From the IMG/VR virus record IMGVR_UViG_3300042891_001399: DNA of 64,000 bases; one strand, written 5' to 3'. Source of the DNA: an uncultured virus (IMG/VR IMGVR_UViG_3300042891_001399) (taxonomy: Duplodnaviria; Heunggongvirae; Uroviricota; Caudoviricetes). The notes beneath the pieces were generated by a model. That model made no database searches and was not told the DNA's origin. It worked only from the letters and a program-made list of their open reading frames with translations. Position 1 is the first letter of the stretch. Every line of letters begins with the position of its first letter. Both the position numbers and the translations under genes were made by a program. Positions 1 through 64,000 of this stretch are shown piece after piece.

Positions 1-711
1 TTTTATCCAGTAAATGGGTTTAATAAGACAAAAAAGATTTTAAAAATTGGTGATAAAAAATTAAGAAAAATAATACTAGAAAATAAATTAGAAAAAAATA
101 GTAAAGTGAGAATTGATTTTTTTAATAAAAATTTTGTTTATATACTTGGTCTAATATGGGCTGATGGTTTTCTAGGATTAAAAGGCAATACTGTTTATAT
201 AGAATGTATTGAAGATGATATGTTAAGATTCAAACCAATGCTTGAAAGTATATCAAATTGGTCTTTCTATAGAAGAGAAAGAGAAAATAAACCTACAATA
301 AACGCATATCTAACTGATAAAAAATTTTATGATATTTTAGTAGAGAATGATTATTTAAATAAAAGTAAATTTAGTCCAATTAAAATATATTCTAAAATAC
401 CTGATATTATGAGAAAGTATTTTTTATTAGGTGTGGTTGATGGTGATGGATGCTTTTACTACAACAAAAAACAATATACTCGTCAATTTATAATAACAGG
501 TAGTATAGAACAGGATTGGTCTTTATTTGAAGATATGCTTAATCAAATTAATGTTAAATTTTCAATAATTAGAAGAGAAAATAAAAATTCAGGATACTCA
601 CAAATAAGAGTAACAAATAAAAAAGACTTAATTAAGGTAGGTGAATTTATATATGGGGATATGATAGTATTGGATAGAAAATATGAATCTTGGAAACTAT
701 CAATTAGTTAA
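1..711 (+). CDS. LAGLIDADG homing endonuclease (5'-truncated by window edge)
   Basis: Two LAGLIDADG motifs (YILGLIWADG, FLLGVVDGDG); frame is open back to position 1. Confidence 0.85.
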   Translation, partial: FYPVNGFNKTKKILKIGDKKLRKIILENKLEKNSKVRIDFFNKNFVYILGLIWADGFLGLKGNTVYIECIEDDMLRFKPMLESISNWSFYRRERENKPTINAYLTDKKFYDILVENDYLNKSKFSPIKIYSKIPDIMRKYFLLGVVDGDGCFYYNKKQYTRQFIITGSIEQDWSLFEDMLNQINVKFSIIRRENKNSGYSQIRVTNKKDLIKVGEFIYGDMIVLDRKYESWKLSIS

Positions 712-820
712 TTAAATTCAGACTTTCCAAATATATTATTATAGTATCATCATGATGTTACATGAAAGCACACCAAAATAACACATATAGTATTTTACTT
801 TATTTAATATATAAGTTTAT

Positions 821-1210
821 ATGAAAAAAATAAAAAAATTCAACACTTTCAATGAAAGTATGGAAAAAGTTGGATCTTACCTTAATGATTTAATTAAAAG
901 AGGTGGTAAAATGGCATCTGATACTTGGGAAGCTACCAAAATTGAAGGAGAGGAAACTAAGATAGCTATTGAGATTTTATCAAGAATGATAAAAGGAGAA
1001 GAAGTATCTGATAAAGAAAAGAGTTTTCTTAGAGCACAATCTATGGATATTGTTAGAATTTTACCCCTAGTTGCTATCTCTGGGATTCCAATTCCGCTAC
1101 CAATAACACCTTTATTGATAATGCTTGGTAAGAAATATGGTTTTGATTTTTTACCTAAAGACCATAGAGGATTACTAAAAGATGATAAAGATAAACAAAT
1201 AGAAGAATAG
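821..1210 (+). CDS. hypothetical protein with MKKIKKFNTFNES leader; possible LETM1-like hydrophobic domain
   Basis: ORF after TAATATATA motif; DIVRILPLVAISGIPIP...FLP segment. Confidence 0.5.
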   Translation: MKKIKKFNTFNESMEKVGSYLNDLIKRGGKMASDTWEATKIEGEETKIAIEILSRMIKGEEVSDKEKSFLRAQSMDIVRILPLVAISGIPIPLPITPLLIMLGKKYGFDFLPKDHRGLLKDDKDKQIEE

Positions 1211-1711
1211 TTATTTACTCATTAAATATTCAACAACTGATTCCCAATTTGGGAATCTTTCTGTTTTAAAGTGAATCCATTCTCCTTCAAATTCTTCTTG
1301 ACCAGCATTGCCCATATCATCAATAAGATAGTCACCTTTTAAGAAAGATTTATTAGGAGCCATAATTGTTTTCTCAACAATATCAAAACCTAAGTGGTCC
1401 CAAATCCATTGAGCTTTCTCAGTATAACAGTTTACATTTCTAAATGAAGGACGTGTTAAAATCCACAAATCATATTTTTCTTCAAGTTTTCTGAAACCTT
1501 CAATAGCACCAGGAATTTCTTCTAACTTCAAAAAGAATCCCCATTGAGATTGTGGATATTTTTGATTTGGATTTTCTGTAAGAGCTTGTTTTGCGGCTTT
1601 GTAGAAGTTACAAAGAACACCATCCATATCAACATAAACTCTTTTCTTATCTGAAGTTCTCATACTATAAATATACGGAGTTTTTCCATTCTTTCCAGTT
1701 ATCAAAGTCAT
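1211..1711 (-). CDS. 5'(3')-deoxyribonucleotidase (NT5C/HAD family); probable start at MRTSDKK (1663)
   Basis: VYVDMDGVL, YTEKAQW, GDYLIDD, C-terminal FPNWESV. Confidence 0.85.
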   Translation of the reverse strand: MTLITGKNGKTPYIYSMRTSDKKRVYVDMDGVLCNFYKAAKQALTENPNQKYPQSQWGFFLKLEEIPGAIEGFRKLEEKYDLWILTRPSFRNVNCYTEKAQWIWDHLGFDIVEKTIMAPNKSFLKGDYLIDDMGNAGQEEFEGEWIHFKTERFPNWESVVEYLMSK

Positions 1712-1849
1712 TTAATTTAACCAACTCTTCCTCTATTTCTGAAATGATTTGGTCTCTTCTAAGTATATGACTTTCAGTTAGAATATCACCGCTATTTCTC
1801 AAGTCAATTAGTTTATTAACTTCTTTAAGTTCTTTTATTTTATCTTGTA

Positions 1850-3351
<1,502 letters not shown>

Positions 3352-3759
3352 TTATTTGATTATTTTTTCTAATTTGTGGTTTCTATCCCATTGAGTCATT
3401 AAACTCAGAAGGTATTCATTTATATATGGGTCACCTGATGTCAATGATATATCCTTGTTTAATTCAAACTCTTCAATATTTATTTCTTTAAAGTTAAGAA
3501 TCTCTCCATACTGAGAGTGCCTCTTTGAATATTCATGTGATTCTTGCCAAGAACAATCTTCATCATATGATAAATCTTCTTCACTTGGCTTCCAACCTTT
3601 TGGCTCATTAAAAACACTATATTGTTTTTCTTCATAGAAATCTTCCCACTTTTTAGCAGTTTCCTCAGCCACATTTTTATCGGTGAAAAGACCAATAATT
3701 TTCCAACTTGAAGACTCAAAATCCTCAAAGTAGGATCTGACCATGTAAATTTTATCCAT
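3352..3759 (-). CDS. hypothetical protein (C-terminal RNHKLEKIIK)
   Basis: ORF abutting purA. Confidence 0.65.
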   Translation of the reverse strand: MDKIYMVRSYFEDFESSSWKIIGLFTDKNVAEETAKKWEDFYEEKQYSVFNEPKGWKPSEEDLSYDEDCSWQESHEYSKRHSQYGEILNFKEINIEEFELNKDISLTSGDPYINEYLLSLMTQWDRNHKLEKIIK

Positions 3760-4282
3760 TTAAAATATTGTCTAAATTGTTATCTCTTAAAACTCCAGAC
3801 TCTCTCATTAGTTCAGTCCAAATTTCATTGAAGTTATCAGCATTTATTTCTTTAAGCTTTTGTATAAGAATTGGTTTAAGCTCATCAAATAGTTTTTCGT
3901 CTTTATAATTAGTTCTAAGTTTATAACCATAGTTAATACTAAAACCTAAACCTTTATGTAAGGACATTTCAACATAATTTTCTTCACTATAAAGAATATT
4001 AGAACTTCTTTTTATAGGTGTCTTAACTTTAGTTATATCACCGACACTTACAGAAATTCTACTATCATCAACATTAATATTAATATTATTTTTATAAGTA
4101 GCCAAATTCAAAATCATTTTTTTGAATTTCTCACTAACCTCCGAATCATACTCTGACCAATCACCACCTGATATTTCTTCAGACATCTTCGTTGGTCTGG
4201 ATTCTATCTCGTAGTTTCTAAACTCCTCGTGTATGAGTTTAGCCATTTTTTTAATTTTCTTAGACTTCATATAAAGAATCAA
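3752..4282 (-). CDS. hypothetical protein (C-terminal RDNNLDNIL)
   Basis: ORF in operon. Confidence 0.65.
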   Translation of the reverse strand: MILYMKSKKIKKMAKLIHEEFRNYEIESRPTKMSEEISGGDWSEYDSEVSEKFKKMILNLATYKNNININVDDSRISVSVGDITKVKTPIKRSSNILYSEENYVEMSLHKGLGFSINYGYKLRTNYKDEKLFDELKPILIQKLKEINADNFNEIWTELMRESGVLRDNNLDNILNG

Positions 4283-4622
4283 TTTTATAATTTCTGAGCT
4301 CTGTTTTAGACCATTCTATGAACTTTGGATCATAGCCCAATATTTTATTCAATTCTGTGTATAAAGTTGTAAAATCTAAATCTTTTAACTTATGTGAAGC
4401 AAATAAATTAACACTACCATAAGTAAATTCAACAACTTTATCACCATCACCCCATTTATATGTGACTATTTTAATATCTAATCTACCCATACTCCAAGCT
4501 TTATAGTTGGTAGGCACATGGTTATAAATTTTACCATCAATAGTTTCAACCATATAATTAGGCTCGTACCTAAAAAAATTAGGAATAGACATTAAATATT
4601 CTTTTAATTCTAATCCTGTCAT
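4260..4622 (-). CDS. hypothetical protein (C-terminal RNYKIDSL)
   Basis: ORF in operon. Confidence 0.65.
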   Translation of the reverse strand: MTGLELKEYLMSIPNFFRYEPNYMVETIDGKIYNHVPTNYKAWSMGRLDIKIVTYKWGDGDKVVEFTYGSVNLFASHKLKDLDFTTLYTELNKILGYDPKFIEWSKTELRNYKIDSLYEV

Positions 4623-4939
4623 GATAGAACTTTATTTATTTTAGAATCTCTTACAGAGGATTTAAGACCATTATTTACTTTAGTATGATGATTTTCCGCA
4701 TCGTGGTTACCGGCTATACTGTAAATCCTCATATTTTCAAAATGTAATACTTCCCAATTAGGAATAAATTTTTCCCAGGAACCATATTCACATCTTAACT
4801 TAGGTTTATGATTCTCAGTCGCAATCTCTATCATTCCTTTACCAATATGAGGCATACTGATTAAGTGCATTTCATAGATACAGCCATTAATAAACCCTAG
4901 TGAGTTTTTACCAATAAATTTTGCTTTTATCTTAAACAT
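4619..4939 (-). CDS. hypothetical protein (C-terminal RDSKINKVL)
   Basis: ORF with ATGA overlap. Confidence 0.65.
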   Translation of the reverse strand: MFKIKAKFIGKNSLGFINGCIYEMHLISMPHIGKGMIEIATENHKPKLRCEYGSWEKFIPNWEVLHFENMRIYSIAGNHDAENHHTKVNNGLKSSVRDSKINKVLS

Positions 4940-4940
4940 A

Positions 4941-5498
4941 TTACAATTCTAAAATGTTATTTAATTTTTCACTACGTCTTAATGTTTTCAATTTAGAAGA
5001 GATATTATCAATAGTTGATTGATAGTATTTTCTCGTTTCTTCATTTTCATTCTGATGATATTCTATAATATAATCCCAAAGAAAAATTATAACATCATTA
5101 GAAATTTTAGATTCATTATCAATTGATATAGAACCGCTGTGACCAAATCCTCTGTCTCCATTTAATATAGTGAAAGCGGATAAATACATTCCATCACTAT
5201 CTCTCACTCTTGATCTAATACGAATTCCTGTAGGTGATTCAAAATTTATTGTCCAATTTTTTGAGTGATATGACATATCGGCTTCTACTTCAACTTTCCA
5301 AGTTTCTAACTTGGCACTTTCCATAACATCATAAACTAATTTATATTTTGGATCTAAACTTTCATAAGTTGGTTTATCTGGAATTACTTTAAGAATAATT
5401 CCTTCAGTTTTAGGTTTGACTATAGGTTTAATCTTATTAAAAATAAGATAAAAGCTGACTATCTGTGAAATAGTTAATAGGATTATAAAAAATGCCAT
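4941..5498 (-). CDS. hypothetical membrane-anchored protein (C-terminal RSEKLNNIL)
   Basis: N-terminal hydrophobic helix. Confidence 0.65.
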   Translation of the reverse strand: MAFFIILLTISQIVSFYLIFNKIKPIVKPKTEGIILKVIPDKPTYESLDPKYKLVYDVMESAKLETWKVEVEADMSYHSKNWTINFESPTGIRIRSRVRDSDGMYLSAFTILNGDRGFGHSGSISIDNESKISNDVIIFLWDYIIEYHQNENEETRKYYQSTIDNISSKLKTLRRSEKLNNILEL

Positions 5499-5519
5499 AT
5501 GATTTTAATATATACTTTA

Positions 5520-6599
5520 ATGAACAAGATTAGCAAATATAATGACTTTCTTTTAGAAAAACAATTTAATTCTATAATAGATGATATTTTTAGAATGGTT
5601 GAAGATGTAGAAGGTAAATGGACAAGTCCAACTACAATAGAATGGGACTACTCTAACGAACCTAAAGAAGAACCCGAAAAAGATAAAAATGACGTTGATG
5701 AATTAACGGATAAAATTATTGACTTTGGCGAAAAGGCTTTGAATAAACTTCGTGACTTCTTACAGAAACTACCTAAAGAAAAGATTAAAGAGTATTATGT
5801 AAAGATGATTAATAAATTCAAATCTTTGCCTGAAACTTTAAGAAGAAAACTTATAGCTGGAGTTACAGGTGTTTTCTTAACATTTGTGAGTCTTACTTAT
5901 TTATTAACACCATCTGCTGGTTCAACAAGTAATATATTTAGAGGTGGTTTAAGTGATAATCAAACAGAAGAAATTATTCAAGTTACTAAAGATAAAAAAG
6001 TTAAAACTCATGTTTCATTTGAAAAGGCACAAGGTCTTGTTAAATTAGCAGAATCAGGTTACTCAGATGATAAAGGTGATAATGGTAACTTCATTGATAT
6101 ACCAAGAGGTGGTAAAAGATTTATAGGAACTAATCACGGTATATCAGCTCCTATATTAGCAAAATACTTTAAAGACCAAGGTGTAAAAAGATTACTTACA
6201 AAACAAGATATGATGAAATTATCATATAAGACAGCTTTGAAGATTTATAAAGTAAATTACTGGGATGCTCAACATTTAAGTGAACTATCAGACCAAAATA
6301 TAGCCAATGTTATTTATGATGGTTGTGTTAATCAAGGTATTGATGGTATGAGAAGTATTGTTAGAGATGCTTTAGAAGAGAACGGTATTGAGATAAGTGA
6401 TGATGATGTTATTTTTTCTAAAGAAGTTTTAACAAAAGCAAATAGTGTGGACCAAGAAAAATTATTTAACTCTATTAAAAAGTTTAGAGAAGGTAAATAT
6501 AGAGAATCCGAAACATTCAAAAGACACGGAGAAGGTTGGTTGAATAGATTAGACGCTATTTCATATGAAGGTGAAATATCAAATTTAGATCAGGCATGA
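5520..6599 (+). CDS. GH108-like lysozyme / peptidoglycan hydrolase with N-terminal leader and TM segment
   Basis: ESGYSDDKGD, GTNHGI, YKVNYWD, YDGCVNQG, GWLNR motifs; ATG at 5520 follows TAATATATA. Confidence 0.8.
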   Translation: MNKISKYNDFLLEKQFNSIIDDIFRMVEDVEGKWTSPTTIEWDYSNEPKEEPEKDKNDVDELTDKIIDFGEKALNKLRDFLQKLPKEKIKEYYVKMINKFKSLPETLRRKLIAGVTGVFLTFVSLTYLLTPSAGSTSNIFRGGLSDNQTEEIIQVTKDKKVKTHVSFEKAQGLVKLAESGYSDDKGDNGNFIDIPRGGKRFIGTNHGISAPILAKYFKDQGVKRLLTKQDMMKLSYKTALKIYKVNYWDAQHLSELSDQNIANVIYDGCVNQGIDGMRSIVRDALEENGIEISDDDVIFSKEVLTKANSVDQEKLFNSIKKFREGKYRESETFKRHGEGWLNRLDAISYEGEISNLDQA

Positions 6600-7195
6600 T
6601 ACATTTAAAAACATTTAATGAGATGATTAAAGTGCCTATCAAAGTTGGTGATACGGTATTAGGTGGTCGTTTTAAGAATAAGAAAGTTGTTGTTAAGAAA
6701 ATTGGCAAGAATGACAAAGGTGATATTACCATTAATGATAAACCACTTCTTAAATTCAGAATTGTAAAAGAGTCAGCTTCTTATGATGATCTTAAAAATA
6801 ATGTAGAAGATTATTTAGCACATCTTAAAGATGATGGGTTTATGACAGAGACTGGTAATGTTAAAGTTGCTGGTAAACCTGATAGAGATAATTTTTTTGT
6901 AAGAGTGTGGTTACCTCAGAAACCTATTGATAATGATGGTTCATCAGAATCTTGGTTGAGTTATAGATATCAAACTGCTGGTGAGTTTACTTGGTCTCAA
7001 ATAGAAGATGAAGTAAATAGATTCATTTCAATTGCTTTAGAAGAATGGAACTTAGATTACTTATATGTAATTAAAGATACTGTTGATGGTTCTACATTTA
7101 TGAGACAGCAATTTACCTTAGATGAGTTATATAATCTACCAGGTGATTTTAAAATCAAGTCACTTATGATAGGGCTTGGTAATGATATAATATAA
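6596..7195 (+). CDS. hypothetical protein, MxHLKTFNE leader family
   Basis: ORF; leader motif; VEDYLAHLKDDGF paralogous domain. Confidence 0.7.
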   Translation: MIHLKTFNEMIKVPIKVGDTVLGGRFKNKKVVVKKIGKNDKGDITINDKPLLKFRIVKESASYDDLKNNVEDYLAHLKDDGFMTETGNVKVAGKPDRDNFFVRVWLPQKPIDNDGSSESWLSYRYQTAGEFTWSQIEDEVNRFISIALEEWNLDYLYVIKDTVDGSTFMRQQFTLDELYNLPGDFKIKSLMIGLGNDII

Positions 7196-7219
7196 AATCT
7201 AAATTAAATATATATTTTT

Positions 7220-7927
7220 ATGAAACATTTAAGAAAATTTAACGAGAACGTATCACTATTTGATCCAAAGTGGGTAGAATTATTACCTAAAAAACTTACA
7301 TTAATTACACAAAATGGTGAGTTTGAATTAGAAGTGAATAGTTTAGATCCTGATGAATATGGGTATTCAGGTACTTATAATCTAATGACATCTTTTTCAT
7401 TTTCATATAGTCAAAATACAGTTGAAAAAGAAGATGGTGACGTTAACGCAGATGCTGAACCAGATGGTTTACAATTTGACATTGCTGTCGTTAAAGACAA
7501 CGATGGTACTGAAGCTAATCCTTCAGATTCATTAAGATTAAATGTTGACTTAACATATGGTGATGCAATGATGTATGAATTTACAATTGATTATCCAAAT
7601 AAAGTAAATGTTCATCATTATAATGGTAAAGACTCTTTATATGACCCAGAAACTCATTTTGGATTCTCTGATGAGTCCTTACAAGAATTGATAACTTTAT
7701 TCAATAGATTTGGATTTACAACAACTCCAGAAGATTTTAAGTTTATAGACAGCGATTTAGATAGTTATGATTACAAATCACAAAATGATGAAATTTTAAA
7801 AGACATTAAAACAACTGGTAGTAAGATAGAGCCAATGTTAATGGATGATGAAGAAAAGGTTGAAGTTGATGCCTTAAAAGGTGGTGATAAAATTCTTAGA
7901 TACAAGCAATTTAAATCAAACAAATAA
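7220..7927 (+). CDS. hypothetical acidic protein, MKHLRKFNE leader
   Basis: ORF; AATATATA upstream. Confidence 0.7.
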   Translation: MKHLRKFNENVSLFDPKWVELLPKKLTLITQNGEFELEVNSLDPDEYGYSGTYNLMTSFSFSYSQNTVEKEDGDVNADAEPDGLQFDIAVVKDNDGTEANPSDSLRLNVDLTYGDAMMYEFTIDYPNKVNVHHYNGKDSLYDPETHFGFSDESLQELITLFNRFGFTTTPEDFKFIDSDLDSYDYKSQNDEILKDIKTTGSKIEPMLMDDEEKVEVDALKGGDKILRYKQFKSNK

Positions 7928-7962
7928 TCTAAATAACATATAATTCATAAAAGTAATAATTT

Positions 7963-8412
7963 ATGAGAATATCTATTGGCTGTGACCACGCAGCATTTGA
8001 ACTTAAAGAAAAAGTTAAGCAATATCTTTCCACTAAACAAGGTATAGAACTAAATGATTGGGGTTGTTACTCTGAAGAAAGATGTGATTATCCAGATTTC
8101 GGACACGCAGTCGCTGAAGATGTTAATAATCAAAAATGTGATTTTGGTATCTTAATGTGTGGCTCTGGTAATGGAATCAATATGACTGCTAATAAATGGT
8201 CAGGTGTTCGTTCGGCTCTTTGTTGGAACTCAGAAATTGCCAATATGGCTCGCTTACACAATGATGCTAACATCTTAACTTTACCCGGTAGATACATTTC
8301 TGAAGAAGAGGCTTTTAAATGTGTTGATGAATTTTTGAACACCGGATTTGAAGGCGGAAGACACTCAGATAGAATCGCTAAAATTTCTAACAGAAATTTG
8401 AAAAATATTTAA
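7963..8412 (+). CDS. rpiB: ribose-5-phosphate isomerase B
   Basis: GCDHA, CGSGNG, ARLHNDAN, FEGGRH motifs. Confidence 0.95.
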   Translation: MRISIGCDHAAFELKEKVKQYLSTKQGIELNDWGCYSEERCDYPDFGHAVAEDVNNQKCDFGILMCGSGNGINMTANKWSGVRSALCWNSEIANMARLHNDANILTLPGRYISEEEAFKCVDEFLNTGFEGGRHSDRIAKISNRNLKNI

Positions 8413-8431
8413 TTTATTTTTATATTTGTAA

Positions 8432-8473
8432 AAAATAAGAATCCTTTATACAGTAAGGGATTCTTATTTTTTT
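8432..8473 (+). terminator. intrinsic terminator (likely bidirectional)
   Basis: aaaaaataagaatcctt-loop-aagggattcttatttttt. Confidence 0.7.
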
Positions 8474-8541
8474 AGATTTTTACTACACTTTATTGATAAT
8501 ACGAACTTAATAAATAATTTACATAAAAATAATTTCTTAAT

Positions 8542-8754
8542 ATGCTATCAAATCCAGAATACCTTAGAGAATTAACTGTTAATCAAATTTTCAATGATGA
8601 GAAAAGTGATGAACCAGTAGTTCATAGTTTTATTAAATATATTGATGCTTATTGTGCTGAATTGAAATGTACAGAACACGATATTTTATTAGATAATGAA
8701 AAATATAACGAGGTATTTGGAATATTTAGTAATATAATGGCTATTAAAGATTAG
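8542..8754 (+). CDS. hypothetical protein
   Basis: ORF track. Confidence 0.55.
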   Translation: MLSNPEYLRELTVNQIFNDEKSDEPVVHSFIKYIDAYCAELKCTEHDILLDNEKYNEVFGIFSNIMAIKD

Positions 8755-8933
8755 TCTTTTTTATAAGCACCGCCTTTTCTTTTTCTTTTACAGTATTGCT
8801 TTTGACTGAATCCTTTTGGATTTGAGCAGTTAATGCCTTTTTTATATTTAACTGACCAACGTTTTTTACCACCAGCTCTTGGTTTGTTGTAGGATTCGTT
8901 AACGAATGATTCAAATGTTAAAATATTTTCCAT
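8751..8933 (-). CDS. small basic protein with MENILTFESFVNES leader
   Basis: KWSxKYKxxINCSNPKGFSQKQYC; AATATATA upstream. Confidence 0.65.
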   Translation of the reverse strand: MENILTFESFVNESYNKPRAGGKKRWSVKYKKGINCSNPKGFSQKQYCKRKRKGGAYKKD

Positions 8934-8964
8934 ACTGTATATATTTTTTTATATATTTGTAAAA

Positions 8965-9594
8965 ATGTTTATTATGGGTTATTTAAAATTTACACTTACT
9001 TTTTTACTTGAGTTGATTAAGACAAATATTGTTAAGACAATATTTCTTATTGTTGCTATTATTGGATTTCATTATGCTGGTACATTTCCAGATAGTATAG
9101 AAACATATAATGTTGTAGCAGAAACAAAAGTTGAAAACACATACATATATGTTTATGAAACTATTAGTGATAATAAAGTCAAATATAATAATATTTGGCA
9201 AGAAGGAAAACCATTTACCGTTAAAGATGGTGTGATAAAACTACCAAGTTATAATGGTTTTAATGTTTTATTTTGGATTTTATTTGGAGTACCAGTTGTT
9301 GTATTAGTGATTGCGGCATTTGTGGGAATAGGTGATGATGATATTGGTTGGGGATTAGAAGATGCTTGGAAAGAAGCATTTAGTACCTTAATTTACTGTG
9401 AAGAAGAAAATGGAGAGTTTTATTACTTTGCTCTAGGTCGTCTAATTTCTAAAAAAGATAGGCAAATTTCAACATACTATAACGCATGTAGAGAATTGAG
9501 TATAGGTGGATTTAGAGATTTATACCGTTGTCCAAAATATCAAACCAAAACTCAAAGACGTGAAACTTTATTAAACAAAATTGGTATAAACTAA
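8965..9594 (+). CDS. membrane protein
   Basis: Two hydrophobic segments; TAtaTTTG promoter upstream; C-terminal RETLLNKI. Confidence 0.7.
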   Translation: MFIMGYLKFTLTFLLELIKTNIVKTIFLIVAIIGFHYAGTFPDSIETYNVVAETKVENTYIYVYETISDNKVKYNNIWQEGKPFTVKDGVIKLPSYNGFNVLFWILFGVPVVVLVIAAFVGIGDDDIGWGLEDAWKEAFSTLIYCEEENGEFYYFALGRLISKKDRQISTYYNACRELSIGGFRDLYRCPKYQTKTQRRETLLNKIGIN

Positions 9595-9610
9595 AATATT
9601 ATTTATAAAT

Positions 9611-9853
9611 ATGTCAACAAAAAGTAATTCTGGAACAGGTTTAAGTTTATCACCTGTTCTTTTCATTGTATTCTTAGTTCTTAAATTAACAGGAAATATT
9701 GATTGGTCTTGGTGGTGGGTAACTTCACCTCTTTGGATACCATTTGCAATAGGTTTGGCTCTTGTTGGAGTTGTATTTTTAGCAATCATAATAGCTCTAA
9801 TATTTGGAGCTTCAGTTGAAGATATTAAATCAAAAATTAAAATTAAAAAATAA
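9611..9853 (+). CDS. small phage membrane protein
   Basis: LKLTGNIDWSWWWVTSPLW motif, 2 TM segments. Confidence 0.75.
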   Translation: MSTKSNSGTGLSLSPVLFIVFLVLKLTGNIDWSWWWVTSPLWIPFAIGLALVGVVFLAIIIALIFGASVEDIKSKIKIKK

Positions 9854-9889
9854 ATTTGTTTATTTGGTTATTTGTTGTATCTTTGTATT

Positions 9890-10160
9890 AAGGTTATTGA
9901 GTTAACCGAAACCAAAAACAACAAATATTCTGTAATAAGTCACGGACGGCAATCCAGACGAATAACAGACTAAGCTTTGCCGAGGTTAGGGGATGATAAA
10001 TCTGTTGGTCCCGCAGTAGACTTAGTATCAGTCATAACGATACGGTTGAATTAAAAGGTTTATGACACGAAAGAATGAAGATGTGAACTTCTGAACTTCA
10101 CAAGAAAAAAGACTGGCTAAGAATTGATTCACACGATTCTAAACCGGTCTTTCTTGTTTT
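9890..10160 (+). ncRNA. structured non-coding RNA candidate (family unknown)
   Basis: ORF-free, GC-enriched, own TAtcTTTG promoter (9878-9885), several helices and a 6-bp pseudoknot. Confidence 0.6.
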
Positions 10161-10172
10161 AATATATACCCT

Positions 10173-10421
10173 ATGAAATATCTTAAAAGATTTAATGAGG
10201 GTGATGAACATCAATTATCTTGGGCGGGTTCCTTTTTAGCATTTAATAATCCAGAGATACCAAGAGATCCAAAAAAAGAACCAATTCCTCAAAAAGTAGC
10301 TTACCCTCACAAATGTCTTAGTTGTAATGTTGAATACTACTTCATGAAAGAAGATGGTGAGCCAACTTGTCCTAAATGTAAGTCAACAGACTCAGAAGAT
10401 ATTTTAGTTGATGGTTATTAA
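10173..10421 (+). CDS. zinc-ribbon protein with MKYLKRFNE leader
   Basis: CLSC...CPKC. Confidence 0.7.
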   Translation: MKYLKRFNEGDEHQLSWAGSFLAFNNPEIPRDPKKEPIPQKVAYPHKCLSCNVEYYFMKEDGEPTCPKCKSTDSEDILVDGY

Positions 10422-10432
10422 TATATACTCTA

Positions 10433-11413
10433 ATGAAACACCTTAAAAAATATAAAGCATTTTTAGAAGATGGTACGGCCACCACAACAGCAACAACTGC
10501 TGGTATGGGTGCTGTTTCAAATGCTCAACCAGGTGCGCTAGCAGGAAACACAGGTACAGATGGTTCTGGTGATATTTCTTTTTACATGTTAGATAAGAAA
10601 GGTAAAAAGATTAAAAAAGGAACTCCAAGTGAAGTTTCTGATGCTAGATATTTAGCTCCAGCTAAAGGTATTACTAAATTAAAAGAATCTAAATTAGATG
10701 ATGAAAATGCTAATATTGTAGAAGAATGTTTACAAGAATTATATGATATGGGATTTGAAATCAATGAATATAAAGTTGATAGTAGTGATGAAGAATATGA
10801 TTTAGATGATGATAACTATGGAACATTCAAATCTCAGGAAATAAGAATATCAGTATATAAACAAGTTGAAAAAATATGGAGAGGTAATCTTAATTTAAAA
10901 TATAGTTTTGACAAGAATGAAGTTTATAAAAAACACATATCAACTCTTAGACCTGGTGGTAGTGAATTAGAGTCATATGAATCTGAAATAGTTGAAGTAG
11001 CGGAAGATGCTTGTAATAAGTTAATTAATCATTTAGAATATACATCAGGTGTGTTAACAGTTTACTTTGAAGCACCCGGTCAAATGGTAAATTGGAACAA
11101 AGAAAGAAGTATAAATGTTAATATTCATATAGTTCTTAATAGAAATGTTTATCCAACAAATGAATCATATAACGATGTTCAAGAATATACAAATCAAATA
11201 ATGTCTTTATTAAAAGAATTTAATATAAGACCTGTTGTTCTTAATCATATACTTGACCAATATCAAGATGATATATCACAATATTATGAAGAAGGTAAAG
11301 ATCCTAAATTCTTTGTTGATGAAATAGTTAAAGATATGGAATTAGACTCTGGTGGATTTATGGCTCATAAAGTTGGTTCAGCTGGTTACAGTAAGGTAAT
11401 TAAATATTTATAA
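10433..11413 (+). CDS. hypothetical multi-segment protein with MKHLKKYKAFLE leader
   Basis: ORF; internal KLKES and TNES junction-like sites. Confidence 0.7.
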   Translation: MKHLKKYKAFLEDGTATTTATTAGMGAVSNAQPGALAGNTGTDGSGDISFYMLDKKGKKIKKGTPSEVSDARYLAPAKGITKLKESKLDDENANIVEECLQELYDMGFEINEYKVDSSDEEYDLDDDNYGTFKSQEIRISVYKQVEKIWRGNLNLKYSFDKNEVYKKHISTLRPGGSELESYESEIVEVAEDACNKLINHLEYTSGVLTVYFEAPGQMVNWNKERSINVNIHIVLNRNVYPTNESYNDVQEYTNQIMSLLKEFNIRPVVLNHILDQYQDDISQYYEEGKDPKFFVDEIVKDMELDSGGFMAHKVGSAGYSKVIKYL

Positions 11414-11414
11414 A

Positions 11415-11633
11415 ATGAAACTTGACTTACACGGTATCAAACATGAAGATGTACCTAGGAAACTAGATGTTTTCTTTTGGGATATGATGAAGTCTGATAA
11501 ACATCAAGTAGAAGTAGTTACCGGTATAAGTTCAAGAATGAAAGAGATAGTTATTGATAATTGTAAAGACTATGGCTTTATTGTAAATGAAATGTATTTT
11601 AATCCAGGAAGCTTAATAATAAATTTAATTTAA
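11415..11633 (+). CDS. stand-alone Smr (MutS2-C-like) domain protein
   Basis: LDLHG, VVTG, NPG motifs. Confidence 0.75.
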   Translation: MKLDLHGIKHEDVPRKLDVFFWDMMKSDKHQVEVVTGISSRMKEIVIDNCKDYGFIVNEMYFNPGSLIINLI

Positions 11634-11639
11634 AATATA

Positions 11640-11671
11640 TTTGGGGAAGTAAAACTTTTGATATATATTTG
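11640..11671 (+). promoter_or_regulatory. Bacteroidota-type sigma-70 promoter (-33 TTTG / -7 TAnnTTTG)
   Basis: TTTG 11640-43, 20-nt spacer, TATATTTG 11664-71. Confidence 0.75.
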
Positions 11672-11691
11672 TAGTATAATAATTCAAGACA

Positions 11692-11736
11692 ATGATGTAG
11701 ATTAACACATATAAAATTTTAGGAAGACCTCCATAA
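11692..11736 (+). CDS. putative leader peptide MM*INTYKILGRPP with in-frame amber at codon 3
   Basis: ATG ATG TAG ATT AAC ... AGA CCT CCA TAA. Confidence 0.6.
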
Positions 11737-11803
11737 TAGAACTCTGACCGACCAGCTAAATTGGCACTCGGTTAGAAGACTATGATGGAGGTATTTTCAT
11801 TTT
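11723..11803 (+). promoter_or_regulatory. attenuator/terminator-like long hairpin overlapping the leader-peptide stop
   Basis: acctccat/atggaggt, atag/ctat, tctgaccga/tcggttaga, followed by attttcatttt. Confidence 0.65.
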
Positions 11804-11828
11804 AAACAAAAAATAAAAAAAAACAATT

Positions 11829-12188
11829 ATGAACAACTAGATTAACGAAACAAAATTAATTATCATCACACGAAGTGATATCACAAACGGCTACCAAGTA
11901 GTACAATCAACACATTCAATTGCTGACTTCGCTTTTGAATTTCCAGAAACATTTTCTAAATGGAAATCTGAATCAAATTCTATCATCTGTTTATCAGTTA
12001 AAAACGAATTTGAACTCAAAAAACTTTATCATAAGTATAAAGACCTAACTGATTCAGTTATGTTTTTTGAACCTGATGTAAATCAGTTTACCTCTTTATG
12101 CCTATATGGTACTCCTAAAACCCGTAAAAGCCTTTCTCACTTACCATTGGCTCTAAAAAATAAAACTACAGAAAATGAAACTATTTAA
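11829..12188 (+). CDS. PTH2-like peptidyl-tRNA hydrolase with in-frame TAG at codon 4 (absent from ORF track)
   Basis: MNN*INETKLIIITRSDITNGYQVVQSTHSIADF...SIICLSVKNEFEL...FFEPD...TSLCLYG...LSHLPL; no other stop in 119 codons. Confidence 0.75.
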
Positions 12189-12873
12189 TTTATTCAAAAA
12201 GAAAAAAGCTACACCAGTAGCACCAGTTAAAAATCACTTTAATAGTGAGACTATGACTTATACAATAAACAATAAAGAATATGCTATTTCTGATAGTCAA
12301 CTAATTAAAATTCAAGCCGTTGCTGAAGATGTCCATTTATATGGTTGGTCGCTTGAAGTTAGATGGAAAGACACAAAAGGCGAATGGTATAGTTGGATGA
12401 CCTATTGGAATCATCGTATCTACACAAGTAGGTCGTCTGCTTTAGATGCTGCAACTAAAGTATATCCAAGTTATCATGATGGATATGAGTGGAGAATTTT
12501 ACCTATTTATAAAATGACTGAACCAGAATATAGAGAATATAAAATTGACCAGTTGTTGATGCCAAATAGAGCAAATAAAGAACCAAAAATTTATGAGATT
12601 AAAGCTTGGAAAGTAAAAGAAGATTGTGAGATAAAATATGAAAGAAATAACATGACTTACAAATATTCAAAGAGTACTTTGTTTATTCAAATGGAAGATG
12701 GTAATATTAGATTAGTTAAAAATTCAACCGAATCTAATAGTATTATCTACTCACATGCTAGAATGATACTAGATGATCTTATTAAAAATGAACAAGTAGA
12801 AGAAGTAAATATCAAAAATGAAAAGTGGGCTCATCCGCACTTATGTAAAGAATTAAAACGTAAAATAAAATAA
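12175..12873 (+). CDS. hypothetical protein
   Basis: ORF overlapping PTH2-like gene end by 14 nt. Confidence 0.7.
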   Translation: MKLFNLFKKKKATPVAPVKNHFNSETMTYTINNKEYAISDSQLIKIQAVAEDVHLYGWSLEVRWKDTKGEWYSWMTYWNHRIYTSRSSALDAATKVYPSYHDGYEWRILPIYKMTEPEYREYKIDQLLMPNRANKEPKIYEIKAWKVKEDCEIKYERNNMTYKYSKSTLFIQMEDGNIRLVKNSTESNSIIYSHARMILDDLIKNEQVEEVNIKNEKWAHPHLCKELKRKIK

Positions 12874-12875
12874 TT

Positions 12876-13463
12876 ATGATGTAGATTACAAAACAAGAAT
12901 TAATTCAGAAAATGTCTGAATGTGAACAGACCAAAGGTCAGTCTGTTTTAGAACACGGTACTTCAGTTAAAAACTACTTATTTGATTTAATTAATCATTT
13001 AAGAAGTAACACACCATTACAATATGAATGGAAATTACCTGATTGGGTTCTAGAAAATAAAGACCTTCTTTTATCATCCCTACCAGATGATGAGACTTTA
13101 GAATTATACACAATCTATCACGATTGTGGTAAACCTTTTTGTTTAGAAATAGACGAGAATGGTAAAAGACACTTCCCAAATCATGCGGAAGTTTCTTATC
13201 AAATTTTTAACCAAGTATTTAATAACTCAGTTGCTGCTGATTTAATACTACACGATATGGATATTCATTTATTGAAGTCTGATGGTGTTGTAGAATTCTG
13301 TCAGAACCCTCACGCCTTAACTTTATTGTTAACGGGTTTAGCCGAGTTACATTCAAATTCTCAAATGTTCGGTGGTCTTGATTCAACCTCTTTCAAGATT
13401 AAATGGAAATGTATTAACCAAAGAGGTAAACAAATTATTAATCAATTAAAAAATAAAAACTAA
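12876..13463 (+). CDS. HD-domain phosphohydrolase with in-frame TAG at codon 3 (ORF track start 12912)
   Basis: H..YHDCGKP..HFPNHA..HDM motifs; ATG ATG TAG ATT ACA AAA CAA GAA TTA ATT CAG AAA ATG in frame, 2 nt after the upstream stop. Confidence 0.75.
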
Positions 13464-13467
13464 TATT

Positions 13468-13848
13468 ATGAAAACAACAGAACAAATTAAACAAGAAATC
13501 GTTAACTATTTAACAAAAACATCTCAACACACTTTTGTGAAACCAAAATCAACTTACAAATGGAGTCAAACAGGACCTCAATATGAGTATGACTACAATG
13601 AGTTTACCTACTTCAAAGTTATAAAAATTGAAGATGAATTCTTCAAACTTGAAAATGGTAATGGTCAAAATACACCAATAACTTACAAGTTAACTAAAAT
13701 TGATATTGATAACTATATCAAATACAACGGTAACAACTCTAAATGTGTTCTTAGTAATTGGCTCTTCTTAGATAAGAAAATGAAAAGTGTTAAAAGTAAC
13801 AAGTATCATTTGGGAGAAATTGAGAATATACTTGAGAGTATTAAGTAA
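13468..13848 (+). CDS. hypothetical protein
   Basis: Last ORF of the operon before a terminator. Confidence 0.7.
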   Translation: MKTTEQIKQEIVNYLTKTSQHTFVKPKSTYKWSQTGPQYEYDYNEFTYFKVIKIEDEFFKLENGNGQNTPITYKLTKIDIDNYIKYNGNNSKCVLSNWLFLDKKMKSVKSNKYHLGEIENILESIK

Positions 13849-13878
13849 AAAGAAACCCACCTAATTGGTGGGTTTTTT
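13849..13878. terminator. bidirectional intrinsic terminator
   Basis: aaacccacc-taatt-ggtgggtttttt between convergent genes. Confidence 0.8.
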
Positions 13879-14332
13879 ATTTATTATTAATAATGTTTTT
13901 AATAACATGTATTGTTAACCAATTTTCAGCATTTGGAATCATTTGAAGAAAAGAGTATTCATATTCATAACATTCTAACTCTTCTTTTTTTGGTTCTAAC
14001 ACTATGTGTTTCTTTTGAATAAGTAAGTGATGTGACTCATGAACTATGATACAAGCTAAATTATTAACTGATCCTATTTTCATATCTCTTACTGAAATAG
14101 CAACTGTTGCCGAGTCTTGAGTTGTTGAGAATCCTCCCATCCAATAAGTAATATGATTACAATACTCAGAAACCTCTTTATAGTGAGCAGGGCTGGTCTT
14201 TTTTATCAAAGTGAGAGCTGAGTCTACTTTTAGTTTCCAACCATCTCCAACGTCATCTATTTGAATCTGTGAGAACCCTGTTGTTGCTAATAACAATCCA
14301 ATTGTTACTATTAAGGCATTTTTGATACGCAT
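13877..14332 (-). CDS. secreted zincin-like metallopeptidase
   Basis: Signal peptide; IVHESHH plus downstream EE. Confidence 0.6.
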   Translation of the reverse strand: MRIKNALIVTIGLLLATTGFSQIQIDDVGDGWKLKVDSALTLIKKTSPAHYKEVSEYCNHITYWMGGFSTTQDSATVAISVRDMKIGSVNNLACIIVHESHHLLIQKKHIVLEPKKEELECYEYEYSFLQMIPNAENWLTIHVIKNIINNK

Positions 14333-14766
14333 ATTATTATCCCCTTCTTGATGGCAGAGGAAACAGCTGTTTGACTAAATGGTACTTTACCATCAACCAG
14401 TTCAATTAGAACTGCTCTTACTTCAACTTCTGATTCTCCTATACCCTCATATTTTTGATCTTTATAGTAAACTCTAACACCAACCTGAGTTAATTGATCA
14501 GTTTTTTCAACACCTAAAACTCTAAGTGATGTTTTTGGAGTCCCAAAATAAAATATTTCTACCTTAACTGGATCACCAGAATCAGATAGACAGTACTTAT
14601 TGGACATCTCGTCTTCTACAATTTGTTTGATACCAAATCTGATATCTCTTCTACCCAAGTCTTTTGCTTTACAAGTAGAATATACTGAGTCAACAACTAC
14701 ACAAGTTTGTTGTGCGAATGTTAAAAGTGGAAATAAAAATATTAATGTTAGTAGTAAATTTTTCAT
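14311..14766 (-). CDS. secreted protein, CsgG-like fold candidate
   Basis: Signal peptide; resembles the 18080 protein (GIGES / GLGEA; FSQTAV / FNQSTI). Confidence 0.5.
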   Translation of the reverse strand: MKNLLLTLIFLFPLLTFAQQTCVVVDSVYSTCKAKDLGRRDIRFGIKQIVEDEMSNKYCLSDSGDPVKVEIFYFGTPKTSLRVLGVEKTDQLTQVGVRVYYKDQKYEGIGESEVEVRAVLIELVDGKVPFSQTAVSSAIKKGIIICVSKMP

Positions 14767-14783
14767 AGTTTATATATTATTTT

Positions 14784-15971
14784 TTAATTTGAGAATCCGG
14801 TTCTTATTAAATAGAAGTTTGTTGTGCCACCATTTACTGGTGTTATTATCATTGATTGAACACCTGGATTTGTAAGTCTCGTATCACTTGTTCCGTTTTT
14901 AATAGCATTCCATTGTGTTGGTGTAAATATTCTATAATTAGGTGATGATGGAAAATTAGCAAAACGACCTGATATCTTACCAAATATGTTATAAGAATCG
15001 GAAACTGTTATCTTTCCATCCATATTAATATCTTGTAGATAATACAACTTAGTATTTAGTGTTGTGTTGTTTATACTCATTTGTAGTGGATAGGCAGCTT
15101 CAGTGATTGTTAAACTTAATGATAAATTTTCCAATCTCACTTGAAAATCATGAGAAGCATCATCAAGATTAGGAACCATGTTATATTGACCGGATAGGTT
15201 AGTTAAATAAGTTCCCTTGAGCGTAAATTGAGTTTCAGGTGCTGATGGTGTAAATCTAACTGAATAATTTGTAACACTCCACTGAGAAGCGTTTCTACCT
15301 CCTACAGGAACAACAGTTGAAACGGAGGTTGCTATTAAACCAGCCGTTGCGTTATTACTACCACATAAAGGTTTTGAAGCATAATTTATATCTATTATAT
15401 TTGAAGATTCATATAAAATGAATTGAAAAGTGTGTAGATTTGTTCGACAACTATAATGTGGAACAGCATTAAAAGATATTGTCAGAGTTCTATTAGGTGA
15501 TGTTCCTGATGTCACATAACGAATATTAGAAGCACCCGGAAATAAGTCTTCCCAATCGGCTAAAATAGCGTTAGTTGGAGAAGATGAATTTGGAATAAAA
15601 GCGGCAGTATATCCTGTTGTTTGTCCTGCGCTAAATCCTATCCAACCATTAGACCCAATATAAAATTGAGTATAATTATTTCCAAAATAATTAAAAGTAA
15701 ACCCTATATTAAATGGTCCGTGTGTAACATCATCGGAAGAAGATACTACAGTTCCTGTCGTATAATTAGGTGAGGATGGGTAGGTTGGAAATGTTACTTC
15801 ATATTGAACAATTCTTTTACCAAATAAATAAACAGGTATATTTGATAAACCTTGATCATTCGCTCCATAAACAAAACCAGAATGAGTGAATGGTTGAGCA
15901 TTTAGAATCAAAGTATTTATTACTAAAATTAAAGTTATTAGACATTTCATATTAATTATTAATTTTATCAT
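14784..15971 (-). CDS. secreted protein with nidogen-like beta domain and dockerin-like motif
   Basis: IGFTFNYFG..YIGSNGWIGF..WEDL; DINMDGKITVSD. Confidence 0.6.
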   Translation of the reverse strand: MIKLIINMKCLITLILVINTLILNAQPFTHSGFVYGANDQGLSNIPVYLFGKRIVQYEVTFPTYPSSPNYTTGTVVSSSDDVTHGPFNIGFTFNYFGNNYTQFYIGSNGWIGFSAGQTTGYTAAFIPNSSSPTNAILADWEDLFPGASNIRYVTSGTSPNRTLTISFNAVPHYSCRTNLHTFQFILYESSNIIDINYASKPLCGSNNATAGLIATSVSTVVPVGGRNASQWSVTNYSVRFTPSAPETQFTLKGTYLTNLSGQYNMVPNLDDASHDFQVRLENLSLSLTITEAAYPLQMSINNTTLNTKLYYLQDINMDGKITVSDSYNIFGKISGRFANFPSSPNYRIFTPTQWNAIKNGTSDTRLTNPGVQSMIITPVNGGTTNFYLIRTGFSN

Positions 15972-18079
15972 AATGCAAATCTTGTCCCCATCATAACCGT
16001 GAAGTTAAGAACATTCTCACCTAAGGCATATGTTCCGCCTAAATTCACGTTTAGTTTGAATTTTTTTGTTACACCTATGTTTGTACCGATAATAGGCATG
16101 ATGACATAAGGGGATTTTAAAACCATGTCATTGTAATAACTAATGTAAGGAGCATATATAAATAAATTTGTAAGTTTAATTTGAGTTCTTTTACCAACCT
16201 TAAAGTCATACATACCACCAGCAATAAAAGCAGTGCCTATGAATTTTGTACCGTAGACATTACCATATGATGATGTAGCCATATAAATAGCTTTAAGATT
16301 TTTAACTTTAGAGAAACTCCACATCTGACCAAGTGCAACAGTTCCGTATAAAGAACCTTTGCCGTAGAAACTTGTAGTACCTGTAACAGATATCAAGTTA
16401 ATTCTTCTCTTTTTAATTGTTGCAAAAAAAGCTGTGAAGTTAGGACCTTTATTTGCTGATGTATAGTCTAACATAAAACCATGTGATCTAGAACCATCCC
16501 AGTTAAGTGATGTCCAACCGGCAGTACCTTTACCACCATAGTTAACATCACCTTGTTTAAAGTTAAATCCAGCAAAGTCTGAACTTAAAACAATTGTAGG
16601 TGCGTTACCTTTAGTTGGAGAACCATTTCCACTTGTGGAGTTTTGAATAGATCCAATAGATCCACCTAATATATTGGATGATTTCTTTTCTTCGGTTGTA
16701 GCAGCATCAGAACCTGAATTACCATTTGGATTTGAATTACCTGTTCCAGATCCATTAGTTCCGGTTCCACCAGTTGTTGATCCACCCGTAGTTCCACCGG
16801 TTGTAGTTTCACCAGTTGTTGATCCACCCGTAGTTCCACCGGTTGTAGTTTCACCAGTTGTTGATCCACCCGTAGTTCCACCGGTTGTAGATCCACCAGT
16901 TGTTGATCCACCCGTAGTTCCACCGGTTGTAGATCCACCAGTTGTTGATCCACCCGTAGTTTCACCGGTTGTAGATCCAGTTGTACTTCCACCAGTTGTT
17001 GATCCACCAGTTGTTGATCCAGTTGTACTTCCACCAGTTGTACTTCCACCAGTTGTTGATCCACTAGTAGATCCACCGGTTGTAGATCCAGTTGTACTTC
17101 CACCAGTTGTTGATCCACTAGATCCAGTTGTACTTCCACCAGTTGTTGATCCACTAGATCCAGTTGTACTTCCACCAGTTGTTGATCCACTAGTAGATCC
17201 ACCGGTTGTAGATCCAGTTGTACTTCCACCAGTTGTAGATCCACCAGTTGTAGATCCAGTTGTACTTCCACCGGTTGTAGATCCAGTTGTACCACCAGTT
17301 GTTGACCCATTAGTCTCACCACCAGTTGTTGATCCACCCGTAGTTCCAGCCGTAGTTTCAGCCGTAGTTCCACCGGATGTAGATCCAGTTGTTGACCCAC
17401 CCGTAGTTCCACCCGTAGTTCCACCCGTAGTTCCAGCCGTAGTTCCACCCGTAGTTCCAGCCGTAGTTCCACCGGATGTAGATCCAGTTGTTGACCCACC
17501 CGTAGTTCCACCTGATCCAGTTGTACCACCACCGGTTGTTGACACATCACTCGTTGATCCACCCGTAGTTCCACCTGGTCCAGTTGTACCACCACCGGTT
17601 GTTGACCCACCCGTAGTCCCACCAGTTGTTGATCCACCAGAGTTATTTTTTTTATTATTTTTCTTAGATGATTTACTTTCAGTTTTACTACTCTCAGTAA
17701 CACCATTTGTGTTTAATCCACCACCAGACATACTACTTAGAGCATCTAGTGTGTTCATAATACCCAATACGTTCATAGCAGTATTCTGAGCCATACTTAT
17801 ACTAGTACTAATACCAATAGTAGAACCACATGGATTATTACCACCAAATGAGCTATAAACACTATTAGCCCAATTGTTGAAGTTACCATTGGTAAAATCA
17901 GCAGGGCTAAAGGTATTCATTTGTCCAAAATAGTTAACAGTTACTCCATTTGTTGGAACATTAATTGTTTTTATATTGCCAGTACAGGGATCAGCATATG
18001 AATAAACATAAGTCTGAGCCTTTATTAGACCAGGTACAATACATAATAAAATTGCGAATATAAGACTCTTGACATACAT
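15968..18079 (-). CDS. secreted protein with long G/S/T linker and C-terminal beta-barrel-like domain
   Basis: Signal peptide; GGSTT repeats; amphipathic strands ending GTRFAL. Confidence 0.7.
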   Translation of the reverse strand: MYVKSLIFAILLCIVPGLIKAQTYVYSYADPCTGNIKTINVPTNGVTVNYFGQMNTFSPADFTNGNFNNWANSVYSSFGGNNPCGSTIGISTSISMAQNTAMNVLGIMNTLDALSSMSGGGLNTNGVTESSKTESKSSKKNNKKNNSGGSTTGGTTGGSTTGGGTTGPGGTTGGSTSDVSTTGGGTTGSGGTTGGSTTGSTSGGTTAGTTGGTTAGTTGGTTGGTTGGSTTGSTSGGTTAETTAGTTGGSTTGGETNGSTTGGTTGSTTGGSTTGSTTGGSTTGGSTTGSTTGGSTSGSTTGGSTTGSSGSTTGGSTTGSSGSTTGGSTTGSTTGGSTSGSTTGGSTTGGSTTGSTTGGSTTGGSTTGSTTGETTGGSTTGGSTTGGTTGGSTTGGSTTGGTTGGSTTGETTTGGTTGGSTTGETTTGGTTGGSTTGGTGTNGSGTGNSNPNGNSGSDAATTEEKKSSNILGGSIGSIQNSTSGNGSPTKGNAPTIVLSSDFAGFNFKQGDVNYGGKGTAGWTSLNWDGSRSHGFMLDYTSANKGPNFTAFFATIKKRRINLISVTGTTSFYGKGSLYGTVALGQMWSFSKVKNLKAIYMATSSYGNVYGTKFIGTAFIAGGMYDFKVGKRTQIKLTNLFIYAPYISYYNDMVLKSPYVIMPIIGTNIGVTKKFKLNVNLGGTYALGENVLNFTVMMGTRFAL
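16760..17640 (-). repeat. coding low-complexity tandem repeat (GGSTT/GGTT)n
   Basis: Degenerate 12-15 nt units. Confidence 0.9.
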
Positions 18080-18811
18080 TTATGATTTAAAAATGCCTTT
18101 TTTTATCAATCTACTAACTATTCGTGAACTTGCTGTTTCTAAGGCTTTTTTAGTTGTAATACCAATTGTGGATTGGTTAAACTTAACACCATCTTCGTCA
18201 ATACCATCTAAAATTGAAACGGTTTTAACAGTTGATGCTTCTCCTAAGCCAGAACCAACAATAACCTCACCGGTCTCAGCATCTACAAATTTAACTTGTA
18301 AACCTAATCTAGTAGTTTGTGTTGTCTTTGATTGTCCGTTAACTTTAACAACCTCATCTTCTGATACAGAGAAGTCATATACCTCAATATAAACAAAGTA
18401 TTTAGCAAGTTTAATCTTACCTCTACCATCTACTTTATTTTCGGTAAATCCTTTATCAGAAGCTTTAAATTGACTAACCATTCTTTCTTTGATTTCTAAT
18501 TTATCTTCAGTGAAGACAAAACGGTTAGTTATTTCTAAATATTCAATAACAATGTTTGTAACACCTAAACCTACTCTTTTTTCTTTAAGTTCAGGGTACA
18601 TCTCATACAACTCTTCTGTAAATCCAATTTTTAATAATTGAATAGGAACTTTAATTGTATCAGTATAATTTGAAACACTATCAATAGATTGTGTTTTTTC
18701 AAAAGAAGCTTTATATTCTTCTGTTTTTATTGTACCAATTTGTGCTTTAGCTGATTGAGCAAAGCACAAAATGAAGGTAAATAAAGATATTAGAGTTAGT
18801 AGTGATTTCAT
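18080..18811 (-). CDS. CsgG/HfaB-like secreted protein
   Basis: LEITNRFVFTE, LQVKFVDAETGEVI motifs; signal peptide. Confidence 0.7.
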   Translation of the reverse strand: MKSLLTLISLFTFILCFAQSAKAQIGTIKTEEYKASFEKTQSIDSVSNYTDTIKVPIQLLKIGFTEELYEMYPELKEKRVGLGVTNIVIEYLEITNRFVFTEDKLEIKERMVSQFKASDKGFTENKVDGRGKIKLAKYFVYIEVYDFSVSEDEVVKVNGQSKTTQTTRLGLQVKFVDAETGEVIVGSGLGEASTVKTVSILDGIDEDGVKFNQSTIGITTKKALETASSRIVSRLIKKGIFKS

Positions 18812-18830
18812 CTTAATTTTATTTTTTTAA

Positions 18831-19496
18831 TTATTCTCCTGATTCGCTTCTTAGTAATCCACAGATTTGACATTCTTCAAATCCATCACCGTCAGCATCT
18901 CCCCAAACGTGTTGGCAATTTCTATGTTCAAAATATTCATCAATATCACCATCACCATCAGTATCATAACCATCGTTAATACCATCACCATCTTCGTCTA
19001 TTTCAACCTTTTCAAATACTGGAGTTTCAACAACTTCTTCAACGATAGGTGATTCAGCAACTGGTGTGTAAACTTCTACTGGTTCAGCTTTTTTTTTCAT
19101 TGAAGATGTGTAGTCTGGCATTGGTGTTGATTCTTTTGGCGCATTTGGATAATCTTCTGCTACATTAGAAAGAGTAACACCGTCTTCTTCATCAACTTTT
19201 TGAATTAACATTTTATCTCTATCTTCAGAGTTGAACCAATAGTCAACTACTTTATTTAAGTTACCAACGAAGGCACCTAAAAGAATTAATAACATTTCTT
19301 TCCAGTCTTCACCGATAGTTTTACCAAAGAAAACACCAGCATTAATACCTACGATAATTAATGTGAACAATCCTAATACGATTGCTGTGATTCTCCATCT
19401 GTTTGCTTGCATTTGTTGAAGCATATAGTAGAATCTATTTTTATCTTCTACTTTTACATAATCTGTTTTACTACTAAAAAAGTTACTTAGTCCCAT
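18831..19496 (-). CDS. 2-TM membrane protein with DxDGDG Ca-binding-like repeats
   Basis: DEDGDG, DTDGDG, DADGDG; CQH..CQIC. Confidence 0.65.
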   Translation of the reverse strand: MGLSNFFSSKTDYVKVEDKNRFYYMLQQMQANRWRITAIVLGLFTLIIVGINAGVFFGKTIGEDWKEMLLILLGAFVGNLNKVVDYWFNSEDRDKMLIQKVDEEDGVTLSNVAEDYPNAPKESTPMPDYTSSMKKKAEPVEVYTPVAESPIVEEVVETPVFEKVEIDEDGDGINDGYDTDGDGDIDEYFEHRNCQHVWGDADGDGFEECQICGLLRSESGE

Positions 19497-19562
19497 AGTT
19501 TTAATTTATTTTTTATTTTTTTAGTTAACTGACTACCCATTCCTGAGAAGTCAATTAGAATA

Positions 19563-19901
19563 TTACCAAGGAGAATCAGTTTCGTCCTTTTTCTTTTCTT
19601 CTTTTTTCTCAGCTGGAGCTTTCTCAACAACTCTCTCACGAATTATTGTGTTAGTACCACCACCTGATTGTTTTTGTTGATTTGTGTTATTGTTTTCAAG
19701 GTTAACATTGATAACTGGTTGAGCAGCAGGAGCCACTTGTTCTGTTTTATGTTCTTCTTTAGATTCATCACTACCACCAAATAGGTGAGTTGTTACCCAA
19801 GTACCACCAGCTAAAATAGCCGTTGATAAACCTCCGATAATTGTCTTTTTTAATCCTGACCAAGTACCGTCATTTGTTTCTACATTTGTTTCTTCTGACA
19901 T
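19563..19901 (-). CDS. single-TM membrane protein
   Basis: Hydrophobic segment plus polar tail. Confidence 0.65.
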   Translation of the reverse strand: MSEETNVETNDGTWSGLKKTIIGGLSTAILAGGTWVTTHLFGGSDESKEEHKTEQVAPAAQPVINVNLENNNTNQQKQSGGGTNTIIRERVVEKAPAEKKEEKKKDETDSPW

Positions 19902-19976
19902 AATTGTATTTTATTTTTTTGTTTTTTGTAGCTAACCATCTACCCATTTCTGAGAAGTTGGTTAGGAGTTTATTTA

Positions 19977-21881
19977 TTAGTTAACTAAAACTGTTTTATT
20001 TACTGAAATTGCAGTACTTGATGTCATTGTTGTGTAGTAGTTACCTGGTGTAAATCCACTTAAACTTGCTCTGTAAGTGTAATTACCACTTGGCATATAT
20101 TGGTTTAAGATATTTGATACTACTCTACCATTCACATCAACAAATGATAAAGTAACTATACCATCAATTGGGTTGTTAAATTTAATTGTAACCTCACCAG
20201 TTGTAGGGTTAGGATAAACTAAAATTTCATTTTCTTTTAACACCACACCACCTTTAACCATTTTAACTTGGTAAAGACCGTTTGTAGGAATACAATTCAT
20301 ATCACCAGCGTCTTCTTTACCAACAAACTTTCTTGTTGTATAAAGAGGTGATTGTGCCCATTCATCTTGTGGTTTCTTAGCTAAGAATGTTAATGTGAAT
20401 ACTGTTTCACCATCAATGAATAAATTTTCACCGTTAGTTCTGTCATATCCACCCCATTCTATAACTGAGTCCATCGGGTTAACAAAAGACATCCAGTTCA
20501 TTGATTTCTCACTGTTTAGAACTTGTTTGAATTCTAATAAAGTGTTATCATATTTAAGACCTAATTGTAAAGCACCTACTTTATTTCCACCTGTAAAAAC
20601 TTTAACAGGAAGTTTTACTAAGTTGCCTTCATCTACTGTTAGATTAGGAACATTTACTTCAATTGTAGGAGCAACAAAATCATACTCAACTGCTTCATCA
20701 ATTAAGTGATTAGGAGCGTTAGTAGGGTTAATAATATCAATTGGCGTTAAACGAGCCATGTGATAACCTGTGTTGTTAGCATCACCAGGAACCAATACAT
20801 AAAACTGAACTGAGTCAGGTTGACCAGGTAAGATTGTAAATGTAAAGTTTGTATTACCAGTAACCGAACCAGTCATGTTTGTTGAAGGTGAACCAGTTAC
20901 AGTAGCATACTCAGAAGTTGTAAAGAATTTAACATCTTTAACTGAGTTAGGCCAAACTGAGAAACGACCAGCAATTCTACCAAATACACCATAAGCATCT
21001 GAGATAGTTAAGTTATTATCACCATTTACGTCAGCGTGATAGAAATCCCAAGCTGATGGTGTAAGAGCACCAATAGTCCATTGGTTAATTTTTTGGGCAT
21101 CCGCAACAGAGATTACATTACCCACAGCCATTGTATCACCTTTGATAGCTAATCTTACATCAAAGTAAGTAGTATCTAGGATTTCATTGAATGAGAATTT
21201 ACCAGCAGTGTCTGTTAAATAAGTATTAACAGTTGACCAAGTTGAACCTGTTTTAGGTTTTTTCTCTAAAGCTAATGTTAAGTTCTTAGCACCTGAACCA
21301 GTTACGTTTGTAAATGTACCGTGGTATTGTAAGTGTGGTAAGTAAAATATACCTCCATAGTTATGTAATGATAAAGCGATATCGTTACCTGGTTGCTCAG
21401 CAGCAACTTGAGAGTAAGGATAAGCACCCGACCAAGATAAGTTAGCAATTGAAGTTAATGCCTGGAAAGCCGTTGGAGCAACGTGCCCAAATGTAATTTC
21501 AAAAGTTTCACCATTTGCTAATGAGTAAGTACTACTTGAACCTGTATAAACAAGTGTGATAGTAACATAACCATTTGAATTGTTATCTACAGATTGTAGA
21601 TAAAGGTTTGTTGAAGAGCCAACTAAAGCAACAGATGCTGAAGCAAATGCGGTTTTGTCATAGAATACTCTAAACTGAACACCAGTTGTTTTACTAGTAG
21701 TTGTGTTTTGAAGAGTAAGTTTTGCCTTAGTGACATTTAATGTGTTTGTACCAACTGTGTAGTTAGTATCAATGATAGCCCAGATACCCGATGAAGGTGC
21801 TGGGGGACCGGTTTGTGAGAAAACCGGTAAAGCCAGAGTAATAAATAGCAAGGTGCTACCTATAAGTTTAAGTAATTTCAT
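19977..21881 (-). CDS. secreted protein with cohesin-like and dockerin-like domains and T9SS type A C-terminal sorting domain
   Basis: Signal peptide; GVQFRVFYD and ALQLGLKYD cohesin-like strands; DVNGDNNLTISD; VYPNPTTG...GNY CTD. Confidence 0.75.
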   Translation of the reverse strand: MKLLKLIGSTLLFITLALPVFSQTGPPAPSSGIWAIIDTNYTVGTNTLNVTKAKLTLQNTTTSKTTGVQFRVFYDKTAFASASVALVGSSTNLYLQSVDNNSNGYVTITLVYTGSSSTYSLANGETFEITFGHVAPTAFQALTSIANLSWSGAYPYSQVAAEQPGNDIALSLHNYGGIFYLPHLQYHGTFTNVTGSGAKNLTLALEKKPKTGSTWSTVNTYLTDTAGKFSFNEILDTTYFDVRLAIKGDTMAVGNVISVADAQKINQWTIGALTPSAWDFYHADVNGDNNLTISDAYGVFGRIAGRFSVWPNSVKDVKFFTTSEYATVTGSPSTNMTGSVTGNTNFTFTILPGQPDSVQFYVLVPGDANNTGYHMARLTPIDIINPTNAPNHLIDEAVEYDFVAPTIEVNVPNLTVDEGNLVKLPVKVFTGGNKVGALQLGLKYDNTLLEFKQVLNSEKSMNWMSFVNPMDSVIEWGGYDRTNGENLFIDGETVFTLTFLAKKPQDEWAQSPLYTTRKFVGKEDAGDMNCIPTNGLYQVKMVKGGVVLKENEILVYPNPTTGEVTIKFNNPIDGIVTLSFVDVNGRVVSNILNQYMPSGNYTYRASLSGFTPGNYYTTMTSSTAISVNKTVLVN

Positions 21882-22119
21882 AGTGGTTTATTCTTAATTT
21901 TCTTTATATATTAAGTTTTAAAACGTAAAAATAAAACATAAAATCTATATTTTCCTTTGTAATCAAGTGATACAATGTGTTTGAAAAAAATTCAAAAAAA
22001 ATTTGTAATTAAAAAAAATTATATTATCTTTGTATTCAATAAGGGTGTTGGTATAATACGCAAAACTTAATTATGATAAGCGCTTCCCATCACGAAGGAT
22101 AAAATCATAACCCTTTTTT

Positions 22120-22280
22120 GTTCTTTGAAAAAAATTCAAAAAAAGATTTGGTGAAATGAAAAAGTCTTCTTATCTTTGTGAAACAAATCAGAAATAAAAA
22201 TCTGAAAGTTCTTTGAAAAAAAATTAAAAAAAGATTTGGTGAAATGAAAAAGTCACCGTATCTTTGTGAAACAAAAATAA
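22120..22280 (+). promoter_or_regulatory. tandem duplicated Bacteroidota-type promoters with boxA-like elements
   Basis: Two ~70-nt near-identical copies gttctttgaaaaaaatt..gatTTTGgtgaaatgaaaaagtc..TATCTTTGtgaaacaaa. Confidence 0.75.
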
Positions 22281-22283
22281 AAT

Positions 22284-22356
22284 GGTCGGTTCGTCTACTG
22301 GATAGGACGGGTTTCTTTTCAGAAATCAAACAAAGGTTCGAATCCTTTACCGACTA
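22284..22356 (+). tRNA. tRNA-Glu-like with 8-nt anticodon loop (CUUUUCAG)
   Basis: Acceptor ggtcggt/accgact, D arm gtct..aggac, stem ggttt/aaatc, T arm aaagg-ttcgaat-ccttt. Confidence 0.85.
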
Positions 22357-22363
22357 CAAATAT

Positions 22364-22523
22364 GGCCCGTTCGTCTACTGGACTCGCAAGAGAAACAGAC
22401 GGTCAACAAAACGACTCCAAGGTGGGTTATGAGAAGGTGCCAATCCTCTCAAGTCGTGACCTGATGTTTAGGACGTCTAACTTTTCGGTTAGAAAACAGA
22501 GTGTTCGAATCCTCTACGGGCTA
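22364..22523 (+). tRNA. tRNA-Glu-like with 86-nt D-loop insertion and 8-nt anticodon loop (CUUUUCGG)
   Basis: Acceptor ggcccgt/acgggct, stem tctaa/ttaga, T loop ttcgaat; insert 22383-22468. Confidence 0.7.
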
Positions 22524-22531
22524 CTAAAAAT

Positions 22532-22603
<72 letters not shown>

Positions 22604-22674
22604 CAAAAAAGAAAAATGAAAGTTTTTCTAAACTTTTCCGAAACGTCGGATATAAAGTAAGTTCTTTGAAAAAA

Positions 22675-23535
22675 TTACATACGGAAACACTAACTTAGGT
22701 TAGTATGGAAGTAACGGCCGCTTATAGTCGTAAAATAAACCTTGAAAGGGGGATAAAGTGAACACAACTGCGAATTGTGTTTGCGTCTTGGGTAACCGAG
22801 GTCGAGTAAGCAAGCAGGATATCACTAAGCCTGAAGTACCGAGGGTAACTCCGTAGGGAAATGGATTGGTGACTGGGCAAGTGTAGATTGTTCAGTTGAG
22901 TTCGGAAGAGCAATAAGAATAACCTGTAGAAATTTTGCGAGAAGTGGTGACCAACCAGTTATCATCATCGCGAGTTTCAACTTGAGAGGTGTCTCAAAGT
23001 CGAAAGACAATTCATTGTACAGGTGGTGCTGTTGATGAACATCAATCACTCTACCAAGAGTGTAGATGAGCCGCAAGGTGAGTCGTGATGAAGATATCTT
23101 AAAGAGTTGTGATGGAGGCATCACACGGAGAAGTCCAGTATTCTTGAGGCCAAAAGCTTTGGGAGCTGAGAGGTGACCACTTCTTCGACACAATCTACAA
23201 GCACTAAAATTTACTTTTGAATGTAAAAACTTAAAACTAAATCGAAAGTGTTACCTAGTTACTGATAGAAAGGTGACTACTTAGTTATGGGATGTCCATA
23301 GCCACATAAGCTCGAAAGGCGGATGTGATTTCATCGAAAAACTTATAGGGCCTCGAAACCCGAATCAGCCTGCGAGGGTTGAGTAAGCAGAGTAAGTGGA
23401 GAGTATTCAGTAACTCAAGAAGTGGTTAGTCTAACTAACCGTCACTGTGACAATACCATTCAAAAGATGGTGGATAAAACTGGGAAACAATAATCCAGTC
23501 AAAGATGTCACACTGAACGTGTAATCTCAGCGTTT
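22675..23535 (+). ncRNA. large (~870 nt) structured ncRNA, GOLLD-like candidate
   Basis: GC-enriched, many tetraloop hairpins (gtc-gaaa-gac, cctt-gaaa-gggg, gcc-gcaa-ggt), directly downstream of tRNAs, ends at a terminator; family assigned by size and context only. Confidence 0.6.
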
Positions 23536-23536
23536 T

Positions 23537-23566
23537 AAGACTCAGCTTTTAGCTGGGTCTTTTTTA
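23537..23566 (+). terminator. intrinsic terminator of the RNA operon
   Basis: agactcagct-ttt-agctgggtct followed by a T tract. Confidence 0.8.
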
Positions 23567-23621
23567 TTTTAAATACTTTTTAATTTGGAAATATATCCTT
23601 ACATTTGTAGAAAATATAAAC

Positions 23622-24230
23622 ATGAAACAATCATTTAGATTATTTAATTTTCAAGGAGCACCAGTATCGGTAAGTATTTGGTTCTTTCTTCTATTCTTAA
23701 TGTTACCACCAATTGCAGTTGCTGTAGTCTTTTTGTCAGTAATGATACATGAATTAGGTCACGCCTGGATGGCTAATCGAAAAGGTTATCAGGTTTATGG
23801 TGTTAATATTGATATGATTTCCGGTGCCGCATCAATTGATGCGAATATGCATGATCGAGATTCGATTCCAATTGTAGCGGCGGGTCCTATAAGTACACTG
23901 ATTCTTTGTGTATTGGGTTATCTAATAACACCTTTTTGTCCGGTTGGGCCAATGCACATATTTATGGAGTATATGTTTAATATCAACTTATTCTTATTTA
24001 TATTTAACATTCTACCAATATATCCGATGGATGGTGGTCAGATTGTTAGAAGTTATGCCAACTTATCAAAGAATAGATATAAAAATAGAAAACTGGCTAA
24101 TTGGTTATCATTAACTTTTTCTGGATTAGTTTTAGTATATGCGTTATATAGTTTCAACTTATTTATGATTCTATTTGCTGGATACTTTGGTTATCTTGCC
24201 TTAAAAGAACTTGGTTACATTAAAAATTAA
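23622..24230 (+). CDS. site-2 protease (peptidase M50)
   Basis: HELGH, AAGP, FNILPIYPMDGG. Confidence 0.9.
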   Translation: MKQSFRLFNFQGAPVSVSIWFFLLFLMLPPIAVAVVFLSVMIHELGHAWMANRKGYQVYGVNIDMISGAASIDANMHDRDSIPIVAAGPISTLILCVLGYLITPFCPVGPMHIFMEYMFNINLFLFIFNILPIYPMDGGQIVRSYANLSKNRYKNRKLANWLSLTFSGLVLVYALYSFNLFMILFAGYFGYLALKELGYIKN

Positions 24231-24234
24231 AAAT

Positions 24235-24636
24235 ATGAATATAGCAATAGTAGCACATGATAATAAAAAAGCCGATATGGTGGCTTTTGTAATGAAAAGA
24301 ATGGAGTTCTTCAAAAGAGAAGATGTGTTCTTATATGCAACAGGAACGACAGGTAAACATATTGAGAATGCAGGTCTACACGTTAATTGTCTATTATCTG
24401 GCCCAATGGGTGGTGATGCTCAAATAGCTTCTAAGCTAGTAGATGGTCAAATAGATGCTGTTCTATTCTTTATCGATCCTTTATTTTCACATCCACATGA
24501 AGTAGATGTTCAGATGTTAATGAGATTGTGTAATGTTCATGATGTACCATTGGCTACAAATTACTCAACCGCTAAATGTGTAGTAAGTTTCTTAAAAAGA
24601 AATGGAGACAGTAAGAAATCAGAGTTTACTTCTTAG
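24235..24636 (+). CDS. mgsA: methylglyoxal synthase
   Basis: AHDNKK, ATGTTG, SGPMGGDAQI, PHEVDV, PLATN. Confidence 0.95.
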   Translation: MNIAIVAHDNKKADMVAFVMKRMEFFKREDVFLYATGTTGKHIENAGLHVNCLLSGPMGGDAQIASKLVDGQIDAVLFFIDPLFSHPHEVDVQMLMRLCNVHDVPLATNYSTAKCVVSFLKRNGDSKKSEFTS

Positions 24637-25547
24637 AGTTCACTAAGTTTTTTAATGATAGTATCTTTGTTCAATCTAATATAACGAAGAACATCAGGTC
24701 TCATTTTATAGCCCATTTTTCCAAATACTTCAGGTGCCCAGTTTTCTTCTTCAATTGTTTTATACTCATCTTGAAGTTCAATTAAAGAAACTTGTGGTAT
24801 TTTTATAATACTTTTTACATATTTACCTTTGGTGATATATCTTGAACTTAAAGCCAGTGAGTAGATATCAGCATAACCGCCTTTTGGAGCAACTACCATT
24901 CCTGCATTAATAATATTAAACATATCAGACTTTTCTACAATATTTAATATAATATTTTTTGGATTATTAATATCATCTGGATAACCTAATATCCAACCGT
25001 CTATTTCAGATGTTATGACATTCCAAATTCCATTTTTTAAACCAGTATTTTTACCTTTAAAAATTCTTGTCAATCCGCCATTCTCAATAACCATTTCATT
25101 TAAGCTAGGTCTTTGAGTTATTATACTTTTGAATCTTCCTACCTCTGGTGCTTTTGCTTTATGGTCAACAAACTTAACACTATATCTTTTACCATCAATA
25201 GTTAAATCATATTTAGCACCTCTTGTTGAAAGTTGACCATCAAATAATCCACAGACAAATCCTTCAAAGTTATGACCTCTAACATCTTTATCTTCTAATA
25301 ATGAATCAAAGTAATCACTAAATCTAATTTTATCATGAATTTTACAAAAGTTAATATCAATGTTTTCGCCTAACTTAAAAGTTCTACCCATTGATGTATT
25401 AATAATTTTCTTAATAACAACTGAAGACTTTTCTTTTGGAACAGGAATAGAGCCATAAAGGTGTAATAATCTACCCATTAAATCATTATATGACGGAGTA
25501 TTATCATGAACTGCTTCAAATAAACTAAACTCTTTTATAAATTTCAT
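24633..25547 (-). CDS. hypothetical protein, MKFIKEF leader; possible PD-(D/E)XK-like fold
   Basis: RGHNFE...YDLTIDGKRYSVK. Confidence 0.55.
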   Translation of the reverse strand: MKFIKEFSLFEAVHDNTPSYNDLMGRLLHLYGSIPVPKEKSSVVIKKIINTSMGRTFKLGENIDINFCKIHDKIRFSDYFDSLLEDKDVRGHNFEGFVCGLFDGQLSTRGAKYDLTIDGKRYSVKFVDHKAKAPEVGRFKSIITQRPSLNEMVIENGGLTRIFKGKNTGLKNGIWNVITSEIDGWILGYPDDINNPKNIILNIVEKSDMFNIINAGMVVAPKGGYADIYSLALSSRYITKGKYVKSIIKIPQVSLIELQDEYKTIEEENWAPEVFGKMGYKMRPDVLRYIRLNKDTIIKKLSEL

Positions 25548-25589
25548 ATATTATATATAAAATAATACAATTCAAAAAATATTTTAGTT

Positions 25590-25697
25590 ATGGATTTAGA
25601 GATAATTTTAGCTTGTTGTGTTCCAATTATTATTGGTACAATAGTTTTGGTTTTAGCAATAAAGGAAAAGATTGACAAAAGGAAGAAGATTAAATAA
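25590..25697 (+). CDS. small single-TM peptide
   Basis: MDLEIILACCVPIIIGTIVLVLAIKEKIDKRKKIK. Confidence 0.4.
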   Translation: MDLEIILACCVPIIIGTIVLVLAIKEKIDKRKKIK

Positions 25698-26016
25698 TTT
25701 TCTCAACATAGGTACATATCTCACCTAATTCAAATCCTTTTTCTTTAAGGAGTGGAAGTGAATTTTCCTTACACCAAGCGTAAACAAGATAACCTGAATA
25801 TTGCTCTGAAACATAATCCCATCTTGTGTCCCAAAGCATTCTGAATATACCTTTTCTTCTGTGATCATCATGAACCCAAGCATCTAAGAATTTAATCTTG
25901 TTGCCTAATTCTTTTTCCATATAAATATGACCAACAACTTCACCGCCAAGTAAAGCTACCCATGCTTCAGTTTTTTGAGAGTTTGGTTTTAAGTGAGTTA
26001 TTCTAATTTCGTTCAT
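25690..26016 (-). CDS. GNAT acetyltransferase
   Basis: VHDDHRRKGIF, GF motif. Confidence 0.8.
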   Translation of the reverse strand: MNEIRITHLKPNSQKTEAWVALLGGEVVGHIYMEKELGNKIKFLDAWVHDDHRRKGIFRMLWDTRWDYVSEQYSGYLVYAWCKENSLPLLKEKGFELGEICTYVEKII

Positions 26017-26108
26017 GTCCTTTTATTTATCTATGTTTCGTGTATTACCTATATATTTAATTTTTGATTAAAAAAAACAAATAGTTAATTTATTAATAAA
26101 ACCGTAAT

Positions 26109-26504
26109 ATGAGAACAACACCAGATGAAATAAAAAAACTTGAACAAGGACAAATATTTGTATTTGGTTCCAACCTATCTGGTCGTCACGGTAAGGGTGC
26201 TGCTAAGACTGCCTTAGGCTGGGGAGCCAACTGGGGTCAAGCCGCAGGTCTACAAGGTAGAACCTATGGTATACCTACAAAAGATGCTTCTATTAGAAGA
26301 ACATTGACTATTGAAGAGATAAAACCATTTGTTGATGACTTCATTGAATTTGCTAAAATTAGAAAAGATTTAATATTTTTAGTTACTGAAGTTGGTTGTG
26401 GATTGGCTGGTTTGAAACCTAAAGATGTAGCTCCACTTTTTATAAAAGCTGTTGATGTTGAAAATATACACTTACCTGAAAAATTCTGGCACAAGTTAAA
26501 ATAA
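26109..26504 (+). CDS. conserved phage protein (FVFGSN / macro-like family)
   Basis: IFVFGSNLSGRHGKGAA, YGIPT, VGCGLAG. Confidence 0.75.
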   Translation: MRTTPDEIKKLEQGQIFVFGSNLSGRHGKGAAKTALGWGANWGQAAGLQGRTYGIPTKDASIRRTLTIEEIKPFVDDFIEFAKIRKDLIFLVTEVGCGLAGLKPKDVAPLFIKAVDVENIHLPEKFWHKLK

Positions 26505-26514
26505 AAAAAGCCTC

Positions 26515-26655
26515 TTATTTAGAGGCTTTTTGATATTCTTCAGGATACTTCTCTTTAAGAGTTTCGCACCATTTTTCTTGTTTACTACCATTAATAAAGA
26601 ACCAAGCTAAATTTAGGTCAAACCATTTCTCAAATCTTTTAAGAGTGTTTTTCAT
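26515..26655 (-). CDS. small hypothetical protein
   Basis: MKNTLKRFEKWFDLNLAWFFINGSKQEKW...; 46 aa. Confidence 0.5.
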   Translation of the reverse strand: MKNTLKRFEKWFDLNLAWFFINGSKQEKWCETLKEKYPEEYQKASK

Positions 26656-26706
26656 ATAATTTATATAAGTTTTTGGAATTTAAGTTTCTAAATATATAAA
26701 AAAATT

Positions 26707-26907
26707 ATGAATAAAGAATTACTAAATTATAATTTAATTAAAATAACAGAGAAGTTAACTCAAGAACAGATATTCTATGCTCGTAGAAATAGAAACTGGG
26801 AAAAGTTTGATAAATTATCAGAGGTTGAAAAGTTACTTTATAGATTAGAAGAGTTTCAAATTTATGAAGATTTTTTAAATGATAATGAAAATAATTTTGA
26901 TGATTGA
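26707..26907 (+). CDS. hypothetical protein
   Basis: ORF track. Confidence 0.5.
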   Translation: MNKELLNYNLIKITEKLTQEQIFYARRNRNWEKFDKLSEVEKLLYRLEEFQIYEDFLNDNENNFDD

Positions 26908-26930
26908 TATAAATTCCTTATCTTTGATAT

Positions 26931-27230
26931 ATGAAAAAAATAATCACTATCGCATTTTTATTCTTCTTACCACTTTTTGGATTTTCTCAAACAGTAAGTA
27001 AAGTTGATACATTAGTTACAAAAGCAAAAACTGTTGTAAATAAAGTTGTTGTAACTAATACAACATCTGATGAAAATGAATTAGACGAAGAATATAAAGA
27101 ACGTCCTTTTCAAGGTGAAGAAGAAACATTAAAAGTAACACCATTTACTGGTTTGACAGATCATGAGATTTATAATCTTAAATTAAAAATGTCTACAAAA
27201 AACAAAAAACCTTTGAAAAATTCAAAATAA
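26931..27230 (+). CDS. secreted hypothetical protein
   Basis: Signal peptide; TAtcTTTG promoter. Confidence 0.6.
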   Translation: MKKIITIAFLFFLPLFGFSQTVSKVDTLVTKAKTVVNKVVVTNTTSDENELDEEYKERPFQGEEETLKVTPFTGLTDHEIYNLKLKMSTKNKKPLKNSK

Positions 27231-27246
27231 GTTGTATATTTACACT

Positions 27247-27762
27247 ATGAAAAAAATCATCAGCATATTATTCTTATTCTTATCTGTGGGTGTTTTTGCT
27301 CAAAGCAAATTAGATAGTTTAGTACTTGTTAAAGTAAACGAATACAGAACTTCTAAAGGTTTGAATAAAGTTCAATTTGATACTGTTTGTTACAAAGCTG
27401 CTAAGTGTCAAGCTACTTACTTAGCCAAAAAACAAATTGTTGGACACAACCAAGATATTAAAGAATTTGAAACTTTGACAAAAAGATTAAAAGCTTTCAA
27501 TAAAAATAACTTCTTAAAAGCTGGTGAAGTTTGTAACTTTGTACCAATGAACTTAAATAGTAAAGATACTTTAGGTTATGATAAATTGGCTAATAAAATT
27601 GTAGAAGCGTGGAAGAATTCTCCATTACACAATAAAGTTCTTATTGATAATGAATTAAAATATGCTGCTAACTACTCTTATGAAATTGTTAAAGAAAGTG
27701 GATTTAAAAACGTAAATCACTGTGAAGTATTCAGTACTATGGTATTCATAGATAGAAAATAA
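27247..27762 (+). CDS. CAP (SCP-like) domain secreted protein
   Basis: VNEYRTSKGL, GH, AGE, WKNSPLHN. Confidence 0.85.
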   Translation: MKKIISILFLFLSVGVFAQSKLDSLVLVKVNEYRTSKGLNKVQFDTVCYKAAKCQATYLAKKQIVGHNQDIKEFETLTKRLKAFNKNNFLKAGEVCNFVPMNLNSKDTLGYDKLANKIVEAWKNSPLHNKVLIDNELKYAANYSYEIVKESGFKNVNHCEVFSTMVFIDRK

Positions 27763-27790
27763 AAAAGCCTTTCGTTTGAAAGGCTTTTTG

Positions 27791-28717
27791 TTAAAATTCA
27801 AAACATTTTGTAATATTTTTATATTTTTTGATTTTTGCTCGGTGATGTTTTATCTTGAAATGAGGAAGTTTAATTTTAAAAGATTTTTTATATTTAATTT
27901 CCTTTGATAAGTAATGAAGCTCTTTTAATTGAGGAACTTTTTCAACAATTTCTGGAGTTGAAACTATTTCTTTATCTAAATAAACTATTTTTACAATAAC
28001 ATATCTAGCAGAAGCATCAACTGTTCCGCTTCCTGCTTCAACTATTTGATTTGATTTGATTAATGAGCTATCAATACCCAATCCTTCTAAATGATTTATT
28101 ATCTGCTCACATCTTACTTTTGATAATCCATTGTTATCTCCAGAATATCCTAAACCTTTTAATTCATTTTGTAATCTTATTGAAAGACCTTGTTTATCTG
28201 TTGATGATTCAACTTGAATACCTGATATAATTCCACCTTCTGATATAATATTATCAATAACTGAAGAAATAGAATCAGCCATATCCTCGTTTAAATTATA
28301 TTTACCTGATGCAAAATATTGATTATCATCAAATTTTATTTCATCTATATGCACAAGTGTATCTGGTTTTTGAATTGTAACTTCTCTCCAAAGAGTATCA
28401 ACTTGAGTTGAATCTAAAGTCCAGCCTTTATTAACTAATTTATCAGCTTCTTCCTGAGTTTTAACTTTCTTATGGATTGTTTTGGTTTTTGTACCCCAAG
28501 GCCATTCAATAGATTTATTATCTTTTTCAGCGGGTGCTTCATATGATATTTCAGTTGCTTGCTTATCACTAGCATAGCCAGTATCTCCAGCCTTTAATTG
28601 ACCTGGTAATAATGAGCCAGCAGCTAAAGCGGTTCCAAGAGCTATGTCTTTCCAACCTTCTTCTTCTTCATTTACTGATTTATTAGTAAACTCTTTGTAG
28701 TTTTTAATTTTTTTCAT
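27791..28717 (-). CDS. leader-motif protein with hydrophobic segment and OmpA-C-like domain
   Basis: FASGKYNL, ESSTD, NNGLSKVR, RYV. Confidence 0.6.
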   Translation of the reverse strand: MKKIKNYKEFTNKSVNEEEEGWKDIALGTALAAGSLLPGQLKAGDTGYASDKQATEISYEAPAEKDNKSIEWPWGTKTKTIHKKVKTQEEADKLVNKGWTLDSTQVDTLWREVTIQKPDTLVHIDEIKFDDNQYFASGKYNLNEDMADSISSVIDNIISEGGIISGIQVESSTDKQGLSIRLQNELKGLGYSGDNNGLSKVRCEQIINHLEGLGIDSSLIKSNQIVEAGSGTVDASARYVIVKIVYLDKEIVSTPEIVEKVPQLKELHYLSKEIKYKKSFKIKLPHFKIKHHRAKIKKYKNITKCFEF

Positions 28718-28738
28718 AATGTATATATTAATATTATT

Positions 28739-28981
28739 TTATTTTTCTTCTCTTCGTTTCTTCATTAAATCTTTAATGAATTCTTTTATTTCATCACTAC
28801 TATCTGTAGTTGGTAGAAAAGCATACCCTCTCATTCTTGAAGACCATTTAACCTGACCAATAACATTACCATCTTTTGAAACATTATATGTTTCGGTTTT
28901 GGCACCTTTCTTTTTTGGTTGTTTAGTAAACTTCAAATTTGATTTTGACTCAAACAGGATATATGACTTTAGATATTTCAT
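28739..28981 (-). CDS. small protein with MKYLKSYILFES leader
   Basis: ORF; TAATATATA upstream. Confidence 0.65.
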   Translation of the reverse strand: MKYLKSYILFESKSNLKFTKQPKKKGAKTETYNVSKDGNVIGQVKWSSRMRGYAFLPTTDSSDEIKEFIKDLMKKRREEK

Positions 28982-29011
28982 AAATGTATATATTAAACAA
29001 ATTAAATATGA

Positions 29012-29392
29012 ATGTCTATAATAATTATGGAAATCGCACTTAAAGAATTAAGAAAGTTTGTTATTAAAGAAATAATTAATAAGAATAGTCAATGGTCTAC
29101 TGAAGGTAGAAAAGAATATTATTCAACTAAATATGTATCAATTAAAAAGAATTTTGATACAGGTTTGTGGCAGTTTAAGTTAAATGGTGGTGTTGATAAA
29201 TTTTTTGATTTTAATTCTATAGGTATAAATAAGTACTTTGTTTATATACTTTTCCTCTTTATTAAAAGAAACATTAACAAACAAACAAATATTAGAAAAA
29301 ATGAAAGTTTAATATCTTCTTGGAACTATTTTTTAAATAATAACAAAGATATAAAAAGAGATGAAAAGATTAATAAAATAATAAAGGACTAA
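29012..29392 (+). CDS. hypothetical protein (C-terminal RDEKINKII)
   Basis: ORF track. Confidence 0.55.
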   Translation: MSIIIMEIALKELRKFVIKEIINKNSQWSTEGRKEYYSTKYVSIKKNFDTGLWQFKLNGGVDKFFDFNSIGINKYFVYILFLFIKRNINKQTNIRKNESLISSWNYFLNNNKDIKRDEKINKIIKD

Positions 29393-29718
29393 CTCTTTTT
29401 AAATTTTGACTTTATAAAATCTTTGAATTTATTAATTTTACGAGTCTTTTTTGGCTTAACTTTTACAGGTTCTTCTTTCTTACTTGATATCTTATCAACA
29501 GCATCTATAAAGTTATATAAATTTGGTTTTTTCTCAGAATCATCAACTTTATCTACCTTATCATCTACTTTTGTAGAATCTACAGTAGTTTTCTCAGGTT
29601 CATTTGGTATAATATCCTCTTTTTTACAAGATGTAGCCGCTAATGTAGCCGCTATAGCACCACCTAATAAAGCCTTTTTAACACTAACTTCTTCGTTATA
29701 TTTCTTAATATACTTCAT
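29389..29718 (-). CDS. putative lipoprotein with MKYIKKYNEE leader
   Basis: KKALLGGAIAATLAATSC lipobox-like; AATATATA before ATG at 29718. Confidence 0.6.
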   Translation of the reverse strand: MKYIKKYNEEVSVKKALLGGAIAATLAATSCKKEDIIPNEPEKTTVDSTKVDDKVDKVDDSEKKPNLYNFIDAVDKISSKKEEPVKVKPKKTRKINKFKDFIKSKFKKS

Positions 29719-29804
29719 AATACTATATATTTTTTTACATAATGCACTTTTTGACTTTTTAGACTTAATATATATAGTATTAAATAAAAAAAAATTAATT
29801 AGAT

Positions 29805-30155
29805 ATGAAACATCTTCAAAAATTTGAATCTTATTCAAACACAGAAAAACAAGAAGTTAGTAAGGTTAACGAAGAGTTTGACTTTGCTGCTATGACAGAT
29901 CTTTATAATGGATTTGTACAATGGTTACAAGCAACACATTATGACGGCACTGGTGAATTAGTTGCTAACTGGGAAGCAGTTTCTGGTGTACTTGGTGCTT
30001 TAGGTTTAGTTGGTGGTACTTTCTTACCAGCTTACTTGAGATTTAACAAAGAGCAAAAAGAAGCTGTTAACAAAAGAATAGCTGATGCAATTGCTGCAAA
30101 CCCTGACAGAGATCCTAAAGAAATTGCTCAAGAGATTACAAACGAAATGAAATAA
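29805..30155 (+). CDS. leader-motif protein with TM segment
   Basis: MKHLQKFES...VNEE; hydrophobic stretch. Confidence 0.65.
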   Translation: MKHLQKFESYSNTEKQEVSKVNEEFDFAAMTDLYNGFVQWLQATHYDGTGELVANWEAVSGVLGALGLVGGTFLPAYLRFNKEQKEAVNKRIADAIAANPDRDPKEIAQEITNEMK

Positions 30156-30215
30156 TTTTCTATAAAAAAATATTAAAAACCCCATCTTTTTGGGGTTTTT
30201 TTATTATAACTAATT

Positions 30216-30539
30216 ATGATTACAGTAACAGAATCGGCTAAAGAACAAGCCATTAAATTAATGAAAGAGGAAAACCTTACTAACCCATTCATTCGTGTTG
30301 GTGTTAAAGGTGGTGGTTGCTCTGGACTATCTTATGATTTATCATTTGATGATAAATTAAATGAAGGTGATCAAGAATTTGAAGACAAAGGTGTAAAGAT
30401 TGTTTGTGATAAAAAAAGCTTTCTTTATTTATTTGGAACTGAATTAGACTACTCTGGTGGTCTTAATGGTAAAGGCTTTACGTTTAACAATCCAAATGCC
30501 TCAAGAAATTGTGGTTGTGGTCAGTCCTTTTCTATATAA
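30216..30539 (+). CDS. iscA: Fe-S cluster A-type carrier (IscA/HesB)
   Basis: GGGCSGLSY, NPNA, CGCGQSF. Confidence 0.92.
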   Translation: MITVTESAKEQAIKLMKEENLTNPFIRVGVKGGGCSGLSYDLSFDDKLNEGDQEFEDKGVKIVCDKKSFLYLFGTELDYSGGLNGKGFTFNNPNASRNCGCGQSFSI

Positions 30540-30555
30540 TAGACAAGAATCACTT

Positions 30556-30876
30556 ATGGGTAGTAAGTCAATTGATTCTTCAGGCTATATTTCTTTGTAT
30601 GTTGGTCCCAACTACAAGTATAAAAACACTCACGGTGGTAGAATACGAGAACATATTTATATAATACAAGAAAAAATTGGTAGACAATTAGAAAAGAATG
30701 AAGTTGTTCATCATATAGATAGTGATAAGAAAAACAATAATATTGATAATTTGGATTTATGTACAGTGTCTGAACACAATAATTGTCATGCCAAGATTGA
30801 AAAAATAGTTTTTGAATTATATAAAAAAGGTGTAGTTGGTTATGATAGAATTGAAAAAAAATACTATTTAATATGA
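30556..30876 (+). CDS. HNH homing endonuclease
   Basis: EH...VVHHIDSDKKNNNIDNL...H. Confidence 0.85.
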   Translation: MGSKSIDSSGYISLYVGPNYKYKNTHGGRIREHIYIIQEKIGRQLEKNEVVHHIDSDKKNNNIDNLDLCTVSEHNNCHAKIEKIVFELYKKGVVGYDRIEKKYYLI

Positions 30877-31625
30877 ATATAACAACAATACAAACTAATA
30901 TAATCTGGGAAAACAAAGAATTAAATCTTAAAAACTATCAAGATAAAATTGATAGTATTGAATCTGATTTAATTATCTTACCTGAGATGTTTACTACAGG
31001 ATTTACAATGAATCCAAAACCATTTGCAGAGTCTATGGATGGAATTACCGTTCAATGGATGAAAGAGAATGCTCTTAAAAGAGATTTAGCTATATGTGGA
31101 TCAATTATCATAGAAGAAGAAGGTAAATACTTCAATAGATTTATTTGGGTCAGCCCTGACGCTTCTATTCAATATTATGATAAACGACATCTATTTTTAG
31201 GCGAAGATGAAAATTATACTAAAGGAGAATCAAAAATAGTTATTGAGTATAAAGATTGGAGAATCTGTCCACTAATCTGTTACGATTTAAGATTTCCGGT
31301 TTGGTCTAGAAATGTAGAAGAGTATGATGTTTTAATTTATGTGGCTAACTGGCCCTCAAAAAGAAAATCAGCTTGGAGAAGTTTATTGGTTGCTAGAGCT
31401 ATTGAGAATCAATGTTATGTAATTGGTGTTAATAGAGTTGGTGAAGATGGTAATAATTTATCTTATAGTGGTGACACTTCTTTAGTAAATGCTTTAGGTG
31501 AAACACTTTATATAAATTCTCAAAGTGAAGATATTTTTACTACAACACTATCCAAACTTGAATTATCAAAAGTTAGAACACAACTTCCTTTTCTAAAAGA
31601 TAAAGATAATTTTAATTTTTTATAA
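30873..31625 (+). CDS. carbon-nitrogen hydrolase (YafV-like omega-amidase)
   Basis: LPEMF, YDKRHLF, ICYDLRFP, RAIENQ. Confidence 0.9.
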   Translation: MNITTIQTNIIWENKELNLKNYQDKIDSIESDLIILPEMFTTGFTMNPKPFAESMDGITVQWMKENALKRDLAICGSIIIEEEGKYFNRFIWVSPDASIQYYDKRHLFLGEDENYTKGESKIVIEYKDWRICPLICYDLRFPVWSRNVEEYDVLIYVANWPSKRKSAWRSLLVARAIENQCYVIGVNRVGEDGNNLSYSGDTSLVNALGETLYINSQSEDIFTTTLSKLELSKVRTQLPFLKDKDNFNFL

Positions 31626-31671
31626 CAAATTACTCTTTATACTATATAACTATAAATTTTTATATAGTTTA

Positions 31672-32577
31672 ATGAAAAATCCAAAAGATATCAACCCAAG
31701 AACATTGATAGAAATCCAAAGTGACGCATTAGGTGATAGTGTTGGTGCTATGGCTATAATTGAAAAGTGGAGACAAGAAACAGGTAAAGATATTTCAGTT
31801 CTTTGTAAACATCCTGATTTATTTATATCATCTTATCGTGATATAACGATTTATAAAAAGTCAGATGCTGATGTTAAGTTTACACCAGAAGAAGGAATTT
31901 GGTATGTTAATAATGTTCCTCATACAGAAAGAATAAATACAACTTATAAATTTGATGTTCCTTTGTTAGATGGATATGCCAAAGATTTTAATATTAGTTC
32001 TGAAGGTGCAGTATTAAAAGTTGATGGCGTGAGTGGTGTCCGCCCAATCAAAGCTAAGTATGTTTGTATCGGTGTTCACAGTACGGCTCAGTGTAAATAT
32101 TGGAATCATCCAGGTGCTTGGGATGAGTTGTGTAAAATGTTAAGAAAAAAAGGTTTAACACCTGTAGTTGTTGAGAAAGATTTTTCATTTGGTATAATAG
32201 GACATATGAACGAAGTGCCAAATAAAGCTGTTAAGAAAATTGGAATGTCTTTTAGTGAAGTTTTGAATTATATTCAACACTCTGAAATGTTTATAGGTTT
32301 AAGTAGTGGTTTAACTTGGGTTGCTCAAGGTTTAGGAAAACCCACAGTTATTATTTCTAACGCAACTTCCAAAGACAACGAATATATTGACGATAAAACT
32401 TTAAGAATTTTTGAAGAGTCTGTGTGTCACGGTTGTTTCCATAAATATCCATTTAATACCAGTGACTGGTTATGGTGTCCAGTTTATAGAAATGATGAGG
32501 CAAGAAGATTCATTTGTACAAAAGCAATAACACCAGAATCTGTTATGATACAGATAGAAAATTTCTATAACATATAA
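31672..32577 (+). CDS. GT9-like glycosyltransferase (heptosyltransferase-like)
   Basis: ALGD, FIGLSSGLTWVA, Cys-rich C-terminus. Confidence 0.75.
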   Translation: MKNPKDINPRTLIEIQSDALGDSVGAMAIIEKWRQETGKDISVLCKHPDLFISSYRDITIYKKSDADVKFTPEEGIWYVNNVPHTERINTTYKFDVPLLDGYAKDFNISSEGAVLKVDGVSGVRPIKAKYVCIGVHSTAQCKYWNHPGAWDELCKMLRKKGLTPVVVEKDFSFGIIGHMNEVPNKAVKKIGMSFSEVLNYIQHSEMFIGLSSGLTWVAQGLGKPTVIISNATSKDNEYIDDKTLRIFEESVCHGCFHKYPFNTSDWLWCPVYRNDEARRFICTKAITPESVMIQIENFYNI

Positions 32578-32620
32578 TAACTATAGAATAGGCGAAAATA
32601 TTAAAATAAAAAAAGATAAT

Positions 32621-33385
32621 ATGGGAAATAAAAAAATATGGACTTTAGATAAAGAAGGTAATGAAGTTCTTAGAGATTTGGCAAAAGAAAATGAAAACTT
32701 TAATCTAGATAGATATTACGCAGGTGAGTTTGATGGTAACAATTACATGTGGCATGAAATGTTCACAAACTTTGTTTATGATGATAATGGTTGTGATTAT
32801 GAAAGATATGGTTGTTTTATTAAAGAAGGTGATGTTGTATTAGACATCGGAGGTAACATTGGTATATTTGCACATAGAGCCGAGTTTAGAGGTGCTTCTA
32901 AAGTTATATCATTTGAACCGTTGACTCCAACCTTTAACTGCTTAATCAAAAACAGAGGTCCTAAAACCTTAGTATATAAAATGGCGGTTGGTGCTCAAAA
33001 TAAATGGATAGACTTCATGATACACACAGATTATACACATATTGGTGGTGGTTCATCTAAAGATGAGGCTGTTAATAGCAGACCTGTTATTCATCAAGAA
33101 AAAGCTTATATGGTTGGTATTAATGAATTATTTGGTCAAGTATCAGATAAAATTGACTTTATGAAGATGGATATTGAAGGTGGTGAAGTTGATGTTTTAA
33201 CAGCAATCACTGATGAAAATTTACAATCACTTAGATGTTTATCTTGTGAGTTTCATAAACTAAATGAATACTTTGATGATTTCCAAGATAACTTTATTAG
33301 TAGAATGAACCGACTAGGTTTTAGAAGTTTTGTACTTTTTTTAGGTAATGGAGATTTAAGAACAGTAAACTTTTGGAAAGAATAA
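32621..33385 (+). CDS. FkbM family methyltransferase
   Basis: VLDIGGNIG, FEP, KMDIEGGE. Confidence 0.9.
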   Translation: MGNKKIWTLDKEGNEVLRDLAKENENFNLDRYYAGEFDGNNYMWHEMFTNFVYDDNGCDYERYGCFIKEGDVVLDIGGNIGIFAHRAEFRGASKVISFEPLTPTFNCLIKNRGPKTLVYKMAVGAQNKWIDFMIHTDYTHIGGGSSKDEAVNSRPVIHQEKAYMVGINELFGQVSDKIDFMKMDIEGGEVDVLTAITDENLQSLRCLSCEFHKLNEYFDDFQDNFISRMNRLGFRSFVLFLGNGDLRTVNFWKE

Positions 33386-33409
33386 GAAATATTAATAATA
33401 GGCAATAAA

Positions 33410-34777
33410 ATGAAAATTAAATTTATAATATTTGATTTAGATGGTGTTTTGGTAGAAGCCAAAGAAATTCATTATGAAGCTCTTAATGAAGCTTTAGGTG
33501 AAAAGTATATGATTACTTGGGATGAACATCTAAGTAGATATGATGGTCTTAAAACTAGTCAAAAGCTTGAAATGTTAACAAGTGATAAAGGATTACCTAT
33601 TGATTTATATGAAGAAGTTTGGATTAATAAACAAAGACTAACCATAGATAAACTAAAAAGTCTACCAAAATCAGAACAATTGATTGATTGTATGAGTTCA
33701 TTAACAAATGATGGTTATAAAATTGCTGTTTGTTCTAATAGTATTCGTAAAACAGTTTTAACAGTTCTTTCTAAATTGGGAATTATAGAATATATTGATT
33801 TAATAATATCTAATGAAGATGTTAAAAATTCTAAACCTCATCCTGAAATGTATTGGAAAGCAATATCAATGATGAGTTTTTTACCAGAACAAACATTAAT
33901 AGTAGAAGATTCACCCTATGGACTTTTAGCAGCATCAAGAAGCAAATCTCATGTTCTAAGAGTGAAGTCACCAACCGAAGTTAGTTATTCTAATATAACA
34001 AAAAAGATAAATGAAATAAAAATGGGAAATATTTTAACAACACCAAAATGGAAAAATGAAAAACTAAATATACTTATACCAATGGCTGGTGCCGGTAGTA
34101 GATTTGAACAAGCTGGATATACATTTCCAAAACCTTTAATTGAGGTCAATGGTAAACCAATGATTCAAGTAGTTGTTGAAAATCTAAATATAGATGCTAA
34201 TTATATTTATGTTGTTCAGAGGTCACATAGAGAAAAATATAACCTTGATACTATGTTAAATTTAATTACACCTGGTTGTAAAATTGTTGAAGTAGAAGGG
34301 TTAACAGAAGGTGCTGCTTGTACTGCATTATTGGCTAAGAAATATATTGACAATGATTCGCCTTTATTCTTTGCTAATTCTGACCAATTTGTTGAGTGGG
34401 ATTCAAATGAATTTATGTATAAGATGCAAGAGTCTAATTGTGATGGTGGTATTGTAACATTCAAAGCTACTCATCCTAAATGGTCATTTGCTAAAATTGA
34501 TGATAGTGGATTTGTAACAGAGGTTGCTGAAAAAAATCCAATATCAGATAATGCTACGGTTGGATATTACTATTGGAAACATGGTTCCGACTTTATCAAA
34601 TATGCTGAAAAAATGATAGAAAGAAATATAAGAGTTAATAATGAATTTTATGTTTGTCCAGTATTTAACCAAGCAATTGAGGATTGTAAAAAAATAAGAA
34701 TTTTTGAATCTAGTAAAATGTGGGGATTAGGCACACCAGAAGATTTAAAATTTTATTTAGAAAATCATAAAAACTAA
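33410..34777 (+). CDS. HAD phosphatase fused to sugar-nucleotidyltransferase
   Basis: FDLDGVL, KPHP, VEDS; IPMAGAGSRF..PKPL, LGTPEDL. Confidence 0.9.
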   Translation: MKIKFIIFDLDGVLVEAKEIHYEALNEALGEKYMITWDEHLSRYDGLKTSQKLEMLTSDKGLPIDLYEEVWINKQRLTIDKLKSLPKSEQLIDCMSSLTNDGYKIAVCSNSIRKTVLTVLSKLGIIEYIDLIISNEDVKNSKPHPEMYWKAISMMSFLPEQTLIVEDSPYGLLAASRSKSHVLRVKSPTEVSYSNITKKINEIKMGNILTTPKWKNEKLNILIPMAGAGSRFEQAGYTFPKPLIEVNGKPMIQVVVENLNIDANYIYVVQRSHREKYNLDTMLNLITPGCKIVEVEGLTEGAACTALLAKKYIDNDSPLFFANSDQFVEWDSNEFMYKMQESNCDGGIVTFKATHPKWSFAKIDDSGFVTEVAEKNPISDNATVGYYYWKHGSDFIKYAEKMIERNIRVNNEFYVCPVFNQAIEDCKKIRIFESSKMWGLGTPEDLKFYLENHKN

Positions 34778-35214
34778 TGATACTTATTTCACATAGAGGA
34801 AATATTGATGGTAGGTTTGAGTCTTGGGAAAATGAACCAACATATATTGATAAAGCAATATCAGAAGGATATGATGTTGAGGTAGACGTTTGGTATAAAG
34901 ATAATATGTTATGGTTAGGACATGACAAACCAGACTATGGTGTTGACTTTAGATGGTTTAGAGATAGAATAAGTAAACTGTGGATACATTGTAAAAATGT
35001 TGAAGCTGTTGTTTATTTAAAAGAATGTGGTTATGATGTTAATTATTTCTGGCATGAAGAAGACACACTAACATTGACTAGTCATAATCATCTTTGGGTT
35101 TATCCTGGGAAACAACCTATAAAAAACAGTATTGCCGTTATGCCAGAAATAAATAACGATGATATATCACAATGTTTAGGTATATGTAGTGATAAAATAA
35201 AAAAATATAAATAA
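34777..35214 (+). CDS. GDPD-like phosphodiesterase
   Basis: ISHRG, EN, VEVDV, LGHD, IHCK. Confidence 0.75.
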   Translation: MILISHRGNIDGRFESWENEPTYIDKAISEGYDVEVDVWYKDNMLWLGHDKPDYGVDFRWFRDRISKLWIHCKNVEAVVYLKECGYDVNYFWHEEDTLTLTSHNHLWVYPGKQPIKNSIAVMPEINNDDISQCLGICSDKIKKYK

Positions 35215-36011
35215 TGAAAATAGCCATTTGTTTTTCCGGTCAAGTAAGAGAGTTAGACAAGAGTTTATCTTATTGGAAAGATATTATTCAAAAATATAAT
35301 ATGGATGTGTATGGAAGTTTTTGGGAAACTGATGAGGATTCAAAAACTCTTTTTAATCAATTAAATCCGAAAAATGTTGAGTACGAAGACTTTAATTCAT
35401 TTCAATCAACAATAGATGTTTTTAACCAAGAAGTATCTGTACCTGTTTATGTTGAGCCAACAGAGGATAAAAATTCACATCGTGTGGTAGGATTTGGTCT
35501 ACATCCAAATGATATGGATTATATTATGAAAAATAACATTCTTTCTATGTGGTATAAAGTTTGGAGATCAAATATGATTTCTAAGAAAGAAAACTATGAT
35601 ATTGTAATTAGAACTAGAACCGATATATATTTTGATGAGATAGAAATAGAAAAAAATGATTATTTAAATATACCCTGGGGTTGGAGATGTAATACATATT
35701 GGGAGAATTGTGGTGGTTTAATTGATATGTTTGCCTATGGTAAACCAGAGATAATGGACTTTTATAGTTCACTTTTTCTATACTTATCTAGATTTTTAAA
35801 AGACAATCAATACTTCTTCCCAGCAGAAAATGTATTAAAATCTCACTTATGTCAAAAAGATATAAAAATTCGCATACTACCTATAAGACTTTTTCTTTAT
35901 AGAGATGATAGTTGTTTTAATCAAGCATGGGGTATAACTGAATATTATTATAGAAACTCAAAAGATTGGAGCACTGAAACAGATCTCAATTTTACTTTCT
36001 ATAAAAAATAA
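35214..36011 (+). CDS. putative glycosyltransferase
   Basis: KIAICFSGQVR, YDIVIRTRTD; lies in glycan cluster. Confidence 0.6.
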   Translation: MKIAICFSGQVRELDKSLSYWKDIIQKYNMDVYGSFWETDEDSKTLFNQLNPKNVEYEDFNSFQSTIDVFNQEVSVPVYVEPTEDKNSHRVVGFGLHPNDMDYIMKNNILSMWYKVWRSNMISKKENYDIVIRTRTDIYFDEIEIEKNDYLNIPWGWRCNTYWENCGGLIDMFAYGKPEIMDFYSSLFLYLSRFLKDNQYFFPAENVLKSHLCQKDIKIRILPIRLFLYRDDSCFNQAWGITEYYYRNSKDWSTETDLNFTFYKK

Positions 36012-36055
36012 ACACAAAAATTTGTTTTTAGATAAAAATTATTTATATTTGTAGT

Positions 36056-36409
36056 ATGAAAAAAATAATATTGATATTATCACTATTCTTAGGAGTTCAA
36101 ATAGTTAAGGCTGAGTCTTTACCAACAATTACAATTGAATGTAAATATGTAAATGCTTCGGATACAACACACTTTGTTAAATTAAAATCTGATAATGAGT
36201 TTTGTTGCAACTTTATTGTTACTTCAAGTTTGAATTCTAAAGAAGATGTTACCTTATTAAAACACACTAAAACTGGTGTAGTTTTAGGAACTTTCTATGG
36301 TAGACCATCTAAAGAATTTATTATGGATATCTGTAAAAAAATGGGGTACTTAGACCAAAAGAATGTGGATATGATTGCTCAAAGTATGTTAAAAATAAAA
36401 ACCAACTAA
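36056..36409 (+). CDS. secreted hypothetical protein
   Basis: Signal peptide; TAtaTTTG promoter. Confidence 0.6.
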   Translation: MKKIILILSLFLGVQIVKAESLPTITIECKYVNASDTTHFVKLKSDNEFCCNFIVTSSLNSKEDVTLLKHTKTGVVLGTFYGRPSKEFIMDICKKMGYLDQKNVDMIAQSMLKIKTN

Positions 36410-36410
36410 T

Positions 36411-36680
36411 ATGAAATTGATAAAAATCTTATTTGTAAGTTTATTTCTACTTTCCTGTAATGGATCTAATTTTAAGTATAAAATTGAAGGTAATGTAATG
36501 GCTGTTAGCCACGAGCATTATTCATTCGTACCAAATTATGATACAGTTGAAACATTAAGACCAGCAATTGCTTACACAGATACTATTTATGGTCAGAATA
36601 AGGATTCTATCTGGTATTACAACACAAATGGCTCTAAAGTGACAATTTTGGCACCATATAAAATTTATATTATTAAATAA
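36411..36680 (+). CDS. putative lipoprotein
   Basis: LLSC lipobox. Confidence 0.65.
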   Translation: MKLIKILFVSLFLLSCNGSNFKYKIEGNVMAVSHEHYSFVPNYDTVETLRPAIAYTDTIYGQNKDSIWYYNTNGSKVTILAPYKIYIIK

Positions 36681-36891
36681 TGATTTACTTTTTTTATTAT
36701 TTTATTTTTAGTATTTCTCTTTCGGTTATTTTTATTTCATTTTTCATTTTATCAAATTATGTAATGGATAAATATCCAAAGTCAAAATTATCTAATTTCT
36801 TTAGAAATCATATTGTGTCTGATGTAGATGAAGAAACATATAAATAATTTATTTATACAACATTTATCTTATATAAGATATAATATTAAAC

Positions 36892-36926
36892 GGAGGTTTG
36901 GCAGAGCGGTCCCTGAGCCTCCGCCA
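36892..36926 (+). pseudogene. internally deleted tRNA-Ser-like remnant (acceptor minihelix + CCA)
   Basis: ggaggtt-tggcagagcggt-ccctg-agcctcc-G-CCA. Confidence 0.55.
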
Positions 36927-36929
36927 ATT

Positions 36930-37044
36930 ACAAGAGTGGCGGAAATTGATGTTTGTGCGCAAAGATATCAATAGTAGACGTAACCTTGAAATAGGTTGAT
37001 TAATAGGTAACTAAATCGTGTTGGTGCAAATCCATCCTCTTGTA
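36930..37044 (+). ncRNA. atypical class II tRNA-like RNA (D-loop hairpin insert, non-canonical anticodon loop)
   Basis: acaagag/ctcttgt acceptor, tggcggaa..gtagacg D arm, ggtgcaaatcc T loop, long variable arm. Confidence 0.6.
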
Positions 37045-37045
37045 C

Positions 37046-37078
37046 AAAAAAACCCACTCAAATGAGTGGGTTTTTTTA
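37046..37078. terminator. bidirectional intrinsic terminator
   Basis: aaaaaaacccactca-aa-tgagtgggttttttt. Confidence 0.8.
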
Positions 37079-40000
37079 TTATGCTATTTTGTGTATCCAG
37101 AAGTAAGTTAGATTTGTACTAGTTTTATTTGGTTGATGTGCAAGACTTGGTCCATAATCAGCTGTAACAGTCCAAGATGTGCCAGTTCCTTCAAGAAATA
37201 TACCTACACGAATATTATCACTATCAATATTATTTTTATATATACAGTCTATTGAAATAGATACCTCATAGTCAGTGGTCGCAGCTGAATGTGACATTAC
37301 GCTTTTAATAACTTGATTATTGGTCAAGTCAACTATATGTAATATTGCGCTATTTCCAACCCAACTATAAGTTGTTACAGTGGCGCCTATTTCAAAAACT
37401 TCATCTCTTAGTATATCAAAGCCTTTAAACTGAGTATTCCATCTTAAATTTGAATCATACTCTACACTATCAAACTCAATTTGCATTGAGCCATAATTTG
37501 GCCAATTTGTATTACTAAATGTAGCATTATTTGACAATATAACTTGACCATATATTAATGGTGTTCCGCCACCAGTTCCATTCACACCACTTGTTCCAGA
37601 TGATCCGTCAGTACCAGCTAAACCTGATGTACCTGATGTGCCTGATGTGCCTGAACTGCCTGATGTGCCTGAACTACCTGATGTGCCTGACGTTCCTGAT
37701 GAACCACTAGTTCCAGATGAACCGGATGTTCCAGATGAACCGGATGTTCCAGATGAACCATTTGAACCGGATGTTCCTGAAGTACCTGATGTTCCAGATG
37801 AACCGGATGTTCCAGATGAACCACTTATCCCTGAAGTTCCATTATGTACATAAGATATAACAATATTTTTGGGCATTGATGATGGTGGAGTAGTACCAGT
37901 AAAAGAAACGACACTTACACCGATGGCATAAACTGGGCTTAAATATGAAGCCGCTGATGTTACATTATAAATAGCATAACCAGTACCATCTGCATAATAC
38001 ATTTGAAATCTATCACCTACTGAAATAGATGTAAAGAATTGAGCTGCGTTACCTGTAGCACCTGGTGTTCCAGTATAATTAATTAAACTAGTTTCATTAA
38101 AACCCAAAGTGGTTAATGAAGAGAATGTTGTACCGAACGCACTGTATGCACCCCAACCACCAGAAACACCAGCAGTGTTATAATTTTGATAAATTAAAGA
38201 GTTTGGACCTGGAGCACCGTTAAGACCAGAGGTTCCAGAAGATCCACTTGTTCCAGATGAACCATTTGAACCGGATGTTCCTGAAGAACCGGATGTTCCA
38301 GATGAACCGGATGTTCCAGATGATCCTGATGATCCACTAATACCTGAAGTACCTGATGATCCAGATGAGCCTGATGTCCCACTTGATCCAGAACATATTC
38401 CATTATTTACTATTACTACACCAGGATCCATTGTTACAACAGTTCCATATACAGCACAAAGAGTAACTGTTTGATTTGCAAGTAAGAGATACATATTTAC
38501 AGTTCCTGGTAATGCACAATCTTCCCAATCAAAGGAACTTCCAGAACTGAATGAAGTGTTTGTTACAGTATAACTAAAACAGCTAAGTCCATCAATACCT
38601 GAAGTGCCTGATGATCCACTAACACCACTTGTTCCAGATGATCCATTTATACCTGAAGTACCAGATGATCCATTTATACCTGAAGTACCCGATGATCCAC
38701 TAATCCCCGATGTACCGGAAATACCATCCAAACCATTTAGACCTGATGTACCACTTGTACCTGAGGTGCCTGATGATCCACTAATACCACTTATACCTGA
38801 AGTACCAGATGACCCACTCGTTCCAGATGATCCTGTTGTACCATCTAAGCCACTAACACCTGATGATCCAGAAGTTCCACTTGATCCAGAAGACCCACTC
38901 GTTCCAGATGATCCAGAAGACCCACTTGTTCCTGATGATCCAGAAGACCCACTTGTTCCTGATGATCCACTAGCACCACTTGTTCCTGATGATCCACTAA
39001 CACCAGATGTACCTGAAGATCCGGCTAATCCAAATACCCAATCTGTCCCAGAATATGAAAATGATGTAGTATTTGTAGTCATTAAATCAGAAACTGTAAA
39101 TGTATAAGTATTTGTACTAGAAGCTGGTAAGTTACTAACTTTACTAACTAATGATACTACTTTCCAATATCTTTTCTGAGAACCATTAAGTGGGTTTATC
39201 GCAACTATGCTAGATCCAGAAGTTAATCTATCAAATATATCATCATAAGCAACAGAACCAGTATCATCAGTGCTATTAAAAATCAAAGTTGTTATACTTG
39301 AATTAATTGTACTACTACCAATATTACTGTTCCAACGACCAGCTGTATTTGTTGATGTACCCCAATTCCAAGATCCATATATACCACCTGGTGCGCCTAT
39401 ATCACCTGATGTACCACTTGTTCCAGAAGATCCACTAATTCCGCTTGTGCCGGAAGATCCACTTGTACCTGACGTACCAGATGATCCACTTATACCTGAC
39501 GTACCAGCAGAGCCTGATGTACCATTTACACCTGAAGTGCCTGATGATCCACTTGTACCAGATGTTCCAGCAGATCCTGAGGTTCCAGCAGATCCTGAAA
39601 TACCTGAAGTACCTGAAGATCCACTAACACCACTTGTACCTGAAACACCATCTAAACCATTCACACCAGAAGTGCCTGAAGTTCCATTTGATCCATTAAT
39701 ACCACTTGTACCTGAAGAGCCTGAAGTTCCACTTGTTCCTGATGATCCAGTTGAACCAGAAACACCTGATGTACCAGATGATCCACTTGTTCCTGAAGTT
39801 CCAGCCGAACCACCAATACTACCAGATGCGGTATAACCAATAACACCAGTTATTGAATCTCTAACTAAAAACTGATTAGATGATATATTAGATGGTGTGA
39901 CAAATAAGTGTAATTGACCATCATATGTAAGTTTCATTAAGTCTGTTAGTGTCCAAATAGGTCCAGTTGCATAGGATATATAAGTGAATAATAAATCATT

Positions 40001-40669
40001 TGTACCATTAGGATTATCACCAAATATAATACTAGGCGTATTATTATCAGAACCAGCCACTGTTCTGCTGCCTAACCCAACAAAATCAGTTTCCGAACCA
40101 TTAACTATAAATGTATCATAAAGTGATTGAGGAATTGTATTTCCCCAAGCACCACCACCATTTAAAATCCTAGAAAAAGAACCATCATTAGTTAAAATAT
40201 TACCATCATATGTTAATGTACTCCAAGCATATGCTTGATTTGTTGATGAACCAGTAGCTGTTAATATTCTATAATCTGCTGGATTTTGAACCGTATTAAA
40301 TCCTGTACCACTTGTTCCTGAAGATCCACTTGATCCTGAACTACCTGAAGTACCAGATGATCCATTAATACCACTTGTACCAGAAGTTCCACTTGATCCA
40401 GAAGTACCAGCACTACCAGCTGATCCACCTCCACTACTTTTAAGAACTAAATCGCCATCAGCAATACCGCCATAAAACCAATACTCTACAATTGGGTCGG
40501 TATTTACTATAATACCAATTGTTAGACCTTCATATCTATATGAAGCCAATAAGTATGTTGTAGCAGCACTAAGTGCAGCAGAAAGGTTAACACCTGTATA
40601 TGGACCATATTTAGCATCACCTGGTGCTGTTGTCTTTGCAAGTATATTATCACTTAAATTAATTGCCAT
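37079..40669 (-). CDS. large collagen-like (GTS/GSS)n repeat protein, probable tail fibre or virion appendage
   Basis: Five Gly-X-Y repeat blocks separating globular domains; 1196 aa. Confidence 0.75.
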   Translation of the reverse strand: MAINLSDNILAKTTAPGDAKYGPYTGVNLSAALSAATTYLLASYRYEGLTIGIIVNTDPIVEYWFYGGIADGDLVLKSSGGGSAGSAGTSGSSGTSGTSGINGSSGTSGSSGSSGSSGTSGTGFNTVQNPADYRILTATGSSTNQAYAWSTLTYDGNILTNDGSFSRILNGGGAWGNTIPQSLYDTFIVNGSETDFVGLGSRTVAGSDNNTPSIIFGDNPNGTNDLLFTYISYATGPIWTLTDLMKLTYDGQLHLFVTPSNISSNQFLVRDSITGVIGYTASGSIGGSAGTSGTSGSSGTSGVSGSTGSSGTSGTSGSSGTSGINGSNGTSGTSGVNGLDGVSGTSGVSGSSGTSGISGSAGTSGSAGTSGTSGSSGTSGVNGTSGSAGTSGISGSSGTSGTSGSSGTSGISGSSGTSGTSGDIGAPGGIYGSWNWGTSTNTAGRWNSNIGSSTINSSITTLIFNSTDDTGSVAYDDIFDRLTSGSSIVAINPLNGSQKRYWKVVSLVSKVSNLPASSTNTYTFTVSDLMTTNTTSFSYSGTDWVFGLAGSSGTSGVSGSSGTSGASGSSGTSGSSGSSGTSGSSGSSGTSGSSGSSGTSGSSGVSGLDGTTGSSGTSGSSGTSGISGISGSSGTSGTSGTSGLNGLDGISGTSGISGSSGTSGINGSSGTSGINGSSGTSGVSGSSGTSGIDGLSCFSYTVTNTSFSSGSSFDWEDCALPGTVNMYLLLANQTVTLCAVYGTVVTMDPGVVIVNNGICSGSSGTSGSSGSSGTSGISGSSGSSGTSGSSGTSGSSGTSGSNGSSGTSGSSGTSGLNGAPGPNSLIYQNYNTAGVSGGWGAYSAFGTTFSSLTTLGFNETSLINYTGTPGATGNAAQFFTSISVGDRFQMYYADGTGYAIYNVTSAASYLSPVYAIGVSVVSFTGTTPPSSMPKNIVISYVHNGTSGISGSSGTSGSSGTSGTSGTSGSNGSSGTSGSSGTSGSSGTSGSSGTSGTSGSSGTSGSSGTSGTSGTSGLAGTDGSSGTSGVNGTGGGTPLIYGQVILSNNATFSNTNWPNYGSMQIEFDSVEYDSNLRWNTQFKGFDILRDEVFEIGATVTTYSWVGNSAILHIVDLTNNQVIKSVMSHSAATTDYEVSISIDCIYKNNIDSDNIRVGIFLEGTGTSWTVTADYGPSLAHQPNKTSTNLTYFWIHKIA

Positions 40670-40689
40670 TGATGTATTTATTAATTTTA

Positions 40690-42840
40690 TTATGCTATAG
40701 TAGCAGTTCCTAATGTAGTAACTTTATTCGCTGGATATATTTTAAATGTGACAGTCCAGTAACCATCAGATGAAATAACAGATAATGGTGTTGTTGGTGC
40801 TGCAAATAAGTCAGTTACACCACCAATATTACCGTTATTAAGAGCATTTTCATACCAAGTTGATTTAGTAGGATAAACACTATAAACAGCAAACCAGGGC
40901 CACTCACCAGTTGCACTAAAGTTCATACTTAAACTACCAGCACCATTATTTACAACTTTTGTAAATCCTGTTCCTGATTGAATGATAGTAACAATATCAG
41001 AAGCCGACTTCTGTGTAGATGTTTTACCATAGAAGTAAGGATAGTATCCGGTAATAGTTTGACCATTTGAAGCAAAGTTAGTATCAGATGCTTGTGGTGA
41101 TAAAGTACTTCTAACAGCAGGAGATGCACTATGAGTAACGCCTTTATTATTTTTCTTAGCTAAACCAGCTGTATAATTACCAAGTCCTGAATAAGCAACT
41201 GTACTACTTCCACCTGAAGCAGGAGCAGGTACAACTAAACCAGAATCTGTTGTTGATATAGCATATGAGAAGTTAGGGTTATTAGGATCAACATATCCAA
41301 ATTGACTAGCAATTGCAGAAGCTGATGTTACAGTCATACTACTTGTTGCAGATACGGTAAGTAATGTTGATGAACCACCACCATTCACTGATTTTTGAAT
41401 TACTAATTGTGAGAAATAGTTAGCATCATTTTCAATACCTGTTAATGTAATAGCAGGTGATATAGTTTCACCTACTTCTTTAATACCAGTTATTGTAGAA
41501 GATAATCCTATTGTAGGTATAGTATATGTCGGAGTTACAGTAGGGAATAATAAGTCATCAAATAGTTGAACAAGGTTTAATCCAGATAAAGTTCCAGCTG
41601 TTGTTCCTGATGCAATACCACCAACTGTATTAGGCATTGCTAAAGATGGATCTAAAGCTGTATTATAAGTAGTATCTATTGTACTATTGGTAGAACCATA
41701 TGATATACTAATACCACTATTTGGATCAGTTATAACACCAGCGGGTGAACCACTAACACCTGATGTACCTGATGAGCCAGAAGTTCCTGATGAGCCAGAA
41801 GTTCCTGATGAACCAGTAGATCCATTAATACCCGAAGTACCGGAGATACCATCTAAACCATTAACACCTGAAGTCCCTGATGTGCCACTTGAACCTGAAG
41901 TTCCACTTGTACCGGAATATCCTGATATACCGCTTGTACCGGAAGATCCTGAAGTTCCACTTGTACCGGAAGATCCTGATGTACCGCTTGTACCGGAAGA
42001 TCCTGATGTACCGCTTGTACCGGAAGATCCTGAAGTTCCACTTGTGCCGGAAGATCCTGAAGTTCCACTTGTGCCGGAAGATCCTGAAGTTCCACTTGTG
42101 CCGGAAGATCCTGAAGTTCCACTTGTACCGGAAGATCCTGAAGTACCAGCAGAGCCACCACTACCACTGCTACTAAATGTATAATTATTTAATCTTTGAC
42201 CTACATATTGCCAAGCTATAACTCTTGGTCCACCAGTTGATGTATTTTGAATATAAGCTTGTTTTGATCCATCAGCTGTAAGCTCAAAAGTAGACTTGTT
42301 AAATACAAAACCTAATCCATTACCACTATCTTTTGGTGTAAAACCAACATCAAATCTAATTAAACCTGAAAAGTAATCTACATCATAAAAAGCACTACCA
42401 TAAGATATAGAAGTTGTGCCATCATTTCTAAACATTTGAAGTTCATATCCAAAAGAAGGAGCACCTGCGCTATTTGGAACATCGGATGGATTTATTAGTG
42501 ACTTTACCCAGTCAACTGAAGGAATAAAACCATCAGCCGCAGGTTGTGGAGTTCCTGTATCAATAAACCAAGTTTGATAATTTGTATTTGTTAGGGGATA
42601 TAAATAAGAAGGATTAGAAGAAGTGCCTATTTGTTTAACTATAGTACCATCAGCATATTGAGAAGCAGAAGCAGAAGTAGGCGCATAGGATATTGAATCC
42701 ATCCAAACTTCATTAGATCTGACGTTGTGCGCACTCTTATACTTTTCATTACCAACTAAAAAAGTTGACTCTGTTAATACTTTACCAAGTGAATGGTAAA
42801 AAGCTGCATTTATTTTGCTATTTTGAATACTATTTGGCAT
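40690..42840 (-). CDS. collagen-like repeat structural protein
   Basis: (GTSGSSGTS)n block; S/T-rich beta domains. Confidence 0.7.
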   Translation of the reverse strand: MPNSIQNSKINAAFYHSLGKVLTESTFLVGNEKYKSAHNVRSNEVWMDSISYAPTSASASQYADGTIVKQIGTSSNPSYLYPLTNTNYQTWFIDTGTPQPAADGFIPSVDWVKSLINPSDVPNSAGAPSFGYELQMFRNDGTTSISYGSAFYDVDYFSGLIRFDVGFTPKDSGNGLGFVFNKSTFELTADGSKQAYIQNTSTGGPRVIAWQYVGQRLNNYTFSSSGSGGSAGTSGSSGTSGTSGSSGTSGTSGSSGTSGTSGSSGTSGTSGSSGTSGTSGSSGTSGTSGSSGTSGTSGSSGTSGISGYSGTSGTSGSSGTSGTSGVNGLDGISGTSGINGSTGSSGTSGSSGTSGSSGTSGVSGSPAGVITDPNSGISISYGSTNSTIDTTYNTALDPSLAMPNTVGGIASGTTAGTLSGLNLVQLFDDLLFPTVTPTYTIPTIGLSSTITGIKEVGETISPAITLTGIENDANYFSQLVIQKSVNGGGSSTLLTVSATSSMTVTSASAIASQFGYVDPNNPNFSYAISTTDSGLVVPAPASGGSSTVAYSGLGNYTAGLAKKNNKGVTHSASPAVRSTLSPQASDTNFASNGQTITGYYPYFYGKTSTQKSASDIVTIIQSGTGFTKVVNNGAGSLSMNFSATGEWPWFAVYSVYPTKSTWYENALNNGNIGGVTDLFAAPTTPLSVISSDGYWTVTFKIYPANKVTTLGTATIA
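41745..42170 (-). repeat. 27-nt coding tandem repeat (GTSGSSGTS)n
   Basis: Near-perfect units ccggaagatcctgaagttccacttgt[a/g]. Confidence 0.9.
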
Positions 42841-42884
42841 ATATTGTATATATTTTATGTATCAACTCGTAATCTTAACTATTA

Positions 42885-43058
42885 TTAGTTTAGTTCATTA
42901 TTATCTGATATTGACTTTAATCTAATCGCAATTTTTTCAAATTGTTCTTTTGTAACATTTAGATTATGGTAAACATCACCTAACTGTATAGACAAAACAT
43001 ACATATCTTGTCCAGTTCTTGGATCTATAAAGACCTTATTAATTTTTACATCAAACAT
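42885..43058 (-). CDS. small hypothetical protein (57 aa)
   Basis: MFDVKINKVFIDPRTGQDMYVLSIQLGD...; fills the gap between structural genes. Confidence 0.55.
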   Translation of the reverse strand: MFDVKINKVFIDPRTGQDMYVLSIQLGDVYHNLNVTKEQFEKIAIRLKSISDNNELN

Positions 43059-43077
43059 TTATTTTATTTTATTTTTT

Positions 43078-45573
43078 TTAACTAAAGGTTATATTTGTTA
43101 TATTTAAATTTTTACCTGTTACAGTATTTTTATATCCTATAAATAACCATATCTTTTTAACAACTGGACTCAAAGTACCTTTTGACCACTGTATATCTTT
43201 AGAAGAGGTAGATTTATTAAGATTGTATGTAATAGGAGCTTGTCTTGTTCCATAAGTTGAAGGGTTACCAGATACAAATAAAAATTTATTTGGAGTTGTA
43301 TTAGTACTACTATCATCAAACCCAACAATGATAACTAAATCAGCTGTACCGGCTGTGCTATTAACACCATCATAATGTAAAACAGACTCACTAAAGTTAC
43401 TATTAAATACAAAAATACCATTAGCAAAAGATGTAGCATAAGAAGCATCTTTACCATAAGAGGTAACGTGCCATCTATAATCATTTAACGTCAATGAGGT
43501 TGTCGCTCCTGTATTGATATCAGTATAAACCGTAAATATCTTATTATCACCTGAAAGTGAAGAATAGTCAACAGAAGCCGTCCAGTTTGTTGTAGGATAA
43601 AAAGCTGTAAAATTACTCTGAGGATAAATAACTCTACCAAAAATGTATTGTAACTCATCAACATTTGTTGTTGATAAAGAAAGAGTTGAATCAAAAGCAG
43701 CAGTACCACTTGATATAACACCAGTAGTTGATAATCTACCTGTTTCACTATCCAATGGATTGTTAGCGTATGTAACACTACTTGGTGAATAAGTATCAAA
43801 CAACATAGCTCTACTAACTGATTGACTAAAACCAACAGTAGACCAATCGTAGATTGTAGATCTAACATAAGAAGTTGCACTTGAACTTATAGTATTATTC
43901 GTAGAAAATCCTGGTATATATGTAGAAGATGAATTTACAGTAGCTGTTTTAGAGAATGTTAAACCTGAATTATTCCAATCAATTGACCACCCAGTTATTA
44001 TACTACCAACACCACTTTTTGTTCCATCAGCATAACCATCTAAAGAACCAGAAACAGCCAAGTTTGTACAAGTAAAATCTATCTGTTTAGTTGTTGGAAA
44101 AGTTTGGTCATTTAATAAGTTTATGTTTGATGCAGTTAAAGCAAATGTTGAACTCATTGCGTAAAATTTAACACCGGAATATTGAACAGTTGTTGGTGTC
44201 AACTCATTAAAATCAGCTCCACCTGATATGTTAGCACTTGAAGAAGATCCATCACTATCATAAAGTATATCTGAACTAGTAAATGAGTATATACCAAATC
44301 CTGCATTACCCGCACCTTCTCCGTTATAATGTTTAACATTCCAACTAAATCTTCCACCATTAGGAAATAAAGTGCCAACAGCAATTGTACCAGAAACATT
44401 AGCCTTATATCTATCACTATCCGGCAAAAAACTATTAACAGTTATTACTAACCCATTTGATGATGTTGAACCCGCTCCATTTATGATGTAATTATCTATA
44501 GATGATAAAATAGAACCATCGTGATTATATAAAGTGAAGCTCATTGTAGTACCATTATTAAAGCAACCAAATTCAGATTCTGTAAATGCAGATAAGTTAC
44601 TTGATGAGTTTATAGCAGGTCTTGTTGTGCTAGCTGAGAAATTTGTAGCAGGTGACCAAGATCCTATTCCAAAATCACCAGAGTTACCTGGTGTAGTGTT
44701 ATAAGTACTATTTGTTGGTTGTGCTATATATCTTGATGTTCCACCACCTAAAGAAGGAGAAAAATAACCAACATAATTAGGAGCAGGTATCCAAACAGTA
44801 ACAGTAGGAGCAGGTCCGGTTACAGAAACACCAGTAGCTGTAGAACCCGGTGATGGAATAGTTACACTACCACCTCTAAATATCATAGTTGAAATTGAGC
44901 TAAATGTTTCTCCGGTGATGTAGTCTACAACATCTAAAGAAGTTCCTGAGCCAGAACCAGCGGGTATCCAAGAAAAATTACCATCTCCAGTATTTGATAA
45001 AACATAACCCGCTGTTGGACCACCACTCATTCCTGTATTTAGATGAGATGCTGTCAGACTTCCTAAATTAATAGTAGCAGAAGCAGATAAACCACCAGAT
45101 ATACTTTGTGTAGCAAAATTTATAGTATCAGTATTGTGAAATTCAACAGTAGAAGAAATACCAGATGTTCCTGAAGATCCTGACGTACCAGATGTTCCTG
45201 AAGTACCCGCAAATCCTGACGTACCAGATGTTCCTGAAGTACCCGCAAATCCTGACGTACCAGATGTTCCTGAAGATCCTGACGTACCAGATGTTCCTGA
45301 AGATCCTGACGTACCAGATGTTCCTGAAGATCCTGACGTACCAGATGTTCCTGAAGATCCTGACGTACCAGATGTTCCTGAAGTTCCACCTCCACCACCT
45401 CCACCACCAGCTTGATGGAATGTATTACCATCATCATCAACAACAACATATTTTATTAAACCGGTTGAACTTGTTATACCTGATATTGTTAAATTACTAA
45501 CTGATAAAGTTCCCGATATACTTTGAGTTGCTAACGAATTATTCGCATTATCTATGATGTATTTAATTGCCAT
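43078..45573 (-). CDS. collagen-like repeat structural protein
   Basis: N-terminal GTSGSS repeats; TAATATATA upstream. Confidence 0.7.
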   Translation of the reverse strand: MAIKYIIDNANNSLATQSISGTLSVSNLTISGITSSTGLIKYVVVDDDGNTFHQAGGGGGGGGTSGTSGTSGSSGTSGTSGSSGTSGTSGSSGTSGTSGSSGTSGTSGFAGTSGTSGTSGFAGTSGTSGTSGSSGTSGISSTVEFHNTDTINFATQSISGGLSASATINLGSLTASHLNTGMSGGPTAGYVLSNTGDGNFSWIPAGSGSGTSLDVVDYITGETFSSISTMIFRGGSVTIPSPGSTATGVSVTGPAPTVTVWIPAPNYVGYFSPSLGGGTSRYIAQPTNSTYNTTPGNSGDFGIGSWSPATNFSASTTRPAINSSSNLSAFTESEFGCFNNGTTMSFTLYNHDGSILSSIDNYIINGAGSTSSNGLVITVNSFLPDSDRYKANVSGTIAVGTLFPNGGRFSWNVKHYNGEGAGNAGFGIYSFTSSDILYDSDGSSSSANISGGADFNELTPTTVQYSGVKFYAMSSTFALTASNINLLNDQTFPTTKQIDFTCTNLAVSGSLDGYADGTKSGVGSIITGWSIDWNNSGLTFSKTATVNSSSTYIPGFSTNNTISSSATSYVRSTIYDWSTVGFSQSVSRAMLFDTYSPSSVTYANNPLDSETGRLSTTGVISSGTAAFDSTLSLSTTNVDELQYIFGRVIYPQSNFTAFYPTTNWTASVDYSSLSGDNKIFTVYTDINTGATTSLTLNDYRWHVTSYGKDASYATSFANGIFVFNSNFSESVLHYDGVNSTAGTADLVIIVGFDDSSTNTTPNKFLFVSGNPSTYGTRQAPITYNLNKSTSSKDIQWSKGTLSPVVKKIWLFIGYKNTVTGKNLNITNITFS
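45160..45385 (-). repeat. 27-nt coding tandem repeat
   Basis: gatcctgacgtaccagatgttcctgaa units. Confidence 0.9.
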
Positions 45574-45630
45574 ATCCTATATATTAAATTTGGTTTTTGA
45601 ATTTATTAAATTATTTAATATATTTGCTAA

Positions 45631-46269
45631 ATGGCATATAACAATTTAAATTATCAAAAATTTTGGGGTAGTTCAGACTTGTTCAAGTTTAAGTTTAAAC
45701 GTGAACCCAAGGTTTGGACTATTGATGAAGTTCATGACTTATATCTTAAAGCTTTAGATAGACACAATAAAAGATTAAAGCTTTGGATTGACTGTGTTGA
45801 TAGAATTGTCAATGAGACTAATGAATTTGAGAAAGATAAAAGAAAAATATTTTTTACAAAAGATGGTAAATTTTATCAAAGAGAACTTAGTAAAAACCAT
45901 GAGTATGACTCTTGGGGAGTTCGTTCCGCAGACTTAGTAAAATTTTCAAGCACCTCAACATTAGTTGATAGAAATGAAAAATTAGAATTCTTACTTTCAA
46001 ATGAAAAGGCATTTGAGCTTGGAGAGTTATATGAATCTTTGCAAGGTAGAACAAGACATCTACACCTTTATGTAAAACAAATTTTATCAGAAATGGTACA
46101 AGATAAATTGAGATTTAAATTTAAAAATTGCGAATCTCCCGAAATGCTTACTATTTCAATTGGTGAAAAAAGATACTATGTTAAATGTGACGACCAATAC
46201 AGACGTAGTAGAATTTATAAAAAATTTGAACTCTTAAATGAGGTAACAGAAGAAATTAAACTAATATAG
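45631..46269 (+). CDS. hypothetical protein
   Basis: ORF; TAtaTTTG promoter. Confidence 0.7.
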   Translation: MAYNNLNYQKFWGSSDLFKFKFKREPKVWTIDEVHDLYLKALDRHNKRLKLWIDCVDRIVNETNEFEKDKRKIFFTKDGKFYQRELSKNHEYDSWGVRSADLVKFSSTSTLVDRNEKLEFLLSNEKAFELGELYESLQGRTRHLHLYVKQILSEMVQDKLRFKFKNCESPEMLTISIGEKRYYVKCDDQYRRSRIYKKFELLNEVTEEIKLI

Positions 46270-46683
46270 TAAACCTTTTGACTTAATTAAAAGTTCACCA
46301 ACAACCTCAATCTCACCCATTAATTCTTGGAATTCAATCTGTTCCATATTAATACCATCAGTTGTAGCATTAACCAACTCATCAACTAAGTCTTCAAAAT
46401 GAGCTTTGGCTCTTGTTACATTAAACTTACCATCAACAGCTTGTTCGTAATAAGGTAATTTAACCTTGAAGTGATGATATGTTAAAAGAGCATCGCCACC
46501 TTTTTCTTCAGCATTATTTACAATTGTAGTAGCACCATCTAATCTATGTTCAGAGAACTCTTCAAATTTTATAATATTATCGTTTGTAGAGTTATCATCT
46601 GAACCAGATGGTTGAGGCGTATCACCACTAACCTGGTGAGGTACTTCAGTTTGAAGTTCGTTAAATCTTTTAAGTTTTTTCAT
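46261..46683 (-). CDS. hypothetical protein, MKKLKRFNE leader
   Basis: ORF; TAATATATA upstream. Confidence 0.7.
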   Translation of the reverse strand: MKKLKRFNELQTEVPHQVSGDTPQPSGSDDNSTNDNIIKFEEFSEHRLDGATTIVNNAEEKGGDALLTYHHFKVKLPYYEQAVDGKFNVTRAKAHFEDLVDELVNATTDGINMEQIEFQELMGEIEVVGELLIKSKGLLY

Positions 46684-46726
46684 AAAGTATATATTAAAAT
46701 TTAAATATTATTTGTATATTTGTTAA

Positions 46727-47068
46727 ATGAGGAATTTTATAATTGCGTTTATTTTAATTATTGTTGGTCAATCATTGGCTTATTTACAACTACAAAGTCA
46801 ATTTTTTTGGACTTGGGCAAAAAATCATCCTTTATTAATGTCAATAACAGGTTTTCCAATTTCTATACTTTTAATTTATTTTACAAAGTATTGCGCTTTA
46901 GCATTTGATGGTCAAGTTTGGCCGGGAAGGCTTATTGGCTTTGCGATTGGTGCAATTGTCTTTGCTTTACTTTCTCACTTTATTATGAATGAGCCATTTA
47001 ACACAAAGACTATAGTTTGTTTATTTTTGGCAGCAGGAATATTATTAGTTCAAGTTCTTTGGAAGTAA
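46727..47068 (+). CDS. 4-TM small membrane protein (SMR/DMT-like)
   Basis: Four hydrophobic helices, 113 aa. Confidence 0.6.
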   Translation: MRNFIIAFILIIVGQSLAYLQLQSQFFWTWAKNHPLLMSITGFPISILLIYFTKYCALAFDGQVWPGRLIGFAIGAIVFALLSHFIMNEPFNTKTIVCLFLAAGILLVQVLWK

Positions 47069-47108
47069 GATATATATGCTAATATATAGTTAAAAGAAAT
47101 ATTTAATT

Positions 47109-47927
47109 ATGAGAAAAATTTTAGTAGCATTTTTACTACTTTTAACAATCGGTCAAGTATCTGCCCAGGTTTCAAAAGATACATCACACTTAAACATAGT
47201 TTCATGGAACATACAAAATTTTGGTAGATCTAAATCTGCTTCAGATACTGTTATGAAATACATATGTGATAAAGTAAAGGGTTATGATATTGTAGCAATA
47301 CAGGAAGTATCAACCTCTGAGTTTGGCGCACAAGCAGTTGCTAAACTTGACGAATTACTAGATAGAACAGGAACATCTTGGGACTATGTAGTATCAGATC
47401 CAACTACTGGTGCTGGTTCTGAAAGATATGCTTATCTATATAAAAAGAGTAAAGTTACATTAAAAGAAAAACCTTGCTTAGAAAAAACATTAGAAGATAA
47501 ATTAAACAGAGAACCTTTCAAAGCCGTTTTTGTATTTAAGGGTAGTGATTATTATCTTTTCAATTTACACTTAGTACCAACAGATAAAAATCCTGCTTTA
47601 GAAGCGGCACATTTGGCTTCTTTAGGTGAAACTTATAAGGGTAAAAAAATTATATTTATGGGTGACTTAAATCTATCACAATCTGATCCAGGGTTTGATG
47701 GTGTTAAAAAGTGGGCTAAACCTACTTTAATTGGTAAAAAGACATCACTTAAAATGAAAGAAGGAGAAGAAGGAGAAAGACTTAATATGGAATATGATAA
47801 CTTTTTTGCTACTACAAATATAATTGTAGCTAAAAGTGATGTTATAAATTTCTTTTCAGAATTTAAAGATTTGAAATTAGCCAGAAAGGTTTCGGACCAC
47901 TGTCCTATTTATTGTGTTATAAAATAA
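47109..47927 (+). CDS. secreted DNase I-like endonuclease/exonuclease/phosphatase
   Basis: SWNIQ, IQEV, ERYAYLY, MGDLN, YDN, SDHCP; signal peptide. Confidence 0.9.
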   Translation: MRKILVAFLLLLTIGQVSAQVSKDTSHLNIVSWNIQNFGRSKSASDTVMKYICDKVKGYDIVAIQEVSTSEFGAQAVAKLDELLDRTGTSWDYVVSDPTTGAGSERYAYLYKKSKVTLKEKPCLEKTLEDKLNREPFKAVFVFKGSDYYLFNLHLVPTDKNPALEAAHLASLGETYKGKKIIFMGDLNLSQSDPGFDGVKKWAKPTLIGKKTSLKMKEGEEGERLNMEYDNFFATTNIIVAKSDVINFFSEFKDLKLARKVSDHCPIYCVIK

Positions 47928-47960
47928 AAGAAACCCACTCAAATTGAGTGGGTTTTTTAT

Positions 47961-49067
47961 TTAATCTCTTGTTAATGGTGGAATATTTAATCCAAAATAA
48001 TCTCCCCATCTTCTTATTAAACCTCTATCATATCCTTTACTAAAATCACCTTGAGTTGAAGTTAATATATGGCCTCTCGTTCTTTGATTTTTATCCATAT
48101 CATTCCAAAGTAAACCAGTAACATAATCATATCTTGAAAATGTATCCATATAAGGATATTTTTCATATTTTAATTTTTTAATCTGAACAGATATTTTAAC
48201 ACCCTGATGTTTTTTACCTTGATAAATTAGAGATTTATTCCAATTTGAAGTACCCGGTGTTCTATAAGCCCATCCTTTCTTTTCAGCAAAAGACATCATT
48301 ACTTTTTCTTGGTGATCTCTTACAGTGTAAACTCTATCCATATAATAAGTAAATCCTAATTGTGGATCACTTGTTTTAATTTTCCAAACTAAAGCTCTAG
48401 CAACTATTTTATCACCAGACTTCATAATAAGTAAATTAACAGATTCTGGATTCTGCGTGTAAATATCAAAGAAGTTTTTATCAACCATACAAGAATTGCC
48501 TAATGATCCACCTGAGTAACAGTTTTCTGATTTATACCACTTTGCAATTTCATCACCACTCACCAATTCAATCTTTTCTTTTAAGTTATCTTGAACAGCT
48601 TTTAATTCATTTACAAATTCTTCAATTTGAGTATCTATTGTAGAAGGTAAAACCTTTTTAATAAACTTACCAATTTTAACAGCATTTTTATTACCGGTAT
48701 AAATTGATAAGTAAGTTCTACCATTTATCTCATTATTATAAATAGTATCATGATATTCTTTATTAGGATTAGTTTGAATATCCAATGGATCACCGGACAT
48801 GGTTGAATGTACCTCAAAATCTTCACTATAAGTTTTTTTAATCTTTTCAATAGCTTTAGCCATTGGATGGAATGTTAAATAACCAACATCTTCAGCAGAG
48901 TTAACAAATGTAATATCTGTGGGTAAGTCTTTCATTTCAAGTTCTAAAAGTTTAGAAGCAATATCAGATCCACCTTCTTTAAGTATCTCTAATTGTTCTC
49001 TAAATGGAGGAGCATAGTAAAGCACAGACTCGTCTATTCTATTAAATTCATTAAAACTCTTAATCAT
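47961..49067 (-). CDS. conserved phage protein with MIKSFNEF..DES leader
   Basis: GSLGNSCM, ARALVW, YMDRVY, YPYMDTF motifs. Confidence 0.65.
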   Translation of the reverse strand: MIKSFNEFNRIDESVLYYAPPFREQLEILKEGGSDIASKLLELEMKDLPTDITFVNSAEDVGYLTFHPMAKAIEKIKKTYSEDFEVHSTMSGDPLDIQTNPNKEYHDTIYNNEINGRTYLSIYTGNKNAVKIGKFIKKVLPSTIDTQIEEFVNELKAVQDNLKEKIELVSGDEIAKWYKSENCYSGGSLGNSCMVDKNFFDIYTQNPESVNLLIMKSGDKIVARALVWKIKTSDPQLGFTYYMDRVYTVRDHQEKVMMSFAEKKGWAYRTPGTSNWNKSLIYQGKKHQGVKISVQIKKLKYEKYPYMDTFSRYDYVTGLLWNDMDKNQRTRGHILTSTQGDFSKGYDRGLIRRWGDYFGLNIPPLTRD

Positions 49068-49204
49068 AAATGTATATATTTATTTCTTAATCTCATTATC
49101 TTTTCATATCTTTGTAATTATGAAAAGACAAGAACTAGCTTGGGATGAATACGGAAACCCCGTAATCATAGAAATTGATGACGATAACAATGTAATTGAT
49201 TCGG

Positions 49205-49525
49205 ATGAATTATTGGATAAACTCAAATAGTGGTGATTATATAGTTGAAGACGGTGGACAACATCGTCTTCATTTAATTTCAAGATGGATGGATAATGTC
49301 TTCCAACCAAGTGAAATCATTGAATTAACTCAATCTCAATTTGAGTCAATTAAAGGTTTCATACCTATTAAAGAAAAGAAATTATTTTCTCGGTTAAATA
49401 CGTTCAATCCGGGTAAAAGATACGCACCTACTTTATCAGATGGTACTAAAGGCAAATCAACAAGAGTTGAAGTACCAACTGTTCAAGACGCAAGAGAACA
49501 AAGGTTAAAAGAATTAGGATTATAA
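49205..49525 (+). CDS. hypothetical protein (C-terminal REQRLKELGL)
   Basis: ORF track. Confidence 0.6.
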   Translation: MNYWINSNSGDYIVEDGGQHRLHLISRWMDNVFQPSEIIELTQSQFESIKGFIPIKEKKLFSRLNTFNPGKRYAPTLSDGTKGKSTRVEVPTVQDAREQRLKELGL

Positions 49526-49977
49526 TGGATGAATTTGTAAAACAAATCACAGATAAGTGGAAAGAAATGATTGATTCTACTACTGTTAGTGGATACTCAC
49601 GCAAAGTAGAATCAGTTAATTACTTCAGAATGGATAAATGGTATACTGGTTATCCAGAGATTGAATTCTGTTATAAAGTTACTTTTAATTTTGAAGATGG
49701 AATCTCCAATTCAATTTATTCTAATGTGACAAATCCTTATATTGATAATGCTAAAGAAAAATGGCATAAAAGAATAGAAGATAGATTTACTAATATGTTT
49801 TGGAATCCATCCGATGAAGTTATGCCAAGAGCCGGTTCTAACTCTGGTGAAACCAAATTTGAAAATAGTAAAGTTGATTATATGACTAATCAAGGTTATA
49901 GATTTATTATTCAGTTTTATCCAAAAGGATTTGTGTCGGAATTTAGAAATGAAAAATTAAAAGAGTTAGGTATATGA
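49525..49977 (+). CDS. hypothetical protein (C-terminal RNEKLKELGI)
   Basis: ORF track. Confidence 0.65.
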   Translation: MDEFVKQITDKWKEMIDSTTVSGYSRKVESVNYFRMDKWYTGYPEIEFCYKVTFNFEDGISNSIYSNVTNPYIDNAKEKWHKRIEDRFTNMFWNPSDEVMPRAGSNSGETKFENSKVDYMTNQGYRFIIQFYPKGFVSEFRNEKLKELGI

Positions 49978-50636
49978 AATTAAGACCAGACTATATAGAA
50001 AGAATAAAAAAGCTAGAGGATCTTAAATTTAATAACTTTTTAATTAAAGATAAAAACATACATCATATAAGTAACCATGCTCGCGGTAATCTATATGATA
50101 ACATCACAAGAATAGATTTCAACGCACTTTATCCAAATATTTTAATTGGTCTTTTTAATGAGGGTTTATTGAATGAAAAGTGGAAAAATGATATTAATAA
50201 AGTTAAATGGTTCTTAGAAAATAGATCTGATTTAAAACTATTGAGTCCAGATGAATATGGAAAATGGAAAATACACTGTAATTCACTTTATATTAAAATA
50301 AAGTCACCGTATGTAGTTGAGTATATGAATATATTTTATTCAGAACTAATTGAAAAATATGGAGACCTAATAATCTATATTGATGTTGATAGAATTTATT
50401 TTAAACTTAGTAAAGAAGAATTTCAAACCAAAACAAACATTGAAGAGTTAAATGATTTTAATTATTATGTTGAATTCATTAATTACTTTTATGCTGAGGA
50501 ATTAAAAAAATATATAGAACAGGACTCTTTCGGTCAATTGGCTTGTTCAGGATTTAAAGAACCAAATAAAACGAATTTAGAAAACCTAATTAAAAGAGAA
50601 ATCCGAAGAAGAAAATTAGACAATTTAGGAATATGA
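49974..50636 (+). CDS. miniature family-B DNA polymerase palm-like protein
   Basis: IDFNALYPNI (motif A), K..CNSLY (motif B), YIDVD (motif C variant). Confidence 0.6.
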   Translation: MKLRPDYIERIKKLEDLKFNNFLIKDKNIHHISNHARGNLYDNITRIDFNALYPNILIGLFNEGLLNEKWKNDINKVKWFLENRSDLKLLSPDEYGKWKIHCNSLYIKIKSPYVVEYMNIFYSELIEKYGDLIIYIDVDRIYFKLSKEEFQTKTNIEELNDFNYYVEFINYFYAEELKKYIEQDSFGQLACSGFKEPNKTNLENLIKREIRRRKLDNLGI

Positions 50637-50836
50637 TAGAAGTTTGGGGTTACATATCAATGGTAGTAGTACTTGCTTCAATGATGATGAAAAACATTAA
50701 GATACTAAGAATTACAAATTCAATTGCTTGTGCTATGTTTATTATTTATGGATTGGCACATGGAACATATCCAGTTGTTATAATGAACATATTGGTTATT
50801 TGTATAAATATTTTTCAATTAAAAAAAGGAGAATAG
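50633..50836 (+). CDS. YgjV-like small membrane protein
   Basis: LRITNSIACAMFIIYG..YPVVIMN. Confidence 0.65.
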   Translation: MIEVWGYISMVVVLASMMMKNIKILRITNSIACAMFIIYGLAHGTYPVVIMNILVICINIFQLKKGE

Positions 50837-51050
50837 TTTGATAATTAAAATATTTTAATTATATTTGTCGTATGAAAGATATTCTAAAAAGAACTCCTAT
50901 AGCTGTTTATGTCATCACTTGGTTTATTGTTATTGGTACAATTGCACTTTTATTTTCATAAAATAATTTAATTTTTTTTTAATCTTGTAACCATACTAAT
51001 GTCTATTATCACTATATTTGTAAGTAATAACCCTAATTTATAAAAACAAA

Positions 51051-51242
51051 ATGACAAAAGAAAAATTATTGATGGACCAGTTTAACATTTCTCAAACAAT
51101 GGCTAAACTGATGGTGAAGTATGATTGTCAAACTCCTGACGAGTATCGTGCAATTCGTAAACAACGAAGAGTAGATGTTCCGAAAAAAGAACCTAAAGCT
51201 AAACCAGCTCCGGTTGTTCAGCAAAAAGGTAAGAAAAAGTAA
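51051..51242 (+). CDS. small basic protein
   Basis: ORF between promoter and terminator. Confidence 0.65.
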   Translation: MTKEKLLMDQFNISQTMAKLMVKYDCQTPDEYRAIRKQRRVDVPKKEPKAKPAPVVQQKGKKK

Positions 51243-51284
51243 TCTAACTAACTAACAAAAAAAGACACCTAAGGGTGTCTTTTT

Positions 51285-51527
51285 TTATTCAAAATCTTCA
51301 AAATCTTCAAGATTTTCAATATCCTCTTCAATCTCTTCGTATTTTTTCTTCTTTACAACCTCTACTACTTTATCTGATTCTTTACCAAGTAGTTTATAAG
51401 TTATTCCGTTATAAACTATGTAGTTATATGGATCACCACCACCTGTACTCCAAACTTGAGTTATGTCGCTTTTTTTTGTGATTATTCTACCTTCCATAAT
51501 TTTAATGGTTCCTAAGTTTTCACCCAT
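51285..51527 (-). CDS. hypothetical protein
   Basis: ORF track. Confidence 0.55.
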   Translation of the reverse strand: MGENLGTIKIMEGRIITKKSDITQVWSTGGGDPYNYIVYNGITYKLLGKESDKVVEVVKKKKYEEIEEDIENLEDFEDFE

Positions 51528-51594
51528 ATGTTAAAATTAATTTTGATTATATATTGATTTTTATTTTCAAAATATCAATTTTAATATATATTCT

Positions 51595-51993
51595 ATGAAA
51601 TATCTAAAAAAGTTTAATGAAAATGTGGCTGAGAAGTATCTACAAATGCATGAGATACTTAAAGATGTATTTGCTGAGTTGATAGATGATACTACTATTC
51701 AAGTAGAGTTTGGATATGAATCCGATGATAGTGAAATACTTGTTACTATAAAACCTTGGACTAAAACACAAACAGCTGGTTTGGGACTTTCTATGATGAA
51801 GCCTACTGAAATGACCACAGAACAAATGGTTGAAAGATATTCAAAATATCTTGAGTTAGTTAAAGATATTGAAGTTTGTTATAAAAGAGCAGTTGATGAA
51901 TTAAATACCAAAGGTAAATTAATGGTAGCTGTTGATAATAGAATTTATATGGCATTCCAAATACCAGGTGCTAAAACAGAATATCCTTTTTAA
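51595..51993 (+). CDS. leader-motif paralog family protein
   Basis: MKYLKKFNE; LKDVFAELIDD. Confidence 0.7.
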   Translation: MKYLKKFNENVAEKYLQMHEILKDVFAELIDDTTIQVEFGYESDDSEILVTIKPWTKTQTAGLGLSMMKPTEMTTEQMVERYSKYLELVKDIEVCYKRAVDELNTKGKLMVAVDNRIYMAFQIPGAKTEYPF

Positions 51994-52268
51994 TGAAATA
52001 CTTAAAGAAATATAAAATATTTGAGAGTGATTCTTTCAAATGGGTTGAAGAGAATAATAAATTAAAAATAAAATTTGAATTCAAAGATTTTAACGAGGCT
52101 TTAGATTTCATAAATAAATTAGCATCTATCTGTGAATCAATGAATCATCATCCTGAAATTAATTGGGTTTATAATAAAATTGAACTTACTTTATCTACAC
52201 ATGACGATGGTGATAAAATTACAGAACTAGATTATCAATTAGCAAATAAAATAGATGAGATAATATAA
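51993..52268 (+). CDS. pterin-4a-carbinolamine dehydratase (PhhB/PCD) with MKYLKKYKIFES leader
   Basis: FEFKDF, NHHPEI, LSTHD, ITELDYQLA. Confidence 0.88.
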   Translation: MKYLKKYKIFESDSFKWVEENNKLKIKFEFKDFNEALDFINKLASICESMNHHPEINWVYNKIELTLSTHDDGDKITELDYQLANKIDEII

Positions 52269-52279
52269 TATATACAATA

Positions 52280-53164
52280 ATGAAACATTTAAAAAGATTT
52301 AACGAAGAATTAAAACCCGATACTTATAGAAAAGCGGCTTATAAACTTCGTGACTATAACAAAGATAAAAAGTCTAAAGACTTATTAGATTGGGCTGATA
52401 AACAAGAGTTTGGTTATTATAATATGTGTCTTACTAATAGTAGCACCATTATTGCTAAAAATGATACATTTACAAATCCTAAACTAATTGGAATGTATTA
52501 TGGTGAAGTTAAAACTGGTGAAAGAAATAAACCCATATATGGTGAGGATGTTTTAAGACATAGTGACTCTGAGGCATTGGCTAATAGGCTAGTAAATGAT
52601 TGGAAAGAAGGTAGAGCTGAGTTAGCTATAACATTTGAGTTTGGATTTCAAGCAACCAGTCAAACAAAGAGTAAACATGAATATTTAAATAATCCGTCAA
52701 AATATTCTCAAAGGTGGAATATAGGTCAATCAGTACCAATGTTTTCTATTGAGTTACAATTAAGTAATTGGCACGATGGAATAGAAGATTGGGATAGTGA
52801 TGCTAAGTGGGAAGCTGAACATAGAGGCGAGGAATTCACACCTACAACTTTATATGATTTTTATAAATTCTCAGCAGAAGAAAGTTTATATCTTAAAAGA
52901 CCAAACAATGAACAATACTATGGTGTATTCACTGATAGAGGATCATCTTCTAAGTTCTTAAAATTCTTACAATCATCAATAGATGATAAAGTAAAAGAAA
53001 AGATAATGGATGTTTTAAGTATTATAGGTGGTGAGGCAGAAGACTTAGAAAGAATACTTAATTCTTTTAATAAAGTAAGAGTTCATGGTCTATATGATAA
53101 TGAGTTTACAAGTAGTAGTAATGGTAATCTCGGACAAAAATGGTTTAATAAACCTATAAACTAA
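52280..53164 (+). CDS. hypothetical protein, MKHLKRFNEE leader
   Basis: ORF; AATATATA upstream. Confidence 0.7.
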   Translation: MKHLKRFNEELKPDTYRKAAYKLRDYNKDKKSKDLLDWADKQEFGYYNMCLTNSSTIIAKNDTFTNPKLIGMYYGEVKTGERNKPIYGEDVLRHSDSEALANRLVNDWKEGRAELAITFEFGFQATSQTKSKHEYLNNPSKYSQRWNIGQSVPMFSIELQLSNWHDGIEDWDSDAKWEAEHRGEEFTPTTLYDFYKFSAEESLYLKRPNNEQYYGVFTDRGSSSKFLKFLQSSIDDKVKEKIMDVLSIIGGEAEDLERILNSFNKVRVHGLYDNEFTSSSNGNLGQKWFNKPIN

Positions 53165-53219
53165 AATATTAACCCTCTTAAATGAGGGTTTTTAATTTTA
53201 AATACTTATATTTGCCCAT

Positions 53220-53630
53220 GTGAACACACACAAGAAATTAATAGGAATGGGTTTCAAAAAATGCGAACCTCATATAAAACACTATGATAACAATAAAGAG
53301 TCCATTTATGGAATGATACCTGATGTGTATGTTAATGAATATAAGATTGTTAATAGTAAAAGAACTTTAGTTACAGTCAAGAAAGTTCATCCAAAATGGA
53401 GATTGTTTTATAAGATGGTTTTTACTGACACTGTTAACATTTGGATTGATACTGATAAAGGACAAATAAAAACAATTTGGTTAGAAGGAAATATAGCTAA
53501 AAACGGTGTGGAAGAGATATATGAGTTCTATAAACACGGGTCAATTCTTTTGGAAAGTAAAAAAGATATAATTAGATTATTTCCTAAGGCAATTCAAAGA
53601 GACTTTATAATAAATGACTTGTTTAGTTAA
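53220..53630 (+). CDS. hypothetical protein (C-terminal RDFIINDL)
   Basis: ORF track. Confidence 0.6.
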   Translation: MNTHKKLIGMGFKKCEPHIKHYDNNKESIYGMIPDVYVNEYKIVNSKRTLVTVKKVHPKWRLFYKMVFTDTVNIWIDTDKGQIKTIWLEGNIAKNGVEEIYEFYKHGSILLESKKDIIRLFPKAIQRDFIINDLFS

Positions 53631-53979
53631 GAGGTTTAATGTAGTTGTTGAAACTATCTTTTAAACCTTTTAATTCAAATCCCATTGATCTATAAAGATT
53701 ATTAGCAACTGTATTATCAATCTCAGTATTTAACTCAATTGATTCACACATTCTTTGCTTACATCTAACGATAGCATTTTCAACTAATCTTTTACCATAA
53801 CCATTACCACGGTGAGAATTAAGAACTTCTACCGAATAAATAGAAGCTTTATTTTCATTGTATATTAAAAGTAAACTACCTACTTGTTGTTCACCTTTAG
53901 TGATGAATAATAATTCAGTATTAAGTGGTTGTACATTAACACTTACTTTTTCGTTGATTAATTCTGTTAGTTTTTTCAT
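53623..53979 (-). CDS. GNAT acetyltransferase
   Basis: HRGNGYGKRL, N..A..LYRSMGF. Confidence 0.85.
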   Translation of the reverse strand: MKKLTELINEKVSVNVQPLNTELLFITKGEQQVGSLLLIYNENKASIYSVEVLNSHRGNGYGKRLVENAIVRCKQRMCESIELNTEIDNTVANNLYRSMGFELKGLKDSFNNYIKPLN

Positions 53980-54032
53980 ATAAGTATATATTAATTAAAT
54001 AAACTATTTAAAATATTATTGATATAAGACTA

Positions 54033-54908
54033 ATGAAGACAATTATATTATACTCTAATAAAGGATATGAAGGAATGGTAGACTCGTTTTTAATATCTAT
54101 GAAATATGCTCAATGTGAGAATATCCCAGTTTTATACTACACAATAGGTTTTGACTCTGAGTTAAATTATCCAAACTTAACTAAGATTAGATGGGAAGTA
54201 GATCCAAATAAAACAGACTTAACATATTACAAGCCAGAAATTTTATTAGACTCACTTAAATATTCAAGTGAAGTTTGTTATATGGATTCCGATATTGTAC
54301 TTGGTAAAAGATTTAATATAGATTCTTTATTTAATAAAGACATAGATTATCCATTCTGTTGTAGAGGTCCTTTAGAATTTGTTTGGGTTTGGTGCACACA
54401 GAATGGTGAAAATTTCAGAATAGATGAAAATAATTTAATGGATTATTATGGAGTTAAAGAAAGAAGTAGCACATATTTATGGGCATCAATGATGTCATTT
54501 ACGGAGAATTGTAGAGACTTTTTAGAAGAGTGGTCTTCAATTCTAAACAATCCATACTTATTAAAAAGAGAATATAATATTAATTATAAGAAAATTAAGC
54601 ATTATTTCCCATTTAGAGAAGAAACAGCTTTTAATGTTACTTTTTGGAAAAGAGGATGTAATAGAATTTTAGATTTAGTGTTCTTCAATACAGTCAAATT
54701 TGAATCATTTTTAAAAGTTGAAACTGAAGATGACTTTAATCAAGAAATTAGAAACTACACAAGTCACTCAACAATTGATTATGGAATATATGAAACTTGT
54801 AATAATTCATCAATAGTACAATTCTATCATGGATTAAAGCCTGGTGAGGATCTTAATAATGTTATTAATTGGATGAAATCAAAAATAAATGAAAGAGAAT
54901 TAAATTAA
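54033..54908 (+). CDS. putative GT-A glycosyltransferase
   Basis: YYKP, YMDSD (DxD), EETAFN. Confidence 0.6.
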   Translation: MKTIILYSNKGYEGMVDSFLISMKYAQCENIPVLYYTIGFDSELNYPNLTKIRWEVDPNKTDLTYYKPEILLDSLKYSSEVCYMDSDIVLGKRFNIDSLFNKDIDYPFCCRGPLEFVWVWCTQNGENFRIDENNLMDYYGVKERSSTYLWASMMSFTENCRDFLEEWSSILNNPYLLKREYNINYKKIKHYFPFREETAFNVTFWKRGCNRILDLVFFNTVKFESFLKVETEDDFNQEIRNYTSHSTIDYGIYETCNNSSIVQFYHGLKPGEDLNNVINWMKSKINERELN

Positions 54909-55441
54909 CTATTAACTTTATTGAAAACTAATTTACAAGTTAAGTTGTGTGATAGTTGTCTAATGAAATTATAACTTGCTTTTTCTTTATGTAATATTGG
55001 CGCTTTCTTTATAATTTCAAAATTCAAATTCTCATCCATATAAATAAGTCCAGCATACTCAGGGACTTCTTCAGCTGTTACTAATCCAGTTGGAACAACA
55101 AAGTTAAAATAGTTACAAGTTAAATATAAAGTGTCTTTAACCTTTTCATTATTTTCTTTAATCATTCTTACTTTAGTACACTTTCTTTCTAACATTAATT
55201 TATGTTTGTCTTTATTAAAATCAGCTTTGAAATCTGAACGTGAGATTTTAATTTCATATTCATAAATATAATTTGCTTTACTTATTGATATAACATCACA
55301 CTCGGCTAAACCATAACCAGTAAATCTTGTTGTGATTGGTGAATGTTGTTTTTCATATAGATACATAGCTAAAGCCGATTCTATATTCTTAGATTGAGAA
55401 TTATCTCTTTTAATCTTTTTAATTGATGATTTTCTTGACAT
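54905..55441 (-). CDS. MmcB-like PD-(D/E)XK nuclease
   Basis: ECDV..EYEIKISRSDFKAD, FVVP, EVPEYAGL. Confidence 0.75.
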   Translation of the reverse strand: MSRKSSIKKIKRDNSQSKNIESALAMYLYEKQHSPITTRFTGYGLAECDVISISKANYIYEYEIKISRSDFKADFNKDKHKLMLERKCTKVRMIKENNEKVKDTLYLTCNYFNFVVPTGLVTAEEVPEYAGLIYMDENLNFEIIKKAPILHKEKASYNFIRQLSHNLTCKLVFNKVNS

Positions 55442-55548
55442 AAGTTATATATTATTAGGAATTATAACCAAATAATCTTGAACCCATAAAAGTATATATT
55501 AAATATACAAAGGAACTATTCAAATTTATAAATTTAATATATAATTCA

Positions 55549-55959
55549 ATGAGATACTTAAAATTATTTGAATCATTCATATCTAGGGGAGAGTTAGTAC
55601 AAGATGCTAAGGATATTTGTTTAGAATTAAATGATAATAATATTGTAACCAAATGTTATTATAATCCTCCTTATATCACTGATAGTAAATTAAATCCAGG
55701 CTTTATAACAATAGGGATGGAAAGAACTGAATTTGAAGATGATGATATGGGTTATGGCTTGGCTGGTATTTTAGAATGGCATGAAATTGAAGAAGTGATT
55801 GATAGATTAATTGAATATCTTGAATCAAACAATTGGAAATTAGCATCAATTTTAATGGATGGAGATAATCTAATTAATCCTAAAGAGTGGGTAGAAACTT
55901 TGAGAAAAAAAGTCAGCTATACATTTAGTGGATTAACAATTAATTTTACACAAGAATAA
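55549..55959 (+). CDS. leader-motif paralog family protein
   Basis: MRYLKLFESF; AKDICLELND. Confidence 0.7.
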   Translation: MRYLKLFESFISRGELVQDAKDICLELNDNNIVTKCYYNPPYITDSKLNPGFITIGMERTEFEDDDMGYGLAGILEWHEIEEVIDRLIEYLESNNWKLASILMDGDNLINPKEWVETLRKKVSYTFSGLTINFTQE

Positions 55960-56492
55960 TGAAACACTTAAAATCATATAAGTTATTTGAATCCCGTATT
56001 GATGATATGGAAGATAATATTCAAGATATTTTACTTGAATTAGAAGATATTGGATTACAAATAGAAATGGATAGAACTCGTAAAGATGTTGAAGATGATA
56101 CACTACAGAGAAGAGTAAAAAGAACTGATGTCTTCGTAGAAGTTCGTATTATGAGACCTTTTGGTGCTCCAGATAGAGTTATACCAGGTGTTCCTCAACC
56201 TCCAGGTGGTAGATATCAAGGTAATCTTTTCTTTTGGTATGAGGTTAAAGATGCTATCATTAGATTGAATGATTGGTACTATGAATATTCTGGTAATGAA
56301 TATACACCTGGAATTGATAGTAAAACCTCATCAGAACTTGCTAAGATAGGAATCAAATATAATACTAATTCACCTTTTAGAATGTTTAATGGTGGTATTG
56401 AATTTGGAATAGGCTGGTACAAACCAGAAGACTTTGATGGTGTTGGTGATTATATTTCTTTTGATCGTTTAAGAATTGAAATGAAACTATAA
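55959..56492 (+). CDS. leader-motif paralog family protein
   Basis: MKHLKSYKLFES; IQDILLELEDIG. Confidence 0.7.
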   Translation: MKHLKSYKLFESRIDDMEDNIQDILLELEDIGLQIEMDRTRKDVEDDTLQRRVKRTDVFVEVRIMRPFGAPDRVIPGVPQPPGGRYQGNLFFWYEVKDAIIRLNDWYYEYSGNEYTPGIDSKTSSELAKIGIKYNTNSPFRMFNGGIEFGIGWYKPEDFDGVGDYISFDRLRIEMKL

Positions 56493-56528
56493 TTTCATTT
56501 TCTCATATAATATTCGTATATTTATATT

Positions 56529-57038
56529 ATGAGAAATGAACACGGAAATAGTGAGAAGGATCCAGTTTATGGATATTTAGAAAATCCCAGAGAATTATTA
56601 TTTATTGATATGGATGGTGTCTTAGCAGATGCTGAAGCCGGTATGAAAGTTTGGTCTGATAAGTTAGGGATATCAACAGATGAACTTTTCAAAAAGAAGC
56701 TTTATCACATGCCTGGTTTTTATTTAGATTTACCACCAATGGAAGGAGCAATTGAAGCTTTTAATAAACTATCAGAAAAGTATGAAGTTTATATTCTAAC
56801 AGCACCATCTTGGGAAAATCCATCTTGTTATACTGATAAAAGATTGTGGGTTGGTAAATACTTAGGTGATGTAGCTTATAAAAGGTTAATCATATCTAAT
56901 GATAAAAGTTTATTTACAGGTAGAGCTTTAATTGACGACAGAACAAAGTATGGAGTAACAGAATTTAAAGGAGAACATATTCACTTTGCTACTGATAAAT
57001 TCCCAAATTGGAAATCTGTTTTAGAATATTTAATATGA
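56529..57038 (+). CDS. 5'(3')-deoxyribonucleotidase (second copy)
   Basis: IDMDGVL, YTDKRLW, LIDD, FPNWKSV. Confidence 0.85.
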   Translation: MRNEHGNSEKDPVYGYLENPRELLFIDMDGVLADAEAGMKVWSDKLGISTDELFKKKLYHMPGFYLDLPPMEGAIEAFNKLSEKYEVYILTAPSWENPSCYTDKRLWVGKYLGDVAYKRLIISNDKSLFTGRALIDDRTKYGVTEFKGEHIHFATDKFPNWKSVLEYLI

Positions 57039-57412
57039 ATCCATTAAAAATTAGTTTTGATTTTGATTGTACGTTAGGTGAAGATATCATTCAGCGTAAA
57101 GCCAATCTATTGATTAAATCTACTGAGTATTGTAATGTTTATATTATTACTGCTCGTTGTAAGGATCAAAAAAATCCAGATGTTTATTCCGTTGCTAAAA
57201 GATTAGGCATACCTGAGTCTAATATTCACTTCACTGAAGGTGCTTGGAAATGGCATAGGATAAAAGAGTTAGAAATTGATATACACTTTGATGATGTTCC
57301 TGAGGAATGTGAATTGATATCCAACAACACAAATTGTTTACCACTTTTAATTTGGGATGAATTTTGTAAAGAGTCAATTAAACACGATTCATTTGGTAAC
57401 GGAATCTACTAA
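57035..57412 (+). CDS. HAD-superfamily hydrolase
   Basis: SFDFDCTL, ITAR, K, HFDD. Confidence 0.75.
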   Translation: MNPLKISFDFDCTLGEDIIQRKANLLIKSTEYCNVYIITARCKDQKNPDVYSVAKRLGIPESNIHFTEGAWKWHRIKELEIDIHFDDVPEECELISNNTNCLPLLIWDEFCKESIKHDSFGNGIY

Positions 57413-58530
57413 TTAATCATGTCAAAATAGATATAAACTTGCTCGCGTGAACTACCTTCATTGATTATCTCTTGCCTTACTTTAAAACCAGTGTCTGTTA
57501 AATAATCTTTGACTCTTTCTAAGGTATCATTTACTTCATTCCAAAATTCATCATGTGGTAATCTTTTAAAATTTTTAATCCAAACATATGGACTTTCTGA
57601 AAATCCCTTTGTAAATCCACTAAGTTGAGGTCTATATCCTAAATCAGTTATCTCTAAAAGAATCTCTCTTAGATATTTTTCTAATTCTTCTCTAACTGGA
57701 TTACCAGGTCTTTTCCAGTCAGCATCATACTCAATTTTTGACTCTGATATATTATCTTCTTTGTTACTTATAATAACTTTAATATAATCAATAGGTACTT
57801 TATAATTACCTATTATTGTAACATCATTTTCAATTAAACCATCTTCTGATTTAGAACTTAAATGGTCAATACATTGTGAATTACATATACTTTCTATTTC
57901 AATATCATAATCTTGACTAACATATGAAATTAGATGTTGTAAAGCTAGTACAAACTCTTGACCCGGTATATAAGGCAATGGTCTTGGTTCATCACTAAAT
58001 CCATAAGTATCAAACTTCTCAATATAGATTCTTGTTACTTCACCTACACCACCTCTATTGTATTCAACTTTGAAACCAAGGTCTTCTATCTCACGGAAGA
58101 TATCTTCAATGTTATTTAGAACTTCTTTATTAGAATTAGATTCTCTAATAATAGGTGAGTTAGTCATACTACCATGTTTATCAAATTTGAATACAGCAAA
58201 ATGATTACCACCAGACATACCTCTTGGATTCATACCATATGACTTTAATGTTTCTATGAAATCTTGTATAGTATCAGTAAAATATAAATCAGCATTAAAT
58301 CTTTCATTGTCATCAGTTACTTTCATAATTATAAACTTCTTATAATCATCTGTATATCTTGATCCGGTATGAATAGAAACTCTAGGATCTCTAAGTAAAT
58401 AAGAATGTGATCCATTAATAACTTCAACTTGAAGACCCTCATCTTGAAGCTCTAAAGATAAATCTTTAAGTAACTGAATCTTCTTATCAACAAGTGATTC
58501 AAATAGTTTATATTTCTTTAGGTACTTCAT
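57409..58530 (-). CDS. leader-motif protein with three tandem paralogous domains
   Basis: MKYLKKYKLFES; three D[IL]xxE[LI]xDxG repeats. Confidence 0.7.
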   Translation of the reverse strand: MKYLKKYKLFESLVDKKIQLLKDLSLELQDEGLQVEVINGSHSYLLRDPRVSIHTGSRYTDDYKKFIIMKVTDDNERFNADLYFTDTIQDFIETLKSYGMNPRGMSGGNHFAVFKFDKHGSMTNSPIIRESNSNKEVLNNIEDIFREIEDLGFKVEYNRGGVGEVTRIYIEKFDTYGFSDEPRPLPYIPGQEFVLALQHLISYVSQDYDIEIESICNSQCIDHLSSKSEDGLIENDVTIIGNYKVPIDYIKVIISNKEDNISESKIEYDADWKRPGNPVREELEKYLREILLEITDLGYRPQLSGFTKGFSESPYVWIKNFKRLPHDEFWNEVNDTLERVKDYLTDTGFKVRQEIINEGSSREQVYIYFDMIN

Positions 58531-59377
58531 TTGGTATAAATTCTAATTTTACTTTTTGTATCATTCCTATGACCTCCGAAAGATCATCAATAGTATCAAG
58601 GTTCTCCCAATCAACTGGATACTTAATAGATAATAAAGTTTTAAATCCTTCAGATGACATATAATCTTCTATTCTTCTACAAGTCTCAATAAACCATTCT
58701 GGAAATGGACCAAACCCACTTCTTTTCTCATCTTGTTTAATTATTCTTCTGTCAATATCAATTGATAAATAAAAAGGTTGTTTTATACTTCCAAGATGTC
58801 CTCTACTTTTTAGAGAAACAATATTTAGATGAATATCATTTTCTGGAGATATTTCACATTTACAGTTATTATCTTCAAACTCTTGACAGATATCTTTAAT
58901 GGTGGAAATAACTTCTCTAAATTCTACAAATCTTGATTCAAAAATATCTTTATCAATTGTGTATTTTCTCTTAAAAGGCGATACTCTTGGATTATTATAA
59001 ATAAAAATATTAATGTGATATAATTCTTCACCGGAAAATTCTTTCATAAAATCATCAATATCTGAATAACCATCGGAGTTAAGTATTCCTAAATCAATTG
59101 AATAATCACTATCTTTTAGATAGTCTTTTATTCTTAATAAAACATCCATTATATCTTCTAATCTGAAAAATCTATCTTGATTATCTTTAATATAAACTCT
59201 TAAACAATCTTCACCATTTATACCATCTTTATAATATTTAACCGCTTTAACATTATATTCAATCTGATAGTCAGTTAGCTCTAATAATATATCTTCAATG
59301 TCAGCTTTTATTTCTTGAGCGTTTCGGTAATCAGAGGCTAATGATTCAAATAACTTATATGATTTTAAATATTTCAT
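58508..59377 (-). CDS. leader-motif protein with two tandem paralogous domains
   Basis: MKYLKSYKLFES; IEDILLELTD / IKDICQEFED. Confidence 0.7.
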   Translation of the reverse strand: MKYLKSYKLFESLASDYRNAQEIKADIEDILLELTDYQIEYNVKAVKYYKDGINGEDCLRVYIKDNQDRFFRLEDIMDVLLRIKDYLKDSDYSIDLGILNSDGYSDIDDFMKEFSGEELYHINIFIYNNPRVSPFKRKYTIDKDIFESRFVEFREVISTIKDICQEFEDNNCKCEISPENDIHLNIVSLKSRGHLGSIKQPFYLSIDIDRRIIKQDEKRSGFGPFPEWFIETCRRIEDYMSSEGFKTLLSIKYPVDWENLDTIDDLSEVIGMIQKVKLEFIPNEVPKEI

Positions 59378-59457
59378 TAGACTATATATTAACTTGACAT
59401 TTTGGAAAGTAATTTGTACCTTTGTAGTAATTAATAAACTATTTACAAATAGAAATC

Positions 59458-60165
59458 ATGATTTATATACAATCCGACACCGATAGAAAATTACCACATC
59501 ACTTTGATTGTGCCTGTGGACTCTATGGTGCTTTAGACCATGGACAAGACATTCGTCTGACTACATTTGAAGAAGTTCAGTCTGGTAAGTTTGATAACTT
59601 AATTAAGTTAAATTTATTTATAGGCTCTGTTGAGTTTATGAAAGAAGTTTTTTCAAGAATTGGTAAAAACAATATTAGAGTTCCTGAAAACTCAAATCGT
59701 GATTTTAAATCAATGACATTAGGTGAGGCTAAGATATTATCTAAATCTAAAAGCATTTTCATTAAACCTTTTGATATTAAATTATTCACCGGTTTTGTAC
59801 TTGACCAAATGATTAACATGTCAATATCAAGTGTGTCGGATGATACAATGGTGATGGTATATGATGTTTTCTCAAGTCCAATTAGAAGTGAATGGCGTTG
59901 TTATATCGGAAGAGATAAAGTTGTTGACATTCGTAACTACTCTGGTGATATATTTACCACACCAAGTAAAGAGTATTTACAATCAGTTTTTGATTCAAAT
60001 AGGTCTAAATTTCCAACCGCTTATACAATTGATATTGGGATTTTAGAAAATGGAGATAATGTAGTAATTGAATATAATGATATGTGGGCTATTGGTAATT
60101 ATGGTATTGATAATTATGAATACTTTAGTTTGTTAAAATCAAGATATTTTGAAATAGTGAGATAA
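59458..60165 (+). CDS. ATP-grasp domain protein (DUF4343/R2K-like)
   Basis: FIKP..KLFTG, SEWRCY, YTIDIG, IEYND. Confidence 0.8.
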   Translation: MIYIQSDTDRKLPHHFDCACGLYGALDHGQDIRLTTFEEVQSGKFDNLIKLNLFIGSVEFMKEVFSRIGKNNIRVPENSNRDFKSMTLGEAKILSKSKSIFIKPFDIKLFTGFVLDQMINMSISSVSDDTMVMVYDVFSSPIRSEWRCYIGRDKVVDIRNYSGDIFTTPSKEYLQSVFDSNRSKFPTAYTIDIGILENGDNVVIEYNDMWAIGNYGIDNYEYFSLLKSRYFEIVR

Positions 60166-60578
60166 TGAATAATTACATTTTTACAGATATAGATGGTGTT
60201 CTAAACACAATTAATAGAAATCAGTGGAATAAAACCTCTATTGATTTGTATAATAAATTGTGCCATGAATTTAATTTAAAGCCTGTTATTTCTTCTACAT
60301 GGAGATTGAATCATACAAAAGAACAACTTCAGAAGATATTTACTGAACAGGGCGTAACTGTTACTATTTATGACTTCACAGATTCTTTTCCAGATGAAGG
60401 TAGAGGTCGTGAAATTGAAGATTGGATTTTTAATAACTCTTATGATAAGTTTATTATATTAGATGATAGTGTTAGAGATATAAATGCTTGGGGTTTGCCT
60501 AATGTGGTTAGATGTAGAGGATGGATAGGCTTTTCTGAAGAAGAGTATGACTTGGCGGTTTCTTTATTAAAAAAATGA
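60165..60578 (+). CDS. HAD domain protein (Swiss-Army-knife RNA-repair HAD-like)
   Basis: DIDGVLN, ISSTWR, RGREI, FIILDD. Confidence 0.8.
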   Translation: MNNYIFTDIDGVLNTINRNQWNKTSIDLYNKLCHEFNLKPVISSTWRLNHTKEQLQKIFTEQGVTVTIYDFTDSFPDEGRGREIEDWIFNNSYDKFIILDDSVRDINAWGLPNVVRCRGWIGFSEEEYDLAVSLLKK

Positions 60579-60823
60579 GAGTTGTTTGTATTAAAAAGTT
60601 AAATGCGGAGGGTAGTAATGTTAGTAATCTAACAGAGGGTAAACTGTATAATATTTCCATTTTACCGACACCAGTACCAGAGGGTGATGAAATGGATGAA
60701 AACCCAAAAATAAAAAGATGTATAGTTTGGAGTGATGATGTAAATAGCGAATATATTTATCCGCTTGAAGCTTTTATAAGTTTAGAAGACTGGAGAAATC
60801 AAAGACTTGATAATTTATTATAA
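60575..60823 (+). CDS. hypothetical protein (C-terminal RNQRLDNLL)
   Basis: VVCI..NLTEGKLY. Confidence 0.6.
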   Translation: MRVVCIKKLNAEGSNVSNLTEGKLYNISILPTPVPEGDEMDENPKIKRCIVWSDDVNSEYIYPLEAFISLEDWRNQRLDNLL

Positions 60824-60875
60824 TAAAAGATTGATTTATGTGATTTAATATATACATAAAATTGATAATTATAAT

Positions 60876-62237
60876 ATGCCAACAGTTAATCCAAATACTT
60901 TAACAACAACAAGAATACCAAATGCGTATGTAACCGAGGGGAATCCTTCTAACCCAGGTGGTACTGAAAATGTTTTGAGACCAGTAGATTTCTCAAACAA
61001 TTATTGTAAAATTGTTATGGGTCCTAAAAAAGGATTTCAATACGACGGGCTTCAGTACAATTGGAGAGCTGGTTTAACCCCAATTGATAATGGATATTAT
61101 AATGATGGTATTAGTCCAGGACACGATCCATCTGCTTTTCCAGCAGCGCCTTCAAGATATTATGATTCCAATAATCCAAATGGTGTATTTGAATGGTGGG
61201 ATAATTATGTTATTTATTGCAATAGTGGTGATAGTGAAGGCCCTAACGGCATTGACGGCTTAGAAGTATTTGTGGTTGATGATTCAACAGCTCTAATAGA
61301 TTTAACTAATAAATTACTTAATATATCTACAACTGATGAAGTTGGTGCTTTATCAGCTATTGCTAATAGTGATCTTTCTACAGAATTTTTATGTACTAAT
61401 ACACACTATCCTAATATACCTTTACATGATTATGTTGGTATTAATGGTGCAACATATTCATTAAGATTATTACTTGATTTTGGATTTATACCTTCTTATC
61501 CAAAAGGCGGAACCTACTCATATGATATATCCAATAAAGATCATCATACTATGATACTTACATCAACATCTAATATTATTTATGAGGCTGGAACAACCAG
61601 TGGTTTGAATTGCTTAGGTGGTTGTTTGAAATTTGATAATTCAACATCTCTTGATTATGGTTACATACCATATGTGTCTGATTTATATCCTCTAAGCACA
61701 ACTGTTAATACTTGGATTAAAGTTCAATCTACTTCTTTAAACAGATGTATAATTGATACAACAAATGGATGGCCTGGATCCGGTCTAGGTACTGGTTATC
61801 AGTTATGGATTAATGGTACTCAAGTAACATTAATCGTATTAACATCAACTAATATTTATACTTGGAGTTCCAATATGGGGGTGATATTAGCGGATACTTG
61901 GTATAATATTACTTTTACTATATCACCTAAGTTGGGAAATATTAATACCCATGTTGAGATTATAATAAGTGACTATAAACAATTTTATATTGATGGTAAT
62001 AGCCGTCAAGAACCTGGTTCCCAAGGCGGAAATACTAACGATTTTGTTATAGGTGTTAGAAAAACTACACCAGCAACTAATCCTTTTGACTCATATATTA
62101 GTTTAGTTTCAGTCTATGAAGGTGCTTTAAATACTAACGATATTGAAAAACTTTGGGCGGCTTACGCACAGTGTACTCCTAAGCCATTTTTAAGTCCAGG
62201 TGCTGGTAGATATGATACTTATTACGAGATCGTGTAA
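60876..62237 (+). CDS. LamG/concanavalin-like domain virion protein
   Basis: LDFGFIPSYP, TVNTWIK, WYNITFT, FYIDG, VYEGAL; TAATATATA upstream. Confidence 0.7.
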   Translation: MPTVNPNTLTTTRIPNAYVTEGNPSNPGGTENVLRPVDFSNNYCKIVMGPKKGFQYDGLQYNWRAGLTPIDNGYYNDGISPGHDPSAFPAAPSRYYDSNNPNGVFEWWDNYVIYCNSGDSEGPNGIDGLEVFVVDDSTALIDLTNKLLNISTTDEVGALSAIANSDLSTEFLCTNTHYPNIPLHDYVGINGATYSLRLLLDFGFIPSYPKGGTYSYDISNKDHHTMILTSTSNIIYEAGTTSGLNCLGGCLKFDNSTSLDYGYIPYVSDLYPLSTTVNTWIKVQSTSLNRCIIDTTNGWPGSGLGTGYQLWINGTQVTLIVLTSTNIYTWSSNMGVILADTWYNITFTISPKLGNINTHVEIIISDYKQFYIDGNSRQEPGSQGGNTNDFVIGVRKTTPATNPFDSYISLVSVYEGALNTNDIEKLWAAYAQCTPKPFLSPGAGRYDTYYEIV

Positions 62238-62357
62238 AAGTAAAAGCACTTAAAGTGTTGAAAATTTACGCAGAAAAAAAAGCGATTGCACCCCGAGAAA
62301 AAATTTGTTTTTATTAAATAACTTTTGTATTTTTGTATAAAATATAAAAACTTACAA

Positions 62358-62882
62358 ATGAAAATATTGATTCTTGGAAATGCTCGTCATGGTAAAGACA
62401 CTTTAGCTGAATTGTTTAATGAACACTTTGGTTTAACCTTTATGTCTTCTTCTCAAGCTTCTGCTGACTTTTTCTTATACGACCAACTAAAAGATAAGTA
62501 TGGTTATACTTCACCAGAAGAATGTTTCAATGATAGAGTAAATCATCGTGATGAATGGTATTTAGCCATTTGTGATTATAATAAAAACAACCGTGCTCGT
62601 TTAGCTCAAGATATTCTTAGTCGCACTGATTGTTATGTTGGTATGCGAGATAAAGCAGAGTTTGACGAATGTGTTAAACAAAAGCTATTTGATTTAATAA
62701 TTTGGGTGGATGCTTCTAAAAGATTACCATTAGAACCTGGTACATCATTTAATATTAATATGTCAGATGCTGATATTATTGTAGAAAACAATGGAACATT
62801 TGAAGAATTTGTAGAAAAATCTAAACGTATCGGTAAGATATTATTTGGTAATAACTCAGATGTTGTTTGGGCTGGAGTTTAA
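62358..62882 (+). CDS. deoxynucleoside monophosphate kinase-like P-loop protein
   Basis: GNARHGKDT, GMR..EF, DIIVENNG. Confidence 0.75.
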   Translation: MKILILGNARHGKDTLAELFNEHFGLTFMSSSQASADFFLYDQLKDKYGYTSPEECFNDRVNHRDEWYLAICDYNKNNRARLAQDILSRTDCYVGMRDKAEFDECVKQKLFDLIIWVDASKRLPLEPGTSFNINMSDADIIVENNGTFEEFVEKSKRIGKILFGNNSDVVWAGV

Positions 62883-64000
62883 GCGTAGAAAAATAAAATT
62901 TGTATTTTACCATTTAATGTTCCAGTAAAAGCGGCTTGAGTATTTGGTGTTGAGTTTGGTATTAAAAAATCAGCAGAAGAAGGTCCGCCTGTTACTGCTA
63001 TGTAAATCCAAGAATTTCCGGTGTGATTGCCACCATTAGCAGGCTCATAAGGTGCTTGTCCTAAATAAATAATATAGTTAAAATTATCACTATAAGAACC
63101 ACCCGCTGAACTATTGTTATATGGTCCAAAAAAGTTTTTTTGAAAAGCATATACATCCATACTGGATTTTACACCAAGTATATTTTGATTACCAGCACCA
63201 ACCGGTAAACCATAATTCAAATCTGGGTATGTTTGGTAAATACCACTTGGATCAAAATAACCAGTCCAATCTTCACAGAATCCATGATTCATAGCTACAA
63301 AATCTTCATTTTCTGTACCTGTAAGAAGCTTAGCATAATTAGCAGTTCTATAAAACGAGTTAGTACCGTAACCACCATCATCAATACAACTAATTGATAT
63401 TAAACTCTGAGTTCCTAAACCTGGACCAGACCCAACCCAAATTCGTCCAAAATCTACAGCAACTGCTCTTTTAAGAGAGAATGTTAAGCCGGAAACACGA
63501 TTTTCCTTGTAATAAATACCGTAGTTTAAATAAACAGGAGTAGGAAAAGTACTTGAATTAAAACTTCCAGAAGGATTAATGTAGATAAACCAACCTTTAA
63601 TTACTGGTGGATTCCGAGCTTGTTGATCATCTCCAATAAAAAAATAATCAGTTCCAAGCAACCAGTTATAGTCAATATCAAAAACATTAAGATCAGTAAC
63701 AACTTCAACTTCAACTGGTGCAGAATTTAGATTACTCATATATGTGGAAAATTCTCCAGATGAACCATTTTGAGCAATTAAAATCACGTCATTAAAATCA
63801 GAATAATTAGCAGCATCTCCTTTAATAAAAGAGAGATTTCCACTAGTTACGTCAAGTTGCCATACATCACCTGAAGTAGAACCACCGGCTACAATTAATA
63901 AGTAATCACGCCCACTTGTGTATGATTGTGGTGCTCCCCATTTTGATAAGTAGAAAATATCATGTTTACCACTATATGGAAATTCCAGGTATGGATTAGT
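62879..64000 (-). CDS. hypothetical (probably structural) protein, 5'-truncated by window edge
   Basis: Frame stays open from 63787 to 64000. Confidence 0.65.
   Translation of the reverse strand, partial: TNPYLEFPYSGKHDIFYLSKWGAPQSYTSGRDYLLIVAGGSTSGDVWQLDVTSGNLSFIKGDAANYSDFNDVILIAQNGSSGEFSTYMSNLNSAPVEVEVVTDLNVFDIDYNWLLGTDYFFIGDDQQARNPPVIKGWFIYINPSGSFNSSTFPTPVYLNYGIYYKENRVSGLTFSLKRAVAVDFGRIWVGSGPGLGTQSLISISCIDDGGYGTNSFYRTANYAKLLTGTENEDFVAMNHGFCEDWTGYFDPSGIYQTYPDLNYGLPVGAGNQNILGVKSSMDVYAFQKNFFGPYNNSSAGGSYSDNFNYIIYLGQAPYEPANGGNHTGNSWIYIAVTGGPSSADFLIPNSTPNTQAAFTGTLNGKIQILFFYA

What the first reader, a model, noticed from the sequence alone, without database searches (positions are those of the whole stretch)
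11664..11803. Leader-peptide attenuator: readthrough peptide ends in RPP-stop within a terminator-like hairpin
Seen: promoter TATATTTG (11664-71), then leader MM*INTYKILGRPP-TAA-TAG. Its last codons (11727-11739) form the 5' arm of a long hairpin (acctccat/atggaggt 11785-92, atag/ctat, tctgaccga/tcggttaga) followed by attttcatttt. Established: Pro-Pro and Pro-stop contexts, and RAPP-type motifs, stall ribosomes. Inference: a ribosome stopping at the codon-3 UAG leaves the hairpin free to terminate, whereas a readthrough ribosome reaches RPP-stop, covers the 5' arm and antiterminates. This would add transcriptional control using the same UAG signal.
Basis: partly seen in the sequence, partly recalled or inferred. 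Interest (0 to 1): 0.88.

Follow-up and report, generated by a model that had tools for sequence, protein, structure and literature searches.

The report
Amber-codon-gated leader attenuator in huge phage
A short leader gene with a conserved UAG stop at codon 3 and a Pro-Pro-stop ending buried in a terminator hairpin probably lets a lake phage transcribe a peptidyl-tRNA-hydrolase-like gene only when UAG is being read through.

Summary
At 11692-11736 there is a mini-ORF, M-M-UAG-...-R-P-P-UAA. Its last codons form the 5' arm of a 77-nt hairpin (11722-11798) that is followed by a U-rich tail.

The same layout occurs in 33 distinct relatives from huge lake phages:
- UAG is invariant at codon 3.
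- Pro-Pro-stop is in frame in 32 of 33.
- The stretch between UAG and the Pro codons has no stop in frame 0 in any of the 33; frames +1 and +2 have stops in 26 and 32 of 33.
- The hairpin shows compensatory changes.
- Its tail matches ordinary terminators of these phages.

The gene behind it has a PTH2 (peptidyl-tRNA hydrolase) fold and carries an in-frame UAG at codon 2-9 in 88 of 88 distinct homologues. The next-but-one gene (HD domain) does the same in 41 of 41. In relatives without the leader, an unusual tRNA with a CUA anticodon usually sits in its place. Genomes that have the leader encode a CUA tRNA elsewhere. No genome-wide TAG recoding is seen.

Best reading: a ribosome-mediated attenuator that senses amber suppression. 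No experiment or transcript end supports this yet. It is a new variant of a known kind, with an engineered precedent.

The parts
11640..11671 (+). Promoter-like boxes: TTTG (11640-11643) and TAnnTTTG (TATATTTG, 11664-11671), 20 nt apart. The expected transcript start is about 11677-11680.
   Evidence: Sequence read. TAnnTTTG lies 25-45 nt before the leader ATG in 26 of 33 distinct leaders, and both boxes are present in 19 of 33. That this is the Bacteroidota promoter consensus is recalled, not tested.
11692..11736 (+). Leader ORF: ATG ATG TAG(11698-11700) ATT AAC ACA TAT AAA ATT TTA GGA AGA CCT CCA TAA. It reads M-M-[UAG]-INTYKILGRPP-stop. A second stop, TAG, follows at 11737-11739.
   Evidence: UAG is invariant. 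PP-stop is in frame in 32 of 33. The frame is open after UAG in 33 of 33. Spacer lengths are 37, 40 or 43 nt.
11722..11798 (+). Terminator-like hairpin. The effective stem is 11727-11792 (ACCUCCAU.AUAG ... CUAU.AUGGAGGU). The inner helix is CUCUGACCGA/UCGGUUAGA. The 5' arm contains the Pro-Pro-stop codons.
   Evidence: MFE, z = -4.8. (covariation on 33 sequences; 0 of 500 shuffles reach the observed values). All 33 relatives fold alike although their hairpin interiors are unrelated in sequence.
11793..11806 (+). U-rich terminator tail, AUUUUCAUUUUAAA.
   Evidence: pattern match at 11794-11806. The same tail follows plain G+C-rich hairpins in the window at 23561 (just after the GOLLD RNA match), at 53190 and on the minus strand at 26507, and in LR745206.1 and LR756502.1.
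11807..11828 (+). A-rich spacer without a promoter-like box or Shine-Dalgarno sequence.
   Evidence: The spacer is conserved as AAACAAAAAA... in the alignment.
11829..12188 (+). PTH2-fold gene. It starts ATG AAC AAC TAG(11838-11840) ATT AAC. There is no canonical start for 73 codons after the TAG.
   Evidence: ATG..TAG is present in 88 of 88 distinct homologues. Pfam PTH2 scores 21.2 bits, below the cut-off of 23. A PDB profile search gives E 4.6e-5. The AF2 model has pLDDT 92. Foldseek gives TM about 0.7 to Pth2/Bit1.
12876..13463 (+). HD-domain gene of the same cassette. It starts ATG ATG TAG(12882-12884) ATT ACA, with a conserved ATG nine codons after the TAG.
   Evidence: An in-frame ATG-x-TAG is present in 41 of 41 distinct homologues. 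phrog_14850 spans both PTH2-like and HD parts.

Best explanation
This is a ribosome-mediated transcription attenuator whose sensed codon is the amber stop UAG.

Proposed sequence of events:
1. Transcription starts about 12-15 nt before the leader ATG.
2. If UAG at codon 3 is read as stop, the ribosome leaves about 22 nt before the hairpin. The hairpin and its U-tail form, and RNA polymerase terminates near 11800-11806, before the PTH2-fold gene.
3. If UAG is decoded by a phage tRNA with a CUA anticodon, the ribosome runs on to Pro-Pro-UAA. That is a slow-terminating end, so the ribosome sits on the 5' arm (11722 to about 11748) and the outer stem next to the U-tail cannot form.
4. Transcription then continues into the PTH2-like gene, the 232-aa gene and the HD gene. 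Two of these three genes need the same UAG decoding at their own codon 3-4.

The cassette is therefore licensed twice by amber suppression, once at transcription and once at translation.

Shown by comparison: all sequence parts, their conservation, the open frame, the RNA structure and the link to CUA tRNAs.
Inferred: termination, stalling, relief by read-through, and which amino acid is inserted at UAG.
For: Anatomy.

The leader is conserved in 35 of 109 fetched loci plus the window, always directly before the PTH2-like gene. It occurs once per genome in the three large records searched.

Signs that the leader is translated beyond UAG:
- UAG is invariant.
- Frame 0 is free of stops in 33 of 33, against stops in 26 and 32 of 33 in the other two frames.
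- Spacer lengths are 37, 40 or 43 nt in 32 of 33, whereas the CUCC-to-gene distance is spread over all three residues mod 3 (16, 12 and 5).
- PP-stop is in frame in 32 of 33, including one case with TGA instead of TAA.

Structure: 86.9% of cells are paired, 17 of 30 pairs have double changes, 0 of 500 shuffles reach this, and slid controls give 35-64%. The hairpin interiors are unrelated in sequence yet all fold to one long hairpin ending in GGAGG plus U-tail.

Terminator identity: the same UUUUUAUUUUAAA tail follows simple hairpins elsewhere in the window and in related genomes.

The gene's own UAG: present in 88 of 88, followed by A in 81 and G in 7. The HD gene has it in 41 of 41.

Suppressor tRNAs:
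- ARAGORN finds CUA tRNAs in 9 loci, including the leader-type loci L078 and L022.
- An atypical tRNA family with a CUA anticodon has 17 of 21 pairs covarying.
- That family gives 40 matches of 46 bits or more. 38 of them lie upstream of the gene on its strand, 26 within 300 nt. The other two are in the leader-type genomes LR745206.1 and LR756502.1.
- A canonical tRNA-CUA is present in the 385-kb relative.

From papers:
- Stop-codon occupancy in leader peptides changes attenuation in E. coli (PMC5373646, passages).
- An engineered UAG in a leader peptide converts suppression into transcriptional control (review PMC6412442, passage and figure legend).
Against: - There is no experimental or transcript-end evidence. 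The RNA-library contigs laid on the region are fragmentary and cannot show ends.
- The window itself (64 kb) holds no CUA tRNA, and its whole genome is not held. A suppressor in this particular phage is inferred from relatives.
- One lineage (L003/L004) has lost PP-stop. Its frame runs through the hairpin to a TGA that ends 14 nt before the 3' arm, so stalling at PP-stop is not indispensable.
- The CCUCC/GGAGG stem would be conserved for structure alone, which weakens 'PP' as independent evidence.
- Most of the 33 leaders are close kin. Leader-type loci cluster on the protein tree (3 label changes, one origin not excluded), so the number of independent observations is well below 33.
- Whether the host couples transcription and translation closely enough is unknown.
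Confidence: 0.6

Rival explanations
1. Plain terminator or small RNA. The promoter, short transcript and hairpin make a stand-alone RNA of about 125 nt, or merely insulate the upstream operon. Ribosomes play no part, and the PTH2-like gene is transcribed by occasional read-through or from an unrecognised phage promoter.
For: The hairpin with its tail looks like other terminators of these phages. An ATATATA motif lies just upstream of the gene in tRNA-type loci and within the leader promoter, so it could be a phage-specific promoter element. No transcript data exist.
Against: This does not explain the invariant UAG, the frame kept open only in frame 0 (0, 26 and 32 of 33), the 3-nt steps in spacer length, or the in-frame stop right after CCN-CCN, including a TGA variant. 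No TAnnTTTG or ATATATA box lies between hairpin and gene in the window.
Confidence: 0.15
2. Hydrolase-sensing leader (autoregulation). The ribosome stalled at Pro-Pro-stop holds a peptidyl-tRNA(Pro) that release factors hydrolyse slowly. The PTH2-fold product, alone or with the HD protein, releases it. High hydrolase activity would shorten the stall, let the terminator form and shut the operon off. UAG is then only the entry gate, and the PP-stop is the true sensor.
For: PP-stop is conserved in 32 of 33. The regulated gene has a peptidyl-tRNA hydrolase fold. That C-terminal Pro-Pro slows termination is recalled knowledge.
Against: Free Pth2 enzymes act on dropped-off peptidyl-tRNA, not on ribosome-bound substrate (recalled). 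L003/L004 lack PP-stop. No catalytic test was done. This reading is compatible with the best explanation rather than exclusive of it.
Confidence: 0.1
3. Shared RNA operator. The motif AUG-N-UAG-AUU-A occurs at the leader, at the PTH2-like gene start and at the HD gene start. It would be a binding site for a protein or RNA (for example the cassette's own product or the unusual tRNA). UAG is conserved as part of that site and not as a codon. Translation of the genes would start by another route.
For: There are three copies of ATG..TAGATTA within 1.2 kb. ATT follows TAG in 75 of 88. A GAnnUUAA linker in the atypical tRNA resembles the motif.
Against: The codon after TAG can also be GTA, ATA, AAC, ACA or GTT, so only TAG plus a purine is constant, which fits a suppression context. 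No conserved alternative start exists after the TAG in the PTH2-like gene. The ATG before the TAG is always in frame, in 88 of 88. A CUA tRNA is encoded next to the gene in most leaderless loci.
Confidence: 0.07
4. Minigene device. M-M-stop and M-N-N-stop are true two- and three-codon minigenes, like lambda bar. They would produce peptidyl-tRNA drop-off and load the host's Pth, and the phage hydrolase would counteract or exploit this. On this reading no read-through is involved in the leader.
For: The very early stop codons lie before a Pth-like gene. That the lambda bar minigenes are toxic in Pth-deficient hosts is recalled, not taken from any call.
Against: This does not explain the open, frame-conserved extension to PP-stop. 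It does not explain why the stop is always UAG and never UAA or UGA. It does not explain the adjacent CUA tRNAs.
Confidence: 0.04

Closest known systems
Leader-peptide transcription attenuators in which the ribosome itself blocks the terminator (E. coli pyrBI type; trp/his/ivb types use alternative hairpins). Recalled, plus PMC5373646 passages.
   Same: A promoter-proximal mini-ORF, an intrinsic terminator before the structural genes, and an ORF end that overlaps the terminator's 5' arm, so that ribosome position decides whether the hairpin forms.
   Different: The sensed codon is a stop codon (UAG) at position 3, not a run of sense codons for a scarce amino acid or a measure of coupling to UTP-dependent pausing. 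No alternative antiterminator hairpin was found. The ORF ends in Pro-Pro-stop.
Engineered 'unnatural amino acid transcriptional switch' (Liu, Qi, Yanofsky and Arkin 2011, seen only as cited and summarised in review PMC6412442).
   Same: A UAG placed in a leader peptide makes downstream transcription depend on amber suppression.
   Different: That device is synthetic and built on tna/trp leaders; for tna it uses Rho-dependent termination at a rut site. Here the element is natural, phage-borne and intrinsic-terminator based, and the regulated genes also carry UAG.
TnaC and other stop-codon or Pro-dependent arrest peptides; C-terminal Pro-Pro termination stalling; RAPP-type arrest motifs (all recalled).
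   Same: A short nascent peptide that ends in Pro at a stop codon, with the stalled ribosome masking a termination signal.
   Different: No inducer is known. Only xPP-stop is conserved (R or K before it in 27 of 33). It lacks the Ala of RAPP, and arrest would occur at termination, not elongation. Stalling was not tested.
Stop-codon recoding with suppressor tRNAs as a timing switch in phages (Borges et al., preprint 10.1101/2021.08.26.457843, passages).
   Same: A phage-encoded CUA tRNA and in-frame TAG codons that hold back translation until suppression is active.
   Different: No genome-wide or late-gene recoding signal is seen here. UAG sits at a fixed position (codon 2-9) in just two genes and a leader of one cassette. 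A transcriptional layer is added. The words peptidyl, hydrolase, leader and attenuat- do not occur in that preprint.
prfB (RF2) autoregulation through an early in-frame stop codon (recalled).
   Same: An early in-frame stop codon in a gene for a translation-termination-related factor makes its expression report on how that stop is decoded.
   Different: prfB uses UGA with a +1 frameshift and senses RF2. Here the stop is UAG with in-frame read-through, and no slippery sequence is present (the codon before the TAG varies).

Membership tests
Ribosome-mediated (leader-peptide) transcription attenuator | A short ORF close behind a promoter and before the regulated genes. | tested here: met
   ORF at 11692-11736, 21 nt after the TAnnTTTG box. 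It is conserved and open in frame 0 only.
Ribosome-mediated (leader-peptide) transcription attenuator | An intrinsic terminator (stable hairpin plus U-tract) between the leader ORF and the structural gene. | tested here: met
   Hairpin 11722-11798, z = -4.8. Covariation. The tail is identical in type to other terminators. Termination itself was not measured.
Ribosome-mediated (leader-peptide) transcription attenuator | Ribosome position on the leader decides whether the terminator forms. | not testable with these tools
   The geometry fits. The UAG lies 22 nt before the hairpin, and the PP-UAA lies inside the 5' arm. Proof needs transcription-translation assays.
Ribosome-mediated (leader-peptide) transcription attenuator | Regulatory codon(s) in the leader that match the signal relevant to the regulated genes. 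| tested here: met
   UAG is invariant at leader codon 3. The same codon occurs at codon 2-9 of the PTH2-like gene in 88 of 88 and of the HD gene in 41 of 41.
RAPP-type / Pro-rich arrest peptides | A conserved arrest motif (R-A-P-P or similar) at the stall site. | tested here: not met
   Only xPP-stop is conserved. The residue before PP is R in 19, K in 8, V in 3, N in 1 and D in 1; one leader has no PP. No Ala is present.
RAPP-type / Pro-rich arrest peptides | Demonstrated ribosome stalling. | not testable with these tools
   Needs toeprinting or profiling.
PTH2 peptidyl-tRNA hydrolase family (Pfam PF01981), for the regulated gene | A match to the family model above the curated cut-off. | tested here: not met
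   21.2 bits against a cut-off of 23, E 3.5e-4, covering residues 5-69 only.
PTH2 peptidyl-tRNA hydrolase family (Pfam PF01981), for the regulated gene | The PTH2 fold. | tested here: met
   AF2 pLDDT 92. Foldseek top hits are 2zv3, 1wn2, 3erj, 1q7s and 1xty, with TM 0.69-0.74. The profile search against PDB hits Pth2 chains at E 4.6e-5.
PTH2 peptidyl-tRNA hydrolase family (Pfam PF01981), for the regulated gene | Catalytic residues and hydrolase activity. | not tested
   Invariant K5, H25, D29, E77-P78-D79 and T84 are listed, but they were not mapped onto known active sites.
Stop-codon-recoded (code 15-like) phage | Many genes interrupted by in-frame TAG, with coding density restored when TAG is read as sense. 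| tested here: not met
   In the window, reading TAG as sense gains no more ORF length than the TGA-as-sense control. Only the PTH2-like gene depends on TAG read-through. The same holds in samples of three related genomes.
Known RNA families (Rfam 15) | A match to any covariance model. | tested here: not met
   No match at gathering score in the window at this place, and none at E up to 1 in 11600-11900. ARAGORN finds no tRNA here.

The most novel reading that the evidence does not exclude
The cassette is a self-referential controller of amber suppression in phages that otherwise use the standard code. A phage tRNA(CUA), often with an unusual 8/4 cloverleaf and an extended D region, licenses a PTH2-fold hydrolase and an HD-domain enzyme in two ways: through UAG at their codon 3-4, and through a UAG-gated Pro-Pro-stop attenuator. 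These enzymes in turn act on the suppressor tRNA, on its peptidyl or aminoacyl forms, or on ribosomes stalled by read-through. The Pro-Pro-stop stalled complex is itself their substrate, so the leader would integrate both suppression level and hydrolase activity as a feedback loop.
Probability: 0.2. Interest if true: 0.92.

Novelty: new variant of a known kind. Interest (0 to 1): 0.8.

Why it matters
Natural attenuators are known to sense amino acids, nucleotides, tRNA charging and antibiotics. My four searches that bore on this question and the passages read turned up no natural one that senses stop-codon suppression, only an engineered one.

If the model is right, huge lake phages have a built-in reporter of whether UAG is currently read as sense, wired to enzymes of peptidyl-tRNA metabolism. 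That would give a direct experimental handle on three questions:
- how phages deploy suppressor tRNAs;
- why phages with the standard code keep them;
- how a code switch could evolve stepwise, starting from one cassette.

It also supplies a compact natural part (about 140 nt) for suppression-dependent gene control. In addition, it shows that gene callers will miss or truncate this gene family.

Tried and rejected
- Whole genome of the window: not held. A CUA tRNA in this phage could therefore not be sought beyond the 64 kb, where none is found.
- tRNA or known RNA at 11692-11831: none by ARAGORN, by Rfam at gathering score, or by Rfam at E up to 1.
- Genome-wide TAG recoding: rejected.
- TAGATTAAC as a dispersed repeat: 34 matches with up to 1 mismatch against 38 expected, so not enriched. 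Only 3 matches are exact.
- ATGNNNTAGATTAM across three related genomes: 6 matches against 9 in the reversed-pattern control, so there are no further cassettes of this exact form.
- More copies of the leader: the covariance model R1 finds one per genome. The weak extra hits are ordinary terminators.
- Simple terminator scan: did not flag the hairpin, because of the scan's loop limits.
- Frameshift or hopping at the UAG: rejected, because the codon before the TAG varies among 11 codons.
- Reinitiation at the AUU after the UAG: unlikely, because 13 of 88 have GTA, ATA, AAC, ACA or GTT there.
- Leader as a degenerate tRNA: model R2 does not hit it.
- RNA evidence: two metatranscriptome runs and two runs labelled RNA by guess hold only short contigs of relatives. 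One contig spans 11767-12278, across the terminator tail. Contigs cannot show ends or exclude DNA, so no conclusion is drawn.
- Earlier notes of this scan: none for this genome.
- Many CUA tRNA-like genes fail ARAGORN and the Rfam cut-off. They were accepted as tRNA-like only after alignment folding.

Full report
**1. The observation**

The window is AT-rich (31% G+C) and densely coding under the standard code. It carries a GOLLD RNA and tRNAs. Its nearest database relatives are uncultured phages of 635-642 kb. Public runs that hold it are lake-water metagenomes.

- TATATTTG at 11664-11671, with TTTG 20 nt upstream at 11640-11643.
- A mini-ORF, ATG ATG TAG ATT AAC ACA TAT AAA ATT TTA GGA AGA CCT CCA TAA TAG, at 11692-11739.
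- A long hairpin at 11722-11798 whose 5' arm contains CCU CCA UAA.
- A tail, AUUUUCAUUUUAAA, running to 11806.

The fold of 11664-11830 is -36.9 kcal/mol. Shuffles average -19.9 (sd 3.5), z = -4.8, and 0 of 200 fold as well.

**2. The gene behind it**

No standard-code ORF fills 11633-12175. Read with TAG as sense, 11829-12188 gives a 119-residue protein that starts MNN[TAG]INETKL. After the TAG there is no ATG, GTG or TTG for 73 codons.

The protein is a distant relative of peptidyl-tRNA hydrolase 2:
- Pfam PF01981 scores 21.2 bits, just under the cut-off of 23.
- A profile of 38 homologues hits Pth2 chains in the PDB at E 4.6e-5.
- The AlphaFold2 model has pLDDT 92.
- The model superposes on archaeal Pth2 and human Bit1 with TM about 0.7.

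In the window this is the only real gene that needs TAG read-through. Reading TAG as sense gains no more ORF length than the TGA control.

**3. Relatives**

I fetched 109 loci that encode homologues.
- PTH2-like gene: in 88 of 88 distinct loci with at least 40 nt of upstream sequence, the gene begins with ATG, 0-7 further codons, and an in-frame TAG. The base after the TAG is A in 81 and G in 7. The next codon is ATT in 75, GTA in 6, ATA in 3, AAC in 2, ACA in 1 and GTT in 1. The codon before the TAG varies among 11 codons. This holds down to 46% protein identity.
- HD-domain gene: the gene two places downstream in the window (12876-13463) begins ATG ATG TAG ATT ACA. In 41 of 41 distinct homologues an in-frame ATG-x-TAG precedes it.
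- Fusions: in some relatives the PTH2-like and HD parts are fused into about 300 residues, and phrog_14850 spans both.

An early UAG is therefore a deeply conserved property of two genes of one cassette. It is not a property of the genome code.

**4. The leader in relatives**

A covariance model of the leader (R1) finds it in the window and in 35 of the 109 loci, always directly before the PTH2-like gene. It occurs once in each of three large related genomes. There are 33 distinct sequences.

- Translation signature:
  - T7 A8 G9 (the TAG) is invariant.
  - The distance from ATG to the invariant CUCC is 37 nt in 23, 40 nt in 8, 43 nt in 1 and 33 nt in 1. The distance from CUCC to the gene ATG falls in all three residues mod 3 (16, 12 and 5).
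  - Between the UAG and the Pro codons, frame 0 contains a stop in 0 of 33 sequences, frame +1 in 26 and frame +2 in 32.
  - 32 of 33 end in Pro-Pro-stop: TAA in 31 and TGA in 1. The residue before is R in 19, K in 8, V in 3, N in 1 and D in 1.
  - The exception (L003/L004) reads on through the hairpin to a TGA that ends 14 nt before the 3' arm.
- Structure:
  - All 33 fold into one long hairpin with base CCUCC/GGAGG followed by UUUUUAUUUU, although the interiors are unrelated in sequence and length.
  - On the alignment, 86.9% of cells are paired, against 35-64% when the 3' partners are slid.
  - 17 of 30 pairs show changes on both sides, and 0 of 500 shuffles reach the observed measures.
  - For example, the third base of the second Pro codon pairs as A-U in 12 and U-A in 10.
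- Terminator identity: R1's weak extra hits are ordinary gene-end hairpins with the same tail. The window has such terminators at 23561 (just after the GOLLD RNA match), at 53190 and on the minus strand at 26507.
- Promoter: TAnnTTTG lies 25-45 nt before the leader ATG in 26 of 33. Together with TTTG 17-23 nt upstream it occurs in 19 of 33. No such box lies between hairpin and gene.

**5. What stands in the leader's place elsewhere**

In most leaderless loci a tRNA-like gene with a CUA anticodon lies upstream on the same strand, often behind a promoter of the same form.
- ARAGORN calls CUA tRNAs in 9 loci (10 genes). These include the leader-type loci L078, where the tRNA ends 22 nt before the leader ATG, and L022, which has two.
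- Many others escape ARAGORN and the Rfam cut-off.
- Sixteen of them align to a cloverleaf with an 8-bp acceptor stem, a 4-bp T stem, an 8-nt linker before the D stem and a loop holding CUCUAAA or UUCUAAA. 17 of 21 pairs show compensatory change.
- A model of this family (R2) gives 40 matches of 46 bits or more in 85 sources.
- 38 of those lie upstream of the PTH2-like gene, 26 of them within 300 nt. The other two are in LR745206.1 and LR756502.1, whose PTH2-like genes carry the leader.
- The 385-kb relative with the leader (89% protein identity) has a canonical tRNA-CUA.
- Samples of these three genomes show no general TAG recoding, and the motif ATGNNNTAGATTAM is not enriched in them.

**6. 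Mechanism**

The parts fit a ribosome-mediated attenuator with UAG as the sensed codon.

Geometry (footprint size recalled, about 12-15 nt downstream of the A site):
- A ribosome released at UAG (11698-11700) ends about 10 nt short of the hairpin, which then forms and terminates.
- A ribosome that decodes UAG reaches Pro-Pro-UAA (UAA at 11734-11736) and covers 11722 to about 11748. That is the whole outer 5' arm, the part that must pair next to the U-tail.

C-terminal Pro-Pro is known to slow termination (recalled), which would hold the ribosome there while the polymerase passes. Altered ribosome occupancy at leader stop codons does change attenuation in E. coli (PMC5373646, passages). A purine after UAG is the context that favours suppression over termination in E. 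coli (recalled), and it is present in 88 of 88 here.

The cassette thus demands amber decoding twice. Shown: anatomy, conservation, open frame, structure and the tRNA link. Inferred: termination, stalling and relief.

**7. Comparison with known systems, and novelty**

The closest natural kind is leader-peptide attenuation of the pyrBI type, where the ribosome occludes the terminator. The closest device is synthetic: a UAG engineered into tna/trp leaders to make transcription depend on amber suppression (seen only in review PMC6412442).

Phage stop-codon recoding with suppressor tRNAs is known. The preprint I searched does not contain the words peptidyl, hydrolase, leader or attenuat-. Four full-text searches bearing on this question found no natural amber-sensing attenuator and no UAG-gated Pth2 gene. 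This covers only the library searched.

I file the element as a new variant of a known kind.

**8. Caveats**

- There are no transcript ends. RNA-library contigs are inconclusive.
- The window's own suppressor tRNA has not been seen.
- Many of the 33 leaders are close kin. Leader-type loci cluster on the protein tree (3 label changes, one origin not excluded).
- CCUCC conservation serves structure as well as Pro-Pro.
- One lineage lacks PP-stop.
- The function of the PTH2-fold and HD proteins, and hence the purpose of the circuit, is unknown.

Noticed in passing
window 12876-13463: The HD-domain gene starts ATG ATG TAG ATT ACA, nine codons before its conserved ATG. An in-frame ATG-x-TAG precedes the gene in 41 of 41 distinct homologues. 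It is a second UAG-gated gene in the cassette.
   Followed up: yes
L058:1355-1438, L094:326-409, L077:1263-1346 and others; L161:838-921; L162:883-965: A family of atypical tRNA-like genes with a CUA anticodon. They have an 8-bp acceptor stem, a 4-bp T stem, an 8-nt GAnnUUAA linker before the D stem, and a 9-nt anticodon loop or mismatched closing pair. 17 of 21 pairs covary. ARAGORN and the Rfam cut-off mostly miss them. The likeness to 8/4 'allo-tRNAs' is recalled only.
   Followed up: partly
window 22284-22357 and about 22365-22525: ARAGORN reports a tRNA with a two-base anticodon, that is, a 6-nt anticodon loop UUUUCA. Just downstream, a second tRNA-like sequence with a similar loop (UUUUCG) seems to carry an insert of about 100 nt in its D region (seen by eye).
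   Followed up: no
window 23126-23533: A full-length GOLLD RNA (272 bits) next to the tRNA genes, followed by a terminator with the UUUUUUAUUUUAAA tail.
   Followed up: no
L017, L025, L026/L027/L105, L102, L104: The PTH2-like and HD parts are fused into one ORF of about 300 residues behind a single early TAG. In the window a 232-aa gene of unknown family (12175-12873) lies between them.
   Followed up: partly
window 11415-11633: The gene upstream of the leader has a weak Smr-domain match (22.1 bits, below the cut-off of 25.7). In LR745206.1 the upstream gene ends like a class II aminoacyl-tRNA synthetase (seen by eye). The neighbourhood is translation-related.
   Followed up: no
window 11692-11710 and relatives: The minimum-free-energy folds place the leader UAG in the loop of a small 4-7-bp hairpin (AUGAUG/ACAU, or AUGU/ACAU in relatives) in most leaders. 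The conserved ACAUAU after it may reflect this. Not evaluated.
   Followed up: no
tRNA-type loci, 10-25 nt before the PTH2-like ATG (e.g. L058, L012, L024): A conserved AATATATAA motif lies directly upstream of the gene where no leader is present. A similar ATATATA lies inside the leader promoter. It may be a phage-specific promoter element.
   Followed up: no
LR745206.1 (W01) tRNA cluster loci: ARAGORN reports one tRNA with a four-base anticodon, GUAG, among the 28 anticodon types seen in the sampled loci.
   Followed up: no

What the first reader, a model, noticed from the sequence alone, without database searches (positions are those of the whole stretch)
11692..13463. Amber-gated operon: three ORFs in one transcription unit start ATG-(1-2 codons)-TAG-ATT-A
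Seen: ATG ATG TAG ATT AAC (11692), ATG AAC AAC TAG ATT AAC (11829) and ATG ATG TAG ATT ACA (12876). In each case the frame continues after the TAG, into a leader peptide, a PTH2-like hydrolase and an HD-domain protein. Long ORFs elsewhere in the window are intact under code 11 and TAG ends genes normally (e.g. 1210, 8754, 50836), so this is not genome-wide recoding. Three copies of the same TAGATTA context at codon 3-4 are unlikely to be random nonsense mutations. Inference: expression needs UAG readthrough, so the operon switches on when RF1 termination fails or an amber suppressor tRNA is present (for example from a co-infecting recoded phage or a host defence), much as prfB senses RF2. Alternatives: re-initiation at the AUU codon (IF3-sensitive, as in infC), or AUG-AUG-UAG minigenes that shed peptidyl-tRNA like lambda bar minigenes, which are Pth substrates. 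I know of no description of such a system.
Basis: partly seen in the sequence, partly recalled or inferred. Interest (0 to 1): 0.95.

Follow-up and report, generated by a model that had tools for sequence, protein, structure and literature searches.

The report
Amber-gated tRNA-repair operon in jumbo phages
Two phage genes for tRNA-end enzymes, and a short leader in front of them, each carry a deliberate UAG stop codon a few codons after the start, conserved across very different giant phages that also carry a UAG-reading tRNA, so the operon is probably made only when that tRNA is active.

Summary
ATG-(1-2 codons)-TAG-ATT opens a leader ORF (11692), a Pth2-like gene (11829) and an HD gene (12876), in one promoter-to-terminator unit.

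It is not error, chance or genome-wide recoding. Contigs from two other studies carry the same TAGs. The window and a 385-kb relative otherwise use TAG as a stop.

The TAG is a family trait. 29 of 29 Pth2-like genes and 27 of 33 HD genes examined have an in-frame TAG, usually at codon 3-4. That is 34 of 34 modules. They span 39-93% identity and include 8 of 8 cultured jumbo phages examined (GAP32, XacN1, RsoM2USA, pT24, ME3 and others).

The codon after TAG is often not a start codon, which rejects AUU re-initiation.

A tRNA(CUA) gene was found in 23 of these genomes, often within 1 kb of the operon. Four more have a non-canonical CUA tRNA-like gene.

Best reading: the phage's own amber suppressor gates translation. 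In this clade a leader-peptide attenuator adds a second gate. The enzymes are a Pth2-fold hydrolase and a stand-alone CCA-enzyme-type HD domain.

I found no description in print. The XacN1 authors reported finding no targets for their suppressor tRNAs.

The parts
11640..11671 (+). Promoter-like element: TTTG (11640-11643), a 20-nt spacer, then TATATTTG (11664-11671). This matches the Bacteroidota -33 TTTG / -7 TAnnTTTG consensus, which I recall and did not test.
   Evidence: The sequence is. The block is conserved in relatives L001, L003 and L005. The same TAnnTTTG motif precedes the tRNA-like CUA genes of W01, W02 and L007. The sigma-70 scan does not cover this promoter type.
11692..11736 (+). 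Leader ORF: ATG ATG TAG(11698-11700), then ATT...CCT CCA TAA. It encodes M-M-[UAG]-INTYKILGRPP-stop.
   Evidence: It is conserved in 6 of 6 close relatives compared (window, L001, L002, L003, L005, L006). Five of the 6 end in Pro-Pro-stop; L003 reads on into the hairpin.
11722..11812 (+). Attenuator/terminator-like hairpin (11722-11798) followed by a U-rich tract. The last four leader codons and the leader stop form its 5' arm.
   Evidence: MFE -35.6 kcal/mol, z -6.0, and 0 of 200 shuffles fold as well. All 6 relatives have a 77-116-nt hairpin of -26 to -38 kcal/mol. By the MFE fold it begins 8-24 nt after the TAG (20-24 nt in four of six; the short values come from small upstream helices drawn by the fold). 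All are followed by a T-run. The basal stem CCTCC.TAA/TTA.GGAGG is kept, and covariation is limited.
11829..12188 (+). Pth2-like gene: ATG AAC AAC TAG(11838-11840) ATT..., 115 codons after the TAG, stop TAA.
   Evidence: Pfam PTH2 E 3.5e-4, below the gathering score. A profile of 17 homologs against solved Pth2 gives E 6e-16. The AlphaFold model has pLDDT 92.1 and matches archaeal Pth2 and human Bit1 at Foldseek E 1e-6, TM 0.67-0.75. 29 of 29 homologs carry an in-frame TAG.
12175..12873 (+). 232-aa ORF of unknown function. It has an ordinary ATG that overlaps the end of the Pth2-like gene by 14 nt. It is present only in close relatives.
   Evidence: No Pfam, PHROG or NCBIfam match.
12876..13463 (+). 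HD-domain gene: ATG ATG TAG(12882-12884) ATT ACA..., 192 codons after the TAG.
   Evidence: Pfam HD E 9e-5; phrog_14850 E 7e-65. The model has pLDDT 96.3. Its best structural match is 3wfo_A residues 250-447, Z 14.3, rmsd 3.2, 160 aligned, with profile E 2e-4. Bacterial CCA-type nucleotidyltransferases share the motif LHDCGKP. 27 of 33 homologs carry an in-frame TAG.
13468..13848 (+). 126-aa ORF of unknown function; last gene of the unit.
13850..13878 (+). Intrinsic terminator closing the unit.
   Evidence: 12-bp stem with 5 G-C pairs, followed by a T-run.

Best explanation
The unit 11640-13878 is an amber-gated operon of a giant, probably Bacteroidota-infecting, lake-water phage that otherwise uses the standard code.

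Translation of the Pth2-like hydrolase and the HD protein starts at a normal ATG. It meets UAG at codon 3-4 and continues only if a suppressor tRNA with anticodon CUA decodes that UAG. Otherwise a 2-3-residue peptide is released.

The suppressor is phage-encoded in relatives. In the window's own genome it lies outside the 64 kb seen.

In this clade a third copy of the gate sits in a leader ORF. If UAG is read, the ribosome runs to a Pro-Pro-stop that forms the 5' arm of a terminator-like hairpin. That should keep the hairpin open, so transcription continues into the operon. If translation ends at UAG, the hairpin forms. Expression is then gated at both transcription and translation by suppressor activity set against RF1.

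The products are a Pth2-fold (peptidyl/aminoacyl)-tRNA ester hydrolase and a stand-alone copy of the HD domain of CCA-adding enzymes. Both are therefore tRNA 3'-end enzymes.

Shown here: the sequence features, their conservation, the co-occurrence with tRNA(CUA), and the folds.

Inferred: that the tRNA decodes these UAGs, that the hairpin terminates transcription, the enzyme substrates, and the biological purpose. My guess for the purpose is thresholded or delayed expression, or feedback on the suppressor tRNA.
For: (1) Conservation.
- The TAG lies in frame, preceded by ATG (GTG in L022; L020 reads GTG-CGT-TAG followed directly by ATG), in 28 of 29 Pth2-like genes at the N-terminus and in 1 (L012) internally.
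- 27 of 33 HD genes have it: 24 N-terminal and 3 internal.
- Every one of 34 modules has at least one.
- The homologs span 39-93% identity and 29-45% GC. L013, L023, L025, L207, RsoM2USA and Xoo-sp13 have Shine-Dalgarno-like purine runs before the ATG.
- Flanking substitutions in W01 are synonymous third-position changes: AAC to AAT on both sides of the TAG.

(2) Position and context. Of 49 N-terminal gates tabulated, TAG is codon 3 in 29 and codon 4 in 15. The next base is A in 43, G in 6 and a pyrimidine in 0. By contrast, T follows 102 of 215 genuine TAG stops of long ORFs in four relatives.

(3) The region after TAG is coding. Residues 1-10 of the HD model have pLDDT 97 and form a helix. 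Strand 1 of the Pth2 fold is residues 5-11. HD homologs without a TAG start at an ATG 9-18 codons upstream of the invariant Met10.

(4) A decoder is present.
- ARAGORN finds tRNA(CUA) in G001, G002, G003, G008, G010-G013, G016-G018, G020, G021, L022, L206 and L207, and in 8 of 8 cultured phages examined.
- In L013, L014, L018, L019, L020, L022, L023, L025, L207, ME3 and Arash it lies under 1 kb from the gated genes.
- In L007 and L009 a CUA tRNA-like gene lies between the promoter and the Pth2-like gate.

(5) The gate is specific. Genome-wide scans of G001, W01, W02 and G002 find start-like ATG-x-TAG gates only at these genes. G001 is not recoded: TAG ends 28 of 295 long ORFs, and in-frame neighbours separated by a TAG look like ordinary gene boundaries.

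(6) The leader, the hairpin and their geometry are conserved.

(7) The TAGs are present in independent assemblies.
Against: - No tRNA(CUA) lies in the window, and no whole genome is held for it.
- W01 and W02 have no canonical tRNA(CUA) by ARAGORN. They have only a non-canonical tRNA-like gene, which ARAGORN calls in W01 only under relaxed settings and misses in W02. For L007 and L009, Rfam's tRNA model misses the tRNA-like gene at E <= 1.
- No tRNA(CUA) was found in the partial contigs of L003, L005, L011, L016 and L017 with one pattern search.
- There is no expression, proteomic or readthrough measurement. The amino acid inserted is unknown.
- The attenuator hairpin shows little covariation. 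The tool's terminator scan did not call it, because its loop rule is 3-8 nt. The U-tract partly pairs with the A-rich 5' flank in the MFE fold.
- Six HD genes carry no TAG, so the gate is not obligatory for that protein.
- If the tRNA and the gated genes are co-transcribed, as in L007 and L009, a simple timer is less obvious.
- I measured no background rate of tRNA(CUA) in jumbo phages that lack the module, so the co-occurrence is not controlled.
Confidence: 0.75

Rival explanations
1. Sensor of foreign or pathological suppression. The operon stays silent unless RF1 fails or a suppressor tRNA arrives from a co-infecting recoded phage or a host response.
For: The gates would respond to any UAG decoder. 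No tRNA(CUA) lies in the window. The Borges preprint (passages read) raises the idea of sensing co-infecting phages through suppressor tRNAs.
Against: Relatives carry their own tRNA(CUA), often adjacent to or co-oriented with the operon. All near-complete genomes with the module have either a canonical tRNA(CUA) or the CUA tRNA-like gene.
Confidence: 0.07
2. Throttle without a dedicated decoder. The early UAG is read at low frequency by near-cognate host tRNAs, which only keeps the two enzymes at very low levels. The linkage to tRNA(CUA) would be incidental.
For: A purine after UAG and an early position could favour leaky termination (recalled context effects, not tested). W01 and W02 lack a canonical tRNA(CUA).
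Against: All 49 tabulated gates, and those found later (L003 HD, L206, L207), use TAG and never TGA or TAA. tRNA(CUA) was found in 23 of the genomes or contigs that carry the module, frequently within 1 kb. A weak start codon could throttle expression more simply.
Confidence: 0.1
3. Start-stop mini-ORF with re-initiation. ATG-x-TAG is a tiny upstream ORF, and the real protein starts at the adjacent AUU (as in infC) or at a downstream ATG such as 12912.
For: In the window's clade the next codon is always ATT. Met10 of the HD protein is invariant.
Against: The next codon is GCT, GCA, ACC, ACT, AAC, GTT or GTA in 13 of 49 gates. The Pth2-like frame has no ATG for 73 codons. TAGs are internal in GAP32, G003 and L208 HD genes and in the L012 Pth2-like gene. 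The residues between TAG and Met10 are conserved, modelled as a helix at pLDDT 97, and encoded after an ordinary ATG in homologs without a TAG.
Confidence: 0.05
4. Ordinary genome-wide TAG reassignment (code 15), a pseudogene, or an assembly error.
For: Some giant phages reassign TAG (Borges preprint, passages read).
Against: TAG ends genes in the window and ends 28 of 295 long ORFs in G001. No other gated genes were found. The same TAGs appear in independent runs, and 34 of 34 modules conserve a TAG.
Confidence: 0.02

Closest known systems
Stop-codon recoding as a translational regulator of late or lytic genes in phages (Borges et al., preprint 10.1101/2021.08.26.457843; passages read)
   Same: A phage-encoded suppressor tRNA lets in-frame stop codons be read in a standard-code host. 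In-frame stops keep a gene set silent until the decoder is present. Some standard-code relatives carry suppressor tRNAs.
   Different: Here the genome is not recoded. One TAG sits at codon 3-4 of two specific tRNA-enzyme genes (plus a leader). It is kept over deep divergence and across host phyla, and it is physically linked to the tRNA gene. The targets are not structural or lysis genes.
prfB (RF2) autoregulation (recalled)
   Same: An in-frame stop codon early in an ORF reports the activity of the termination or decoding machinery and sets expression of a translation factor.
   Different: prfB uses UGA at codon 26 and a +1 frameshift. Here the frame is unchanged, and readthrough by a tRNA is inferred.
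Synthetic suppressor-tRNA feed-forward 'leak dampener' (PMC7969014; listing and abstract only)
   Same: One input drives both an amber suppressor tRNA and an amber-containing target gene. This gives AND-gate behaviour and low leak. L007 and L009 appear to place the tRNA-like gene and the gated genes behind one promoter.
   Different: That system is engineered, whereas this one is natural and conserved. Co-transcription here is inferred from sequence only.
Leader-peptide transcription attenuation of the pyrBI/trp type (recalled)
   Same: A short leader ORF overlaps a terminator hairpin, and the position of the ribosome decides whether the hairpin forms.
   Different: The sensed event would be decoding of UAG at codon 3, not supply of an amino acid or UTP. 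No alternative antiterminator helix was identified.
Lambda bar minigenes (recalled)
   Same: A two- to three-codon ORF ending in a stop; there is a link to peptidyl-tRNA and Pth.
   Different: Bar minigenes are not followed in frame by conserved coding sequence. Whether peptidyl-tRNA drop-off occurs at these gates was not tested.
Archaeal/eukaryotic Pth2 and the C-terminal HD domain of class II CCA-adding enzymes
   Same: Folds and sequence profiles match.
   Different: Both are stand-alone phage proteins. They are fused to each other in either order in L019, pT24, XacN1, Xoo-sp13 and RAS14. Their substrates are unknown.

Membership tests
Suppressor-tRNA-dependent (programmed readthrough) gene | In-frame stop codon conserved in homologs | tested here: met
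   29 of 29 Pth2-like and 27 of 33 HD genes.
Suppressor-tRNA-dependent (programmed readthrough) gene | Sequence downstream of the stop is coding and in frame with the start | tested here: met
   Confident folds that include the first residues; profile matches; homologs without a TAG carry the same N-terminus.
Suppressor-tRNA-dependent (programmed readthrough) gene | A cognate decoder, tRNA(CUA), in the same genome | tested here: inconclusive
   Met in relatives: 23 genomes or contigs, 8 of 8 cultured phages examined. Not testable for the window's own genome. W01 and W02 have only a non-canonical candidate.
Suppressor-tRNA-dependent (programmed readthrough) gene | Full-length product with an amino acid at the stop position | not testable with these tools
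   Needs proteomics or reporter assays.
Code-15 (TAG-recoded) phage | Many genes with in-frame TAG; TAG not used as a stop | tested here: not met
   Only the operon's ORFs carry the gate. TAG ends genes in the window and in G001.
Pth2 (PF01981) peptidyl-tRNA hydrolase | Sequence match at the family threshold | tested here: inconclusive
   The window protein scores 21.2 bits against a cut-off of 23 and is far below the NCBIfam cut-offs. A profile of 17 homologs hits solved Pth2 at E 6e-16. The gated proteins of L013, L014 and L016 look like canonical Pth2 by eye.
Pth2 (PF01981) peptidyl-tRNA hydrolase | Pth2 fold | tested here: met
   Foldseek E 1e-6 to 5e-4, TM 0.6-0.75, to seven Pth2/Bit1 entries.
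Pth2 (PF01981) peptidyl-tRNA hydrolase | Catalytic residues and hydrolase activity | not tested
   The invariant residues R11, D13, Q22, H25, S47 and P78 are listed but were not mapped onto known active sites.
HD-domain phosphohydrolase of the CCA-adding-enzyme type | H...HD...D metal-binding motif | tested here: met
   H24, H79, D80, H100, D124 and H128 are invariant in 18 sequences. Pfam HD scores 23.1 bits against a cut-off of 22.
HD-domain phosphohydrolase of the CCA-adding-enzyme type | Homology to the C-terminal half of class II tRNA nucleotidyltransferases | tested here: met
   3wfo_A residues 250-447: Z 14.3 against 10.4 for the next entry; profile E 2e-4. Bacterial proteins that share LHDCGKP have PolyA_pol + HD + tRNA_NucTran2_2 domains.
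Leader-peptide transcription attenuator | Conserved short ORF whose end overlaps a terminator hairpin followed by a U-tract | tested here: met
   6 of 6 close relatives. Covariation is weak.
Leader-peptide transcription attenuator | Termination in the absence of leader translation and readthrough in its presence | not testable with these tools
   Needs transcription assays.
infC-type AUU initiation | A near-cognate start codon conserved at the start of the ORF | tested here: not met
   35 of 49 gates have ATT, ATC or ATA after the TAG. The other 14 have GCT, GCA, ACC, ACT, AAC, AAT, GTT or GTA.

The most novel reading that the evidence does not exclude
The 'orphan' amber-suppressor tRNAs of standard-code jumbo phages belong to a self-contained, ancient translational circuit. 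The tRNA(CUA) is the key to an amber lock on a pair of tRNA 3'-end enzymes: a Pth2-like ester hydrolase and a CCA-enzyme-type HD phosphoesterase.

These enzymes either act back on the suppressor or on damaged tRNAs. That could be feedback control of decoding, or a thresholded tRNA-repair counter-defence against host toxins that modify tRNA 3' ends.

The circuit would be a natural AND-gate or feedback loop built from a stop codon. In this clade it carries an added leader-peptide attenuator that senses UAG decoding.
Probability: 0.3. Interest if true: 0.9.

Novelty: new variant of a known kind. Interest (0 to 1): 0.82.

Why it matters
- It gives a concrete answer to a question left open in print: what the CUA suppressor tRNAs of standard-code jumbo phages read. 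The XacN1 authors read through 18 amber stops in silico and reported no targets (PMC5852040, passages read). XacN1 has ATG AAG TAG ACC at the start of its HD-Pth2 fusion gene. Such a search would miss this site, because the 'gene' before the stop is only two codons long.

- It shows that a single early stop codon can be a stable regulatory device that lasts across host phyla. It is not merely a transitional state on the way to recoding.

- It exposes systematic mis-annotation in GenBank. GAP32_397, 398 and 399, Arash gp84c and the XacN1 ORF364 start are truncated or split. The RsoM2USA Pth2-like gene is unannotated.

- The system is directly testable in cultured phages.

- It offers a natural amber-gate context (ATG-N3-6-UAG-AUU) and possibly new suppressor tRNA scaffolds for synthetic biology.

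Tried and rejected
- Whole genome of the window: none is held, so the window's own decoder could not be sought.
- Motif enrichment of TAGATTA and ATGTAGATTA in the window: not above chance.
- The fourth ATGATGTAGATT at 42386 (minus strand): chance, with 5 open codons after it.
- Genome-wide TAG recoding: rejected.
- Quadruplet (UAGA) decoding or frameshifting: rejected on reading the sequence, because the downstream ORFs are in the triplet frame of the ATG.
- Initiator-type tRNA(CUA) reading UAG as a start: rejected. An in-frame ATG is conserved upstream, some TAGs are internal, and the G001 and G003 tRNAs lack three G-C pairs at the bottom of the anticodon stem (the identity rule is recalled).
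- Identity of the suppressor tRNAs by similarity to other phage tRNAs: no clear parent, with best identities 0.68-0.72 to several species.
- Rfam search on L007 and L009 for the non-canonical CUA tRNA-like gene: no tRNA hit at E <= 1. A MAFFT alignment of the four copies was out of register, so pairs were not counted formally.
- Complex prediction of HD with Pth2-like: no verdict (score 0.15, mark 0.32). Physical binding is therefore not claimed; the fusions are the only link.
- W02 candidate third gate at 611279: no Pfam family and no homolog in the other genomes, so it is left open.
- The pattern hit in G005 (L172) is not a tRNA.
- RNA-library contigs (X15, X16) cover parts of the operon from roughly 92-95% relatives. 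They cannot show transcription, transcript ends or attenuation.
- Earlier-findings look-ups returned nothing.
- Literature: five searches found no description of amber-gated Pth2 or HD genes. The library lacks most subscription journals, and no supplements were opened.
Full report
**1. Observation**

- ATG ATG TAG ATT AAC at 11692
- ATG AAC AAC TAG ATT AAC at 11829
- ATG ATG TAG ATT ACA at 12876

The frames stay open for 11, 115 and 192 codons after the TAG. The 7-mer TAGATTA is not enriched (32 found against 27 expected). However, ATG, 1-2 codons, TAG-ATT and a long open frame occur together only here in the window.

Other genes start at an ATG within a few codons of the preceding stop. Several end in TAG, at 1210, 8754 and 50836. 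The Pth2-like frame has no ATG for 73 codons.

Contigs from two runs of other studies reproduce all three sites, with 0 differences over sites 1 and 2 and 0-1 over site 3. The window's phage occurs in lake-water metagenomes of about ten studies.

**2. The transcription unit**

Upstream of site 1 lie TTTG (11640), a 20-nt spacer and TATATTTG (11664). This is the Bacteroidota promoter pattern as I recall it. It is conserved in relatives.

A strong intrinsic terminator closes the unit at 13850-13878. Between the two, all on the + strand, lie:
- the leader ORF;
- a long hairpin;
- the Pth2-like gene;
- a 232-aa ORF that overlaps the Pth2-like stop;
- the HD gene;
- a 126-aa ORF.

**3. The gate is a conserved family trait**

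The nearest GenBank relative is LR745206.1 (W01, 634 kb, about 70% nucleotide identity). It keeps all three gates, with synonymous third-position changes on both sides of the Pth2 TAG.

A search of IMG/VR with the HD protein gave 21 loci at 39-93% identity. The Pth2-like protein gave 2. MAG contigs gave 3 full-length relatives. GenBank phages gave 29 records, of which I examined 8 cultured phages plus W01. I dropped the duplicate loci L004, L015 and L024.

Counts:
- Pth2-like genes: 29 of 29 have an in-frame TAG. In 28 it is N-terminal, 1-7 codons after ATG (or after GTG in L022 and L020). In L012 it is internal.
- HD genes: 27 of 33 have one, 24 N-terminal and 3 internal (G003/L020 codon 51, GAP32 codon 47, L208). 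None is present in L010, L012, L013, L014, Arash or ME3.
- In each of those six, the neighbouring Pth2-like gene is gated. All 34 modules therefore carry at least one TAG.
- Of 49 N-terminal gates tabulated, TAG is codon 3 in 29 and codon 4 in 15. The next codon is ATT in 30. The next base is A in 43, G in 6 and never a pyrimidine.
- T follows 102 of 215 ordinary TAG stops in four relatives.

Several distant members have Shine-Dalgarno-like purine runs before the ATG, so the ATG is the start. The varied codon after the TAG and the internal TAGs exclude AUU re-initiation as the family mechanism.

**4. Not a recoded genome**

In G001 (385 kb, about 80% identical over the operon) only the two operon genes show start-like gates. 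TAG ends 28 of 295 long ORFs. TAG-separated in-frame neighbours are ordinary gene junctions. W01, W02 and G002 give the same picture.

**5. The decoder**

ARAGORN finds a well-formed tRNA(CUA) in G001, G002 and G003. A pattern search followed by ARAGORN finds one in 10 more IMG/VR contigs. It also appears in L022, L206 and L207 and in 8 of 8 cultured phages examined.

It is often next to the operon:
- about 200 nt upstream in G003;
- 80-170 nt after the HD gene in L018 and L022;
- two copies right after HD in L023;
- 350-700 nt upstream in L013, L014, L025 and ME3.

W01 and W02 lack a canonical tRNA(CUA) but share a conserved tRNA-like gene. It has a UUCUAAC loop, an 8-bp acceptor stem with compensatory changes, a 5-6-bp extra hairpin and a 4-bp T-stem with a TTCGA loop. 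The same type sits between the promoter and the Pth2 gate in L007 and L009. Rfam's tRNA model does not recognise the L007 and L009 copies, so this part is my inference.

No decoder lies in the window, and its genome is not held.

**6. The leader**

Six close relatives keep M-(M/N)-UAG-I-x-T-Y-...; five of the six end in Pro-Pro-stop. A 77-116-nt hairpin of -26 to -38 kcal/mol begins a short way after the TAG. The MFE fold puts its start 20-24 nt after the TAG in four of six. It contains the leader's stop in its 5' arm and is followed by a T-run. The window's hairpin has z -6.0. The basal stem is kept, and covariation is weak.

A ribosome released at UAG would not reach the hairpin. One that reads through would sit on its 5' arm, at a Pro-Pro-stop. 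Such a site is a slow termination site by recalled knowledge.

I read this as a pyrBI-like attenuator whose input is UAG decoding. That reading is inferred.

**7. What the proteins are**

*Pth2-like protein.* The model has pLDDT 92.1. It matches archaeal Pth2 and human Bit1 at E 1e-6 and TM 0.67-0.75. The profile against solved Pth2 gives E 6e-16. The single sequence is just under Pfam's cut-off.

*HD protein.* The model has pLDDT 96.3. Its best match is 3wfo_A residues 250-447 ('tRNA processing enzyme', deposited as 'Poly A polymerase'), at Z 14.3, with the next entry at 10.4. The profile E-value is 2e-4. Bacterial proteins that share LHDCGKP have PolyA_pol + HD + tRNA_NucTran2_2 domains.

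The two proteins are fused in either order in L019, pT24, XacN1, Xoo-sp13 and RAS14. phrog_14850 models the fusion and has no assigned function. Both therefore point to the tRNA 3' end.

The purpose of the lock is not shown. My best guess is thresholded or delayed expression tied to suppressor activity. Alternatives are feedback on the suppressor tRNA, or tRNA 3'-end repair against host toxins (recalled biology, untested).

**8. What is known**

Borges et al. (preprint, passages read) proposed stop-codon recoding as a regulator of late genes. They noted suppressor tRNAs in some standard-code relatives and did not mention these genes.

The XacN1 paper reports two CUA tRNAs and no identifiable targets. 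The RsoM2USA paper names no target. Both phages have the gate.

A synthetic suppressor-tRNA feed-forward circuit exists (PMC7969014, abstract only).

Five searches found no description of this module. The library is incomplete, and I opened no supplements.

**9. Verdict**

The finding is a new, conserved variant of suppressor-tRNA gating. It is testable in cultured phages. It explains orphan suppressor tRNAs and corrects several annotations.

Noticed in passing
window 23126-23533 (+): A full-length GOLLD RNA (Rfam RF02032, 272 bits, E 1.7e-76) lies next to the tRNA genes. G001 has the matching region at 281951-282841.
   Followed up: no
window 22284-22357 and about 22364-22525 (+): Two odd tRNA-like genes. 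The first is called by ARAGORN with a two-base 'anticodon (tt)', scores 42.9 bits with Rfam tRNA, and has a loop reading CTTTTCAG. The second looks like a tRNA with a loop CTTTTCGG, interrupted by about 80 nt in the D-region. G001, W01, W02 and G002 also have ARAGORN 'tRNA-???' calls with 2- or 4-base anticodons.
   Followed up: partly
L071:7340-7422 (W01), L160:9680-9761 minus strand (W02), L007:1823-1905, L009:2508-2592: A non-canonical tRNA-like gene with a CUA anticodon loop. It has an 8-bp acceptor stem, a 7-8-nt linker ending in TAAT, a 5-6-bp hairpin in place of the D-arm, and a 4-bp T-stem. Rfam's tRNA model missed the L007 and L009 copies, and default ARAGORN missed the W01 and W02 copies. 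In W01 an ATG-started 190-codon ORF overlaps it. It may be a new suppressor tRNA architecture.
   Followed up: partly
window 11415-11633 (+): A 72-aa Smr-domain protein (Pfam E 1.7e-4, below the cut-off) lies directly upstream of the operon's promoter. It is also present in L005.
   Followed up: no
L189 (GAP32), L190 (XacN1), L191 (RsoM2USA), L194 (Arash), L195 (ME3): GenBank annotations are broken by the amber codon. GAP32_397 is a truncated Pth2-like gene, and GAP32_398/399 are two halves of the HD gene. XacN1 ORF364 starts at a downstream ATG. The RsoM2USA Pth2-like gene is unannotated, and the TAG before its HD gene is annotated as the stop of gene 92. Arash gp84c is a 51-aa 'peptidyl-tRNA hydrolase' fragment, and its tRNA at 3979-4050 is annotated Phe but ARAGORN reads the anticodon as CTA.
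   Followed up: partly
L197:2623-3043 (XacN1): ARAGORN calls a tmRNA (tag ANANTFDYALAA) about 1 kb from the two CUA suppressor tRNA genes in the terminal repeat.
   Followed up: no
W02 611290-610590 minus strand (L160:10590-11290): A further possible gate: ATG AAA AAC AAT TAG ATT AAT, then 229 open codons. It lies about 830 nt upstream of W02's CUA tRNA-like gene. It has no Pfam family and no homolog in the other four genomes.
   Followed up: partly
L020:3130-3144 (G003) and the window leader 11728-11736: Pro-Pro immediately before a stop recurs: CCT CCT TAG inside the G003 HD gene, and CCT CCA TAA at the end of the leaders.
   Followed up: no

What the first reader, a model, noticed from the sequence alone, without database searches (positions are those of the whole stretch)
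22284..22523. Two divergent tRNA-Glu-like genes both carry 8-nt anticodon loops (CU-UUUC-RG)
Seen: loop CUUUUCAG (22315-22) closed by ggttt/aaatc, and loop CUUUUCGG (22481-88) closed by tctaa/ttaga. The stems differ but the extra U is shared, which argues against a one-off error. Established: 8-nt anticodon loops produce +1 frameshift suppressors. Inference: quadruplet GAAA decoders for programmed frameshifts, anticodon-nuclease decoys or resistant variants, or non-decoding Glu carriers. The loop could instead fold as a 6-bp stem with a 6-nt loop.
Basis: partly seen in the sequence, partly recalled or inferred. Interest (0 to 1): 0.8.

Follow-up and report, generated by a model that had tools for sequence, protein, structure and literature searches.

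The report
Phage glutamate-tRNA look-alikes beside GOLLD
A giant freshwater phage carries two glutamate-tRNA look-alikes whose codon-reading loop has one extra base in a conserved form; one also has a large extra domain at its elbow. They sit beside the cage-forming GOLLD RNA and belong to a widespread RNA family I found no description of, so they are selected genes, not errors, though their job is untested.

Summary
Both 8-nt loops are real at the stated coordinates. The extra U is not an assembly error: it recurs in many independent contigs.

- The second gene (22364-22523) carries about 86 extra nt in its D-loop and a bulged T stem.
- Both genes lie in a unit with an initiator-like tRNA-Met and a GOLLD RNA (272 bits).
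- The window comes from a huge Bacteroidota-type phage.

The elements belong to a coherent tRNA-Glu-derived family. All four tRNA helices covary, and the loop stays N-U-W-UUC-R-N'. In the family rows N and N' pair (C-G, U-A, G-C); I sorted those rows partly on that pair.

Related phages hold 2-5 copies alongside normal 7-nt-loop tRNA-Glu genes. One of them has no GOLLD. Two Planctomycetota genomes also carry a copy.

Efficient GAAA quadruplet reading is unlikely. GAA-A occurs in frame 287 times in 75 ORFs (observed/expected 0.93), and no +1 junction signal appears.

Best guess (about 0.4): non-decoding tRNA-Glu mimics cut out like tRNAs. Main rival (about 0.27): in-frame GAR readers with an altered loop, as in yeast mitochondrial tRNA-Thr1.

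Earlier notes of this scan describe the same theme on other DNA. My literature searches found no description.

The parts
22208..22275 (+). Promoter-like module. It holds TTTG at 22235-22238 and TAtcTTTG at 22259-22266, 18 nt before t1. It is one of three repeated modules; the others are at 21976-22033 and 22120-22187.
   Evidence: Direct repeats are shown (68 nt, 93% identical to 22120-22187). The motif was read. The Bacteroidota -33/-7 consensus is recalled, not tested. The sigma-70 scan gave no more sites than shuffles.
22284..22357 (+). t1: a tRNA-Glu-type cloverleaf with no D-loop insert. Its acceptor stem is GGTCGGT/ACCGACT with a G1-U72 pair, followed by A73.
   Evidence: ARAGORN calls it tRNA-??? 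(tt). Rfam tRNA scores 42.9 bits. The minimum-energy fold is a cloverleaf with z -2.81. Near-identical copies with compensatory T-stem changes occur in metagenome loci L445, L488 and L500.
22315..22322 (+). t1 anticodon loop CUUUUCAG. It reads as a C-G closing pair around the 6-nt loop UUUUCA.
   Evidence: pair counts.
22364..22523 (+). t2: a tRNA-Glu-type body with acceptor GGCCCGT/ACGGGCT, an expanded D-loop and one bulged U in the T stem.
   Evidence: Read by comparison with t1. The fold keeps the acceptor, D, anticodon and T helices. Homologues are L021 (same), and L015, L016 and L031 with a 25-nt insert. ARAGORN and Rfam do not call it.
22383..22468 (+). D-loop insert of t2, placed after G18 G19 and before A21. 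It has two parts: hairpin 1 with a GNRA loop (CUC-GCAA-GAG, 22383-22392) and a long second hairpin.
   Evidence: fold; alignment. L031 has CCC-GUAA-GGG, so one stem pair differs on both sides (U-A to C-G).
22400..22464 (+). A 65-nt segment inside the second hairpin. It is absent from a variant in the population, which has TTTATC in its place.
   Evidence: A contig of DNA run X8 joins 22399 to 22465 with TTTATC between (tables 5 and 5c). This matches the short form seen in L015 and L031.
22481..22488 (+). t2 anticodon loop CUUUUCGG.
   Evidence: The DNA contig of run X8 covering 22349-22494 shows no difference.
22532..22604 (+). tRNA-Met(CAU), starting 8 nt after t2. It looks initiator-like: A11:U24, U1-A72, and two G-C pairs next to the loop.
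   Evidence: ARAGORN; Rfam 62.9 bits. The initiator features were read from the sequence, and their meaning is recalled. The same Glu-like then tRNA-Met order occurs in 7 of 25 metagenome loci and in L003.
22686..23125 (+). Probable 5' domain of the GOLLD RNA.
   Evidence: Contigs from RNA libraries of three studies cover 22686, 22706 or 22798 through 23457-23531 (table 8). Contigs cannot fix ends. This part aligns to L001 and L002.
23126..23533 (+). Conserved 3' domain of the GOLLD RNA.
   Evidence: Rfam RF02032, 272 bits against a cut-off of 150, model positions 1-416.
23537..23571 (+). Intrinsic-terminator-like hairpin followed by a T run, ending the unit.
   Evidence: 11 pairs, then TTTTATTTTA.

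Best explanation
**What they are.** t1 and t2 are members of a selected family of tRNA-Glu-derived RNAs. The family is carried mainly by huge Bacteroidota-type phages.

**What is kept.** Everything a tRNA needs to fold and be handled as a tRNA is retained:
- a 7-bp acceptor stem with G1-U72 and A73;
- U8, A14, G18 G19 and A21;
- the T loop;
- the Glu-type D arm and a 4-nt variable loop.

**What is changed.** The anticodon arm is remodelled into a 5-bp stem, an extra closing pair and a 6-nt loop U-W-UUC-R. Many copies add a hairpin domain at the elbow.

**How they are made (inferred).** They are transcribed with an initiator-like tRNA-Met and GOLLD. RNase P and RNase Z then cut them out, which also trims the neighbours' ends.

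**What they do (inferred, about 0.4).** They do not serve as ordinary decoders. They act as tRNA-Glu mimics that present the Glu anticodon and Glu-type body to a tRNA-Glu-binding partner. Candidates are a host anticodon-directed nuclease or modification enzyme, GluRS, or GOLLD itself.

**Shown versus inferred.** Family membership, conservation and covariation, and genomic context are shown. Transcription of the tRNA-like part, processing, charging and the partner are inferred.
For: **Copies in related phages.**
- Three related huge-phage records hold 10 copies, with 0 in the control.
- Each of those phages also has normal 7-nt-loop tRNA-Glu genes: W01 has 3 UUC and 1 CUC, W02 has 2 UUC and 1 CUC, W03 has 2 UUC. 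The odd copies are therefore extra.

**Selection on structure.**
- All helices covary: 96.5% of 682 cells are paired, 16 of 22 pairs change on both sides, and 0 of 500 shuffles reach this.
- The D stem and loop core are invariant in these rows. My search patterns fixed AGGAC and TTTTC or TWTTC, and the metagenome pattern also fixed TCGTCTA, so that invariance is partly forced.
- The closing pair is kept through U-A and G-C changes.

**A family of its own.** Members are closer to one another (65-96%) than to normal tRNA-Glu (55-66%).

**Features hard to reconcile with ribosome use.**
- 8 of 21 distinct members carry D-loop inserts of 14-84 nt, and t2 carries about 86 nt.
- T-stem bulges and mismatches occur.

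**Context.**
- In a GOLLD-first sample of 23 loci, a tRNA or tRNA-like gene starts about 10 nt after GOLLD's 3' end in 10 loci. It is the Glu-like element in 5.

**The same design on other bodies.** A closed 8-nt loop occurs on Tyr- and Thr-type bodies in the same operons.

**Against a quadruplet reading.** GAA-A is not avoided in frame.
Against: **No direct RNA evidence.** RNA-library contigs cover only the GOLLD part, which says nothing either way about small structured RNAs.

**Features that fit a working tRNA equally well.**
- The anticodon UUC, R37, the acceptor identity (G1-U72, A73) and the Glu-type D arm are all conserved.
- Yeast mitochondrial tRNA-Thr1 has the same loop layout (UUUUAGGU) and reads triplets in frame (PMC3113583, passages).
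- Some members sit in ordinary tRNA arrays (L025, L029, L030).
- Two Planctomycetota genomes keep one copy after clpP1-clpP2. That is an odd place for a phage decoy.

**No partner identified.** No nuclease or other binding factor was found.

**Ascertainment.** Most members were found with patterns that fixed parts of the loop or D arm. I also sorted metagenome hits by the closing pair, leaving out 21 of 46 tRNA-like hits with other or wobble closings.
Confidence: 0.4

Rival explanations
1. The insert-free copies such as t1 are working tRNA-Glu. They read GAA and GAG in frame despite the 8-nt loop, with the extra base 5' of the anticodon. Their altered loop lets them escape a host factor that cleaves or disables ordinary tRNA-Glu.
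For: - The loop layout N-[N U NNN R]-N' equals that of yeast mitochondrial tRNA-Thr1 (UUUUAGGU), a proven triplet reader (PMC3113583, passages).
- UUC, R37, the acceptor stem, G1-U72 and A73 are all conserved.
- Members occur inside tRNA arrays.
- The related phages encode GluRS/GlnRS-family enzymes: 4, 2 and 1 PF00749 matches.
- Phage tRNAs that evade tRNA-directed defences through loop changes are in print (PMC10264068: title and abstract in the listing; a term search).
Against: - The same phages keep 2-4 normal tRNA-Glu genes.
- Many copies, t2 among them, carry 14-86 nt at the elbow and imperfect T stems.
- A Watson-Crick pair closing the loop is absent from normal Glu loops: 0 of 107.
- PMC10264068 mentions neither Glu nor loop insertions: 0 occurrences.
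Confidence: 0.27
2. The elements are built-in accessory modules of the GOLLD and tRNA-Met operon. They act as tRNA-shaped cutting marks for RNase P and RNase Z that set the ends of GOLLD and tRNA-Met. Their loop or GNRA-tipped elbow hairpin may also dock on the GOLLD cage.
For: - A tRNA or tRNA-like gene abuts GOLLD's 3' end in 10 of 23 GOLLD-first loci.
- In L001, L002, L015, L018 and L019 the Glu-like element starts 8-14 nt after the GOLLD model's end.
- tRNA-Met follows the element by 4-16 nt in 7 of 25 metagenome loci.
- Hairpin 1 of the insert keeps a GNRA loop through a compensatory stem change.
- GOLLD is known to lie near tRNAs and sometimes to hold one (10.1101/2024.12.08.627333, passages; PMC12990946, passages).
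Against: - W03 has 5 copies and no GOLLD.
- Planctomycetota copies and copies in tRNA arrays have no GOLLD within the fetched 1.5 kb.
- A mere cutting mark would not need a conserved UUC loop or Glu identity features.
- In the window itself GOLLD ends at a terminator, not at a tRNA-like element.
Confidence: 0.15
3. They are +1 frameshifting tRNAs that read GAAA, or GAAU in the CUAUUCAG variant, as one Glu codon at programmed sites.
For: - The loop can be written C32 U33 [W U U C] R37 G38, the classic layout of 8-nt-loop frameshift suppressors. This is established knowledge; only search listings were seen.
- Other 8-nt loops in these phages can be written the same way.
Against: - In 75 window ORFs (18,164 codons) GAA is followed by A 287 times against 308 expected, a ratio of 0.93. 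That is no stronger avoidance than for CAA-A or AAA-A.
- Only 2 of 11 '+1' gene junctions hold a GAA-A in the overlap. There are 16 '-1' junctions as a control.
- Normal tRNA-Glu genes would compete.
- The first and last loop bases covary as a pair.
Confidence: 0.07
4. They are decaying duplicates of tRNA-Glu genes, or assembly errors, with no function.
For: - Some copies are degenerate, with weak anticodon or T stems: L003 1482-1556, L006, L052.
- Some 8-nt loops in long metagenome contigs (T..T, G..T, C..C closings) look like normal loops with one extra homopolymer letter.
Against: - Compensatory changes occur in every helix.
- The loop differs from normal loops by two linked changes: the extra U and G at the last position.
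- The feature recurs in many independent assemblies.
Confidence: 0.03

Closest known systems
Canonical bacterial and phage tRNA-Glu(UUC) (Rfam RF00005)
   Same: - Cloverleaf with a 7-bp acceptor stem.
- Glu-type D arm (GUCU/GGAC, i.e. U11-A24 and U13-G22) and a 4-nt variable loop.
- G18 G19, T loop and A73.
- G1-U72, as in the related phages' own normal tRNA-Glu genes.
   Different: - The anticodon loop has 8 nt, not 7, and its ends form a pair.
- Many copies hold a 14-86 nt hairpin domain in the D-loop.
- The T stem is often imperfect.
- The copies exist in addition to normal tRNA-Glu genes.
Yeast mitochondrial tRNA-Thr1(UAG) with the 8-nt loop UUUUAGGU (PMC3113583, passages read)
   Same: A natural tRNA with one extra U 5' of the anticodon. 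The layout is closing bases, then N-U-NNN-R.
   Different: - That tRNA is the only reader of its codon box and reassigns it.
- Its closing bases are U and U, not a Watson-Crick pair.
- It has no elbow insert and is not a phage gene.
tRNAs beside or inside GOLLD RNA (10.1101/2024.12.08.627333; PMC6582537; PMC12990946; passages read)
   Same: - GOLLD lies in tRNA islands.
- One studied GOLLD lies downstream of a Met-tRNA.
- tRNAs or pseudo-tRNAs can be part of the GOLLD transcript.
   Different: - The described embedded tRNAs lie in the linker between the two GOLLD domains. Here the elements lie before the 5' domain, and in relatives directly after the 3' end.
- None of the passages I read mentions a Glu-type element, an 8-nt loop or a D-loop insert.
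Laboratory +1 frameshift-suppressor tRNAs with 8-nt loops (sufD, sufJ, sufB2 type; engineered quadruplet decoders)
   Same: One extra nucleotide in the anticodon loop.
   Different: - Those are mutants or engineered tRNAs. This is a conserved natural family.
- No sign of use was found: no avoidance of GAA-A and no +1 junction signal.
mascRNA of MALAT1 (tRNA-like 3' module cut by RNase P; recalled)
   Same: In relatives, a tRNA-shaped module sits directly after a long structured non-coding RNA, placed so that RNase P cutting would make that RNA's 3' end.
   Different: - mascRNA does not keep a defined anticodon, whereas this family keeps UUC and Glu identity features.
- mascRNA is eukaryotic.
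- The Rfam mascRNA model does not match these elements. Its only weak hit was to an ordinary tRNA-Glu in L476.

Membership tests
tRNA (RF00005), Glu type | Four-helix cloverleaf kept by covariation | tested here: met
   31 insert-free members, 96.5% of cells paired, 16 of 22 pairs changed on both sides. t1 scores 42.9 bits.
tRNA (RF00005), Glu type | 7-nt anticodon loop with the anticodon at positions 34-36 | tested here: not met
   The loops are CUUUUCAG and CUUUUCGG. ARAGORN gives no amino acid. In a loop-blind sample, 107 of 110 normal Glu-type phage tRNAs have 7-nt loops.
tRNA (RF00005), Glu type | Core tertiary nucleotides: U8, A14, G18 G19, A21, T54 T55 C56, A58 | tested here: met
   These are invariant columns in alignment A3. 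In t2 they flank the insert.
tRNA (RF00005), Glu type | GluRS identity set in the body: U11-A24, U13-G22, no residue 47. This is the E. coli set, recalled. | tested here: met
   D-stem pairs U-A and U-G occur in 31 of 31 members (the search patterns fixed GTCTA and AGGAC). The variable loop has 4 nt. Whether the relevant GluRS uses this set was not tested.
tRNA (RF00005), Glu type | Aminoacylation with Glu and use on the ribosome | not testable with these tools
   No charging or tRNA-sequencing data are available. RNA-library contigs do not cover the elements, which carries no weight.
+1 frameshift-suppressor / quadruplet-decoding tRNA | 8-nt anticodon loop | tested here: met
   However, the loop ends covary as a pair.
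+1 frameshift-suppressor / quadruplet-decoding tRNA | Genes that need a +1 shift at the cognate quadruplet | tested here: inconclusive
   Only 2 of 11 '+1' junctions in the window hold GAA-A in the overlap. Only this 64-kb window was examined, and no whole genome is held.
+1 frameshift-suppressor / quadruplet-decoding tRNA | Selection against the quadruplet in ordinary reading frames, expected if decoding is efficient | tested here: not met
   GAA-A observed/expected is 0.93: 287 sites in 18,164 codons.
GOLLD-embedded tRNA (linker J13/15) | The tRNA lies between the 5' and 3' domains of GOLLD | tested here: not met
   t1 and t2 lie at 22284-22523, before the region covered by RNA-library contigs (from 22686) and before the Rfam match (23126-23533).
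GOLLD-embedded tRNA (linker J13/15) | Co-location with GOLLD in phage DNA | tested here: met
   GOLLD scores 272 bits about 600 nt downstream. The same holds in L001, L002, L015, L016, L018, L019 and L021. It is not obligatory: W03 has 5 copies and no GOLLD.
Natural 8-nt-loop triplet reader (yeast mt tRNA-Thr1 type) | One extra base 5' of the anticodon | tested here: met
   C-[U U UUC R]-G compared with U-[U U UAG G]-U (PMC3113583). This rests on inspection only.
Natural 8-nt-loop triplet reader (yeast mt tRNA-Thr1 type) | Sole tRNA for its codons | tested here: not met
   The related phages and both Planctomycetota genomes also have 7-nt-loop tRNA-Glu(UUC) or a close paralogue. The window's own whole genome is not held.

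The most novel reading that the evidence does not exclude
The GOLLD operon of these huge phages encodes the cage together with its own clients. These would be remodelled, still chargeable tRNA-Glu (and Tyr/Thr-type) look-alikes plus an initiator tRNA. The closed anticodon loops and GNRA-tipped elbow hairpins would be docking handles. GOLLD would then be a device that stores, shields or delivers tRNA-shaped RNAs during infection. If so, this family would give the first concrete cargo to test for the long-unexplained GOLLD nanocage.
Probability: 0.12. Interest if true: 0.9.

Novelty: new variant of a known kind. Interest (0 to 1): 0.62.

Why it matters
**What it would show about tRNA evolution.** If the family works as inferred, phages, and a few bacteria, maintain a class of tRNA-Glu derivatives under selection. 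The decoding loop is deliberately remodelled while the rest of the tRNA stays intact.

**Open questions it touches.**
- What are the many odd tRNA genes of huge phages for?
- What does the GOLLD RNA cage do? Its function has been unknown since 2009 despite solved structures.

**Testable predictions.**
- The elements should be cut by RNase P.
- They should be charged, or not, by GluRS.
- They should read GAA, GAAA or nothing.
- They should bind, or fail to bind, GOLLD or a tRNA-directed defence nuclease.

**Practical use.** The family also provides a natural set of 8-nt-loop tRNAs for people who engineer codon size.

Tried and rejected
- **Whole genome.** The window's whole genome is not held. 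The phage's own tRNA set could not be read, so I used three related public records instead.
- **PHROGs.** A scan of 15 neighbouring proteins gave two families of unknown function and nothing useful.
- **RNA-library cover.** Contigs of runs X15, X18 and X19 give no usable cover of 22284-22523. X19 shows a trace (mean word depth 1.47) at 22292-22348. I draw no conclusion, because small structured RNAs are poorly captured and these are contigs.
- **Genome-collection scan.** Only 2 of 120 loci passed my filter for a paired anticodon stem and a Glu-type D arm; the rest look like chance hits.
- **Planctomycetota scan.** Only the already known genome matched: 1 of 401.
- **18-nt GOLLD pattern.** It found only the window's near-twin contig. 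A more degenerate pattern worked.
- **Sigma-70 promoter scan.** 4 sites against 4.0 in shuffles, which is uninformative for a Bacteroidota-type phage.
- **GOLLD pairing idea.** I considered that the loop UUUUC pairs with a conserved GAAAA in GOLLD. The GAAAA is invariant in all seven aligned GOLLDs. That includes the locus whose nearest element has UAUUC, so there is no covariation and the idea stays speculation.
- **Group I or archaeal-type intron in t2.** I considered this and set it aside. Relatives keep the insert as two hairpins with a GNRA loop, and a shorter form is also kept. Splicing was not tested.
- **Earlier notes by place and by sequence.** Both look-ups gave nothing.
- **Supplements.** I read no supplementary files of the GOLLD papers. 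They may list the neighbouring tRNAs.
Full report
**1. The observation**

- CTTTTCAG lies at 22315-22322, between GGTTT and AAATC.
- CTTTTCGG lies at 22481-22488, between TCTAA and TTAGA.

The first element, t1 (22284-22357), is a clean cloverleaf.
- ARAGORN reports it as 'tRNA-???' with the two-letter anticodon 'tt', meaning it reads a 6-nt loop.
- Rfam's tRNA model gives it 42.9 bits against a cut-off of 29.
- RNAfold returns a cloverleaf with z -2.81.

Neither program calls the second element, t2. Reading it against t1 shows why.
- It begins at 22364 with the acceptor strand GGCCCGT.
- It has the same D stem (GUCU/GGAC) and the same G18 G19.
- Between G19 and A21 it holds about 86 extra nucleotides (22383-22468).
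- Its T stem has one bulged U.
- The fold keeps all four tRNA helices and makes two hairpins of the insert. The first is CUC-GCAA-GAG with a GNRA loop.

The pair is therefore one tRNA-shaped gene and one tRNA-shaped gene with a large elbow domain.

**2. Not an error**

- The motif AGGAC-N6-CTTTTCRG occurs exactly twice in the window.
- A contig of an independent DNA run (X8) covers 22349-22494 without a difference.
- No insertion or deletion is listed at either T run. These are contigs, not raw reads.
- The loop differs from normal tRNA-Glu loops by two linked changes: the extra U and a G at the last loop position.
- I took a sample of Glu-type phage tRNAs with a pattern blind to the loop. It gave 111 distinct sequences, 110 of them with a paired anticodon stem. 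Of those, 107 have 7-nt loops (TTTTCAT 37, CTTTCAC 31, and others).

**3. Context**

- Eight bases after t2 lies a tRNA-Met(CAU), at 22532-22604.
- Further on lies a GOLLD RNA. Rfam RF02032 scores 272 bits at 23126-23533.
- The unit ends at a terminator-like hairpin at 23537-23571.
- Contigs from RNA libraries of three studies cover roughly 22686-23531, the whole GOLLD. They give no usable cover of t1 and t2, and I draw nothing from that.
- Upstream are three copies of a promoter-like module. The last holds TTTG and TAtcTTTG 18 nt before t1. This resembles the Bacteroidota promoter consensus, which I recall and did not test.
- The window's proteins include a T9SS sorting-domain protein, collagen-repeat proteins and metabolic genes.
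- The best DNA matches are uncultured phage records of 634-642 kb.
- The runs that hold the stretch are lake and freshwater metagenomes.

**4. Relatives**

*Huge-phage records.* The three records hold 3, 2 and 5 copies of the motif, with 0 in the reversed control.
- In LR745206 one copy lies before tRNA-Met and GOLLD, and two lie directly after GOLLD.
- In LR756502 one copy lies on each side of GOLLD.
- LR756504 has five copies at three sites and no GOLLD at all.

*Normal tRNA-Glu genes.* ARAGORN on the fetched tRNA clusters finds normal 7-nt-loop tRNA-Glu genes in each record: 3 UUC and 1 CUC; 2 UUC and 1 CUC; 2 UUC. The odd copies are therefore extra. The records also encode GluRS/GlnRS-family enzymes.

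*IMG/VR.* The strict pattern found 18 loci, of which 2 are not tRNA-like. Several of these loci lie next to GOLLD. Others lie inside ordinary tRNA arrays.

*Cellular genomes.*
Both are Planctomycetota MAGs.
- ARAGORN calls the hit in each a tRNA-???.
- In both, the element follows clpP1-clpP2.
- One of them has a normal tRNA-Glu(UUC). The other has a full-length 70%-identical tRNA paralogue whose anticodon I did not read.
- The two copies differ by a compensatory change in the anticodon stem.
- A sample of 401 Planctomycetota genomes held only the one already known.

- 46 have a full tRNA 3' half.
- Their closing bases are C..G 19, T..T 10, G..T 5, T..A 4, C..C 2, and A..T, T..G, T..C, G..C, A..C and C..A 1 each.
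- The T..T, G..T, C..C and similar rows look like normal loops with one extra homopolymer letter. Several of these contigs show other homopolymer slips. I take them to be errors or one-off mutants, but that is a judgement.

**5. Structure**

*First alignment.* On 23 members, aligned from the D-stem 3' strand to the end, 92.9% of cells pair, and the five anticodon-stem pairs all change on both sides.

*Second alignment.* I used 31 insert-free full-length members.
- *How the rows were chosen.* I took rows with complementary or U-G closings, including all five U-A, G-C or U-G closings among the 46, and added viral and genomic members. This left out 21 of the 46 tRNA-like metagenome hits: 15 with non-pairing closings, 5 with G..T and 1 with A..T.
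- *Overall pairing.* 96.5% of 682 cells pair, and 16 of 22 pairs change on both sides.
- *Fixed features.* The D stem never varies. G1-U72 holds in 27 of 31.
- *The extra pair.* It is C-G 23, U-A 5, G-C 2 and U-G 1.

That selection makes the 100% figure for the extra pair circular. The independent evidence for the extra pair comes from switches inside close lineages:
- M484 (U-A) against M504 (G-C), with otherwise near-identical arms;
- the Planctomycetota-type lineage with C-G, U-A and U-G.

RNAfold goes further, to a 7-bp stem and a UUUC tetraloop. The second loop base can be A, as in CUAUUCAG (L015, L006, L052).

*Inserts.* Inserts of 14-84 nt in the D-loop occur in 8 of 21 distinct members. 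In the t2 lineage:
- the first hairpin keeps a GNRA loop through a compensatory stem change;
- a population variant lacks 65 nt of the second hairpin.

*A family of its own.* Members resemble one another (65-96%) more than normal tRNA-Glu (55-66%). Part of this follows from how they were found.

**6. What it is not likely to be**

An efficient GAAA reader would damage the phage's own proteins.
- In 75 ORFs (18,164 codons) GAA is followed by A 287 times against 308 expected, a ratio of 0.93. That is no different from CAA-A (0.94) or AAA-A (0.97).
- Of 11 gene junctions where a +1 shift would run into a long open frame, 2 hold a GAA-A in the overlap. There are 16 such junctions for -1.

This covers one 64-kb window only and does not exclude rare or weak events.

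**7. What it most likely is**

The features that let a tRNA fold, be cut by RNase P and Z, receive CCA and be recognised as tRNA-Glu are all kept by selection. The decoding loop is remodelled in one fixed way, and an elbow domain is often added. Three further points bear on function.
- The same loop design (closing pair, then U-W-NNN-R) occurs on long-arm Tyr- and Thr-type bodies upstream of tRNA-Met and GOLLD in relatives. This points to a general device rather than a Glu-codon matter.
- In a GOLLD-first sample of 23 loci, a tRNA or tRNA-like gene starts about 10 nt after GOLLD's end in 10 loci: Phe, Ser, Leu, or the Glu-like element in 5. Part of the role may therefore be end formation.
- tRNA-Met(CAU) follows the element within 4-16 nt in 7 of 25 metagenome loci, and no other tRNA type does.

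I commit to non-decoding tRNA-Glu mimics that are cut out like tRNAs and offered to a tRNA-Glu-binding partner, at about 0.4. The strongest rival, at about 0.27, is a working in-frame reader. Yeast mitochondrial tRNA-Thr1 has the loop UUUUAGGU, the same layout, and reads triplets (PMC3113583, passages). A role as an accessory of GOLLD and tRNA-Met gets about 0.15, quadruplet reading about 0.07, and junk about 0.03.

**8. Comparison with what is known**

- The papers I read in passages say that GOLLD lies near tRNA islands, that one studied GOLLD lies downstream of a Met-tRNA, and that tRNAs can sit in its linker (10.1101/2024.12.08.627333; PMC6582537; PMC12990946). None of those passages mentions Glu-type elements, 8-nt loops or D-loop inserts.
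- A review of non-canonical tRNAs names only the yeast mitochondrial case for 8-nt loops (PMC7609411, passages).
- The paper on phage tRNAs that evade defences holds no occurrence of 'Glu' or 'insertion' (PMC10264068).
- My five literature searches brought up no description of this family. Subscription papers and supplements were not seen.

**9. Earlier notes of this scan**

Notes on other DNA describe the same theme.
- Five tRNA-Glu scaffolds with elbow hairpins in a giant Bacteroidota-type phage, said to recur in about 50 contigs (e1-5857470; part of it later fell).
- A Glu-type look-alike with a 78-nt D-loop insert and a 6-nt loop in a Streptomyces phage (e1-6057903).
- A tRNA-Phe mimic with an elbow hairpin and a closed loop next to GOLLD (e1-6052874).

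These were leads. The recurrence, the inserts and the GOLLD neighbourhood I checked myself here.

**10. Verdict**

The quadruplet reading is unlikely. The elements are members of a real, conserved and, as far as I could find, undescribed variant of tRNA-like RNA tied to huge phages and often to GOLLD. Interest 0.62.

Noticed in passing
L001 1403-1490; L015 65-150; L018 216-302: Long-variable-arm (Tyr- and Thr-type) tRNA-like genes lie upstream of tRNA-Met and GOLLD. They show the same closed 8-nt loop design: G-UUGUAA-C, G-UAGUAA-C and G-UUGGUG-C.
   Followed up: partly
L032 1294-1559; L034 556-645 and 899-985; L035 1262-1343 (record LR745206): tRNAs of 82-90 nt with long variable arms carry Lys (UUU, CUU), Asn (GUU), Gln (UUG) and Arg (UCU) anticodons. 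These amino acids normally use short-arm tRNAs.
   Followed up: no
L035 665-738; L048 346-421: Two further 8-nt-loop tRNAs occur in the related huge phages. One has GUAG in the loop. The other, AUUCUAAC, contains CUA, the amber-reading triplet.
   Followed up: no
Metagenome loci such as L529, L482, L448, L526, L476: At least 49 distinct contigs hold a tRNA-Glu 5' half (acceptor strand, D arm, start of the anticodon arm) fused to two covarying hairpins and CATCCT, not to a tRNA 3' half. The hairpins are UCA[G/C]CC-AAA-GG[C/G]UGA and CCACCC..GGGUGG. There is no Rfam match. In L476 a normal tRNA-Glu follows.
   Followed up: partly
L001 2954-3036; also L015, L016, L031, L423, L431: A conserved structured spacer of about 80 nt (AAGUUUUCGUAGUGGUUAAC... 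with three hairpins) lies between the Glu-like element after GOLLD and the next one. In L423 and L431 the first element is reduced to an acceptor-stem mini-helix.
   Followed up: no
window 21976-22275 and 22661-22679: Three copies of a promoter-like module stand in tandem, with short hairpin-forming transcripts between them. A fourth copy of its first 19 nt lies just before the start of GOLLD cover.
   Followed up: partly
window 59458-60578: Adjacent genes encode an R2K-clade ATP-grasp protein and a 'Swiss Army Knife RNA repair' HAD domain protein. This pairing has been proposed for RNA repair (recalled).
   Followed up: no
window 37079-45573 (- strand): Three large neighbouring proteins (1196, 716 and 831 aa) carry collagen triple-helix repeats.
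   Followed up: no
window 19977-21881 (- strand): A 634-aa protein carries a cohesin domain and a T9SS C-terminal sorting domain. This points to a Bacteroidota host.
   Followed up: no
LR745206.1 23461-24189: A 290-aa open frame of the GluRS catalytic family, too short to hold an anticodon-binding domain. Its size matches GluQRS (recalled). It lies beside two full-length family members elsewhere in the record.
   Followed up: no
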